In this document: in pieces, positions 1-64,000 of the stretch
How positions within the stretch are numbered: the first letter of the stretch is position 1
Layout: every line of letters begins with the position of its first letter
NCBI RefSeq assembly: GCF_001447785.1
Contig: NW_015170891.1
Span: 171,427-235,426 of the forward strand
DNA: 64,000 nt
Origin: Gekko japonicus
Taxonomy: Eukaryota
Reading direction: 5' to 3'
The notes under the pieces: model-generated
The model's database searches: none
What the model was told of the DNA's origin: nothing
Seen by the model: only the letters and a program-made list of their open reading frames with translations
Translations under genes and position numbers: made by a program

Positions 1-1158
1 AAAAAAACCTCCTTTAACTGCTGGCACTAGACTCATGCACATACACCTAACACTACCAGAGCTACTGGCTAGACCCAATCCGGTACAGATATTCCAGGCA
101 CTCCAGCACCAGCATTCCAAATGCTCCCAGCGACCCTTTAGCCAAGCGGTAGGGGAGTTCTTCAATCTTCGCCCCCTCTCACAGGGCCTCTCTATTAGTT
201 GTTCTCCCTCCTCACCCTCTCTCACAGGGCTCTCCGTCCAACTCCCCTCCGTCACCACACAAGCCGTAGATCTAACCACGTTACCGTCTCTCCACTCGCC
301 CTCTCTCACATGGCCCCTCCAATTGGTGCTCCTCCGCTGTCTCACAGGCTGTGGGTCAGATCTCACCTCCGTCCTTTCAAGGGGCCCAGTAAACTGCCCC
401 CCCCGGTTGCACCCCCGGCCGGCCAGGAAAACCCGGGGATCCTGGACGAAAAGAAGAGAACCACTCCGGGGGGGGGGCGGCCCACAGCCGCGTTCCCCAC
501 CGAGGCGCCGTTGCTGCCTCCGCCGACGTCGACTGCCCCGTTGTCACCACCTCCACCGGCTTCGTCGCTGCCTCCGCTGGCACCGGCCGCCCAGTCAGCC
601 GCGCAGCCCCACTGGCCGTCTCAGGGCGCTTCTCTCCGTCACCCTGGGCCCCAGGCCAACCGGAGCACCACCGTCGATGGACACGCCCCCGCGCCGGCCC
701 ACGAGCTCGGCGCGCGAGACTGACAAGGGGCCCAGCAAGGCCGGCACTGAACTCGCGCCCGGCAGACCTCCGCTCCGACCGGCGCCCCAGGGGCCCAGCA
801 AAGCCGAAGCAGAGCCCACAGAGCCCGCAGCCGGTAAGCTTCCACTCCGGCCGCCCCAGGCGAGCCGTCGTCGGCCGCGCCCCCGGCCGCGTCTTCGCGC
901 CAGCTCGGGGTTGCGTTTCGGAGGATAGGCCAGGCACCGCCGTCAGCTTCGGCTGTGTGGGCATAGGGGTTATTCTAGTAGTCCACACGCCCAAACGCCC
1001 AGGAACACGAAGGCGCTGACTTCAGCCAGTTACTGGAGCGCCAAAACGCTGTTTTGCTTGTTGTTGTTTAATTTAGTTTTAGCTTGTTCCTAATCCCACC
1101 CCGTGGGCGTGAAAGCACAAATGCCCCGCGGCGCCGCCATCTTGGTTTTCTTTCCTCT
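1..1158 (-). mobile_element. Probable CpG-rich 5' end (UTR/ORF1 region) of a LINE-like element inserted into the Gypsy pol; continues beyond the window
   Basis: Abruptly replaces Gypsy RT at about 1160; begins on the minus strand with AAGATGGCGGCGCC; very CpG-rich with short internal repeats; no diagnostic domain in view. Confidence 0.45.
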
Positions 1159-1497
1159 TAAAAGGAGGTTCTTGGGGCTCCTGAACTTTTACCATTCCTT
1201 CTTGCCCCATAAAGCTGCGCTGGCAGAGCCACTTCACCGCCTCCTCGACAAGAACTCCCCGTGGGTCTAGGGTTGAGAGCAAGCCACTGCGTTCAGGGCC
1301 ATGATGGAGCTGCTCACCTCCAACACAGTCCTGGCCCATTTCGACGAAAAGCTGTCTGTCATGCTCGCTTGTGATGCTTCTCCATATGAGGTTGGCACCG
1401 TTCTTGGCCACCAGCTGCCAGACGACAGGGAAGTCCCCGTGGCATATTACTCCTGCACCCTGTCTTCAGCCAAGCGCAACTATACGCAAATTGATAC

Positions 1498-3078
1498 TGT
1501 TGTGTATGCTGACCGCCACCGGGGGGGCCAGCGGACACCAGAGCTTTCAGAGCTTGACTCTGGGACAACAATAGGGACTAGGCTCCTAGTCCCTCCACTG
1601 GGGAGCCAATAGGATCCGTGGCGGGAGATTCAAACCCACCAATGGTGACCAGGGGTGTGTCCCCAGGGATGTATATAGTTGGCCCCCCGGGCCGTTGTCC
1701 TCTGTTCTTGTTATGTTCTTAATAAAGCGTGCTATGCACCACGTCGTCGTCTGTCGTTTATCCGTGCGGCAACCCACCACATAACAGTGGCGACGAAGGT
1801 GGGATTCAGCCGCAACTGAGCCGGGCCGTTGCCGAGGGACCAAGAGCACGCAGCGAGCCACCGAGGCCGTTCCTCTTAGATCCGCTCCAACGCGCACAAT
1901 GGCAACCACTCCAGGGTTCGGGCTGCAGCCGCCCTTTGACATGACCCGTCCGCAAGACTGGCCAGCCTGGGTCAGGGGCGTCAAGTCAGCGCTTGCCTTC
2001 TGTGACATCACGGATGATGGCAAGAAACGAGGTTTCCTCTTGGCCTCCTGTGGCACCGCCGTCATGTCCCTGGTCGAAAGGTTGTTGTCTCCAAAGGACC
2101 TTGACGCCTGCACTTTCGAGGAAATCATCAGCGCGGTGCAGAACTACTTTGCACCCAAACCGACGGAGGTGACTTGCAGGGTGACCTTCTACACCCGCAA
2201 CCAGCTGGCCCGGGAGACCACCATCGAGTTCCTAGCGGAGCTGCGCCATCTCGCCACTGACTGCAACTTCGGGGCACATCTAGATGACGCCCTCCGGGAC
2301 CACTTTGTCGTGGGCCTGCGGGAGGAGAAGCTCCGGCAAAAGCTCATGGCCATGGAGAAGGTCGACCTCAAAGGGGCCCTCGCCGCAGCTGTCGCGTGGG
2401 AGAGGTCGCACACCGCCCCTGCCGCGACTCACCAGGTCGAGCCGGAAGGTCCCGAGGATCAGGACGTCCACCGGGCCTACGGAGGGGCCCGGCAGCGCAC
2501 CCAAGCACCGCCGCGCACCCTAGCACCGCAGCGTACCCAAGCTCCGCACCCAAGCTCCGGCCGCCAGCATCCCAGCGCCACCCTTTGACGCCCTTTGACA
2601 TGACCCGTCCGCAAGACTGGCCAGCCTGGGTCAGGGGCGTCAAGTCAGCGCTTGCCTTCTGTGGGGAACCGCACGAGCGGAGGACCTGCAAATTCCGCAA
2701 TGCTGCTTGCCACAACTGTGGGCGCACCGGCCACATCGCGAAGGTCTGCCGCTCCAAAGCAACAGGACGACCCCAGTCAGCATGTCCCAGAGCAGAGACC
2801 CACTTTGAAGAGGACGCGGGCACCGAGGACCTCTACCTCCTCACCCATTCAACGGAGAAGGTACTGAGACTCCCCGGCAAGTCCCCTTCACCCAAGTTCA
2901 TGGCCACCGTCACGATAGAGGGGTCCCCTTGTAGGATGGAGGTGGATTCAGGTTCCGCGACCTCAATAATCTCCGTGGCAACCCTGAGATGCCTGTGTCC
3001 CAAGGGGGGACCCTGATTGCGCCCAGCCAAGGTTACGCTCATGGACTTCCAGCGTAACCCGGTGCCAATCAAGGGAGT
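1498..3078 (+). mobile_element. Younger Gypsy element, 3'-truncated: 5' LTR, PBS, gag, protease
   Basis: LTR TGTTGTGT...ACATAACA 1498-1786 with TATA-like and AATAAA motifs; gag ORF 1899-2588; zinc knuckle CHNCGRTGHIAKVC; protease MEVDSGS; flanked by GATAC at 1493-1497 and 3079-3083. Confidence 0.92.
1788..1807 (+). promoter_or_regulatory. Primer-binding site complementary to the tRNA-Ser(GCU) 3' end
   Basis: TGGCGACGAAGGTGGGATTC just after the LTR; its reverse complement GAATCCCACCTTCGTCGCCA matches vertebrate tRNA-Ser(GCU)+CCA (from memory of the tRNA sequence). Confidence 0.8.
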
Positions 3079-4352
3079 GATACGGTGGTGCTGGCCATTG
3101 TTGCAGGGGTCAAGAAATCCACGACTACCTCTATGGGCAGCTGTTCACCATTGCAACGGACCACAAGTCTCCGCTGGGGCTTCTTGCCCCAGATTGCCAA
3201 AAAAAACCCAGAGGCTCTCGCCATGGGTTCTTCGTTGGTCCATATTCCTTGTAGGATACCAGTACTCCCTTCTCCACCATCCTGGGAAGGCAATGGGGCA
3301 TGCTGCTACCTATTATGGCACATCTGCTCCACTCCCTTTCACCCAGCTATCAATGGGCAAGCAGAGAGGATGGTGTGGAACACAAAGGAATCCCTCAGGC
3401 GGATCATCCACGAGGACTGGGACCACAGGCTTGCAGCATTCCTTTTTGGCCACCAGGTGACCCCAAGTATAACCACCAGCCACAGCCCCACTGAACTCCT
3501 CATGGGCAGATGCCTACCTATTCGACTGGACAGACTGCACCCGGACCGAGCCCCAGAGATTCGCCTGTCACTGGAGAGCCAGGATGTGCCCAGAGGATTT
3601 TTCACAGAACTTCTCCAGCGGTCCTGCCTGTGTTCCTGCCAAGGTCATCAGAGTCATATGAGGTCTCTACCAACAGTGGACAGGTCCTGCGCAGGCACAT
3701 CAACCAGCTTTGCCACCATCTACTGCCAGAGGTAGCCAAACCAGCGCCAGCTGCCGTGGAGGCCAGCTGCCTGGGACGACTACTGCCGCCGGCAGAGCGC
3801 AGCAGGAAGGAGGACTTGCCATGTGCCAGGGACTGTTCTGACCGTGCAGAGTCGCCCACACCCATACAGACTGTTCCAGAGCCCGGGGACACTGCTCCTG
3901 ACTTGCCATCCTTGCCCAGCGCTGCTGCTGAGACCCCAGACAGGGCCCCTGTGACTTCACCAACACCGCCTGAGCCGAGACGCTCTCAGTGGGAAAGGTG
4001 CAAGCCAGCATACCTTGAGGACTATGTATGTTAAAGTGCTTTGGAACTTAGGGGGGAGGGGTGTTATGTATTAGGGCTGGAATATTCCAGGACTGGGTAC
4101 CAGAGACTGGCTGAACTTGGAGCTCAAGAACAATAGCCCACCAGGACTCTGGAGGTGACCAATGAGAAACTGTTATGTAAATAGCATATTGTTGGGAGTT
4201 GGGTGTGTTTGGGTGTGGGTTGTGCATGCTATTTAAACAGGGCTGTTGTGCTGAGGCTTCAGTCTTTATCTGCTGAATCACTTAATAAATTAGAGCTGTT
4301 CACTGCAATGTGTCCTGAACCCGGTATTTAACAGTCTCTATATGGAGAGTCA

Positions 4353-4626
4353 GTAGGGCTGCAGTGGCTCAAGTGGTTAAGATGCTGAACTGCAGACTGG
4401 AAGGTTGGTAGTTCAGCAGTTCGAGATCCGAGTGCCGCATGATGGAGTGAGCTCCCGTCTCTGGTCCCAGCATTCCATGCGCCTCAGCATCTAGTCATGC
4501 CGGCCACATGACCACGGAAACGTCTTCGGACAGCACTGGCTCTTTGGTTTAGAAACGGAGATGAGCACCACATCCCTAGAGTTGGATTTAACTGGCTTTC
4601 GAGCAAGGGAAACCTTTACCTTTAAC
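4353..4626 (+). mobile_element. Sauria SINE (internally deleted)
   Basis: tRNA-like head, GCCGGCCACATGACC core, (ACCTTT)n tail; 15-bp TSD CTATATGGAGAGTCA at 4338-4352 and 4627-4641. Confidence 0.9.
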
Positions 4627-5107
4627 CTATATGGAGAGTCATCACATTGGTCTAGAGGCCATTTGGTCATTTTTGGCATGGCCCAGTGTACTTTAATTGA
4701 AGCCAATGGCTGCTCTGAAAGCTCCAGCAGTGCATCTCAGCTTGTCCCATCACAATGCAAGAGGTAAAAGGTCAAGATTTATTCCTAGTATTTTGTGTAT
4801 TGTATAAATTTCAAGGCAGACTTTAATGATGCTCTGTGGCCTTCCTTATTTCTTAGGTCCAATCCACCCAATCTTCTACAGTAGTTGACATCCAAAGTTT
4901 ATTTTCTGGAAACCCTGAGTAGCCACCTGGGGTTTAGGTAAACATTTTAAGCCTTCTAAGTAACCTGGTCTCTTATTTTGGTCAAGTGCATTACAATACT
5001 GAATGGAAGCAGGAGCATCAGTCATTTACCCCAGTCCCTGCTGTAAAAGTCTGCCTTGAAATTTATACAATCATCAGTCATTTACCCCAGTCCCTGCTGT
5101 AGCTCAC

Positions 5108-5194
5108 TTGTCCTAATTCTAGCCACAGCCAAAGACAAAGAGGGAAACAAATGAAGAACAAAGGAAAGGCAAGCTGCACACTGATAACTGACAT
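5108..5194 (-). CDS. Candidate signal-peptide first coding exon, possibly of adhesion GPCR ADGRD2/GPR144
   Basis: ATG at 5194, MSVISVQLAFPLFFICFPLCLWLWLELGQ, then CAA|gtgagc donor; hydrophobic core; orientation fits the known head-to-head PSMB7/ADGRD2 arrangement. No homology seen directly. Confidence 0.4.
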
Positions 5195-7805
5195 TGTCTC
5201 TCAGACATATCTCTATAGGCCAATTCACACAACTCTAATGTTTGTACATTCTGGTTTGAAATCTGAACCCCCTCCCCCCGGTTTCCTGTACATGGCCATC
5301 TTGTAGTGCAAGCAGTTATTCATGAGTACAGGCCATAGTTTTGCACAGCACATTTGAGAACCTTCCAAGCAGTATGACAAACTGCTGTCTGTGTAAGTCT
5401 GCCCAGATTATTTAAAAATGAAGAGCTCTTTGGATAGGCTCATCTCAAAGATAAAGGTGGTATGAATAGGCTCTGAAATACTTTGGAAGCACTGGAAGTA
5501 GCTGGGTTTCAGTATTGAGGAGCATTACCCATGAACAGACATTAATCTTCATCATTATCACCTCTCTTATATTACTCCCACTCACAATCAGACAAAAGTT
5601 GCTTTTGAGCATGTAGGGGACCACCATGTCACCAAACATAGACCAATCATGTAATATCAGCTGCTGGGATTTTTAGAACTACAACATTTATTACCAGTTT
5701 CCAGGACAACAGCAGGAGATAACTACTTTAAGTTCCAGGCTGCAGGAATCAAGTGTGGCCCATTGTGAATGCAACTTTACAAACCATGCGGCATCTGCTG
5801 AAACTGTCACATGAGATCCCCTGTTCTTATAAAGTTTAGGGCATCCATGGCCATGGCAGTGGCACATAAAAGATAGATTTCAGTTAAAAGGTACTGAAGT
5901 CTCTAATAGTTTTCTCTGTGCATGAAGAATGGTGCACAGTTCCAGTTCAGACCCCCATACTGTCAATCTGGTTGCATGAAATAGCCTGCAGTTGCAGAAA
6001 GATACTGTGAGGATGCATATGACAGCAGATGGCGCTAGAGCTGTGACAAAAGAACATTTGAAGCTGACTTACCTGCACATCTGCAAGAGAGCCAACCATA
6101 TACCTGGGAGGATAGAAAGAGTGGCAACACCATTACTAGAAGGTAAAATAATAATTGTAGGACATCTGCTAAGTTGTCATGGACCAAGAGGGAAATAAAG
6201 CCGTTGTCCCTTCTAGCAAAAACCTGCTGTTTCGTTTTCCCCAGACTCCCAGCCACCAACTGCTCTGCCGTTTGGATGCCAATCCAATTCTGACGCTTGT
6301 AATTCACCCCTGGGACTGTAGTTTAACTTCATCAAGTGAAGAGAAAGGGAAAAACCCCCCAGAAAAAAACAACAACAGAGCATCTGGCAGCCACATCATA
6401 TCCTTTTACTATCATATGCTGCTAGTAAGGAAGTCTGTGATCCCCAACCCACCCATCCACCCAGTAAAGTTACTGAAGGAAGATGCAGCCCTTTGCTTGG
6501 AGGGGTGAAGGGGAGAAGAGGATACATATAACCACAAATCAGTTGGTCTACCTGGCCTATGGGAGGAGCAGAAAAGTATCCACTCAGCATACAGAAGACC
6601 CCAGGTTCAATCCCAGCCATCAGGGTCTCTGAAAAAGGCCCCTCTATTAGATGCTGCCTCTTGGAGTCAGCAATACTTGATTAGATAGTCTGGCTTATCA
6701 TAAGGCAGCATCCTATGCACATCAGGTCTATTTTTTTCCCAGCAGGGGAGGAGCAGGGGAAGATCCTGCTAGTTAGCAGGAGCTGAGTAACATTTTGCTG
6801 AATTTGCTCTCCTGTCTGAACTTGGGTATATAAGGCCTGGGCATGTCCAGAGGTGCAAGCCAAATGGCTCTTGCCCTTCAACTGTTAGCCTGTGGGCCAG
6901 AGCTGGGTTAGTGGACAGCGAAGACCTGCCAGGCAATAGGAAACCTTCCCCTCCCTTTCTTATTTGTTGTTGCAATTGTGTGTGTGTGTTGTCAGCTGCT
7001 TTGGGTTCCCATTGAGGAGAAAAACAGAATATAAATATACCAAATAAATTAAAAGCAGGACTGCTTGGTGCTGGTTGATCCCCACCCCCCCAAGTTCAGT
7101 GTTATGTGGGGCTCCCAGGTTGCCACCCTGGACTTTTGAAATGGGGTGGGTGGGTCTGTTTAGTCATCTGAAAATATGACCAGTGGAATCAGCAGCTTAT
7201 TTGCAGAGGGATTCACTAAGGTTCCGGATTAGTGCAGCCCACACTGCACTTGAACAGAGTTTCCACCAAAGACCAGGAGTGACCCCAGACCCACCATTCA
7301 GTGACTAGAAGAGTCATCCCACAACACAGAGAAAGAAAGAAAAAACGGTTGCCAGAATCCACACAGAGATGCTGTGTGTTGCTAGGGGTCAGCGCCTCAG
7401 GATACCTGGTACCAAGGTGATCTTCATCTCAGGTGCAGGCGCTTTGCTGGAGCCCCTGTAATTAGGCCCACACATCCGCAGCTCTAAGCCTTTGGGCTAA
7501 GCAACTCATTTAGTGGACAGCCTGCTGTTATTACCAAAATGCCAGCTTTTCAGCACTCCGTAGCTGAAAGGCACTTGTTAAACCCATTATGCTCAAGCTG
7601 CACTTGCCACCTGTAAATCACAAAGGCTGGTTTCAGAGGCTGTTCCCTGCCACCACATGAGTCGCCCCAGCCATCTCCAAGCATGCGCATGTGAGCAGTC
7701 ACTGCAGAGCTCAGAGTTCTTGGATCTTGCTTTGACGATCTCAGATAACTTTTCCCAAGTTATGCAGGTTATATCACCCAGATCAATCCAGATACTCATG
7801 TCTTT

Positions 7806-8156
7806 GTAAAGGTAAAGGTTCCCTTGCTCGAAAGCCAGTTGAGTCCGACTCTAGGGTTGCGGTGCTCATTTCCGTTTCAAAGCCGAAGAGCCAGCGCTGT
7901 CCGAAGACGTTTCCATGGTCATGTGGCCGGCATGACTAAACACCAAGTCGCACGGAACGCTGTTACCTTCCCACCAAAGTGGTACCTATTTATCTACTTG
8001 CAATTTCTTGCTTTCAAACTGCTAGGTTGGCAGGAGCTGGAACTAGAGACGGGAGCTCACTTCGTCATGCGGCAACTCGGGTCGCGAACTGCTGAACTAC
8101 TGACCTTCCACAGCCTGCAGTTCAGCGTCTTAACCACTTGAGCCACCGCAGCTCCT
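7806..8156 (-). mobile_element. Sauria SINE, full length
   Basis: (AAAGGT)n tail at left, tRNA-like head at right; TSD ATGTCTTT at 7798-7805 and 8157-8164. Confidence 0.9.
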
Positions 8157-9003
8157 ATGTCTTTTTAGGGACACTTTTAATGTTATATTACCCTGGTCTT
8201 TTAAAAAAACAAAAAACTTTCCTTCACTCTATAGATTTGCAGATTCCCCCCCCAGTTAAGCCAACCCCCCCCCGGCTTTGTAAAGCCACTGGTGCATGGA
8301 TCTTGATTGTTCAGCCCTTTTACAGGTAAAGATAGTGGAAGCCTTGACGTTTAGGTGCTGATACACTTTCAGCTGTATAAAAAGGCAAAATAAAACCTGA
8401 TTTTGGTGATTTACCTTTAGAAAGGTAACCAGGGGACTACCTCCTCTGGTATGCCCCCAAGAGAGTGTTATGCTCCGTGGAGAACAACCTCCTGGTTTTA
8501 CCATCATCGTTCCATCACGCCCTATGATTTCTGCATACTGCTACCGCTGGTGCGGGCACTATTGGAGAGAACGGGACGTGTTTAGGGGACGGCAGGGCAG
8601 TAGGATTTACACTGCTGTGGTTGTCTAGCTATGTTACTGAGAACACCATCTGGGTCTTAAAATCTTAAAATCTTAACATCTGGAACTGAATAGAGGAGCA
8701 CCGGAAATGTTTTATAAATAAATAAAGATGTCCAGTGTAGGAAAGCAGTGCAGAAGAATTCACTATTCTCCTGACTGGAGATTGGGAACCCAAAGGTATT
8801 TGTGTGGTAACAGCATGAGAAGTCTGGTGATTGCCTACGCAGTCAATTTGGCCTTGAGGGGGAGAAACTGATAACAGAGAGCCTGTATACACACACCAAA
8901 AGGATGCTAGAATGCTTGTAACTTTCCTTTGCGCAGGGAGAAGGAGGGAGTGGAGGAGGGAGGAAATGGGGGAAAACTGAGCTTATAAATAAACGCTGGG
9001 AAG

Positions 9004-9209
9004 CAATGTTCCCTCTAAGCTGTGGAGTCTTGTGAGCAAAGATTCTGCTTGGTGAGCTACTGGCATTAAAGTTGTGAGCAAGCGATTTGGCTACTGCATA
9101 CATTAGTTTGCTCTGGAGCCCTCCTTCCTGAGTTAAGACAAAAATGTGCGAGCCGGAGGCTCAAAAACTGTGAGCTAGCTCACACTAACTCAGCTTAGAG
9201 GGAACACTG
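9004..9209. mobile_element. hAT-type MITE
   Basis: TIRs CAATGTTCCCTCTAAGCTG / CAGCTTAGAGGGAACACTG; perfect 8-bp TSD CTGGGAAG. Confidence 0.9.
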
Positions 9210-12200
9210 CTGGGAAGCTGAGAGGTTTCAATCAGTTCCTACAGCCGTTTGTTTCATTGTCTTCTTTGAACCCTTTACCCACACAACAGTCCAGCTGTCC
9301 TCAACCAGAGCCTGGGTCTTCCTGGTCCTGGCTCTGACCTGGTAGAACTGTCTGCCAAATACCACCAGGGCCCTGTGGGACTCAATGCAATTCTGCAGGG
9401 CCTGCAAGGCAGAGATGTCCCACCAGGCCTTTGGCTGAGGACAGCAAACGGTTTCCCATCACTGCTGGCACCCACCCCTGCTCTCCCGTCACCTTCCGTT
9501 TCTGCCTCCTCTTTACCCCGCTTGCAAGGCAGCAACACAGTCCAGAATGGGTTTAAGAACAGATCAGTAATGCCATTTTGAGATTAAGAATGCAATGAAT
9601 GTTATTTATTAATTTTAACTTGTTCTGTTGATGTTTTAACTTTTGTTGTACATTGCCCAGAGCCCTGTGACTGGGTGATTAATAAATTTAAAGTGCAAAT
9701 AGATAAATAAGAATAAGCAGTTAGCCATCGCACACTAGGTGTTGCCAAACAGAATATAAAATTCGGGGTGTGGCTGGGGCTTAATGGGAGAGCATCTGCT
9801 TCATTCAGGGTCCCAGAATGAAGAACCCTAACCCTGGTATCTCCAGCTAAAAGGATATGGTGATGTGAAAGACTTCCACCTGAGACTCTGGAGAGCTCCT
9901 ACAAAAAGTAGATGGTATTGACCTTGATAGGCCAATGATCTGACTCAGTATAAGGCAGCTTCCTGTATTCAAACTCACAATACAACCATGAGGAATTGTA
10001 GGATGTTTTGGGATCACTGTATCAAGAGGATTCATTACATTCCTTGTCACACAGCTGCCTTATTGGGCTTGACATGGGCTGCAATTGACATTTCTACCAC
10101 AGCAAAAATAGTATCTTTATAAAAATTTTATATCCCACCTACTACCTGGGAAGGTTTTTGAGGCAGATTACCAAATTTCAAAACACAAACACAAAAACAC
10201 AACATGCAAGCAAAACGTAATAGTCATACATTCAATACACTACGAGCCAGGAGCACAAATCAAGACATTAAGCACTATAATCCAGCTGACACTTCACACA
10301 ACTGTGCAGAAAAACACTCAGGGCTTCTCTAGTATTATTCCTGCTAATGTCTTCTATCCCTGGGGCAGAATTTCAACAGGGCACTCTGTGTGTGACCAAT
10401 GCAGGATTCATCCCTGCAAGCATGTTACACCATCCTAATACTCCTTCTGAAGTTATTGGGGGTTTTACTTCCACAAACTACATTAAGTTTGGGGTCACCA
10501 GTCAAGCACCTACACAGTTCATAATCCTATGCACACCTGGGAGAAAGCCTTGCTTCTAAGTAAAGACACTTAGGTTCATTTTGTGAAAAAAATGTATCTT
10601 AAGTTCACTATAGATGTTACAACGGATACGAATATTCTTTCTGATAGCCCCTTACTATATGGATTTTAGGTCTCAAAGACTGGCAAAGGGAAGGCATATC
10701 GACAGTCATTACCCATCTTAGTTCAATGGAACCTCCATGTTCAGAGGTGGTATACCAACAAATACCAGGTGCTGCAGATAAAAAACGGGGAAGGGCTATT
10801 ATCTTCATCTCACTGCTTGTGTGGGCTTCGCAGAACCACAATTATGGCCACTGCTAGAGCCAGGATGCTGGAATAAGTGGATCTTTTCTTTGATATCCTG
10901 TAAGGCTTAGAATGCCTTGAAAGTTTTTTTTAATGCAAATACAACAGACAAATAGATAGACCTCCCTCTGGGCCTCACAATCTAAGCAGTTAAATGTTTT
11001 GGTCAATGAGGATGAATGAAATAAAAATAACATTTTATAGACATAAATCTTTATAAATCAAACAAAACAAAACATCCATACTACGCCAATCCCAACAGCC
11101 TCTAAAAGTGTTTTCTGCCTGCTACATAGCTATTTGCTAGAAACAATGCTGCCAAAGTGGGCAAACTGGGAGGTGCGCACAGCAGGGTTCCAGGTGTGAC
11201 TGTGCTAGAGCCACTGGAGTTCTGTCCAAGAGGAAGCCAGATCCTGGAATGCTCCTCTTATCCTGCAGCAGCACCCACGGGCGATGGCATCGTTTGGAAA
11301 AGGTGGTACAGATTAGGCTTGGCTGGCAGCACAGGTGTCCCTATGATCTTATGATTAAGGAGTGCAAGTCTGCAAGCTGTTACTTAGAAGTAAAATAAAA
11401 CTAATTCACTTCTGATCAACTGTAGAAAAAGGTTCTTTTTAAAAAAACACGGTTACCTTTTCTCTTGTTGGATCCTGTCGTCTCTCCAGAACATGCCCTT
11501 TAAGAAAAGAGGAATGAGGTCTTCTGTTGCATAAGTGGCCGTCCTGTTGAAATGAAGACATCCAGAATTAGTAATTGTAAAAATCAAGGTTGGCAAGAGA
11601 GGGCTGCCAAAAATGCTTCTGGATTTAAGGGTCAATTTATATTCTGGCTAGGGATTCTCCATGAAAAGCAACTTTCTGCATGAAAAGAAACTTTCTTCCA
11701 TATTGAGGCTTCGTAAAGTCTCACTCCAGAGCACACAAATCGTGCCAGGGTAGCGTACTGGAGAAATTGTGCATCTTGGTGCCCATAGAAGAATGAACCT
11801 TCCATCTCTTCTTTCTCCAAGACTAGAAAGTGTAAGGTACTAACTAGGAGTGGGGTATCGTTTGTAATTTGAATCTATCTGCAGAAGAGTTGTGTGGCAT
11901 ATATAGGGATCAAGCAGTAACTGTACCATGTTCCAAAGCAGTTTTATGCACAGTTCACAGGCACTCTGCCACATCCACACTGCCATTAAATCAGGAGTGG
12001 TGCAAAGAAACTTCCACAAGCTGACACTTCTTGCAGCCACCAGTCATGTGAAAAGTGGTTTTGCAATTATAACCCACCATCTCTGTCCAAAGCCACTTTA
12101 CATGATATGATCCAGGGCACTATCGACAGCATTCCGGACATTTATCTGATGCATATGAACATTCATATGACAAGCCACAGTTCCAAAACAGCAATTTGCT

Positions 12201-15068
12201 AGTTTACTATATCACAACCATGTGAATCTGATCGTGTTCCTGAAGATCAGAGGAGGGCAAACAAATGCCATATCAAGTCTGCTTGTACGTCTATGCAATC
12301 ATACTTGGGAGCAAGTCTTATTGAATTTATTGAGGTTTCTTTCCAAGAAAATGAGCATCCAATCCTGGACATAGTAGATTAAATGTTGTCCATCCTTGCT
12401 CTAGGTGGCATTGTTTAGCCAAGTAACTGAGGTTCATAATCATTAGAGCTCAATTCCTATGTCTAAGAGTTCTCACATACAGTTTGGCCAAATTAAACAA
12501 GACAGGTATTGTAACCCTCAAATATTTTCCCAAGCCAGATGGTGAGATTGAAATGCCTGTATTTTGTATTTGTGCAGGCATTTGACTTTCTTAATACTTA
12601 TGCTAAATTCATGTACAGCTGAATGAGTGACAGAAATCTCACACTTATTCAGGTGCTTGTCCTGTAAAGTGAATGTGCATGGGTTCTTCCTTACAAATTA
12701 GACGGAAGCACATACATGCATGATGTGTCTTCACCGTCACATGGAATAGTGCCACTGTATTCAGGGATAAGAAGCAATCGTAGCTGAAAGTGAACTGCTG
12801 GCTGATGGAAGGAGGCCGAAGGATTATCTCCTTTCGAAAGCAGACAGAGCACATCACATTCCCACATGCTATTCCAAGCCAAACAACAACAACAAAACCA
12901 ACTCCCCACCACTAAGCAGTAAACCTTTCGGAAGGAAAAGAACTAGGAAGTATTGGATTGTACAGCCAAAGTGCTGGATGCTTTGTAATCAGTGTTGTCC
13001 AAGATAAATTAATATGCCATTTATCAAAACATGCTTTTTACCCTCAAGCACACACTTGAAGCGTGGAACAGAAGTGAAAACTCCATTGACAGCAACTCTG
13101 AGCATGGTCTGCTGATTAAACAATTGAAACCAAGGCATGATTTAAAGCTAATGCTAGCAAGGCAAAAGAACTCACCAATGTGACTTTGCCCTCACACCAG
13201 ATCTCATTTAAACTGGGCAGCCACATATGTAAAGTAGCTACTCCTGCAGAAACTGGTAGACCTGGCACATGTGGTATTAGAGTGCTAATTAAACCTGCTT
13301 TACATGGGGACCATCCCAGTTTAAAGTCTCATGGAGGGGGGGGGGGTTTGCCTTGCCAGCATCATGTTTAAATTAGGCTTAACCCAGGCATCCAAAGATG
13401 GCAACACTGAACAAGAGCTTTTGGGCTAATAGACATATTGCTTTGGTAATACTGGAGTGAAATCTGGGGTGTGTGGGCTGCATGTAAATTTCATGAGCTT
13501 GGCTAAGGCCTGTTGTGCTTGTGCATTCCCCTCTCTCCTTCCCTTGCATGCAGAGTGGGATGGAAAGCCTCCTGGTTTGGGAAGCTTTCCATTTGCCGTG
13601 ACATCTGAATTCGAGCACGTGGGCCAACAACTCCAGTTGGAGTCCTTCCTACAAATTGGAATTCAAAATCCATGTTTTAATCCTGCTAATAAAGTCCTGG
13701 CTTGTGGGAAAGACACAAATTTCACTTAGCCCAGGGGCCTGCATTCCGTATCATAGTTAATTGGAAGTTTACTGATGGCAAAAGAGTTCCATTTCCCTTG
13801 TGCCATGCAAGGGGAAAGAGGAGGAGTGAGGCAGTGCCCAAGCCTAGCGACAAGTCAAGTTCAAGCCTACTGCAAACAAATCATGGTTTGTCTGTGACAT
13901 CTGAGTAATGCCCTGAATTAATCAGCCTCCCCACAAGTACAGACTCTGCATGACCTTGGAAAAAGTCACTCTTTCTTCATTTCAGTTGCCTACCTGTAAA
14001 ATAACATTGACCTGCCTCATCATGGGGATGCTGAGAAGGCATATATATATATATAATAAAGATGATAAACCACTTTGCAAAATAAGAGTGCCATGTTTGT
14101 GATAAGTGGTCAACTCACATTAGAAATAACATCCTAATGATAATAACACTTCACCAATGAACTCAATAATGGGATGGGGGAGCTCTCCCTCATAAGAGGT
14201 GTTTGGACAGAGGCTGTACAGTCCTTTGTTGGGGGACGCTCTAGCTTTGAATTTCTTGCATTGAACAGGAAGTTAGCCTATCCCAACTCTGTGATTCTGT
14301 TCTTACAATACAATTGTGTCTTTTGCAGAAAGCCATGGCTCAGTGGCAGAGCACTTTCTTTCGATAAAAAAGACCCAGTTTCAGTTGAAGGACTTCGGGT
14401 TGCAAGAGCTGAGAAAACCTTATGCTGTGGAGAGCTGCTGCCAGTCAGAGTAAACGATTGCTGGGCTAGATGGACCAGTGGTCTGACTTAGAATAAGACA
14501 GCTTCATGTGGACCTTTCAGTACTCCTATTGCATTGGCTCCACTTGACTTGAAACAAGCAGGACTTACTTCATTTGCATGATTTGAAAAGGTACTGCATT
14601 TAACACTTTTAACATTTTTAATTTAACATTTAACACATTTAACACAGTAGGAGCAGTGGAATCTGCCAGTGCAGATGTAGGAACTCCCATCACCTCTGAA
14701 AGATGGTTGGAGTTGTGTAAGACCTTGCCTCAAGGGCCATACATCTCATGTAATCTCCAGTGTAACAGTAACTGGTCTTCCCAGGTGACCATCCTTCAGA
14801 TGCTCACTTCACCTTCAGCTCCACTGTAAGGCTACCTATGCAGAGAGATCCATGTTAGAAGAACACTCCAACATCAGGAACAGCCCACTTCTGAGTACCC
14901 ACGTTTTCAGAGGCACTCAGTGGGCTAGGAGATAGCCAGCAATTATTCTGAGCTGCTTCTAGTGTCACACTAAGAATAGATTCTGTAGCAACACCAGCTT
15001 GGGACCGACACAGATGCTATGGTCAAGTTTCTTCTACAGACTGCAATTCATTCTGGGTACAAGTCCTT

Positions 15069-16372
15069 GACAACCACGACGGTATAATCACTGACCTCGA
15101 GCCAGACATCCTGCAATGTGAAGTGAAATGGGCCTTAGAAAGCATTGCTAACAACAAAGCTAGTGGAGGTGATGGTATCCCAGCTGAGCTATTCAAAGTC
15201 TTAGAAGATGATGCTGTTAAAGTGCTGCACTCAATTTGCCAGCAAATTTGGAAAACACAACAGTGGCCACAGGATTGGAAAAGGTCAGTATACATTCCAA
15301 TCCCAAAGAAGGGCAATGCCAAGGAATGTTCAAACTGTCGCACAATTGCACTCATATCACACGCTAGCAAGGTCATGCTCAAGATCCTACAAGCTAGGCT
15401 TCAACAGTACGTGGATAGAGAACTGCCAGAAGTACAAGCTGGGTTTCGAAGAGGTAGAGGAACTAGAGATCAAATTGCCAACATTCGCTGGATTATGGAG
15501 AAAGCAAGAGAGTACCAGAAAAACATCTACTTCTGCTTCATTGACTATGCTAAAGCTTTTGACTGTGTGGATCACAACAAACTATGGCAGGTCCTTAAAG
15601 AGATGGGAGTACCAGACCACCTCACATGTCTCCTGAGAAACCTGTATAAGGGCCAAGAAGCAACAGTTAGAACCGGATATGGAACAACTGATTGGTTTAG
15701 CATAGGAAAAGGAGTACGACAAGGATGTATATTGTCACCTTGCTTATTTAATATATATGCAGAGTACATCATGCGAAATGCTGGCCTGGATGAATCACAA
15801 GCGGGAATTAAGATTGCTGGGGAAAAGATCAACAACCTCAGATATGCAGATGATACCACTCTAATGGCTGAAAGTGAAAAGGATCTAAAGAGCCTCTTGC
15901 TCAGAGTAAAAGAGGAGAGCGCAAAAGTGGGCTTGAAGCTCAACATCAAAAAAACTAAGATCATGGCATCCGGCCCCATCACTCCTTGGCAAATAGAAGG
16001 GGAAGTCGTGGAAGTAGTGACAGACTTCACGTTCCTGGGATCCCAGATCACCGCAGACTGTGACTGCAGCCATGAAATTAAAAGACGCCTGCTCCTTGGG
16101 AGGAAAGCGATGGCGAACCTAAACAGCATGATAAAAAGTAGAGACATCACCCTGCCAACAAAAGTCCGCATGGTCAAAGCAATGGTATTCCCAGTAGTCA
16201 TGTATGGCTGCGAGAGTTGGACTATAAGGAAGGCCGAGCGCCGAAGAATAGATTCTTTTGAACTATGGTGCTGGAGAAGACTCTTGAGAGTCCCTTGGAC
16301 TGCAAGAAGATGGTCCATGGGGTCGCGAAGAGTCAGACTCGACTGTGCGACTGAACAACAACAACAACAACA
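15069..16372 (+). mobile_element. RTE-BovB LINE, 5'-truncated, open RT domain, internal deletion near the 3' end
   Basis: ORF 15123-16412 with FIDYAKAFD, GVRQGCILSP, LRYADD; (CAA)n tail; TSD ACAAGTCCTT at 15059-15068 and 16373-16382. Confidence 0.96.
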
Positions 16373-16645
16373 ACAAGTCCTTTTTGTTATCAAGGGAAGA
16401 AGCAAAGAGTAAGTAGCAATTCTACCTGTCCACACCACCTGCATCTCTCTATTTTCATCTGCAAGGCATGCTTACAGACCTGTAATTGTTTAAAGAGAAA
16501 CTTTGGAAATGTTGGAAGACCATAAAATATCTCTCTCGATATATTGCACTGGTTTATGGCTTGCCTAGAAACTGGAAGTTCTTTGGATGATAACAGTATG
16601 AGACTGTTTTCTGGTGCAGTGGTTTGGGCTGTCTCAAAGCAGCTC

Positions 16646-16701
<56 letters not shown>

Positions 16702-16702
16702 G
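16646..16702. repeat. (GTCT)n microsatellite
   Basis: About 14 perfect GTCT units. Confidence 0.95.
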
Positions 16703-17537
16703 ACTTATATCCCACCCTATCCCATGATGGGCTCAGGTCAGCAGTCAGCTCACATTGTAGAACCCCGAAGGCAAAGCAGAATATGGTTTCACCAGGCAAC
16801 AGTACAAGGAAAGATTTTATTACACTTGATTCGAGGAAACAGTATCAACACCAACCATTTCTTTCACTCACACACACATTAAAAAGTCAGCAATATGTGT
16901 GCAAGGCAAGTTCAGAAGAGTCAGAAATTATGGTAGCAAGCTGATTATGTGAAAGAGCACATTCAGACTAATCAAAGAACTACTGAGATAGCAATTGAAA
17001 ATATGGCTGGCTCAAACCATAAAAGCACTCCAGAATTATTTTTCCAACTATTGCCAGTCAGATGCTTGTGGGAAGCCCACAAACAGTGGGGATAACTAAC
17101 CAAAACCCAACCTTAATCACCTTTATTCTTTAATATAGTTAATAAAAGCAATCCAACTGCAATATTTGGTAACAACAAGAAAGTTTGGACCTAACTATTA
17201 CTCTGGCAATTCACTCTTTCAGTTCCCAGGGCAGAGACAGGGAGAGAGTGACTTAGCAGACATGCACCTAATGGAGATGTCTCAGAAACTGAACAGTTTG
17301 CCTGCTCCTGAGCAGGCTTGCCCCCAGGTGGCATCTCTGTACACAGCATTTCTACTTTCTGCCCCACTGCACAGTCTCAGTGGTTTGAGGAAGGCTTTCA
17401 GATTCTATAGAAGCTCAAGTCCTGTGTTTGTGTGAACTATTTCATTATCAGGGACTGCACCTGCTAGGCAAGTGCAAAACTTTGCTTATACCTTTTGGCA
17501 GACAGCGCTGTACAGTTAGGGAAGAGACAAGAGGTTT

Positions 17538-18380
17538 CAGGCCTCAGTTCCTGACGGAGCACACCGGAGCACCACTCCGCCAATCAGGAGCCCAAGGGGC
17601 GGGCACATAAGCCCCACCCCCTGCTCCCACCAGCCATCAGTTGGGACACGGTGGGGGGGCGAAATGTTCACCCGCCTCCCTGAGCCCAGGGTGGTGGTGG
17701 CCTTGGACTCGTAGGGGCAAATTCCACCTCTCACGCGAGAGGTCATTCTGGCTCCCCCAGCTCTCTTTCCCGGCTCCTTAAAAAGTTATGGCGGCAGCTG
17801 CGACACCCGCGCGCACGGGGGGAGGGGAGGAGCGAAACATTCCCTTGCCTCCCTGAGCCCCGGTGGCCTTGGACTCGTTGGGGCAAATTCAACCTCTCGC
17901 GTTGCTGCTCGGACATCACACGCAAGAAATCATTCTAGCTCCCCCAGCCGTCGTCGCTGTTCTCGGCGCGGGGGGGAGGGGAGGGGCAAAACGTTCCCTT
18001 GCCTCCCTGAGTCCTGGGGTGGTGGCCTTGGACTCATAAGGGCAAATTCCACCTCTCGCGTGTGATGTCGGAGCGTTGTCTGGCCTCTGCATTCCTTTAA
18101 CGAGGCAGCCCTGAAGCTTGGGGCGGCGGGAGTTTCTTTGCATGCAGCTTGTGCGGCTGGCTTAGTGCCTCTTCTGCTTGCCCACCTCTCGCCTCTGCAC
18201 CTCATCTTCTGCCAGGCATGGAGGAACCCAGCTCGTCCAGGCTTCTTGCCTCCTGATGCCTTGGCCCTCTGGTGCACGGGTGAGTCCCCAAAGTTTGACT
18301 CTTCCTCTACAAGTCTCTGGCGCTGGAGGTATTCGCCTCCTTCCCTCCTGCCTGCTATGGCTGCATAATTGTGAGAGATT
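17538..18380. repeat. GC-rich element with three diverged 155-175-bp tandem units, probably a non-autonomous DNA transposon interior
   Basis: Unit GCCTCCCTGAG..GGTGGCCTTGGACTC..GGGCAAATTCCACCTCTC at 17674, 17847 and 18001. Confidence 0.6.
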
Positions 18381-19009
18381 TCTTAACATAGTGTTCCTGC
18401 CAGGGAAGCTGGGGACCCTGCCCATGAGTCTCCATTTCATCCTCACAACAACCCTGTGGGGTAGGTTAGGTAGAGAAGGGGAGATTTGGCCCATGGTCAC
18501 TCAGCCAGCAGAGTGAGAATACAAACCTGGGTCTCCCCACATCAATCTGCAACTCTGACCACTGTGCAGTGCTGCCTTTACTGATCTGTAATGTTCCAGA
18601 GGTGTTGTAATGTAATACTCAGTTTCTCAAACGAGTGTATGCCTGTCTGTTGGTCCACTTAGGAAATTTGATCCTGGTTGTGTGGTGGGCTAGTTGTGGC
18701 AAATGGTAGGGAAGCTCAGTATTTCTGTATACAGTTGTAGGGACTTTATTGCAATGTGCTATGGCCTGATATTATGTTCTTATTCCAGTGTGGGGTGTGT
18801 GTGGGGCAATGGAAGCTGAGTGATAGGGTCTCTCCAAGTGATTGCCAGAAGTGAGATGCGTCCTGGTCTTGTGTCTTACAGATAATCTTACAAATAGTCC
18901 TTTGCATTTATATCATGCTTTCAACTTTAAAAGGATCATAATGCTGATTGTGTGAACTTAGGCAAATCACGAGAGGTAGAGCAGGAAGGGTTGCATCAGT
19001 GCTTAGTTC

Positions 19010-19251
19010 TTGTGGCCCTTTCTTACATGCCCAGGGAAATGCTGATCGCCGCTTTGGGGCCAGGAAGCAATTTTTCTCCAGGCTAGTTTGGCCCCCAGTG
19101 ATCCTGGAGGTTTTTTTTTTTATCATATTCTGGGCGTGGAACAGGGGTCATTGGGGTGTGTGGGGGTATTGGTGAATTTCCTGCATTGCGCAGGAGGCTG
19201 GACTAGGTGACCCTGGAGGTCCCTTCCCACTCTATGAGTCTATGATTCTAT
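19010..19251 (+). mobile_element. CR1 LINE 3' end
   Basis: GGACTAGGTGACCCTGGAGGTCCCTTCCCACTCTATGAGTCTATGATTCTAT terminal motif; another decayed CR1 end near 14170-14300. Confidence 0.8.
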
Positions 19252-19829
19252 AATTCACCCAGGCTGGCTGTGGGCATGCCAGCACTTCTGTCAGGCAGAA
19301 GCACCTGAGATCCTCCCCCTTCCCTTTTCCTTCACCCAACTTGGAGGTGAAGGGAAGGGAGAGGGGGGAAAGAATGGATCCCAGGTGCTTCTGCCTGTCA
19401 GAGGGGCTGGTACACACTTCTGGTGATGTCAGGGGGTGTGGCATATGCTAATAAGTTATGCTAATGAGCTCCTGAAGCTCTTTTTCTACGAAATGACCCC
19501 TGGGTTTCATGTTTTGCCCTCCCCTCAGTGACAGGCAGTGAGTGGTAGAAACAGGGACTAAGGCTCCCCCCTCAGTAAACGCATATCTAGGCAGTGTGAT
19601 GTAGTCAACTAGGTGTTGTACTTGGGAGACCCCTCTGCCCCTGGGCCCAAAGCATGGAGGAAGGAAGCTTGGAGGAAGGGTGGGATTAATGTGGCAAGTA
19701 GATAAATCAGAGATTAGGAGGAAGCAAAACCCTGCCACCTCCCATGGCTTACTTTGGGTCTCCACTGGGGAGAAAGATGGGGTATAAATGAAGCATATAA
19801 ATAATGAATAGCTAAATAACTTCAGTGCT

Positions 19830-20716
19830 TGAAGTATTCCAGCCCGACAGGCAGATGGCATAGCCATTCTGCCAGGGGCCGCCTTTGCCGCCATTGAAGG
19901 AGGAAGGGGCAGCACGTAGGCTGGGGTCAGCTACGTGTCTCACGTGGGGGCGGAGCTGGCGGATTAAAAAGCCGGCTTCACACCCGACTAAGCAGTTCTT
20001 TGAACTACCTTGGGGACTGCATGGATCGATCGGCCGCTTAAGTTCTACGACTTGGGGCTGGATCTCCAGGGCATGTCTTTCGTTGTGCCCGCCAGTGGGG
20101 AGCCACACAGGTTGGCTCAAGCTGGGGGGGGTGGTGGCTCCACATCCTACGACTGGGGAAGGGTCAACACTGACCCTTGGCCCGGATCGCGCCGCTTCAC
20201 ATATTTGCCCTTGCCGTTATTTTCAACTGTGGATTAAATAAAGTGGCCCATAGTTTATCCCACTTTCTGTGTCTGACTCTTTATTCCGAGTATGGGGGCC
20301 AGGGCTATTTTTGGGCAGGAACGCACAGGAACGGAGTTCCAGCTGGCTTCTAAGTTGGCCACACCCAGGAGGAACGCATTAGCATAATAGGCCACACCCA
20401 ACAGCAGAAACTCATTAGGATTGGCTACATTAGGGGTGTGTGGCCTAACATGCAAAGGAGTTCCTGCTACAAAAAAGTCCTGGGTTTGAACAACAAACAA
20501 GGTAAACAGAATAAGAAGCAAAAGGTGGGTGTGGCTGGATGAGCACACGTCTGGTAACATGGGGTGTGGCCTAATACGCCAATGAGCTGTGCTGTCAGGG
20601 GCATGGCCTAATATGTTAATGAGTTCCTGCTGTTGGGCGTGGCCTATTATGCTACTGAGTTCCTGCTGGGCTTTTTCTACAAAAAAAGCCCTGATGGGGG
20701 CAATTGTTTCTGGCCA
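19830..20716 (+). mobile_element. Solo LTR with a hAT MITE nested near its 3' end
   Basis: TG...CA termini flanked by TGCT (19826-19829, 20717-20720); CpG-rich; ATTAAAA box at about 19963 and AATAAA at about 20237. Confidence 0.7.
20300..20693. mobile_element. hAT MITE
   Basis: TIRs CAGGGCTATTTTTG / CAAAAAAAGCCCTG; 8-bp TSD ATGGGGGC at 20292-20299 and 20694-20701; internal repeats TAGGCCACACCC. Confidence 0.9.
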
Positions 20717-21552
20717 TGCTCTAATACTAAAAGTCAACCTGGCTGGGAGAAATGTGCTTCAAGGGCTGGATATAGGGTGCTTGCCCACACATTTCACTTT
20801 TATTCAAAAAATAGATCCCTCCACCACAATCATCCCAAACTTTGGGATGCCTCAAGAGGGGGTAAAACTAATTCACACCAATGTAAAAAAACCAATTCAT
20901 GTCTCTGTATGCCTGCTGGGCAAGTGAGAATTGTAATTGCATGTTTCCCTGAAATTTGGCAAGTATGACACCTTGAGTATGGGGCACAATCCATGAGCAT
21001 ATCAATTGCATGGGGAAAAAAGAAGTTACAGGAGGAAATGCGTGTCCCAATAAAACCAATGTAAATTAATAAAGAGTAGGAAAAAAGAATCCAAACAAGA
21101 GTAATAAATACAATAAAGAAAATAGATACAAAACTTAAAGAACCAAGAAAAACAGGTAAAATCTCAATGTGTATCCCTAACAGGAAGCACATACAAGCAA
21201 CAGCCCCTTTAATCTCCAGCTTCTGGTATTCAACGGTAGACTGACACTGAACCTGGAGGTTCCATTTAGCTATCACAGCTAATAGCTGATGAGAGACCTC
21301 TCCTGCAGGAATTGCCTTTGATAAAACTTTTATAACAGCTCTGCTAGAGACTAGTATTTTTACATGTTCATAGGGGTGAGGAAACAGAAGACCATATGAA
21401 CTGTATATCAGGAGGGCTCCCCCCCATTTTGCAGTACTGTTTGTAACCATTTTCAAGGGATCTGGAAAACATGAGCCTGCTGGTCACCTAGAAAAGTCTA
21501 CAGAAGGGGATACATCTGATGGGCTTTGGTCCATTAAATCGTCTGCTGCAAT

Positions 21553-21974
21553 CAAGGTTGGGTTTTTTTAGAAAAAGCCCAGCAGGAACTCATTAGCATA
21601 ATAGGCCACACCCAACAGCAGAAACTCATTAGCGTATTAGGCCACACCCCTGACAGCATAGCTCATTAGCATATTAGGTCACACCCCAAGCCTTCCCTTT
21701 GCTTGCCTGGGTGCCCGTGGCTGCAGGGAGCCCAGGCAAGCCCCCCCTTGAAGGGAAAGCAAGCCGGCCCTTGGACAGGCCGGGGAGGCATTTAAATGCC
21801 TCCCTGATCCTTCCAGGGCCCCCCAACCCCCCGCCCCTGAGTTGCCGGGGGGTTCACTCTCCAGGCCTTCCCTCTGTAGCAACGCATGCAGAGGTTTTGG
21901 CTGTAGTGGGCGTGGCCAACTCTGAAGCAAGCGAAAACTCCTTTCCTGTGCGTTCCTGGCCAAAAACAGCCCTG
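21553..21974. mobile_element. hAT MITE, same terminal family as 20300-20693, opposite orientation, different interior
   Basis: Shared GGAACTCATTAGCATA..TAGGCCACACCC repeats; right TIR AAAACAGCCCTG; decayed TSD GCTGCAAT/GCCACAAT. Confidence 0.8.
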
Positions 21975-24900
21975 GCCACAATACATGTTAGCCTCTAAGG
22001 TGTCACATGTCTCTTTTTAGGTTTGGCTGTAACAGACTAACAGGGCTACCCCCTTTGGAATCTACAGAAAATTATCTATTGAATAAATACTCCAAAAAAA
22101 ACAAATCCACTGCAGTATGTCCAACAAGCCTGGGAACTTGGCTTAAAAAATACTCCCTGGCAGGATACACCTGCACAGAGCTTTTCTCAGGCTTACTTCT
22201 GTTGCCATCCAACATGCATGTATCATACAGGGTTCTTCCAATCACATCATGCATACTTTGGGTCAGGTAAAGAAAGCTTAACTTGTGGGACACACACACC
22301 TAGGCACATAGCGGGAGAAAAAAAGAAAATGGATTTAAAAAACAAACACACACCTGACTAACCTACACAAACTTTCCCATCTTGTGCCCAAGACTGGATC
22401 CCAGCGCATGTTTCCTCCCTCAAGAGTCCCATATGCCTCTGGCTCTGAAACATGGACGAATCCTCTCCTTGTTCCCTTGGCAGCCTCTAATAGATTTCTT
22501 GGGGAGCCTGCAAATTATTCCCAACTTTTACTGTGCATTAGGAGTTAAATCCCTACAGGAGGGGAGGTCAGCGTGGAGGTGCTGGAGTCCACCGTCAGAC
22601 AACGCTTAGGTTACTCGTGCCCCACTTGCTAGAGGTCTAATTCAGCCAATTAGACTCTGGCTCCCTGCTTGCCATATTCCTGCTCAGGGCCATTTGTTTG
22701 TAGACCTTCCTCAGGACAAGACTTCAAGTGCTCTGAGCTCAGCAACAAGCTGGGGCCCACATGCAAGATTTATACTCAATTTTCTGCCTGAAGAGGCAAC
22801 TGTCACTCACGCCTGATCTTTAAAGATTATGCATAACCTGATGAGATGTAACAGTCAAGGTAGTTTTGGACAACTTAGACATCTCACTAAGCAGCAACAA
22901 CACACCTGCACTAGTTGCAAACCTGCCACTTCACTCAGTGTTGAAGCAACTTTATTACCATGCAATTCAGCTGGTCGCCAGCTTCCATGTTTCAGAAGCG
23001 TGCCAGTATTTAATTTAAGGTGGAAGGAAGGCATGCCAGGATCTGTCCCTATTCCCCAATACTTGGGAGGGGGGGGGTCTCCAGTAATTTCTATACATTT
23101 TGGAAAGGCAAGAATCAACTCCTTTTATTACAGTTTAATCCCACTCTTCCTCCAAAGAACTCAGAGTGGCATACACAATTTTATCCTCTCCTCCATATTA
23201 TCCTCCCAATAACCCTGTGAAGTAGGTCAGGCCAAGACAGAGTAGGTGGCCCTTGATCAACCAGTGAGCTTCTCTATTGGGTAGGGATTTGAACCCAGAT
23301 CTCCCCAGTCCTAATCTAGTACTCTGATTATTGTACTACATAGACTTTCTGCACAACAGAATACTTTGTTCTTTATTTGGTCATGATTTGGAACTCTTTA
23401 CCAGCTTTAATTGAATGCTACAGCCATTTAAAAAACCTCTAGAGAGTAAATATGCACATAAACAGTGTACAGTGAATTTTTTAAAAGATTGAATGGAGAG
23501 TAGTTTTGCAGTGTGGCAGCCATGAAGAATATTAAGGTGCATCAGAGGAAGATGTTCATGTCCATGGAGGGATGGAATACAAGAGGGTCTCATCTCTTTT
23601 ATGCCAGATCTCTTATAAGGATCTGAAACTCTTAAAGGGGTCATAATCAGAGAATAATATAGAAGCATGTTATCAACCATTAACGATTATAGTGCTGCAC
23701 GGATTAATGTTAAAACATTTATTGATACTGTACTACAAAGACTATGGCTACTGCAGATCTCTGGGTGCCATTTCTAGTGGATTTTTTTTTTTTAATCGCT
23801 AAAGGGAAATTTCTTTTCTCTATCTTTAGTGCAGCTGCTCCATACCCAGGAATGCAATTCAGCCTATGTAGAAATAATGCACTTGGGGGCCCGTTTTTAA
23901 GCTTGTCCTTATCCTATACAATTAGACACAGAGTTCTAACAATGAGATAAAAACAGCCAATGGGAAAAAATATACTTACTGAAAGTTAATTGAAAAAATT
24001 GACATAACAGTTACCTAGGCCAACTCAGGTCCACACACAGCAGAATATGGTAAAATAATTCTGAATGGAAAGAAAGGACTGTACCACTTCAGACTGCACG
24101 TGGGGCCACTCACATCTTTAATCCTCTTCCATGTAAAAACTCCCTGAAAATAAAAAGGTGGCACTTCAGGGAGAATGGAACATTGGCCTTGTTATGAGTG
24201 TTCCTTCTACTGGGAATTAAGGAAGTCACCCCAGCTAATTCCTGTCATTAGATCTGGAGGTAAAGCTACTGTCTAGCTTTATAGCTCCAAAGGTGGGAGG
24301 GAAACACCACCCAATCAGTTTGAGATTTCTGAAGCCAGAATATAAAAAAACCTCAATGAGAAAAATACTATGAAATAATTTTATCCCTGTTCAAAGAGCT
24401 GAGGGAAAGCAGCTTGTGATATACAGAAAAGAACCAAACCATATAAAGGTAGTAGGTAACCACGGGTCATTTCATAGAAAAAGAGGTGCAGGAGCTCATT
24501 AACATAACTTATTAGCATAACTTGTTTGCATATGCCACACCCCCTGACATCACCGGAAGTGTGTCAGAAGGCAACACCCACCGCTGCCTTAAGTTAGCTA
24601 TGACTTGCCGGCACTTTCCACTACCGGTTAGTCCTTAGGAAACAATTTACTGTTCCCAGCTATGAGGGCTGGACAGGCTGCATACCCCCCTTACCTCTAA
24701 GCCAAAAGAACACACATGGTAGCTCCAATATTTCAATTGCAGTCCATCCTACCACCTCAGTGCAGTACCACCTCACTCTACTGCATGTTTAGACCCAATT
24801 TAGCTGTTCTCAGGGTTCACTATGAATTTACTAGCAAGAGCCTAACAGCCCTATTTGATGTATAGAGTCTGCAAAAGAAAAGAAATACAACTTATCCTTC

Positions 24901-25935
24901 CTGGATAAACATGTTTCTTTTGCAAATCTGCTGCAGATTCTTCCTCAGCTGTACTCCAGTTGGGCTACTGAATCCACACACACACCCTGGCCGACTTGTG
25001 AAGCATTACAGATACCAGAAATTCAGCAGATGGCGGACAGTATAAAGCAATTGCTAACATGACAAGTTTAATTGCTTAAAAGTCTCTAGGGCTGGGTCCT
25101 ATAAAGACCTTATGCACTTGCATAACTTTAGTTAATGTGTGCCACTGAACTGACTTCAGTTAACAACTGTGTAACATAATAAATGGGTTAAGTCTCTAAA
25201 GGGCTGCATCCCAAGCAAAAGAAAGTGGAGAAAGATTAAACGCGCTAAATTGAGAGTCTGGTGAAAAACACGAGGTCCTATATATATATATATGACCTAG
25301 GACCACACACACATGGAGGGCAGCTAGGATGAATCAGAGGTTCTACTACATATAGCAGTGTATAGAAAGGACAATTTCTTTATGCCATAATGTTGTCTGT
25401 ACTGGGAGAAGATGCAGCTGTTGAAGTTCCCTCTTCCGCACAACAGAACCTGACATCCCAATGGTACAGGGGGAGGGGGAAGACATTAGTATGAAAATAG
25501 ATTGAAAGGCCATATTATTCTTTTCTGTGCCCCAGTGAGCAGAATGCACTTGTTCCTCAGAACCCAAATTACATCCATTGTAGCTGACTCTGTACCTAAC
25601 TTATTGCTAATTAGGTTGTGAATTTTTTTGAAATTTAGAAATGAAGATCACTAAACACAGAGAACTTATTTTCAAGCAAAAATGTATAGGATCAGACTGC
25701 CTGACTGTACCTAAAAGAACATAAGAGCAGTACTGGATGAGACTGAAAGTCCATCTAATCCAGCAGACTGTTGACAACAGTGGCTAGAAAGGTGTGGGAA
25801 ATGGAAGCCCCCAGGCAGTATATGAAGACCACCGTTCCTGCTTGTTCTCTGCCTCCAGCAACCAGATTCAGCAGCATACGACCTCTGAACATGGAGACTC
25901 CATTTATCCATATGGCCAGTGAAAGAAGAATTCTC

Positions 25936-26672
25936 TTTTTTTTTAAGTACCCATAGGTACACTTTTATTATTTTTCATATTATACACATATTATACACAT
26001 ACATACATACAACATACAAACACACATAAGACATACAAAGAGATCAGTATATTTTATTACTCTATTACCATATTTAAAAAATGTCTTAAATCACTTTCTA
26101 AAGGTTTGCTTAAGTTTCTGTATAATCTTATCTTTTTACCATAGTTTCTATTAAACTAAAAGAGATTAATAATACCAAAAATTTCATTACTTTAAACTAT
26201 GCATTTATATTATACCAGGCATACAGTTTTTTCCACGTCTTTTGAAATGTTGGGTCTGTTGTCCCTCTCATCAACGATGACAGTTTGTCATTTTCAGCCG
26301 TCTCCAACAGTTTATTCACATATTCTTGCTTCTTTGGTGCTTCCATTTCCCCCCAATATTTTGCATATAATATTCTTGCTGCCGTAGATAGATGTACTAT
26401 CAAATATCTATAATCTTTATCAAAATCCTTGGGAAATATGTTTAGTAGTAATATTTCTAGCAAAAATGGTATTTTAGATCTCAATATCTCTTGCATCATC
26501 TCGTGGATCCATCTCCAGTATCTCTTTGTTACATCACAGAGCCACCACATATGATAAAATGTACCTATCTTATTTTTACATTTCCAACATTTATTTGAAC
26601 AATTTTCATTCTGCTTAGCAAGTTTATCTGGTGTAATATACCATCTATAAAACATCTTATACATCTTTTCTA
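25936..26672 (-). mobile_element. L1 LINE 3' fragment (ORF2 cysteine-rich C-terminus plus 3' UTR)
   Basis: ORF 26197-26664 KMFYRWYITP..CWKC..GTFYHMWWLC (CCHC motif); AT-rich UTR; boundaries approximate. Confidence 0.88.
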
Positions 26673-28069
26673 CAGTCTCCAGGTGGTAGCTGGAGAGCTC
26701 CCGCTATTACAACTGATTTCCAAGTGTCAGAGATCAGTTCGCCTGGAGAAAATGGACACTTTGGAAGGTAGACTCTATGGCATTATACCCTGCTGAGGTC
26801 CCTTCCTGTTCTAAACCCTGCCCTCCTCAGGCTCCACCTCCCACATCTCCAGGTGTTTCCCAACCTGTAGCTGGCAACCCTACCAGTGCTGCAACGGCCA
26901 GCTGTGGCACAGCTGCACTGCCACTAGTCAGCTCCCTAAGGGGGAAGTTGTGTGGCAGCTGAGTGGGGGTGGGGAAGGTGGCCCAACCATGCTGCAGGCT
27001 GCTGCCACGGTGGCGGTCATGGCAATTCCACCCCAGTGTTCCTTCCCTGCATTGTTGCAAAGTGGGGGAGGCTCCAGAGGCAGGGCAGGTGGGACAATGG
27101 AAGCTACATTTGAGGGGGCAGAGCCCAAGACCGCATCACTGGCAGGGGGTGGGGGGGCAGTCCAGAGGTGATGGCACCCCTGGTGGCATGACCCATGACC
27201 CTGGCAAGCCCCCGTGAGGCGCTAGTTGGGAGGGGGACACTTTTGGGATGCCATTTCCAAGGTGTGGTCTGGGGTTGCCCCAGACTGGTGGCTCACATCC
27301 GGAGTGAAAAGATCAGTGCCCCTGGTGGAAAAGGATGATTTGGAGGGTGGACTCCCTGGGCTTGCACCCCATGGTGGTCCCTGTCCTCCCCTGGCCCCAT
27401 CCCCAAATACCCAGGAGTCTCCCAGTCGGGATCTGGCAACCTGCCTCCCCTATAATGGAACAATTCACAAATGTTGTATGCACTTGTTGCTCTCACTCTC
27501 ACCAACATCCTTCTTTTTGGAGTTGGGGGATAATTATCTAGTACTTTATGCAGATGTTTGCAGGATCAAGGCAAGAGCTGCTGTGCGTCTTTGCTGGGAC
27601 CTGAACTCCAGGGCATATGTAAGGCAAAGATATGAAGGTAACATATGAAGAAGGATCACATTCGATGAAACAAATCATGAATACAAACATCTTCTAAGAT
27701 AACTATTACTATATGGCTGCTTTTTCAATAACTATAGAAATTGGTTGTCATGTGAACAGTAACTGATGTGTCACATGTCTGTGACAATAGCAAGCTTCAC
27801 TCTCTGTTTTCTGCATTTTCAGGAAAACAATTTTGAAGAAGCCATTTTTTTTGGAATGTGCTTATATTTGCATGTGATACGGGAGACAAATGTTTTTGTT
27901 GCTTTTTTTAGGGTAGCAAATTGTTTATTTGAGGTGAATTGGCCAAATCTTCTTAATGACTACTATTTTTAAAAAATTATCTTAATATCCTTGTACAGAA
28001 ATATGGTACAACCCTATTGTTCGCCATTAGAACACAGCATCATGCACAGGTCTGGTCATCAAGGGCCTA

Positions 28070-28555
28070 AACAAAGCACCTTCTGTAAGAGGAAATGTTC
28101 AGAAGTTTGGAATTTTTTAGATTAGAGAAAAAACAGCTACAGAGGAGGGAGAACATGATAGAACTTTATTAACATTATGCATGGTGTGAAAGAAGGGGAT
28201 ACAGGGAAACTTTTTTCCATCTCCCAAAATACTAGGATTTTCATACAAGTCATAATTAACTGGTGGAGCTTACTACCATAGATCAAGTGATAGCCACAAG
28301 CCAAAATGGCTTTAAAGGCAGTTAGATAAAACCATGAAGGATAGTCTATCAGTGGCTATTAACCATGATGGCTAAACAGAACCCCCGTGTTTGGAGTCAG
28401 TATACTGCTGAATGCCAATTGCTAGGGGGCAATAATATGGGGGGTGCTTTGGTTTTTGGTCCTGTTTGTGGGCTTTCTTCAGGCAGCTAGCTAGCCACTG
28501 TGGGAAACACGATGCTGGACTACATGATGATCCAGCTGAACTCTTCCAAAGTTCT
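28070..28555 (+). mobile_element. Old CR1-type LINE 3' fragment
   Basis: Decayed GLFxLEKxxLRGxM / W..LP / FK..LD coding remnants and a GATCCAGC..TCTT..GTTCTTA terminus; boundaries approximate. Confidence 0.6.
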
Positions 28556-28809
28556 TATACAAAATGATCATCTAGGATGTCAGAAAAGTGGCCTTGGGGT
28601 CATGGACAGGCTCCATATTTTTAATGTTAATTGACAGCTAATCTGGAATCATGCAAAATACATTTTGTGCAACTTGTCTACATTTCTGGCCAGTTTAGTG
28701 TGTCTCACTATTTGGGAAAGATGCATGAACTTCTAAACATGCACGTTTAATGAAAAGACCCAAAGAGTTTAATTGCATTTCTGGTATGGGCAAGCATAGT
28801 TGTAAGCTG

Positions 28810-29230
28810 GTTTGTGCTATGTGCCATCAAGCCGCTTCCGATTTAAGGGAACGAGGAACCCTATGAATTACTGACCTCCAAAACGTGCTATTGTTTAACA
28901 ACATTGCTCAGGTCTTGCAAACAGAGGGCTGTGGCTTCCTTTGCTGAGTCAATCCATCTTATAAAGGGTTTTCCTCTTTCCCGGCTGCCTTCAATTTTTC
29001 CTAGCATTATTGTCTTTCCCAGTGACTTTTGTCTTCTGATTAATGACAAAGTACAATAGCTTCAGTTTAGTCATTTTAGCTTCTAGGGAGATTTCCGCCT
29101 TGATTTGATCTAGGACTCACTGATTTCTTTTTGGCGATCCACACTATCTGTAAAATTCTCCTCCAACACCACATTTAAAATGAACCAACTTTCTTTCTGT
29201 CAGCTTTCTTGGTCGGCCAGTTTACACACT
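28810..29230 (-). mobile_element. Older, diverged RTE-clade LINE 3' fragment
   Basis: Minus strand resembles the RTE C-terminal region (MWCWRRIL..PW..K; KL.YF; GKIEGSRERGKP..RWID); boundaries approximate. Confidence 0.7.
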
Positions 29231-29712
29231 GATACATATTAAAGGAAAATATTGGTTTTTCCAGCAACAAACCTCTGGTTTGATGAGATTTTTTCCAGAC
29301 CATGCGTCACACGCATAGGGCTATCTAAACCATCATGGACCTCAATCTTAAACATACTTGCTTGGGAGGAAGCCCCTCAGATGTGTGGGGCTTCTTTATG
29401 TTTGTGCCATGTTTGTTTCCTTATTCCTGTGAGCAATCGGGCCACACGGGTCTTGCGGGGATGCCAAGGCTCAATCCTGCTGATGTGGGAAGTGCAAGGG
29501 ATTTACTTCTAAGGAGCAGAAAAGGGATCTCAGCCCCCTCGGTGGAAGGGGTTCGAATCTGTGGTTGTGAGAGAAAAACCGAAGCCTCGACATTCCCCTT
29601 TTGACTGTGGTTTTGGGGTTTTTTTTGGCAGGAATCGTGAGGGGAGGAGCTGCAGCCGCCCGCCGCGCTGACAGACAGCGAGAGCAGGGCAGCCTCTCCG
29701 TTTAGCAAGCGG

Positions 29713-29723
29713 GTGACTCAGCA
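29713..29723 (+). promoter_or_regulatory. Antioxidant response element / MARE (NFE2L1-sMAF type)
   Basis: GTGACTCAGCA, a perfect RTGACnnnGC consensus about 90 bp upstream of the PSMB7 ATG. Confidence 0.75.
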
Positions 29724-29808
29724 ACAGCAGCCAGCGCGCCAGACCAGACTCGCCTCCTTCGCCGGTTCCGTTTCCGTCTTGCTGCTGCAGGCTCTGAAGC
29801 AAAGCAAG

Positions 29809-29879
29809 ATGGCGACTACACTCTCGGCTCTGGAGGCCTCGGACTTCACTGGTGGATTCAGTTTCCACAACTGCGCCCG
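29809..29879 (+). CDS. PSMB7: Proteasome subunit beta type-7, coding exon 1 (propeptide N-terminus)
   Basis: caagATGG start; translates MATTLSALEASDFTGGFSFHNCA(R), matching the GGFSFxNC motif of beta-2 propeptides; donor CG|gtgagg. Confidence 0.95.
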
Positions 29880-30958
29880 GTGAGGAGGCTGAGGGACGAA
29901 GGGAGGGAGACCGAACCAGGCGGGCAGGGCCGCCGAGTGGAAACAGGCGGCTGGCGCGGGGCACGAGGGGGTGGGGAGAGAGAGAAAGAAGCGGAAGGCT
30001 GGCGGTGCACACCGTGACTCAGGCGGTGCTGCGGCCTACAGGAGGCAGGGGGGGAGCTTGGTCCCCCTTCGACCTGCTTTATTTATGCAGTATATTAATT
30101 GTGTTATTGCACCAGCCTGTGCCCCGCAGGCGGAACCTGCCTCTGCTAAGCCACACGAGGGGCTGAATGACAAGTTTAGATTCCCCGACTTGGCTCTGCA
30201 GTTATGCCCTGCTTGAAAGGGAACGGAGGCCTCTCTCTCTCTGTTGTCTTCCCTGCAAAGCTGCCTTGATCTCCGCTGTGGGAGAGATGTTTTCTTAAGA
30301 AGGGGAATGCCTGCTTGGGAGTTTTGAAGGGTGGGAAGAGAGACTGTTAACCCCCCCCCCCGTGACATTCCTTCCGAATCTCTTTCTCCTCTTGGTATCA
30401 TTATCAGGAAATGGGAGGAAAGTATAAGACGTTTGGTTTGCTTCAGGGGGATGGACCGTAAAGGGAACAGTGTTTTCAGTTAGTTTTGTTGATTTGGGAT
30501 ATATTTGAGGGGATGTTGGGATGTTTGTTGTCAAGGAAGGAAATGCACTTTCCAAATTTTTCTTTGCATCTGCCCCTTTGGTGCAATTTGGTCTGGTCAC
30601 CCCAAACCAACTGTTGAGCGGCTGTTGGATAGCCTGGACCTTAACCAGGCTTCTCTCTGGAGTAAGTTCCTGGATTTTGTAGCAGTCTGGTTCCACTTAA
30701 ATTTAGTCTGAGATCTCAGAAAGCCAGTTCATATTCCCCAAAACAGTTTTAGATTAGGTTGAAGTGTGTGCGTGTTCTGTCTTGGTGATCTGGTTGTAGG
30801 AGTTATCAGGGAGAACTAGAAGATAGGCTTAGATAATTGATGGGAAGAACACTTTTGTTCTCTTTGCCCTCTCTTTGGTAGCAGGGGCATAGCCAGTATC
30901 ATCTTATGCATTCTTTGGAAAAGTTTTGTAACATAGTTTTTTCACTATTGTGTTGCAG

Positions 30959-31052
30959 GAATAGCCAGCTAGAAGCAGAGAGTGCCAAGAAGGGTCTCCG
31001 GCTTCCTTCAGCCCGCAAGACAGGAACCACCATTGCTGGGGTAGTGTTCAAG
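30959..31052 (+). CDS. PSMB7: PSMB7 exon 2 (propeptide cleavage site, catalytic Thr1)
   Basis: ttgcag| acceptor; [31 protein letters not shown]; Thr1 codon 31026-31028; |gtgaga donor; 94 bp. Confidence 0.98.
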
Positions 31053-31155
31053 GTGAGACTTCAGCTGCTACTTTGACGTCTGTTGGAGTTAAAGTAGTGT
31101 GCCCCTTTCAGTGCCATTCATTCTCTGTTTCTAAAAATGCTTTTTGTTTCTATAG

Positions 31156-31253
<98 letters not shown>

Positions 31254-31717
31254 GTAAGTATGGTTTCCCCCAGTGTGTCCACTGACATTTTGGGATTATT
31301 GCATATAGGGAAAGCTACAGTCTGTTCCTTTCTGAGGATGACAAGGCTCTTGTTTCTAAGAGCTTTGGTCTTGATGGACTAACCTGGTGGATGCCAGTCC
31401 AGGATGTTTAGTGTACTCTTTGCGTTTTTGTTTTTATATTGTGTCTTATTTAAAATTTTTTAAATTGTATTGTATTTTTTAAGCCACTTTGGGTCCCCAA
31501 TGGGAAGAAAAGTAGGATAAATATACAGTAAATAAATATGGGATGCAACCACTTAAACTTCAGCTAACTGAAATTGATGCTCCTTACACTGCAGTGATCT
31601 CATCATCTTCTTTTGAAAATTATTGTCTGTTTGCCTAGTTTGCTCCAGTTCCTTTAAAGTGGCAACCTGATACCAGAGTGTTTTTAAAGAACTGTTTAAT
31701 TTGATTTGTTTGTTTAA

Positions 31718-31870
<153 letters not shown>

Positions 31871-31977
31871 TAACTGCCATGTGCATGGACTGTGTGATGC
31901 TGAGGACCTGCAGAACAGCTGTTCTTGCTTCCGTTCAGTAAATACAGTATAGCAAGACGTGCAGTTGGGCAGGGTAA

Positions 31978-32244
<267 letters not shown>

Positions 32245-35200
32245 TAGAACATGGCAACCATACTGCCTACTAGTGGAAACCCACAACATTTCACTTTTAT
32301 TTCCTCATTGCCACATTTTTTTCTATAACTAGTTTTATGTAACCTGAAAGTAAAACCTTTTTTTAAAAAAAAGCCACCGGAGGGGATTTTTAATTTTATT
32401 TGTTTATAATACTACATAAACTACCAAGAAAAAATTGGGATAGGGGGACTACAATTTTAGGGAGAAAGAAAAGATAAACCCACACTAAGCTAAAAACCCA
32501 AGATTAGGAGATCATTCCCTGTTAAAATGCTGTTAGTAAAAGAAAAGGCTGTTAATAAACAATATACTTTGTGAGATCCTGTCTTTCTAAGCTTATATGT
32601 TAGATTGTTACTTGTTATGAGAACTCATAACTGAAAGTAAAACCATTGTTGTTTCATCAGCTTTCTTGATTTCTTATAAACATTTAACTTGTGTGTAAAT
32701 TGTAATTTCATTGAGAGAAATCCAGATTCCCTGGTCTTGGTGGATAATTGAATTTCTAGAATATAGCTTCAGTGCTGAATCATGTCCCATGTTAACAATT
32801 CTTCATCTGCACAGTAAAGGAAAGAGAAACACGAAGGATCTGAAATGCCACCATACCCTTTGGAGAAGTAACGTTGAAATGGGCACTTAAGGTTTTTTAA
32901 ATCAGCACCATGACTGATTTATTGACTGAAAGCCACAAAAATAAGTTAGCTGTCTGGTGGGTCTTCTTGGGACTTCTGCTTGTCTGTTTTGTTACTTGTT
33001 AAAGCAAAAGTACCTGAATAAAAGTCATAAAAGTTAGCTGACTGAAAACTTGTGAGAATAGTTTTCTGTCAGTGACTATGAATGAGAGACAGAGGTTTTC
33101 ACTAATTATTTGTTCTTGAAATTCTTGCAGTACTTTGTAAATAGGTGACAATATGAATGTTTGCTAAAAATTGTTTGATTGAACTCTGTTTTATCAATAT
33201 GAGTTCAGGCTTATCTCAATGGCATTGCTCTAAAGCTGATCCCTCCTGTATACACAGAAGTAGCAATTTTGTTTAGCAGCACAAAATGGTATTGCTGAAT
33301 TTATTAGAAATAGTGTTAAGTAGGAAAGTAGGATGCACTCAATCACAGAAATCTTCCTTTTATCAGTAAAAAGTTCTTGTTAGTCATGCAAAAGGCATGT
33401 GGACTTTTTTGATGCTCTTTCACACACATGCTAGGGAAGAGGAGTTGTATGCATATGTAAGTAGGTTTGTATAGGGTACTTAGACCAACAGGGGAGAAAA
33501 GGCTTTTTGAGGCCAATAGATGGTGCCATGGTACTCCACAAAGTAGTAAATTATTTGTGCATAAAATCTATTTTTAAAAATGCTGTTACAGGATTTATGA
33601 TGTAATATTCTAAGCTCTTATATTAACTAACATAAAAGTTGAAATAGGATTACTATTTATAAATGTGTCCTGAAACGTATCAATTATTCAATAACTGAAC
33701 CATAAATTAGCTTGCTGTGTGTATACATATTAAGTGATTAATAAACCAAAACTAAAGGACTGTTCTCCAGTGCTTTATGCGAGGCATCTTTTGACATTGT
33801 TTGTTTGATACTCAGTCTAAAGAATGGCTGTAGTGTGAATATTGTTTACTGAACACAGTAAAATATTTTTTTTTTCCTAGTAAGGGCTCCTCTGATAAGA
33901 TGCAAACAGGCATCTAAGCCAGGGAAAACTAGCAGTGTTAATCTGCCTTTTTAGTAAATACTGTACATATCAGTTTGTTTCCTATTTAAAAAATAAGGCT
34001 TCAATCTTGGCACACTTTGGAACAAATCCCATTGAACTCAGTAGGATTTACTTCAAAAGAAGCATGCTTAGAGTTTGGATGTAAGCTGTTTCCAAAGCTG
34101 TACTGTTGGTATGCCACAGAGCATCTTGTACAAATCCGGTCAACCATATGGACGACTTCCATTTGCCTTTTAAAGAGATTGTGTAAAGCTTGTAGTTGTC
34201 ATGTTTAAATTTAAAGGGTCAGATGCAGGAAAATGTAGTTCTGATAAAAATTTCATACTTACCTATTCCATAAGGCTTGGGGTAAATAGCTGTCTAAGAT
34301 AATGTGAAATAAAATCAGGCACTGAATCCAGTATTCTGAAGCTCAGCCCTTGTCTTTGAAAACTGGCACAAATGTGAGTGTCTAACAAGGCATAATAATC
34401 CAGTTTTGATTTCTCTAGACAGAGGGGTGTATTAAGATCAGCACCATCCCCTTAAATGATACTGTTTTGTCTTCTTGGTAGTCCTGGATAGACTGATTGG
34501 TCTCTAATATGTTTAGCACACTAGCATATGTTTGAAATCAACCCTTTGGTGGGTCACTGGAAAGCTATTTGCTGTCATTTCCATTCTGGTGGTTGTCCAA
34601 AATGGCGTTTCTGTTAATTACTACTATTATTCTCCCATCCCTTCCTAAGGAGTTCAGGGCAGCAAACATCCCTGTCATACAGCCAGTGAGTGATCCAGCT
34701 GAACAGAGATTCAAATTGATCTTCCCTGTCTAAATTTTCACTCTAGCTGCTATACTGACCTGATGCTCAAAGTGCTTAGTGCAGATGCTTAGATCGCTGA
34801 TATTGGATGAGATGTTAAAGTCCACATATGCCACAAAATCATCTTAATTTTTTAAAAAAACAGCAAGTTCCTCCCATTTGTCCATACTGAATGTTAATTA
34901 CCCCTCCCATGTTCCTTCTGTTTCAAGTGATATATTATGAAAAACTGGCATAAATGAGGAAGATCTCTCTGTATTTGCTCACGATATGCAAAGGAAATAG
35001 AAATCCAGCATCTTGTGTCTGAACACAAAGCAGTGTCCTCCCTCAGAAGGAGTTTAAAACATACTCAGTGCTTACTCAGGAGTGAAAACATCAAATTAAA
35101 GTGTTTATGCTGACAAAGGACAAATGTGGATTTCAGCAAACGATGCAAGATTGTCTGATTGCTGGCTTGTCTAGAAAAGCTTCTGGCCATGGCTATATAA

Positions 35201-37404
35201 TGAAATGCGTGCATAAAATTAAAGCACTTGAAGTCTGCAGCTCAGACTTGGGAAGCATCGAGCTGCATTCTGGTGGTCTCTAGTGGCTGAGCCTGGTCTC
35301 TTGGCACCAGTGTTGTTTCATATTCATAAATCAGCTCTTCATGCATTGGCAATGTCTGTCTGCTGCACAGGCGATGCCACCAAGAGACCAGGCCTCTCAG
35401 CCAGGAACCAGAGTGAAAAATGATGCCGATCGATGGGTCTGGGGAGAGCACTGGATTTCTACCCAGTTTGAACAGCAAATTGAATAACAATGAGCATTTG
35501 TGAATAAGTGCCCTGTCAGGGACTGCTGACACTGATGGATTAGAGAAATCTAAATGTTACTCTCTTCACACTGCACACGTTCTTCAACGTGGCAGGCAGA
35601 GGCAGCAGTGGTAGCAAACAGGTCCTATGGTTCTGAAGATGTGCACTGCTTTTCTGTGTTTTTCTTTTTTTTGCTAAAAAAATATATATACAAATGCTAA
35701 TTTAGGTATTGGAATCACCAGTTCCTGTTTAACCCTGGACACTGAGATTAAAAAACTCCACCACCCCCTCCCCGTGGTCTGATGAAGAAAATAGCATTTC
35801 AGATGCATGTAGAGTGATTTCCAGTCTGTTTTAAATTTAATTACAGGCTAGCACTTGCGTGCCCCCATCTAGCTGATCCAGAGCATACACTGTTACTCCA
35901 GTATACGTAACAAGCACTGTGTGAGCAGGTGTCCTAGTCAGTGCCCGGGCAGTATTACACGTCTTCAGTGTTCGGACATACAAATGGGGTTTTGCATGCT
36001 GAGGATTCACAATGCTGAACAGAGCAAGACAGCTGCTGAGCAACTCATTGGGTTTTGTTTTTGAAAAGGGACATGGAGCTATGCTGGCCATGCTGAGAGT
36101 GTTGTCTGACACTCTGGTTCAGGGCCTCAGACACAAATATAATAATATAACAACTGCTGTGTTAACCAACCTGCATGCCATTTTGTTAGCAGTCAGATAA
36201 GTGCCAGATTGGTGTACATTTTTTTGTTTAAGTCTAGTTGCTGGATTTTGGTTTTTTTCCTTTTTATGTTTTTCTTTTAAAGAAATAATTTCTTTAAAGA
36301 AATGTCAGATCAGTGCTACATCTGTTTCCCCACCGCACCAGAAGAGACAGAGTGGGGTTTTGCAGAAGAAAGCTGGCTGCTGCTGAATTGTATGGGAGAA
36401 AATAGTCTGCAAGAGGCACAGGGAAAATGTCACTTCCTTTGCCCCAGGGAATGTTTGGGGTGGTATATCTCCCCCTGTTCCTGTTTATACTCTCATGGAA
36501 CTCAATAGTCGTTGTTAAGTGGTTGAGCTGTAACTGAAAAGTCTTTGAGGACAGCTGACACTGGAGTGATCAGGCACAGGGCAGTTAGTCTCCATCCCAG
36601 TTGCATTGTCATTTTGCATATCAGTATTTAGCTGTTCTAATTTGCTTGAGCACAGTATGTGATGAGAGCAAAATCTGGCTTCACACGTTTTACAGGCAGA
36701 ACCTCTGCAAACTAACAGTCCATGTATGTGCATACACATCTTTCCATTATCTGCAGTCCTCCATTCCCATGATATTGGCAGTCCTTTTCCTAGTGTATGA
36801 ATGCAATAGCTGCCACCTGTTCTGTTACGTAAGCTCGGTCACCTTTGGCATTTCTAGTCAAGGCTCCATCTTGCTTAAAAGATGGCAACCTTATCTCCTC
36901 GCCCTTCAACAATAGATGTATTTTTGTTGGAAGCAGTGCATGCTTTATAAAGAGTATCTAGAACACGGCTTCATTTTTATTTTTCCTTGTGGTTTAGTGC
37001 AGTTCCTTTTGTTTGCTGTTTTGGGCTATTTACATATTCTGTGAATACTGTGTAAGCCCCTTAGAAAGTGTTCCATTTTTTTGTTCCTTGTTTTAGCTTT
37101 TTGAAAGTGGAGCCATATGTGGTGCTGAGTCTGAAATGAATAGCCATTGCCTGGAGTATAAGAGGATGCTATGAGCACCCCACTGCTTATAAATGTGATG
37201 TATTTGGTACTGTAAAGGTAATGATCCTCAACCACAGCAATATTCTATAACAGGAGTATCTGTCACATTCACTGGGATTACCATGTTCATTGATTTGTGT
37301 CTGTAAATCTGCTGCTTCTACCCTTTAAACTTGATCTATAATTGGACCTCCTTAAATGGTTCAGATAAGGTAGTCTGTATTTTCTCAGCAGTGTCACTGT
37401 CAGC

Positions 37405-37552
37405 NNNNNNNNNNNNNNNNNNNNNNNNNNNNNNNNNNNNNNNNNNNNNNNNNNNNNNNNNNNNNNNNNNNNNNNNNNNNNNNNNNNNNNNNNNNNNNNN
37501 NNNNNNNNNNNNNNNNNNNNNNNNNNNNNNNNNNNNNNNNNNNNNNNNNNNN
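37405..37552. other. Assembly gap (148 N)
   Basis: Run of N. Confidence 1.
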
Positions 37553-38297
37553 TTCTGGGTGACCCAGCTAAATAGATAGTGGTATGCAAAACAAGTTAAA
37601 AAGTAATAAATGCCAAAAAATCTCCTAATTGGCATAAAAAATCGTGGGGTAACTTTGTTCAATCTCCAAAAGTAGAGTGGCCTGACATACAGTCTGGGCT
37701 GCATAGAGACATCATGATGTCTCTATGCAAAAAGATTCTCTTCTGAACAAAGCAAGTTTAAAAATACAAATGGTGCACAGCTGCTTCTTAAAGTCCACAT
37801 GTAGGATGTGCTTGTGATGCCTGTGATTTGTTGGGTGAAAAGAGGCTCTTGCAGAACTATCCTTGAAATAATCTGATATGTATGAGGTGTGAATAAATCC
37901 TTATGTTTTTCACATCTGCCACTTTGTCTGCTTTACTTTTCAGAGCAGACAGTAGGAACAATACCAAAATGAATGCACTGTAATAATCTGGTTTAATGTA
38001 GATGAAGAGAATGAATAACCAGGAGGCAGCAGCCAGCAGCTTTCTTAATATTGCTGGCACATCTTCTATGCTACGGTGAATACACTGAACTAATTCATTA
38101 AAAGTCTGTTCCTTCCCATCTGCTTCATATATTTAAACTTCTAGCATACCTCAGCCTCGAAGACTCTGACTGGACAGTAGTGGCATCATGCAGTTATAGA
38201 TTAAGAAATAGCTATTCCTTTTTTAAAAGAAGGTGGAGTGGAATCTGAGAACATATATATGCTTGATGAGATTGTTTAACTTTTTTGTACTACTGAA

Positions 38298-39030
38298 CGT
38301 CACGGTTGTGCCCCTCCGTAGGGGTCTGCTCGCCCTCCGCCGTGACGTTCCCCTAGGCTGTACGAGCCTGTGACCCAGCCCAGGACGTGGAAACGTGACT
38401 ACAGGGAGGCAGGACAATATATCCTTTGGAGGGAGCGCGCCTCAGACACAGGCCAGCAGGGGGTTCCGTCACCGCCCTCGGCCTGTGCTGGGCCTGGCTT
38501 ATCTTGGTCCTTTCTACCCTCTCTCTAGGCTTCCATCAGCGAGGACCTCGTTCTAACAGCCAGCCCAGCAAGTCCTCACTGGCTTGCTGATCCCTTCCTT
38601 TTATTTCCTCCTCCCGTCTCGCCACTTCCCCCGTCCTGGCCCCGCCCTCCTTCAAAGCCTCCGACGCGGATGCGTCCGATACCGCCCGGCCGCGCCCCAG
38701 CTTCCCAGGGTGGCTGCGCGTCGGCGCGTCCGCCCCGGCTGCTTCCAGGCCCCTTCGAGAGGCCCGCGGCTGCGTTCTCGCCCGTCCGCCCCCCCTTCCC
38801 CGGCAGTATCCTCCTGTCTGAACCGGGGCCTCGGGGTCTTCGGTGCGGTCGCTTCCGGCGTCCCTGTTGCCTCCCGTCGCCGCGGTAGTATCGCCGCCGC
38901 CGTCGCCGGTACGCTCCTCGCCCGTCGTTGTGGTCATCCTCCCGGTACGTGCCCGGTGATTCCGGGGGCCGGGGGTTCCCTGCAGCCCGCTGGACGTCGG
39001 GGTGCAGGAGTCACGGGGGCGACCGTGACA
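38298..39030 (-). mobile_element. Young CpG-rich solo LTR (Gypsy-like) in PSMB7 intron 5
   Basis: Inverted termini CGTCACGGT...ACCGTGACA; 5-bp TSD CTGAA at 38293-38297 and 39031-39035; orientation inferred from a TATA-like AATAAAAG on the minus strand near 38600. Confidence 0.88.
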
Positions 39031-39474
39031 CTGAACAACAGACACAAAGCCTGGCTTCCTTAATAACCTATTACAATTTGCTTTCTGTAGTCCATTCCAT
39101 TTCAAAAGCAGTTTTCTGTGTGGCATGGTTGTGGAGGGTGCTGTGGTTCAAGGAACACAAGCCCCTGCCCCTGGTGTGTATACCTCTGTTTAATAACTCG
39201 GCTGGTAGGAATTTGCAAATGCAAGTTGTATCTAAGGATCCAATACTCAAGCTGCTATTTTAGAGTTAGGTGGTTATAAATTCAGGTGAGGAGGATCCCA
39301 GCTGAAGTAAGTGATGATGCTCATTTAAATGGTCAGTAGCAAGATGAAAATTAGCATTTGTAAAGATCCAGTTTTAATGGCAAGTAGCACAACGTTTTGT
39401 GTTTCCTTTTTCTTTTAAGCATTGCCGTTCCATTGCAGTAAAACAAAAATAAATGATTTCTCTGTTGATTTCAG

Positions 39475-39533
39475 GTTCTGGTGCTTTGGCAGCCATGGCA
39501 GTTTTTGAAGACAATTTCAAGCCGGACATGGAG
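39475..39533 (+). CDS. PSMB7: PSMB7 exon 6
   Basis: (G)SGALAAMAVFEDNFKPDME; tttcag| and |gtaacc; 59 bp, phase matches exon 5. Confidence 0.97.
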
Positions 39534-40597
39534 GTAACCCCCCCCCCCCCTTGACCTCCTGCCACTGTGTCTTTGTTGTGTTTTCAGCTATAGGAATAGA
39601 AGGGAAACAATATGTTGGGCAGGGCATTTCTGTTTTTTACCTATAGCCTTATTTGTGTGTCTTGCCTATGATCCTACATCTGTTTTAATAATTGCATTAA
39701 GCATATGGATCTGGGATAGGATAACTTGTTTCTTTCTGAACAGTGTTCATTGTTAATAAAATAATATGGAGTATCGTAGGCAAATTAATATATAGGCAAG
39801 TTAATATATAGGTGGGGGTGGCTTATAGCATAGTGGGTCCTACTGTAGGGTATGAATTGGAGCGGGGATCTCATGGTCTTTTCCTTTTACTAAGAATTCT
39901 ATGAACATATGTATTACCCTTCCTTTGTAATATAGAACTCTGTTTTGTTAATAACTTTTGTGTTTGTCTAAGGATAACTAATTTTGCCACAGGTTTTTTC
40001 CCAACTGCATATATTTGGCCATTTGATGCCCCCTCTTTGTCATTTGTGGTATATTATTGTCAACCTACTGTGACTAGCCAAGGACCATGAGAAAAGGATT
40101 TAATCTTTCAGGGCTCCCTGGGTTTTAATATTATTTGTACTTTGTTCATAAAGATGTGAGTATGCAGAGGGGCACAAAATTGTAGGAGGCATGATCTCTC
40201 TTACTTGAAAAATCTGATACTTGGGCTGGTGTCTGTTAACATGCAGGTACAGAAATCTATGGTCCTTGGACTGTTCTGTGTTTACTCCTTGTTGTCCTAC
40301 AACAGTTGATGTTATACACTTGAGACTTTGGAACTAGAAATCTGCTGAAAGCTGCTTGATAAATAATAAAGTATTTAAGTAATGTTAGGAAAAAGGAGGC
40401 AAATGCATCATGTACAAGCCTGGACCATATACAAGCGCTGGGGTTTGTCCATGCTTCACTCCTAGATTTAGCCCATCCAACATGATTGATTTGCAGCACA
40501 ACAGCCCTGACAACCACTATATGTACATATGTGGGGCAGAATTTTGTGCCCCACATCACTGCCACCAGTTACAAATTGTGTCAAGTTAATGGCATGT

Positions 40598-41376
40598 AGG
40601 AAGGCCGAGCGCTGGAGGAATTCGAGATTTTGAATTATGGTGCTGGAGGAAATCTCTTGAGAGTCCCTTGGACTGCAAGAAGATCAAATCAGTCAGTCGT
40701 AAAGGAATTCAACCCTGACTGTTCCCTGGAAGGCCAGATACTGAAGCTGAAGCTCAAATACTTCAGCCACCAAATGAGAAGGGAGCACTCATTTATTTAT
40801 TTATTTTATTAGTTTGATTCTAGCCCGGCTTCCCCGCCAAGGCAGGCTCAGGGCGGCTCACAACGAGAACAATGGATAAAGCAACAATGTAAAAATCAAT
40901 ATAAATACACAGTAAAATTATTAAAACTATTATCATAATGATGGCGTGACGGCTGTGACAAAGTGCACATACAACGATACATCCTCTAGTGGTGGGCTCA
41001 GGGTAGAATTGGGACAGGGTGAAGATGATAGAACGCAGCTCTTTATCTAAATGCCTGACGAAAGAGCTCCGTTTTTGCGGCCCTGCGGTACTGTACAAGG
41101 TCCCGCAAGGACCCTGATTTCATCCAGAAGCTCATTCCAATAAGTTGGAGCTGCCACAGAAAAAGCCCTTAGGCATCATTGGAGAAGACCCTGGTGCTGG
41201 GAATGATTGAAGGTAAAAAAAGAAGGGGATGGCAAAGGATGAGATGGTTAGACAGTGTTATCGATGCAATGGACATGAAATTGAGCAAACTCTGGAGGAC
41301 AGGAGGGCCTGGCGTAATGTGGTCCATGGGGTCGTGAAGAGTTGGACTCGACTGTGTGACTGAACAACAGCAACAA
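40598..41376 (+). mobile_element. RTE-BovB 3' fragment split by an L2 insertion
   Basis: Colinear with the 45.8-46.2 kb BovB copy on both sides of 40794-41175; CAA tail. Confidence 0.9.
40794..41175 (-). mobile_element. L2 LINE 3' end nested in BovB
   Basis: Minus strand reads RAFSVAAPTYWNEL..KTELFRQAF* (L2 ORF2 C-terminus, with a frameshift); (TAAA)n tail; TCATT duplicated at 40789-40793 and 41176-41180. Confidence 0.85.
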
Positions 41377-42276
41377 ATCCTACTACTACAGTGAACAAAG
41401 TTTGCAACTTTCTTCCAACTTAAGTGGCTCTTCCTCCAACAGAAGAGCCAGTTGGACTAAAGCAATTTCCTCCAGCCTAAAGTAGAATACATGCCTTTTG
41501 GTTTCTAGTTTTCTATATAACTGATTCTTATGCATACCCTAAAGCAGCATTTTGAGCTTACTGTAGTGTCAAATTTATTCTTAGTAATAGACCAAAATCT
41601 GTCCTTCCTGCAACTCGAGAAGGGATGCAGTCTCTGAAGTCAGAGAGAGTCCTACCTTTTCTGGAGTAGAGATGAATAAGTCTGACATGGTGTACTTTAA
41701 AAATGCTAGTGAAGTCTGGTGTCAGGTTGGAGATGATGAGCCCTACCTGTCTTACTGCTGGTGATGGCATTTGTGGACTCTTGAGCACAACAATATGTTC
41801 AGATGAAATGGACAGTCAGCCATTATGATTAGAATCCCTTGCAAATTTGCTCATAGTCTCAGTGAGTCAGATTTTAACAGCAGCAGTTCTTATAATCTTA
41901 CTAGGGAATTTTGAGACTTTATCCTAATCAGTCTTCCTCAAACCTCAGAGATAAACAAGACAAGGCCATAAGGTAGCTAACTTACTGCCCTACTCCCCCC
42001 CCCATTCAGAACAAAAGTCAGTTACTCTGTTAGCCCCAACTAACACTGGTGACTCCAGCATCAACACAGTTCCCTATATTGCAGTGGCTGTGTTTAGACT
42101 TGCACTTTGCTGTGTCCTAGGGTTTTGCTTGGTTGCACACACTGCCACAAATATTTTGGTAGGTTGCCATACAACCCAAATATGTATGTGTCTGGGAAAT
42201 CCAAGGGAAGGTTTATCCCTGTAGTTCATTGCCCCATTCCTTTTCTTTTGTTTTTCAGCCAGGGAGGCACCATCTC

Positions 42277-43017
42277 CAGGGGTGTGCAAACCCCACCCCT
42301 GTATTTTTCGGGTTCAGGTATACTGAACCCAAAATATTAGTATTTCCCAATATTCCTTAATCCCAATACTGGTATGATATTTGGATTCGGGAAATATTTG
42401 AGTTTTTTCAACTCATTATACCCTATGGGGACCATTATAGTCAATGATCCCCATAGCCTATAATGGAGAATTGATCCAGGGGTATCTGGGGCTCTGGTGG
42501 GGCTGTTTTTTGAGGTAGAAGCATCAAATTTACAGCATAGCTGCTGGTGCCTCTCCTCAACCCCTCCCCCCAAGTTTAAAAAAGAATGGACTAGGGGGTC
42601 CAGTTCTATGATCCCCAGAAGAAGATGCTCCCATTCTCCATTGTTTCCAGTAGAGGGGAAAAGGCATTGAAAGGAATTGTGGTCCCTTTAAATGCCTTCT
42701 CTGAGCTGTGTGACTCTGCTGTGAGTGAACTTCAAAGGTATTTAAAGGGTTCACAGTCCCTTTAATTGCCTTCTCCAAGCTAAGAATTCACTCCAAAGGC
42801 ATTTAAAGGGACTGAGAGCCCTTTAAATGCCCTTTAACTGCAGCTATCCAGTGGTCCCAAAAAATCCCAAATATTTTTGGAATTTTTCGGGTCAGCCATT
42901 TTTGGATAGCCAGATAGGAGCTCACTGGTTAACTGGATGAAAAAACACCCGAAAAATTCCAATAAGGAACTTTTTGGGTATTTTTTCAGCTTGATTTATG
43001 CCGAATGCACACCCCTA
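42277..43017. mobile_element. Non-autonomous hAT-like DNA transposon
   Basis: TIRs CAGGGGTGTGCA / TGCACACCCCTA; 8-bp TSD ACCATCTC/ACCACCTC; internal CCCTTTAAATGCC repeats. Confidence 0.85.
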
Positions 43018-44856
43018 ACCACCTCCTATGTAAGACAAAAGATTTAATTGGACAACTGATCTTTTAAAATCTGTGTTTGATCCAACTGGTGTAAAATGGG
43101 ATAGATTTACAAAATCCAAGTAAAATTAAAAACTGCATATGCAGGTGTGTGATATTGTACATTTGTAGGGAAAATATTATGGCAATGGCTTTTATCTTTC
43201 ATCTTTAAATTTAAGGGAAAACTGACTTTTACTTTTTTGTTATAAACAAACTGGAATAATTTTGGCTGAGTGTTCCAAGACTTGGTCATATAAAAGCATG
43301 AAAGATATGCTTTTTGGAAGGCAAATCTCTAGGTACCGAAGTGTAATGTATGGAATTCGTTGAAAATTTTTGACTCCTATCATTAAAATGGGTAGAAAAT
43401 TAGTATTTTTTCCTGTTAAAATGAATGCTGCTCCTTTTTGCACTAATTGTCAGAATATCTTGATAGAGCTCTGAAAGGGTAGTAGTATACTGCAAGACCA
43501 TCACATCACAGAGAACTGATTCAAAGGCAAACCGTCCTGCACCCTCTGGTATCAACTTGCAAATTAGCATCTGGAATATAATTAAACGAGCTTAATGAAA
43601 GTAGCAGCTGAATACTGCTGGAAAAGACAATCAGCCTTTCCCCCCTCTGATATATATTCTGTACTACTGAAGCTGTTCACCAAAAGCATCGTGTGAGCGC
43701 AGTTAAAGGCATTAGCATTTATTTGAAGGGTAGGAACTGTGTTTTTTTCATTCTGTTACGCTTTTGGCATGCGCCGGCGTCCCTAGAGAGCCGTGCCACA
43801 ACACATAGTGCACAATATTTATAAATCAGTGACAGGCAATAATAGCAACTTGAAAAATTTCTTTTGCTGGAATTTCAAGTTGAGAGCTGCCAAAAGCTGA
43901 GGGATCAAACCTGCTCTGGCAGCTGCTGTGCCCTACAGTGAGAATAGCAGACTTTGAAGATGTTCGACTTAAAGAAACGAAGACTGCAGGCTTAGCCAAT
44001 TTTTGCAGGTTTCTCAAGCTCTGGCTTTCTGCTGTTTGAAGATGAGTTGTTCAAGCTTCTACCACCGCCTGAGGCAGCTTCACACCAGCAGGGCCTATCC
44101 CCCCCCCCCTTCTCCCTGACTTAGTGTGTCTTGAGTTTTTGGGTAGCACATGCATTGTCAGTGCCAAGCGTGACAGCCCTTTCACGGGCTGCAGCACAGA
44201 GAGACGATCTCTATCCAACCTCCTCCAGGTAGATAGATGCTGGCCTCTGGAGGAGCTGTTATAGATTGCCAAGCTGGCAACAGCTTTTGCCCTAAAGCTC
44301 TATAGGTGCCTCAAAACAAGATACCAAGCAAGTGGCTGTTGTGAGACAGGCACAGTTGCTCATGTGCGCCCCTATACACTTGTCTGAAGTAGTGTAAATG
44401 AGAGAGCAGTGTGCCTAGTGACTGTTCTTGAAGCAAAGCCATTTTCTGTTTTCAGTGGAGTTTGCTACTTGATACAGGGTGGAGGAGATCCTACGTGCCA
44501 AGGCATTTTATTTTCTTGCACCAGACCAATATCTAAGGTTTGACACCAGTTCATGAAAATTTGATTCTAGTTTGCAGAAGTAGAGAGCCTGCCAAACAGC
44601 CCTGCTTACAAGCACTCTGCCTGTACTTCAGAAAGGGATGGCGGCATGACAACAGCAGCCATTACTCCAGTACCCATGGTTATCTCAGACCTTTGAGTGG
44701 CTGTTTATTTAAAGCTGTAAACAAAGACTCACAAGGTGGTTTACAATAGTGAGAATGGTAAAGTGATTGTTGCTGATTTTATTTAGTTTTATTAATTATC
44801 AAAGAATGCCAATACAATTAACAGTAAATAGCCACAGGGGATGTGGAATGGTACAG

Positions 44857-45022
44857 TATAGCCTGATCTTGTCAGATTTCGGAAGCTAAGCAAGGTCAGT
44901 ACTTGGATGGGAGACCACCAAGGAAGACTGCAGAGGAAGGCAATGGAAACCTATCTCTGTTTAATCACATGCCTTGAAAACTCTATGGGGTAACCCTAAC
45001 TCAGCTGCGACTTGACAGCACT
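44857..45022 (+). mobile_element. 5S rRNA-derived SINE (SINE3 type)
   Basis: GCCTGATCTTGTCAGATTTCGGAAGCTAAGCA..AGTACTTGGATGGGAGACC (5S boxes A and C, with a deletion) fused to a GAGGAAGGCAATGG..GACTTGACAGCAC LINE-like tail. Confidence 0.8.
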
Positions 45023-45492
45023 TTATACAAACACACAAATAGCCTCAGCATCCGATCATGACTATACTAAAGCTTGTCATGTTGTAAACTCCTTGAACAG
45101 GCCAAACAGAAAGCAGTTATTACTAATACAATAAGCATTTACAGAATGAAAAACAGAAAGCAGAGTACAGTAGCATACAGTCAGAACAAAGAATGCAAAA
45201 TTAGTCATAGTGAACACTTGGAGAATAAACTGGCATCATCAAGTGCCTAAAACATTACAAACATCAGCTACAGGAAAATGGGGGCTGGGAGAGAATCCCA
45301 GAATTGGCATGATGACAGAGAAAGTACTGCTTCTAGAAGTGAGGTTTTACACACCAGGAGCTTTGTGGAAGTTCTCAGTGGCTGACTGTGCCTAGTGATC
45401 TGCTTTTCTCATGCTATAGTAAGAGACAAATACTGCCATGCCTAATAGGCCTGGAAACCAAGGGACAAAAATGTGGGCAGATAGATGGGTTG

Positions 45493-46205
45493 TTGCTGAG
45501 GGTGAAAGAGGAGAGCGCTGCAAAGGTTGGCTTGAAACTCAACATCAAAAAAACTAAGATCATGGCATCCGGCCCCATCACTCCTTGGCAAATAGGGGAA
45601 GTCATGGAAGCAGTGACAGACTTCACGTTCCTGGGATCCAAGATCACTGCAGACGGTGACTGCAGCCATGAAATTAAAAGACGCCTGCTCCTTGGGAGGA
45701 AAGCGATGGCAAACCTAGACAGCATAATAAAAAGTAGAGACATCACCCTGCCAACAAAAGTCCGTATGGTCAAAGCAATGGTGTTCCCAGTAGCAATGTA
45801 TGGTTGCGAGAGTTGGACCATAAGGAAGGCTGAGCGCCGAAGAATAGGTTCTTTTGAATTATGGTGCTGGAGAAGACTCTTGAGAGTCCCCTGGACAGAT
45901 CAAGGAGATCAAATCAGTCAGTCCTAAAGGAAATCAACCCTGACAGTTCCCTGGAAGGCCAGATGCTGAAGCTCAAATACTTTGGCCACCAAATGAGAAG
46001 GGAGCACTCACTGGAGAAAACCCTGATGCTGGGAAAGATTGAAGGTAAAAGAAGAAGGTGATGACAAAGGATGAGATGGTTAGACAGTGTTATCAATGCA
46101 ACGAACAGGAAATTGAACACACTCCGGAGGACAGGAGGGCCTGGCGTGATGTGGTCCATGGGGTCGTGAAGAGTCGGACTTGACTGTGCGACTGAACAAC
46201 AACAG
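45493..46205 (+). mobile_element. RTE-BovB LINE 3' fragment
   Basis: GLKLNIKKTKIM..ELWCWRRLLRVPW; CTGAACAACAAC tail; TSD AGATGGGTTG at 45483-45492 and 46206-46215. Confidence 0.95.
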
Positions 46206-46625
46206 AGATGGGTTGCAACCAGTACAGCTGCTGTCTGGAAACGCTCACATTCTCTAGGACTTGGAAACTGTGGCACATTTCTAGCTAGCAAGTGATGATG
46301 CCTGAAGGAGCAAACAGAAAGGAGGCAGAGGTGACAGGTGAAAGGCAGAGTATAGGGGGCAGTAGTTTCCCCACTTCTTCCAATTGGCCTCTTAAGAAAC
46401 AGTGGGAAACAATAGGAAGAATCTGGGATTAGCTGTGCATTAATTTTCCATATGAATATTTGTTATTAGAAGGCATAGTTTAATAATCCCTATTGTTAGA
46501 AAGATTAGAACATTTGGACTGGGCATAGAACTGCATTCAGTATTATTAGATCAAGTGCTGTGGAGTTAATGCCCTTTGGAAAGATAAGCTCTTACCCAGA
46601 GTTTTTGGATTGTCCTACCAGGGGA

Positions 46626-46873
46626 CAATCTGGTCCCAGCTCCTGCTAACCTAGGAGTTCGAAGACAAGAAATTGCAAGTAGATAAATAGGTACTGCTTC
46701 GGTGGGAAGGTAACAGCGTTCCGTGTGCCTTGGGGTCTAGTCGTGCCACCCACATGACCACAGAAACGTCTCTGGGCAGCACTGGCTCTTTGGCTTGGAA
46801 ATGGAGATGAGTACCGCATCCCTAGAGTCAAATTCGACTGGCTTTTGAGCAAGGGAAACCTTTACCTTTACCT
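46626..46873 (+). mobile_element. Sauria SINE, 5'-truncated
   Basis: Same body as the other two copies, (ACCTTT)n tail; TSD TACCAGGGGA at 46616-46625 and 46874-46883. Confidence 0.9.
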
Positions 46874-48592
46874 TACCAGGGGAGACCTGGCTAGCCCTAT
46901 TGCACTCTGTTCAGCAGTCACTGGCAATCTGGCTGTTAAGAGGAGCTTTGGAGTTGGGTGAAAGTTGACTGATCAGTCTTTAGAGCTGCTTCTGACAGGG
47001 AAATCTTGCTTGTATGTGCTTTGTATGATTTCTTTCTGCTGTTTTGTGGTTGGTTGGTTTATTTCTCATAAATCGTTTTGTCTGATCTAATTTTTGGTAG
47101 CTGTCTGGGTTTTGGAATGGAAAGATAGGATACAGTTTGCGCCATTTGTAACATTGGAAGAGGGACCTGGGGATGAGGGATGGCTGAGACAGTGAAGAGC
47201 ATGGAGTGGTGCTGGGCTTTCTGCCAATGCCATCGTGCACATTTCCAAGCTGCTCCTGTCTGAGGAGCTAAAAACTGACTTTAGTTTATGTTTTAGAAGT
47301 GCCAGATTCATTGCCATCTAGCCGAGGGCTGTCTACTCAGGCAGTTGGTAGCTCTCCAAGTCCCAGGCACGGAGCAGTCTTCTCTGCTCTTCTTGACCTG
47401 AAAGCCTTTTAGCTAGAGTCACCAGGGATTCGACCCGGAACCTTGTACATTGAGCTATGACTCTTCCCTCATGCAGGCACCAGTGCTGATGTGCTGTGTG
47501 CAGTTAGAGGCATTCTGTCAGTGTGGAATCCTTAGGAGTGTGGCAGAGCACAAATCCTGGTCCCCGGTCTTTTGCCCAGTGGAGCAGGTTTTCTGGAATA
47601 ATATGAATCAGAAAATTTTCTGGAAGTTTATTCCAATGCCATAAATTTTAAAGCAAGATCTGGGTTATGTTTATTTTGACTTGGATTTTGTAAATAAAAT
47701 ATAAATTTGCAGATATTCCAATAAGAACAAATCTGAGCTGAAATATTAGATTAGCAAAACGAAATAAAGTGTAGTTTAAATGTTCAAAGGTTTATGTTGA
47801 AATTATTTTTATTGGCATAATATTTATCAGAATGTAAAGATAATGTAGTATGTATATTGCTTACATTGTGAAATTTAAAAGAAAACTTGAAGGCACTAAG
47901 GACTTGATGCACTAACTGCAGTCCTGAGCGCTTTTAAGTCCATTGAAGCCAGTTGTCTTAGAAAGGTGTAACTGTGCTTAGGAGTGCACTGTAATTTTAA
48001 TGCACCCAAAGAACTGTGCATGGTATACCATGGTCATATTTGACCACTCGTATTTTTTCAGTAGAATTTAATTTTTGTCCATGGAGGTCATGATGGCATC
48101 TCATCACTTGCATTACTTGTTAGTTCAATACCAGATTGGTGATTACAGTATACCTTCCACCTTGTGAGAGGAGACAGAAATCAGTATTTTAGGTTTGGTT
48201 TGGTTTTGACCTGTACAGCCGGTCAGGTAAATTCGTAACCTGATTTTTACATTTCGCATTGTTATACATATTTGTGCTTTAATCCCTTCCCCCCTTGTCC
48301 AGTTTACAAATCAACAAGACATTCTTTCTTTAAATACATTATTTACACCTTTGAAATTGCCACGCTTGCCTGATATTATATTGACAGTTATACCCATTCA
48401 TTGCTGGTAGTTTTATGAAACACTAATTCCTGTGAAGGAAAAAAAAGCACGACATTTTTCTGCCTCACATGTTTGTTGCCTATGGGTTCTCAGGTGTCCT
48501 ACCCACAAGGTTTATTAGGTAGGCTGAAAGGGACAGTCTTCCTCCTTCCTTTCTTAGGTCGAGGTTGCAGTAGGATTCAACCCTCAGCAGGA

Positions 48593-48755
48593 NNNNNNNN
48601 NNNNNNNNNNNNNNNNNNNNNNNNNNNNNNNNNNNNNNNNNNNNNNNNNNNNNNNNNNNNNNNNNNNNNNNNNNNNNNNNNNNNNNNNNNNNNNNNNNNN
48701 NNNNNNNNNNNNNNNNNNNNNNNNNNNNNNNNNNNNNNNNNNNNNNNNNNNNNNN
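48593..48755. other. Assembly gap (163 N)
   Basis: Run of N. Confidence 1.
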
Positions 48756-50159
48756 GTATGTGGTCAAGTATCAGTTTAACTGCTGACAATAGGAGAGTCA
48801 CTGTGGTGTACTTTTTTTTTTTTTTGACAACTGCCCAAACTTTAATCTTGATCAGGCACAGCAGCCTCATCAGTTTCATTTAGGCTGCTTGTGTGACTGA
48901 CTGACACTCAGGAGCAGTGACAAGCTGCATATGAATGCCGGCTTCATTAGTGGGGCTGATCAAAATGCCCATGTCTCTGCCACAGGGGCTCAGGTGTGGG
49001 TGTCTTCTGGCTAATCCCCCCAGCTGACACTCGGAGTTTTAATGACTCCGTAGCAAGGTGGCCGCTTGCTGGGAGGTTTGCCAGCAGACAATGGAGATCA
49101 AGGGAGACCATCAGCATTAAGTTGGAGAGCTGCCTGAGTAACTTGCATCCCCTTTGGCTTAAGCAAATGCCTTTAAAAAAAATTAGACTCCTTTGCAAAA
49201 ATGAGTGCCCAGTGTTTGTATATTTGTGAGCGCTGATGGCTGGGAATGAGCAGTGCCACTCAGTATTGATGCTCTTGTTCCCATTGCATGGCCAGCACTA
49301 TGGTCATCTTTCTAGGTACATTCTTACTAGGACACATCTGCTCTTGTTTCTCCAAGTAGAGGCACTTCCCCTGTTGGTCCCTTTTAAATTCTTAACATGG
49401 TTTGGGATATTAATTTGGCTTCCCTCCATTAGTGGGATTGATCTAAATCTTTCTACCTCCATTCCAAAATGCTGCCTAGAATTACTGTACACTACAGGAT
49501 TAATGATAAAACATTAAAAAAATAACTCTTCTGGTGGCTGGTGATCTTAATTTTTTTTAGCCATGTTCTCCATAAGGAAATTGTATATGGAACTGTCTTA
49601 AGGATGTGGTTTTTGTATTGTCTTTGGCATGTAAAGCCAAAGAACACAGACTCTTCCAAGATATTTTGACTACACCTTTTAATTCATCCAATGTATGGCT
49701 GAATACAAGCACCTTTTGAGCATCTTCGTGAACTTACAGAAGACAGTTAGTAGTACTTAGAACTTGTGCCTGATAATGTGGGCGGGTGTATTCATAAGCT
49801 GCTGATGTCTAGAGAAAAACAGGTTGCTTACCTGTAGCTGATGATCTTCGAGTGGTCATCTGTGCAGTACCACACATGGGTTGGGCGCCTGCGCACGGCC
49901 TCGACTGGAGAAACTTCTAGAGCTTTGCCTCAGAAAGCTTTTGGCGGGCTCTCTTCCTGCCCTAGGGAGCAGGCATGTACTGCGCATGCCTGGAGCGGGG
50001 GAGAGAGCCGCCTCCCACTCAGTTCCTTTGACCGCTACCGGTAAGTCCCATGAAGCCAAAGAAAGGTGCAGAAACAAGAGGGGGAAAAACCTGAACCTAA
50101 CAATAAACTCCAGAACCAAACAAAGGTTAGTGAAAAGGAGGGCCAATATTAAAACCTTT

Positions 50160-50900
50160 CCATAAAAAAAGGTACATGTATTTATTGATAATAACAAAAT
50201 TTAAAACATATATAGGGGCCCCATTACAACCAATGTATATAAAACATAACAATAGCAAGGGCTTAAAAAGTTGACCTTACGCGTTGGCCAAATAGGCCTT
50301 CCTCAGAGGTCATACATATGTGGCAAGATGGTTAATAATTATATTCACATAAACACAATCAGAAATATATACAAAGTATAGATTCAATAAGAACCGTAAA
50401 GTAAATTGCTGTAAAAAATAAAAAATAGAAGATACACACATATTTTACAACAAATTAAAGAATTTCAAATCTATATAGCCAATCTGTAAATATAGACCAC
50501 AAACTTACTTCAGAAGTAAAATCACCAGGCACAGGATAAATATGCACATAAGACCTTTAAAGTGCAATCACTAGCCCAGTGATTATAAAATAAACCTAAG
50601 GAAAAAAATGAAAATCAGTATATCAAGCTATTTAAAACCCAAAAATAAATAGTAGTAATAATAATAAACTAGTTACTTATGTGTGATTGTGTTTCCACAG
50701 TATTCACAAGTAAAAAGCAGTGTGGGTAAACTTAAAAATGTTGGAGCTTTATAATTAGTTAAGCTGGTCATGTGATTGCACCTTTCACATAGAGTATACC
50801 ATTAAGGGATAAAGATACAGTACAAATTTAAACATAATGAAACCGTCCATAGATTATATAAAGATACATGCTATACCAACAAGATTATATTGCACACCTA
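50160..50900 (-). mobile_element. Probable Penelope-like element pseudo-LTR/3' fragment inside the DIRS
   Basis: AT-rich segment unlike the surrounding DIRS; contains the hammerhead motif followed on the minus strand by AATAAA near 50185; boundaries uncertain. Confidence 0.55.
50272..50312 (-). ncRNA. Degenerate minimal type I hammerhead ribozyme motif (Penelope-like type)
   Basis: Minus strand UGACCU-CUGAGGA-A-GGCC-UAUUU-GGCC-AAC-GC-GUA-AGGUCA: 6-bp stem I, CUGANGA box, stem II, palindromic ACGCGU stem III, GUA triplet; the GAAA box lacks GA. Confidence 0.75.
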
Positions 50901-51004
50901 GTTCTCTTTTTTTCAGTTGTTGGATCATCTGCTGGTGGCTACTAGGCCAAACATACAAAGAAAGGTGAACAGGAGATGCCAGCAGTGGGGAAGGCTGGGT
51001 GGGA

Positions 51005-51100
51005 TTGTGGTACTGCACAGATACCACTCGAAGATCGTCAGTTACAGGTAAGCAACCTGTTTATCTTGATCGTGGTCTCTGTGCAGTCCCACACATGGGT
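51005..51100. repeat. DIRS internal complementary region (ICR)
   Basis: Left half is the reverse complement of 49817-49875; right half (TCTTGATCGTGGTCTCTGTGCAGT) is nearly the reverse complement of 55537-55560. Confidence 0.92.
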
Positions 51101-51228
51101 GATTACCAGAGCTGAACCAGTTGGATGAGGGAGCTGGTAGCTGCAAAAGACACAAAGAATACTGGTTAAGACACAGCATCATCAGTGAGAAAAAACACCC
51201 ACGGGTCCTATCAGGGGACACAGCAGGG

Positions 51229-53130
51229 TCAAGCGAAGAGAGATCGCAGCACCGACTGGCCGAATGCAGCATCCCGTCGAGCTCGAACATCGTGTGCATA
51301 GTGGGTCATGAAGGTCGATGCCGAGGACCATGTAGCAGCCGCACAGATGTCCTCCAACAGAACACCAGCCAGGAAAGCGGTGGATGTCGATACTGCCTGT
51401 GTAGAATGGGCAGTGACAGAGGTAGGGACGGATTGACATGCAAGCTCATAGCAAAGGACTATGGTGGAAGTCAACCATTTAGACAAGCGTTGAGAGGAAA
51501 TCGGCTCCCCGATATGAGGACGGCCATAGGCAAGGAACAGCCGAGGAGATTTATGTATAGGCTGAGTCCTATGTAAATAAAAAGAGAGCGCTCTGCGCAC
51601 ATCGAGGCAGTGGAGGTCTCTCTGAGGTGCATCAGTCGGATTCGGAAAGGAAGAAGGTAAGACAAACGACTGGGACAGGTGAAAAGCAGAAACGACTTTA
51701 GGCAGGAAAGAAGGATCTGGTCTAAGGACAACCTTCTCCTTATGAAAAATTGTATAGGGGGGATCAGCCCAAAAGGCAGCTAGTTCCCCTACTCTGCGTG
51801 CTGTAGTAATCGATATAAGGAAGGCAGTCCCGCCCTGCTTGTTTATGTAGTAAACGGTGGTGGTGTTGTCGGAGGCAATCCGAACGACTCGGCCTCGAAG
51901 CACCGGGAGGAAAGAGCAGAGAGTGAGATGAATCGCACACAGCTCCAGGACATTAATATGAAGGGTGGCCTCGCGACAAGACCAGGTCCCCTGCGCTGAA
52001 AGGATTCTACACTGGGCTCCCCAACCCCAGAGGGATGCGTCGGTGGAGATCGACACTTGCGGAGGAGGATGTCGAAAGGGCATGCCAGAGAGCAGGTGCT
52101 GAGGATGAGACCACCAGGCGAGGGAGTCGATGACAAAGGGTGGGATTGACAGGATTTTGTGCCACGGACTGCGGAGAGGGTCGAAGGCACGGAGAAGCCA
52201 CAGTTGGAGGGGACGCATCCTCAACCTGGCATTACGGATGACGAAGACAGTAGACGCAAAGTGTCCCAGGAGCCTCATGACGGACCGAGCAGACTGCCGG
52301 GGAGAGGTCTGGAACTGCGAGACCAAGGTATGTCGGAGGCCCTTGAGTTCGGGAGAAACGCGGTCTCAAGGTTGGTCTCGAGACGGACACCCAGAAATTG
52401 AAGGACCTGAACAGGTTGGAGAGATGACTTGGGTAGGTTTACATAAAGCCCGAGGGCATGAGGGAGAGACAGGGTCGTTTGGACATCTAGGAGGAGCTGG
52501 TCTTGGGTGGCAGCGACGAGAAGCCAGTAGTCGATATAGGGATACAGGGCAATCCCACGACGATGGAGGTCTGCAGCCACCACAGCCATCAGCTTGGTAA
52601 AAACCCTTGGGGCAGTACAGAGTCTGAACGGAAGAACTCGGTATTGGTAGTGTGCGTTGCCGACAGCGAAACGCAGGAACTTTCGACAGGTAGGTCTCAA
52701 TGGGGACGGAGAGTAACATGAAAATACGCGTCCAGGAGATCGACAGAGGTGAGCCATGCAGCCTTGGTAATCAGTGGAAGAATAGATTGTAGGGCAACCA
52801 TTTGAAACTTGTGGCATCGAATGTATCAATTCAGATCTTGAAGATCCATAATGGCCTTGAAGCCGCCATCCCTCTTTGGTACACGGAAATACTTGGAATA
52901 GAAGCCTAGGGTTCGTTGCGCCTCTGGGACTACTTCGATGGCGCCCTTGGCCAGAAGTGCCGAAATTTCGAAATGGAGGAGAGGATCGGGGGGGGGGGGG
53001 TGATGACAAAATCAGGCAGGTCGGGAGGCGAAATGAACTCTATGGCGTACCCGACCCGTAGGATGGTGAGGACGCAGGAATCAGTGGAAATTTCTTCCCA
53101 CGTTGACAGAAAAGGGAAGAGTTGGGTCCG
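51229..53130 (-). pseudogene. DIRS RT-RNase H and tyrosine recombinase remnants
   Basis: ORFs 52366-52719, 52275-53009 and 51229-52326; the latter two carry the RT, RH and YR motifs; several frameshifts and catalytic substitutions. Confidence 0.9.
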
Positions 53131-53176
53131 GATGGGAGGGGTGTACGACGGAGGAGACGGCAGGCGATCGAAGCGG

Positions 53177-55175
53177 TCAGGCAGACTGCTTGGGCTGCTG
53201 GGGTTTTTTAGGGGCCTGTTGGCGTGCCCTATTTGGGTAATGGGAGTTATAGGGCCTCTTTCTCCATTGGGAGGTGGGGGTGGGAGACAGCTGGCTCCTG
53301 GCATAATATGGTTTACAGGAACGGTGTCGAGGTCGAGACACCCAGGTTCCGAGCCTGCTTCCGACCATCATCCACGGCCTTCAAGGCCTTGTCAGTGGTA
53401 GAGTGGAAGAGACCTTCGCCATCGAATGGGAGGTCCTCAGTCCGAAATTTCACATCGGGCTGTAAAGAGGTACCTCTTAGCCAAGCATGGCGACGGAGGG
53501 TGGCGGAGGAGACAAGGACCTTTGAGGAGCAAGTGACAGCATGGCGGACTGAATTAATTTGCTGTTTTGAGAGATCGTACAAATTTCCGATAGAGCCCCC
53601 GACAACGTGGGACGGTGTTCCTCCGAAACAAACTCCAAGATGGGATGTACTGCATTAGCCACATTAAAAGCATAAACCGACAGATACGACAGGTAGGACA
53701 ATACGAAGATTCATAGAGGCGAAGGAATACGTCTTCGTGATAAGATCGACCTTGCTGCGACCCTCGCGGTCAGGAGGCGCAGAGTGGCGGACAGATTGCT
53801 TTGATTTCAAGGAAGAGTGTACCACCATAGAATTTGGTGGAGGCTGCCTAAAGAGAAACTTCCCTGAGTTCTCTTGGACCTTATAAAGAGCTTCGTATTG
53901 TCTGGAGACCGGGGGAATTGAAGCGGGATGGACCTAGGACTCTTTAAGGGCAGAAAGGTGGACCGGCAACAGAGGCAGGGCCATAGAAGGCGGGAGGTTG
54001 GCCTGAACAAGCTTGTGAACAACATTGGTCACAGCTGGGGATTCAGTGGAACCCTGGACCTGAAGCGCAGAGGCCATCCTGGTTACGAGTTCCAAATACG
54101 ATTTCCGGCCCTCAGTGGGGGAAATAGAACCTGAGCCCCGAGGCTCATCGTTGATGTGCGGAACATTGAGTTCTAGGTCTCCTGAATTTGAGTTGACGGA
54201 GATCAACATGGGAGAGGATGATCTCAGCAGTTGAGTGAGATCAGCCGGCATAGGGTCATCAACAGGGGGATGAAGCCCAAGTTCTAAGGGAGAACTCTTT
54301 GGGGCATCCCTAGGTCTTGAGAGCTCAGGAGGGTGGTGAGGAGCCCTGGAGCAGGTCGAAGTCACGGACCTAGAACGTCTGGTGTGATCCGAAATGCATC
54401 GATGCTCAGTACGTTCAAAGTGATGAAGCCGATCATAGTGGTGCAGCTGAGGAGTAGGAGACCTCGGATAGTAATAAGGATAAATAGTCAGGCCGATCTC
54501 GTTCATCAGGAGACCAGTATTGGTCGTCAGAAGGCGATCCCGAGGGGGAAGGCGACGGATGACGAATGAGACGTTTTTGATCACATCGAGAATGGCAGCC
54601 GACAGAATGCTCCCTGCCCTCCAAATCGTGGATCGGGGTACGGGTGTGTGAAGACGGAGATTGAGAGTCCCAGTGATATGACAAATCGGGAGGCGATCTC
54701 GTAGACTGACCCAGCAGAATAAGGCCAGACGCTGAAGAGAGCGTAGGCGGTGGTGTCGGAGGCCGCAAAGTGGACTTGTTAGGTACAACAGCCACAGTAG
54801 GAGTTGATGTCGTTAAGACGGTAATGACGACCAGGTCGACAGCCGAAGTCGAAGCCGATGTCGAGGGCTTGACTTTCGATTTTGACGGAGCCTTATCCTC
54901 AAGCCGTTTAGGTTTTAGCTTTGGTGCCTTCGGAGCCCCATCTGATCTTTGACAAACGGCTGAAGCCATGGTAGGGCGCAGAGCTGCCTCTAAAAGCACG
55001 GCCCTAAACCGAGCCTCTCTATTACGTCTAGCTAGCTTAGTAAAACTAGCGCAATGGACGCAGCTATCAACTCTATGGGATTCCCCCAGACAAAGAAGGC
55101 AAAAATTGTGACCGTCGTTCGAAGGAATTTTAGCTTGGCAACGAAGACACACTTTAAAATCTTAGTTTTGCCCAT
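53177..55175 (-). pseudogene. DIRS ORF1 (gag-like), frameshifted
   Basis: ATG at 55175; N-terminal Cys/His finger, Ser/Pro/Arg-rich linker, C-terminal LRRHAWLR..DLPFDGEGLF motif typical of vertebrate DIRS gag. Confidence 0.85.
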
Positions 55176-55724
55176 ACACTCTCCACCCCACCCACCAAAT
55201 AGGGGAGGGGGGAAAAGAACGAAAGTGAAGAAAGAAAGGTTTATTCTTTTTTAAAAAATATAAGTAGTGAGGAAAGAAGAGTAAAAAGACACAATGATGA
55301 AGAAATATCTAAGGCAAATACGGCTAAGGCAAATACGGCTAAGGCTAAGGCAAATACGGAGCGCAATAGAAATGAGGTGTGAACACACAGGCGGTTGAAG
55401 ATCTGAGTGGGAGGTGGCTCTCTCCCTCGCTCCAGGCATGCGCAGTACGTGCCTGCTCCCCAGGGCGGGAAGAGAGCCTGCGAAAAGCTTTCTGAGGCAA
55501 AGCTCTAGACGTCTCTGGTCGGGGTTGTGCGCAGGTACTGCACAGAGACCACGATGAAGATCACTTTTCACTCTTAAGAAGAGATATGGAGGATAGGTCA
55601 TTATTTTTGATACGTTCAAATGCATATTGTTTCATTTTTCACCACAATGGGATGTGGTGTTGGGATTGCAATATCCCCCCCCCCCCATTCAAGTCTGTGT
55701 AGTTCTTCAACAAACAAGAGTTCT

Positions 55725-55825
55725 GGGTGCGAAAATCTGTTAAAAGAGCTTGCTACAGCACCGATCGATCCAGCGCATGCACACTAGTTCCCATTGGTGT
55801 GAAGCACAGAGACCACGTCGAAGAT
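55725..55825 (-). mobile_element. Second, diverged DIRS terminal remnant
   Basis: GCACAGAGACCACGTCGAAGA at 55804-55824 repeats the terminus motif GCACAGAGACCACGATGAAGA at 55540-55560, preceded by GCGCATGC and CCCATTGGTGTGAA. Confidence 0.65.
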
Positions 55826-58800
55826 CAAGGAAACTCTCTTGAAATGCTGGATGGGGTTGAAAAAGCTTTTTAATGGACTTTGGAGGGAGATTTCACTGAA
55901 TCTCCTCAGAATTCTTTAATGATAGTCTCCAGGCACTTTTGTGATTTTGACACGGGGGTGGGTGCAAGCACAAAATGGCTGCCACAGGAGGCAGAGCCAC
56001 ACTCTTTGAGGAAGCCAAAGTGCAAGGGAGAAGAGGGGTGATTTTAAAAATACACTGGGAAAGAAAAGTGAGAGAATAAAAAGAACACTTTGGTGGCAGC
56101 TGTTGCTGAAACACCACCATTTAATCTGCATTTTAATCTTCTCACCAGTCAGAAACCTACCTGGACAAGAGCCCCACCTGGCCCCACAGTGCCCACAGGT
56201 GCCATATTGGGGATCCCTGATTTCTTCCCTCCTTTTACCCAAGACTGATTTTATTTTATGTTGTTAGGAAAATATGAACATCCACACTTTAATGCCCCAC
56301 AGAGAGTCACTGTTAGCAGCATGTCCCTTGGCGCAATATGGTGCACAGTTCTGCAAACTTCCTGTTTCTCGGCTTGCTGTCCTTGCCCACATCACTGAAG
56401 CTGAGATGAGGACAGACAGTGAAGACTGGATTTTAGAAATTGGGGCTCTTACTGCAGATTTATTCATGTGATCTGTTCTTCCCTGTCAAACAAGTCTGGT
56501 TTATTTTGCTCTGAAAATCCTGGCAATATCACAAAACCACCAGTAATAAATTGTGTCTGGGAGTTGGAGTTTAGCTTTTAGTGATTTGAAAGCCCAAGGG
56601 AGTCTCCACACATCTCCTTTGTGATGTGAGGTTTTAGCCAGTGGAATGGCTTCTGCTGCTCCTGTGAGGGATGAAATAGGAGAAGGTGACATTACAGAAT
56701 GGTGATTCTAGAATCATATGTTTTGTATCTTGGCTGGTAACTCAGCATAAATTGTTAATGTAAATTCAGGTTAGTAGGGAAGATTTTTTAACAGAAAAAG
56801 ATAAACTGCTGATTAATTCAGTATAGAACTCAATTACAAATTGAAAGGGCCACTGCGGGACTCCTGAACCCTAAAGACAACAGATGTTGAATTGATACTG
56901 TGGCATATTTCACACTGGTATGAAATATTAACATGGTTTATTGTACTTGTGGTGCAGGAAGTGAGAAAGAGGAAGCCAGGCTCACAGGCATATGTACTGA
57001 TACATTGTGAAAATAGCATAGGTTGAGCCAGCTGCAGTTGGAAAGCTTTAAGATATGGGTGTTTTACTGATAACGGAAAGAACAAAGCTCCAGTAAGCTT
57101 ACATTTCTTCTCTTTTGTTAACAACACAAATCATGCAATGCTGAATCCTTTTAAATGCTTGAAGGCAAGGAAGACACACAAGTCTTGGCTTGATTTGTAT
57201 CCTGCCAATTTCAGGTGCAATAAAAATTACTCTGTATACCTTGCAGTTTCAGTCACAGATGAGCCTGCTTCTTCCTGGTGAATAGTTTTCTTTTTTTAAA
57301 GCATTGCTTGAATGTGCAGTGCATCAAAGCCTTCCCTGGCACTGGAAAGATAAACCTACAAGATACATGGATGTATCAGGCATGCTTATGTTCTCTTGTC
57401 TTTAGCATGTAGAGAAGTTGAGCCCAGTTGTTTTCTCTTATGGTTGTTATGAGGCGCAAATGTGGGAAAGGAGGGGGTCATATATATATACTGCCCTGAG
57501 CTCTTTGGAAGAAGAAGGGTTACAAATGCCAATAAACCAGTAGTTGCTTGGGAGGTACAATAGCCAGACCTGGACTTTATTGCAGCAGCAGCAGCAGCTA
57601 GATTCCGTATGTCGGCTTACATTTAGATAATGGACACCTTTGGAGGCTTGCTAGAAGAAGCATCTGTAGATGTCCCAATACAGGTGTTTATAGTCATGGT
57701 GTCATGTTGCATGACTGGGTCCTTCATGATGGTAAGAGCTTATTGGTGGACTTTTTGAAGACCAGCCTGTTGCTCTACACAATGGGAGCTTTCAGCAGAA
57801 TCCTCTAATACTTTCATTATGGAAAAAATAGGAAGCTGTGCTACAGTAGCTTGCTCTTCTGTTCACATAACCTTGTGCGTCTTTCCCATGACCACACAGT
57901 CCCCATGCCATGAGCTCTGACAGATTAATCCTGCGAGAGCAGGGCATCTGCTTTCCCTCCCTCAGCCACCTGTAAGCATAAAGCAAAGATGCATGTGGTG
58001 TCTGGTCATAAGTAGGAATGTTTCATCTACCTTTTTTTCTTGTTTGGCCACAATATTAGGATGGGAAGGCAGAAAAGGGGAGCTGCGAGGGATGCAGTTT
58101 GGTGATAGGGAGAGCCTGGTTTTGCTGTTGTGGAATCTGTTGCATTGACAAGGTTACTTCTTCATTGTAACTCTAAAGGCAGCAAGTTGTGCAAATCTGC
58201 ACTATATGCTTGTGGATGTTTTACCCAGTTGCCTCTGGCTGTATAGACAGAGCAGCATAGTTCAGTGGGAAACAGTGCAGGGAGCAAGTGTAACCAGTTA
58301 ATATGAAGCAGCAACTATCTTGAAAATGTCTATGTACATGGCACTGTAGCACGAGTTTCATACTACAACCAAATATTATCCTGTGTATTAATGCAGTGTG
58401 AAATTTTTGGAGAGATTTTCAAAAAATGGTAAGGCTTATTAGCAGTTTTGGAGGAACAGAACAGTGTCAGTGCAAATATGGCAAGCCCATCTTTCAGAGA
58501 TATATATTCCCTCACCTGGTTCTAGAGCTGCCTGTGTTCAAGTGGGGTTGGGAGTTTTCCTGGACTTACAATTTATCTCAAGAGTAAAACGATTAGTTCC
58601 CCTGGAGAAAATGACAGCTCCAGAGGGTAGACACTACATCCAGATGTCCAGGAATTTTCCAACTCGTCGTCGTAAACCCTGCCTGGCTCAGAAACAAAAG
58701 CGACCCCCTCAGATTCAAAATACTTTGATTACAGAATGACTTGTTCAGTAGCAGGTTTGGCGTATTTGCAGTATACTTTCCAGTCTCTGAGAAGACAGCC

Positions 58801-59741
58801 TTCAATAGTCTGCAGCCACAGAAATGTGTGGCTTGACCATTTTCCATAAATAGATGAATGAGAGAAATAGTGTGCTTACACAAACCAGTCTTGTCCCAAA
58901 TAAGGACTGTGCTGGTAACTGTTTCAGACAGTTTTAACATTTCCTGAGTGATCACTCAAAAGCAAAGTAGGAACAAAGCAAAAACCTTGCCACTTCTAAT
59001 CAGTTTGAGGTTTAAGCCTCAAAACATTTTCTGAAGTGCATTCATTCCCTTCCCACTGCACTGTAGGAAGTATTGAGCATCAGAATGAAAGGTGCCTTTG
59101 CTAGTATTTCCCTATCGATTCCAAAGATGGTGCTTGGTTCACAGGCACATGCCAGATGTGAACCAACCTTTCCAGCCTTTCCTCTTTGGGATTCCCCCCC
59201 AAAAAAAACTGGAGGGGGGGCTGGACAGAAGAGACGGATCATGAAGCAGTCAAACTCTTTTGATTTGGAGTGGCTGCCTGGGGTCAGCTCCCTTCCAGAG
59301 CTTCCCAGTAGATTTAGTTTTGCTTCCCGTTATGTATTGATTGTGAGGAAATTTCTCCCAGAAGACAGGCGTATCCACATTTCTACACAATCAAGTCTGC
59401 CGATTACTCTTCCAAGGTCTAATTAGCCTTCTGTAAGACCTGGCATTCTTCATGCCTGGTCCCAAACTCCCAATACTTTTGTATAGATTTTTACTATGGC
59501 ACTAACATTCCCCTGGTCATGTCAGAGATACTTAAAGTAATTTGTACATTTTGCTTTTGGGGTACAAAAAGGGTGTTGAGCAAATTTCATTTGCACACAT
59601 TGGAACTGCAAAGAAGAGTTTAGGAGGAAACTGGATTTTTAGCAAGATGTAGCAGTTTAAAAGCAAACTGCTTTCAACATGTAGGTGACCTTTTGGTGCA
59701 CTCAGAATTGCTACCAATGGCATACAGTAATTGTTTGCAGA

Positions 59742-59982
59742 CTAGAGCCAGTGTTGTGTCATAGTTAGAGTGTCGTAGTTAGAGTGCCAGACTAGGATCT
59801 GGACTCCCAGGTTTGAATCCCCACTCTGCCATGCAAGCTTGCTGGATGACCTCAGACCAATTATATACTCTCTGCTTAACCAGTACCTCACAGGATCATT
59901 GTGTGGATAAAACCGAGAAGCAGAAAATGATGTAAGCTGCTTTGGGCCTGGGTGAGAGGGGCTAGATAAAAATATAAACAAA
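59742..59982 (+). mobile_element. tRNA-headed SINE (Squam3-like)
   Basis: GTAGTTAGAGTG..CCCAGGTTTGAATCCCCACTCTGCC head, ACCTCACAGG core, A-rich tail; related decayed copies on the minus strand near 18430-18570 and 23130-23340. Confidence 0.7.
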
Positions 59983-62900
59983 CATATATGAAAATTAGTT
60001 TTTAGGTTCCCAAACTGTTTTTAATAGGATAGCGTACCGCAGACACTCACATTATTTTGTCTGAGACATTCAGAAACATCAGTGAAGTGGTTCTCTCTTG
60101 AAAGCTTTTTGTAAGAAATTGTTGAACATTTGATACATCCTTGACCAGCCTTTTCCCTTGTAGAATGCTTGAAATTAAATTTGGGTGCTCTGCTCTCCCT
60201 GCTCTGCAAATCACTTAAGTGACTGGAGCTCTCTGGAAGACTAATGTAGAGAAGTTCTCTACCAGGGGAGGGCTATTTGGGACTCTTGCCACTGCAGTTG
60301 GAGAGAGGTAATCTATCAGTTTTGGAGTGTCTACAAAATGCAATTCTCCAGATAACGGGTTTAAAGTAAAGATTTAATACTGTTTCTATCTACTATGATG
60401 TTGCTGTGACAGTTTAAAACTCGTTCTCTAAATCTCAGCAGACTTTATAGCCAGCAGTGGGCCAATATAGAGTTTAATGGCATTACAACACATAAATCAT
60501 CTTTTAAAGATGCTACCAGTAGCTCCAAAATTAAATGCAGACAATCTCCTCAGTTATAAATAATTTATCAAACACCATTTCGGATGAGCCTCCATGCTGA
60601 GTTATTTATTTTAGCCTTTACTGTTCAATTCCTCAGACGCATTTTGAAAGATCCATTACTGGTCAGTTTAATGAACTTGGGGGTCTGCTGTGCCCCCCTC
60701 CAGCAGTTTGGCACAGCTGTGGTGACCATTACGTAGCTGGCCCGGACCTCTTTGTGCTTTTTACAAGTGCTGCCCATTTGTCATGTGGCGGTAAATGGAG
60801 GAGCACATTGGAGTCCTGGGACACATTGTGTGATGTAGCAATGGAGGAAGCCGAGCGGTCTATAAAGGGCTGCTTGTCACAGCTGACTTGTATTACAGTA
60901 CATCACTCTTACAGTAATCTCATTTAAGGAGCATCCGTGGACCCCAGAGGATGATATTCCCAGTTAGCTTGGTCTTTGCAACCATAAAGGAAGAAGTGCG
61001 CCTTTTATATACTCAGAAGTTTTAGAGGGGTTTTTTTTTTAAAAAAAGATTAATTATTACACTGCGTCATTTGTGCCACCATCGTTAAGACTGTGACTGT
61101 CAGCATTTTCATTATAAGCCTCTCGTGATTCTAAAAAAACTCACTTGGTGGGAGCTGGCATTTGGGGCTTGTATGCAGGACCAAGGTTTCTCAGTGCCAT
61201 TACAACCATCTTTTTGTGCAATAGTAATACTGTAGTACATGTGACTGCTCCTTTAATAGGAAGGAGGTGTTAAATCAAGTTTTTTAAAATGTTGCATGGG
61301 CCTGATGTGGCAAATCTTCCTTTGAAAGTATTTTAATTATATGGGACCTTGATAAATGAAATTTAGTTTCTCAGTACCTTAAGCAGTTTTAAAAACTCAA
61401 ATACTATTGAAATTGGCTAAAAGTTGAGCAATCTTCAAAGAAAGATAGAAAAAAAACCTGCACTGTTGATCCAAATTGTCATGTTGATTCCCCCCCCCTT
61501 AGTTTCAGATTTTTGTATCTGTTTTTGCTTGCTGTTGTACTGAATTATTTCTTGCTACACTGTTTTTTTAAAGACTAGGTTTAGCAGATTTTCATGGACA
61601 TGTCTGAATCATCCCTGGTATTACTGCATTTAATGAAAATTATTCTAGAATTAAGCAAGGTGCTGCCATACACCAGTCATTCACAGGGTGACCCCAGGCC
61701 AAAGCTTAATTTGAGAGTATTTGAAAAATTTCCTCTTTCATTTGGTTGAAGGATGTCTGGCTGAATGCAAACCTCTTGGTCTCTGTCCTAATTGAGCTGT
61801 GAGAATTTGGGGGCCTCCATAGGAAGCCCCTTGTGTGGAGGATCACTAGAGTGTGCTGAACATGTGCTGGGAAAAGGCACAATTGCACTTCAGGGGCCTC
61901 TTCAGCAATACTCATGCAGCTGCTGCTTAAATCTGAGAACCCCTTGGGATTAGAATGAAAATACACCCTGCAATCCGTATTCTCCTGTGGTGAAGCCTGA
62001 GGCTATGTCTGGAGGATTTATAGGAGATGGGAGGAGTTGCTGTTTGCCCTCTGGCTATTAGCTGAGCATTGAGCTAGAAGGAGCCTTGGCATGGGCAGCT
62101 CTGTAGGGTTAGGTAGTCTGAAGATGGATTGTTCTGGAGAAGCAGAAGTGGGCTTCCGAGAGCAAGGGTTCGGTAAGTGGTCAGCTGGAATGGAGAATTT
62201 CCCATACAGGGGAAGCAAGCCAGATCTTGAGGATACTGGCACTTTCAATCAGATTCTTCTACTGAGATATTTTAGCGATTAATACAGAATTATTCTAGGG
62301 GGGCTTTTGGGGTATGGTGGGAATTGCAAATTTAGGTTTAGTAAGAAACTTGTAAGTAGTTTGTTATTGAAGGGGAGTTGCCATTTTAGAAATCTTTAAC
62401 TGGACAAGCTTTAAAGACAAGCCCTTCACCACTAGCAAAATAATATGCAATTTAACCTTCTCCTGGCACTACTTAGAGGTTATAAGGAAACCCAGTTGTG
62501 CTTAGGAAACCATATGAACTGTGTGTGTCTGTAGTTCCACAGTGCTGTTATTCACTGCTGTGTTCCACAGATTCTTCCCAAAATACTAAAATCATAATTT
62601 GAAAACATTGCCATTTAGGCCAGAAATGCTTGTCCAGAAAAGTTACTGAAATACGAATTTCCTTTCTTCTTTGAGTCTGTAGAGGGTGCTAATGTAATGG
62701 GGAATTCCTTCCGTTTCCTGTTTATGGTAGAGGGTGGCACTTTATTAAGGGTATTTCTTGATGCACAGAATTGGTCACCAAATGCATCTGTTCTCTGCTG
62801 GAAAATCATCTATTAAAAGGATGACTGTGCAAGGTATTCAGAGGAGAGTTTGTTCTTGTATAATTTTTAAAGTGCAAGCTGTGGTTACCTGTACAGGATG

Positions 62901-63765
62901 TGTTGCTGAAGCAATTTAAACACTGTTTTGGTGGATTTTTTTTTAAAGTCAGATGGTCTGTTCCAATTTGTGTGTGGCCCATCTTTTGTTAGCTTTTATA
63001 AATTTGGGTTTTATTTTCTAAGAAAAACATCAGGAACAGTACATCAGGAAATACCTGTGATGGGACTTCTTCCTTGGCTGGGATCTTAACTACTAAAGTC
63101 TGTATCTGATCAAATAAGCAGTGGGAGGGGGAATATTGCAGATTTATATTGTCAAAAATAAGCAAGAGCTGAATACAATTACAAATGTGCAGCAACATTT
63201 GTCTGCACCCCTTTCACTGGGCAACAGAATAACAGATATGTTCATAGTTTTGTGCAGAAGTTGCTTACCTGCAGAATTGTTGCCTTACAAAGAGGGCGGG
63301 GTACATTTGAAGTTCAAGCTTAATGATGGTGGTGGCGGCAGCTGGTTGAATGCCAACTAGTAATGGTTTTGCCTGGGGTGTATAACTTGATAGTAAATGT
63401 TCACGCACAGGGTTTAGATCTGAACCATTCCTGTTGTGGGTTGATCCTGCTGAGCTGCTCAGGCATAGACGTAATTCAGTATGGTAATGATGCCGTGCAT
63501 ATACATGTACGTGTGTTTGCACTGGCATATTTGCAGGAATGGCAGTTCCATCTTCCCTCGAGTTACTGCCTTAATATTTCTCTGCCTGTTTGAAGTACCA
63601 GCTGTTTCTATAGAAGAGTCCCTCTGCCTTTCCCGTGTTTGTATTCTGTGATTTGCTGAAGGTGTGAAATACCTGAGAGTTTGTGTGTGATGAACAGCCC
63701 AGCATAACTGCTTGGAAGTGTGGGAGGACTGAGCCACTAATATTTGTTTGGAACTTTTTTTCCAG

Positions 63766-63917
63766 GAAGAGGAAGCCAAGCAGCTTGTGAGAGATGCCAT
63801 TGCAGCTGGGATATACAATGATCTGGGATCAGGCAGCAATATTGATCTGTGTGTCATAAGCAAGAACAAGCTGGACTTCCTCCGTCCTTATGACACACCG
63901 AACAAAAAGGGGGAAAG
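63766..63917 (+). CDS. PSMB7: PSMB7 exon 7 (exon 8 is outside the window)
   Basis: [50 protein letters not shown](R); ttccag| and |gtgagt; 152 bp. Confidence 0.98.
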
Positions 63918-64000
63918 GTGAGTGTCTTGCCAGTGGTGATAGATTCTTTGAGTGCCTGTAGATTCCACTTAGTTTTCAGAAGCTTAATACATACCAGGTG

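What the first reader, a model, noticed from the sequence alone, without database searches (positions are those of the whole stretch)
50272..50312. Minimal hammerhead ribozyme motif inside the DIRS 3' region
Seen (minus strand, same sense as the DIRS, antisense to PSMB7): stem I UGACCU/AGGUCA, CUGAGGA, stem II GGCC/GGCC, palindromic ACGCGU and a GUA cleavage triplet; restoring a missing GA would give a canonical GAAAC core. Known: such minimal hammerheads with palindromic stem III are typical of Penelope-like elements and are thought to cleave as dimers. Inference: most likely a Penelope-like fragment inserted between the ICR and the ITR. The more novel alternative is a DIRS subfamily that carries a ribozyme at its transcript 3' end.
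Basis: partly seen in the sequence, partly recalled or inferred. Interest (0 to 1): 0.7.

Follow-up and report, generated by a model that had tools for sequence, protein, structure and literature searches.

The report
Broken Penelope hammerhead nested in DIRS
This is a real but damaged copy of the small self-cutting RNA motif that sits at the end of a Penelope-type jumping gene, whose broken-off tail end lies inserted in one copy of an unrelated DIRS jumping gene, so it is ordinary nested genomic debris that is predicted to be unable to cut.

Summary
The motif is there as described, with two core letters (G12, A13) missing. It belongs to an 888-bp insert (50068-50955, minus strand) bounded by an 11-12 bp target-site duplication. 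Of 47 distinct sister DIRS loci, 46 show the empty site and none holds the insert. Longer copies of the insert continue into a reverse transcriptase plus GIY-YIG ORF with a CxxCxxC linker. The insert is therefore the 5'-truncated 3' end (last codons, pseudo-LTR, ~40-nt tail) of a Neptune-type Penelope-like element. Intact versions of the motif occur 1,207 times in the genome with compensatory stem changes, and their predicted best fold is the hammerhead dimer. The GA-less form and the DIRS junction are each unique. So the ribozyme is real at family level, this copy is likely dead, and there is no ribozyme-bearing DIRS subfamily. It lies antisense in a PSMB7 intron. Reads did not independently confirm the 2-nt deletion. 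Such ribozymes are published for reptile Penelope-like elements, and this scan noted similar relics elsewhere in this genome. Low interest.

The parts
50272..50312 (-). Minimal type I hammerhead motif of the Penelope-like pseudo-LTR, lacking G12 and A13 (2-nt gap between 50286 and 50285); palindrome ACGCGT 50284-50279; predicted cut site between 50278 and 50277
50068..50955 (-). 888-bp 5'-truncated insertion of a Neptune-type Penelope-like element (end of ORF + 3' pseudo-LTR + tail)
50885..50955 (-). Last codons of the GIY-YIG endonuclease ORF, with an internal deletion of about 58 nt at 50899/50898; element stop codon at 50887-50885
   Evidence: window reads YVWPSSHQQMIQQLKKREL; sister L034 reads YVRPSRHQQMIQQLKKREL
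50068..50110 (-). Optional ~40-nt 'tail' of the Penelope-like element; sister 3' ends cluster at about 50068 (26 of 64 alignments) or about 50110 (32 of 64)
50956..50966 (-). Target-site duplication, upstream copy (ACCTTTCTTTG on the minus strand; 12 bp if the adjoining C, shared with the element's last base, is counted)
   Evidence: (11-base overlap of the two flanks in empty-site DIRS copies)
50057..50067 (-). Target-site duplication, downstream copy
51006..51100 (-). DIRS internal complementary region (51006-51066 complementary to the right end 49813-49874; 51063-51090 complementary to the left end 55534-55561)
49813..50035 (-). DIRS right inverted terminal repeat (49888-50035) and right extension
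55391..55561 (-). DIRS left inverted terminal repeat
49813..55561 (-). Host element: degenerate DIRS1-like retrotransposon (broken RT frames; deletion at about 51829 relative to sisters, about 750 bp by L082) in a PSMB7 intron, antisense to the gene

Best explanation
The motif is the hammerhead of the 3' pseudo-LTR of a Penelope-like retrotransposon (likely Neptune clade) whose 5'-truncated end lies inserted, with an 11-12 bp target-site duplication, in one DIRS copy, and having lost two core letters it is predicted to be catalytically dead. Order of events: (1) a DIRS1-like element entered a PSMB7 intron in antisense (anatomy shown, timing inferred); (2) a Penelope-like RT/GIY-YIG protein likely nicked the DIRS 3' region and reverse-transcribed its own RNA from the tail start site, stopping about 25 codons into the ORF end (junctions, TSD and tail shown; mechanism inferred from PMC11167929); (3) the copy then decayed, losing about 58 nt in the ORF remnant and G12-A13 in the ribozyme (shown against sisters). 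In intact family members two motifs are predicted to pair through the ACGCGU palindrome and crossed stems I to form a double hammerhead that would cut after GUH, probably weakly and with protein help (fold predicted here; activity known only for relatives). The window copy keeps the 'substrate' half but lacks the general base G12, is solitary, and is antisense to the host pre-mRNA.
For: Empty site in 46 of 47 distinct sister DIRS loci (45 scored, one more readable; one not scored); no insert homology in any of the 47; no hammerhead-like fold in the 58 DIRS loci scanned. No DIRS homology in the 58 loci holding sister copies of the insert (L002-L030, L032-L060), nor in 30 loci taken from the pattern search. 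26 of the 29 loci found with the insert's 5' part have GIY-YIG-region homology; Pfam RVT_1 and GIY-YIG pass their cut-offs. L121 shows inverted pseudo-LTR + ORFs + pseudo-LTR with a hammerhead in each repeat. Two 3'-end clusters about 40 nt apart match the published optional tail. 1,207 exact matches to the intact pattern, 0 to the reversed control. 53 of 55 sister motifs keep GAAA and 0 of 55 share the 2-nt gap (the script counted 52, L060 has GAAA behind a changed stem II). The gapped form occurs once in the genome; of 40 scored candidates (91 in the first look) only the window spans the DIRS/insert junction. Compensatory changes in 4 of 11 pairs, 22 cells, covariation 0.237 against 0.099 shuffled. 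The dimer MFE equals the drawn double-hammerhead (-35.5 kcal/mol against -15.1 per monomer). G12 is the general base (PMC6155905).
Against: No cleavage was tested. The 2-nt deletion at this locus was not confirmed in reads: none of the 20 pieces shown (73 more not shown) spans the site without the gap, so an assembly error is possible. Genome searches score only the best 40 candidates (of 865, 1002 and 1464), so most copies were not inspected. The pattern fixes the core and stem II, so their invariance in alignment A1 is by construction, and 'pairs with a change on both sides' was reached by 46 of 500 shuffles. Clade assignment rests on motifs, with no tree. The published Neptune preference for (TA)n targets is not seen at this site. 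The DIRS tyrosine recombinase had no Pfam, NCBIfam or PDB match; that label rests on recalled motifs plus ITR/ICR anatomy.
Confidence: 0.95

Rival explanations
1. A DIRS subfamily carries a hammerhead at the 3' end of its transcript and spreads with it.
For: The motif is in the same sense as the DIRS and sits between ICR and right ITR, leaving both intact. Only the best-scoring 40 candidates per search were examined.
Against: 0 of 47 sister DIRS loci hold the insert; the junction is unique among 40 scored candidates; the gapped motif is unique genome-wide; a TSD marks a secondary insertion; the host DIRS copy is itself broken.
Confidence: 0.01
2. The locus really holds an intact hammerhead and the missing GA is an assembly error or one allele; it would then be a solitary, intact Penelope ribozyme.
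For: Reads and contigs shown carry the two extra letters (45 of 57 RNA reads in run X21) and no shown piece spans the site without them.
Against: Those reads are expected from hundreds of sister copies; 73 pieces were not shown; the copy has other decay, such as the ORF deletion. Even if intact, it has no tandem partner and is antisense to PSMB7.
Confidence: 0.06
3. The motif is a chance look-alike with no ribozyme ancestry.
For: No Rfam hammerhead hit; monomer folding is only modestly better than shuffles (z about -2).
Against: 1,207 intact relatives against 0 control matches, compensatory stem changes, fixed position in the pseudo-LTR of RT/GIY-YIG elements, 0 hits in 300 shuffled windows.
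Confidence: 0.005

Closest known systems
Minimal hammerheads (min-HHR) in pseudo-LTRs of metazoan Penelope-like elements (Cervera and De la Pena 2014, PMC4209133; parts 1-2 of 4 read, supplements not seen)
   Same: Type I topology, unpaired base between positions 9 and 10.1, G10.1-C11.1 pair, palindromic 15.2-16.2 region, location in the repeat flanking an RT/GIY-YIG ORF, thousands of mostly solitary copies from truncated elements; reported in Neptune elements of fish and, as similar motifs, in turtle and snakes.
   Different: Stem II is short here (4-5 bp, against 7-8 bp in the Schistosoma min-HHRs) and stem I is 5-7 bp; there is a 2-nt GC palindrome centre, as in the paper's 'small palindromic helix III' variants. 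This copy lacks G12-A13.
PAc / Poseidon_Ac of Anolis carolinensis (Frangieh et al. 2024, PMC11167929; parts 1-2 of 4 read)
   Same: Lizard Penelope-like element with a hammerhead, two reverse-transcription start sites giving an optional tail, GIY-YIG nicking; ribozyme cleavage needed protein and was not needed for insertion in vitro.
   Different: PAc is Poseidon clade with a single ORF whose start lies inside the hammerhead. The family here has a CxxCxxC linker and two overlapping ORFs; in the long copies read the hammerhead lies about 600 nt after the stop codon.
Neptune clade of Penelope-like elements (Craig et al. 2021, PMC8557442; Arkhipova et al. 2013, PMC3846280; Roussel et al. 2025, PMC12602865; passages read)
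   Same: C-terminal GIY-YIG with cysteines between GIY and YIG, CX2-5CxxC linker, inverted pseudo-LTR at the 5' end, tail, short TSDs (8-10 bp in the rotifer Penelope examples); an upstream ORF1 is reported in a killifish Neptune, and a frameshifted ORF1 is listed among PLE architectures.
   Different: No (TA)n target here; no tree was built, so Nematis is not formally excluded.
DIRS1-like elements AcDIRS1/AcDIRS2 of Anolis (Piednoel et al. 2011, PMC3266345; passages read)
   Same: Host element has ITRs of about 145 nt, a right extension and paired ICRs of about 40 and 60 nt (published: conserved ITR 136-140, ICR 39-60), with no TSD expected.
   Different: This copy carries a Penelope-like insert and internal deletions. 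The published description has no ribozyme, and none was found in 58 sister loci.

Membership tests
Minimal type I hammerhead ribozyme (family level) | CUGANGA and GAAA core with UH cleavage site | tested here: met
   53 of 55 sisters have CUGANGA, 53 of 55 GAAA, 32 of 55 fully canonical; 1,207 exact pattern matches
Minimal type I hammerhead ribozyme (this copy) | Intact GAAA box including general base G12 | tested here: not met
   G12 and A13 absent in the assembly; not independently confirmed by reads
Minimal type I hammerhead ribozyme (family level) | Stems I and II supported by covariation | tested here: met
   U-A/A-U swap at the core-proximal stem I pair in 8 of 19 rows; C-G/U-A/G-C at the outer stem II pair; 22 double-change cells, 0 of 500 shuffles. 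Four stem II pairs are fixed by the search pattern and say nothing.
Minimal type I hammerhead ribozyme (family level) | Palindromic stem III allowing a dimer | tested here: met
   Predicted dimer MFE equals the double-hammerhead pairing; prediction only
Minimal type I hammerhead ribozyme | Self-cleavage at the UH site | not testable with these tools
   No pile-up of read ends in run X21 (3 in 100 of the run read, standard RNA-seq), which is uninformative
EN+ Penelope-like element | RT followed by C-terminal GIY-YIG endonuclease | tested here: met
   Sister copies L050, L121: RVT_1 and GIY-YIG above cut-off; the window insert begins in the last codons of this ORF
EN+ Penelope-like element | Pseudo-LTR with hammerhead, direct or inverted arrangement | tested here: met
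   L121, L124, L134 carry inverted pseudo-LTRs with a hammerhead on each strand; no direct tandem with a full ORF between was seen among the 20 stretches fetched
EN+ Penelope-like element | Optional 30-40 nt tail; 5' truncation; short TSD | tested here: met
   3' ends cluster at about 50068 (26 of 64) and 50110 (32 of 64), some loci counted twice; 11-12 bp TSD
Neptune clade | CX2-5CxxC linker between RT and EN | tested here: met
   CGGCQVC at residue 630 of the L121 ORF2; CGRCEVC in L034
Neptune clade | RT phylogeny groups with reference Neptune elements | not tested
   No reference PLE proteins were fetched
Neptune clade | Preference for (TA)n targets | tested here: not met
   Target here is CACCTTTCTTTG; the sister 3' flanks printed are not (TA)n runs
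DIRS1-like retrotransposon (host element) | ITRs, right extension and paired ICRs | tested here: met
DIRS1-like retrotransposon (host element) | RT and tyrosine recombinase ORFs | tested here: inconclusive
   RVT_1 hit at 52275-53039; recombinase ORF gave no Pfam, NCBIfam or PDB hit; its motifs are recognised from recall only
   0 of 47 sister loci; junction unique

The most novel reading that the evidence does not exclude
The gapped copy is a substrate-only half-ribozyme. Any transcript of this DIRS copy carries an intact palindrome, GUA site and stem I arm just upstream of the right ITR, so RNA from any of the hundreds of intact Penelope sisters could pair with it and cut it in trans, removing the terminus that DIRS replication needs. 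One retroelement's ribozyme would then disarm another's RNA. The mixed dimer is predicted to be as stable as the intact one (-35.6 against -35.5 kcal/mol), and family RNA exists.
Probability: 0.03. Interest if true: 0.55.

Novelty: new member of a known kind. Interest (0 to 1): 0.1.

Why it matters
As found, it matters little: it is one decayed copy among more than a thousand Penelope-type hammerheads in this genome, nested in a dead DIRS. It removes the idea of a ribozyme-bearing DIRS lineage. The family itself is a clean natural set (young copies, several subfamilies with compensatory changes, a two-ORF architecture with a conserved slippery site) for the open question of what Penelope hammerheads do in vivo.

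Tried and rejected
Rfam scan of 48000-53000: no hammerhead model matched at E<=10. DIRS-chimera idea: rejected. Regulation of PSMB7 by pre-mRNA cleavage: rejected because the motif is antisense and gapped. Read check of the 2-nt deletion: inconclusive. One 63-nt contig of run X1 crosses the 5' junction at single-copy depth (90.6 against 93.4), with 33 and 30 letters on the two sides, one short of the tool's bridging rule, and X1 may be the assembly's own sample. No indexed holder was on record as RNA; raw RNA reads laid came from sister copies, in both mate directions, with no pile-up of ends, so they say nothing on cleavage. Recombinase confirmation by Pfam, NCBIfam and PDB failed; the PLE ORF2 had no PDB match. 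A 50-bp DIRS-like hit in L135 lies about 6 kb from its Penelope copy and was set aside. No strong stem-loop was found after the slippery site (z -1.68). Literature: 'hammerhead + DIRS + retrotransposon' gave 7 papers (6 listed), and a DIRS search gave 11 papers of which 10 never use the word ribozyme; by listing alone none reports a DIRS ribozyme, and these were not read for it. Lunse et al. on dimer cleavage was not held; it is cited only through the review PMC6765202 (passages).

Full report
Observation. Stems I and II form in the centroid fold. A descriptor tolerating the gap hits once in the window and never in 300 block-shuffled windows (descriptor written after seeing the motif). Rfam has no matching model at E<=10. 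The motif lies between the internal complementary region (51006-51100) and right ITR (49888-50035) of a DIRS1-like element spanning about 49813-55561. That element sits antisense in a PSMB7 intron.

It is not part of the DIRS. Searches with the DIRS sequence on either side (40 scored of 1002 and 1464 candidates) gave 58 non-self loci, 47 distinct. In 45 the two flanks join directly with an 11-base overlap, a 46th shows the same, and one was not scored. None has homology to 50068-50955, and a relaxed hammerhead scan found nothing in the 58 loci. In the window the overlapping bases are duplicated on both sides of the insert (11 bp, 12 with a C shared with the element's end): a target-site duplication. 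A 70-base query across the 5' junction matched full length only in the window among 40 scored of 91 candidates.

What the insert is. The motif region has 865 candidates in the genome. None of 58 loci with sister copies has DIRS homology; nor do 30 loci from the pattern search. Copies found with the insert's 5' part continue upstream into an ORF: 26 of 29 have GIY-YIG-region homology, and Pfam gives RVT_1 and GIY-YIG above cut-off. The window insert starts within the last 40 or so codons of this ORF, loses about 58 nt, and runs through the stop into the untranslated repeat. Among 20 longer stretches, L121 shows an inverted pseudo-LTR, two overlapping ORFs and a 3' pseudo-LTR, each repeat with a hammerhead. 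Sister 3' ends cluster at about 50068 (26 of 64 alignments) and 50110 (32 of 64) (some loci appear twice). This is the optional tail described for Penelope-like elements (PMC8557442 legend; PMC11167929), and the window copy has it. A CxxCxxC linker before the endonuclease points to the Neptune clade (PMC8557442, PMC3846280; passages); no tree was built, and the (TA)n target preference is not seen.

The ribozyme is real at family level. An exact pattern for the intact core occurs 1,207 times, its reversed control 0 times. Of 55 distinct sister motifs, 53 keep GAAA, 32 are fully canonical and none shares the 2-nt gap; the gapped form occurs once genome-wide. In 19 aligned motifs (18 chosen from the 30 loci plus the window), 4 of 11 pairs show changes on both sides (22 cells; covariation 0.237 against 0.099), though the count of such pairs was reached by 46 of 500 shuffles and the core and four stem II pairs are fixed by the pattern. 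Co-folding two intact copies gives exactly the double hammerhead, with crossed stems I and the palindrome as stem III (-35.5 kcal/mol; monomer -15.1).

How it works. Shown: junctions, TSD, tail, empty sites, family conservation. Inferred: insertion by nicking and target-primed reverse transcription from the tail start site, then decay. Known from relatives: metazoan PLE minimal hammerheads are inactive as single motifs and weakly active as dimers or trimers (PMC4209133; review PMC6765202). The Anolis PAc hammerhead cleaves only with protein and is not needed for insertion in vitro (PMC11167929). G12 is the general base (PMC6155905), so a copy without G12-A13 is predicted to have no catalytic half. 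It keeps the palindrome, cut site and 3' stem arm, and a mixed dimer is predicted to be equally stable; this is the basis of the low-probability novel case. Being antisense, it cannot cut PSMB7 pre-mRNA.

Results against or unsettled. Reads did not confirm the 2-nt gap: 45 of 57 RNA reads at the site carry the two extra letters (expected from sisters), and none of 20 pieces shown, of 93, spans the site without them. Searches score only top candidates. The DIRS recombinase had no library match; that label is from recalled motifs and the ITR/ICR anatomy, whose sizes match AcDIRS1/2 (PMC3266345). The supplementary figures of PMC4209133, which I did not open, may show reptile motifs close to this one.

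Novelty. Minimal hammerheads in Penelope-like pseudo-LTRs are published, including Neptune elements and reptiles (PMC4209133). Secondary insertion of Penelope copies into other elements with short TSDs is also described (PMC3846280). Two literature searches listed no report of a DIRS ribozyme, but the evidence here excludes that reading anyway. Earlier unreviewed notes of this scan reached similar verdicts at other places in this genome; they were read after my analysis and are not support. Verdict: real motif, ordinary origin, likely dead copy; interest 0.1.

Noticed in passing
L121 (G000:C12845) 4056-4050 minus strand; loci L172-L191: The parent Penelope-like family has two overlapping ORFs (about 244 and 769 aa, stop to stop). 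A UUUUUUA slippery heptamer starts the overlap. It is present in 8 of the 10 loci in which the script located the site (of 20 loci examined), and in 6 it is exactly 81 nt before the conserved VNLS motif in the phase for a -1 shift. ORF1 has no Pfam match; no strong downstream hairpin. A frameshifted ORF1 is listed for some animal PLEs in PMC8557442 (figure legend only), so this is probably a known feature, untested here.
   Followed up: partly
window 50955/50956: The target's last 9 bases (CTTTCTTTG, minus strand) also occur in the element 8 nt upstream of the truncation point, so the 5' junction may have formed by microhomology followed by a short deletion.
   Followed up: partly
genome-wide; L142-L171: At least four hammerhead subtypes share the same core but differ in loop II, stem I and the cleavage triplet (GUA, GUC, GUU); they probably mark several Penelope-like families. 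Only 2 of these 30 loci have ORF homology within 1.5 kb.
   Followed up: partly
L002-L029: Many of the closest sister copies share the same internal deletions in the pseudo-LTR (window-equivalent 50423-50510 and 50602-50683), suggesting a shortened, possibly non-autonomous subfamily that spread on its own (RNA reads with these joints).
   Followed up: no
window about 51829 and 52275-53700: The host DIRS has a deletion of about 750 bp that fuses an RNase H-like frame to the recombinase-like frame, and its RT region is split over several frames; domain names other than RT are from recall.
   Followed up: partly
window 42659-42965: Small nest of inverted and direct 37-47 nt repeats that looks like a miniature inverted-repeat element.
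   Followed up: no
window 40615-41372 and 45343-46204: Two related repeat fragments, 82-94% alike, with an ORF remnant resembling Bov-B/RTE (label from recall).
   Followed up: no
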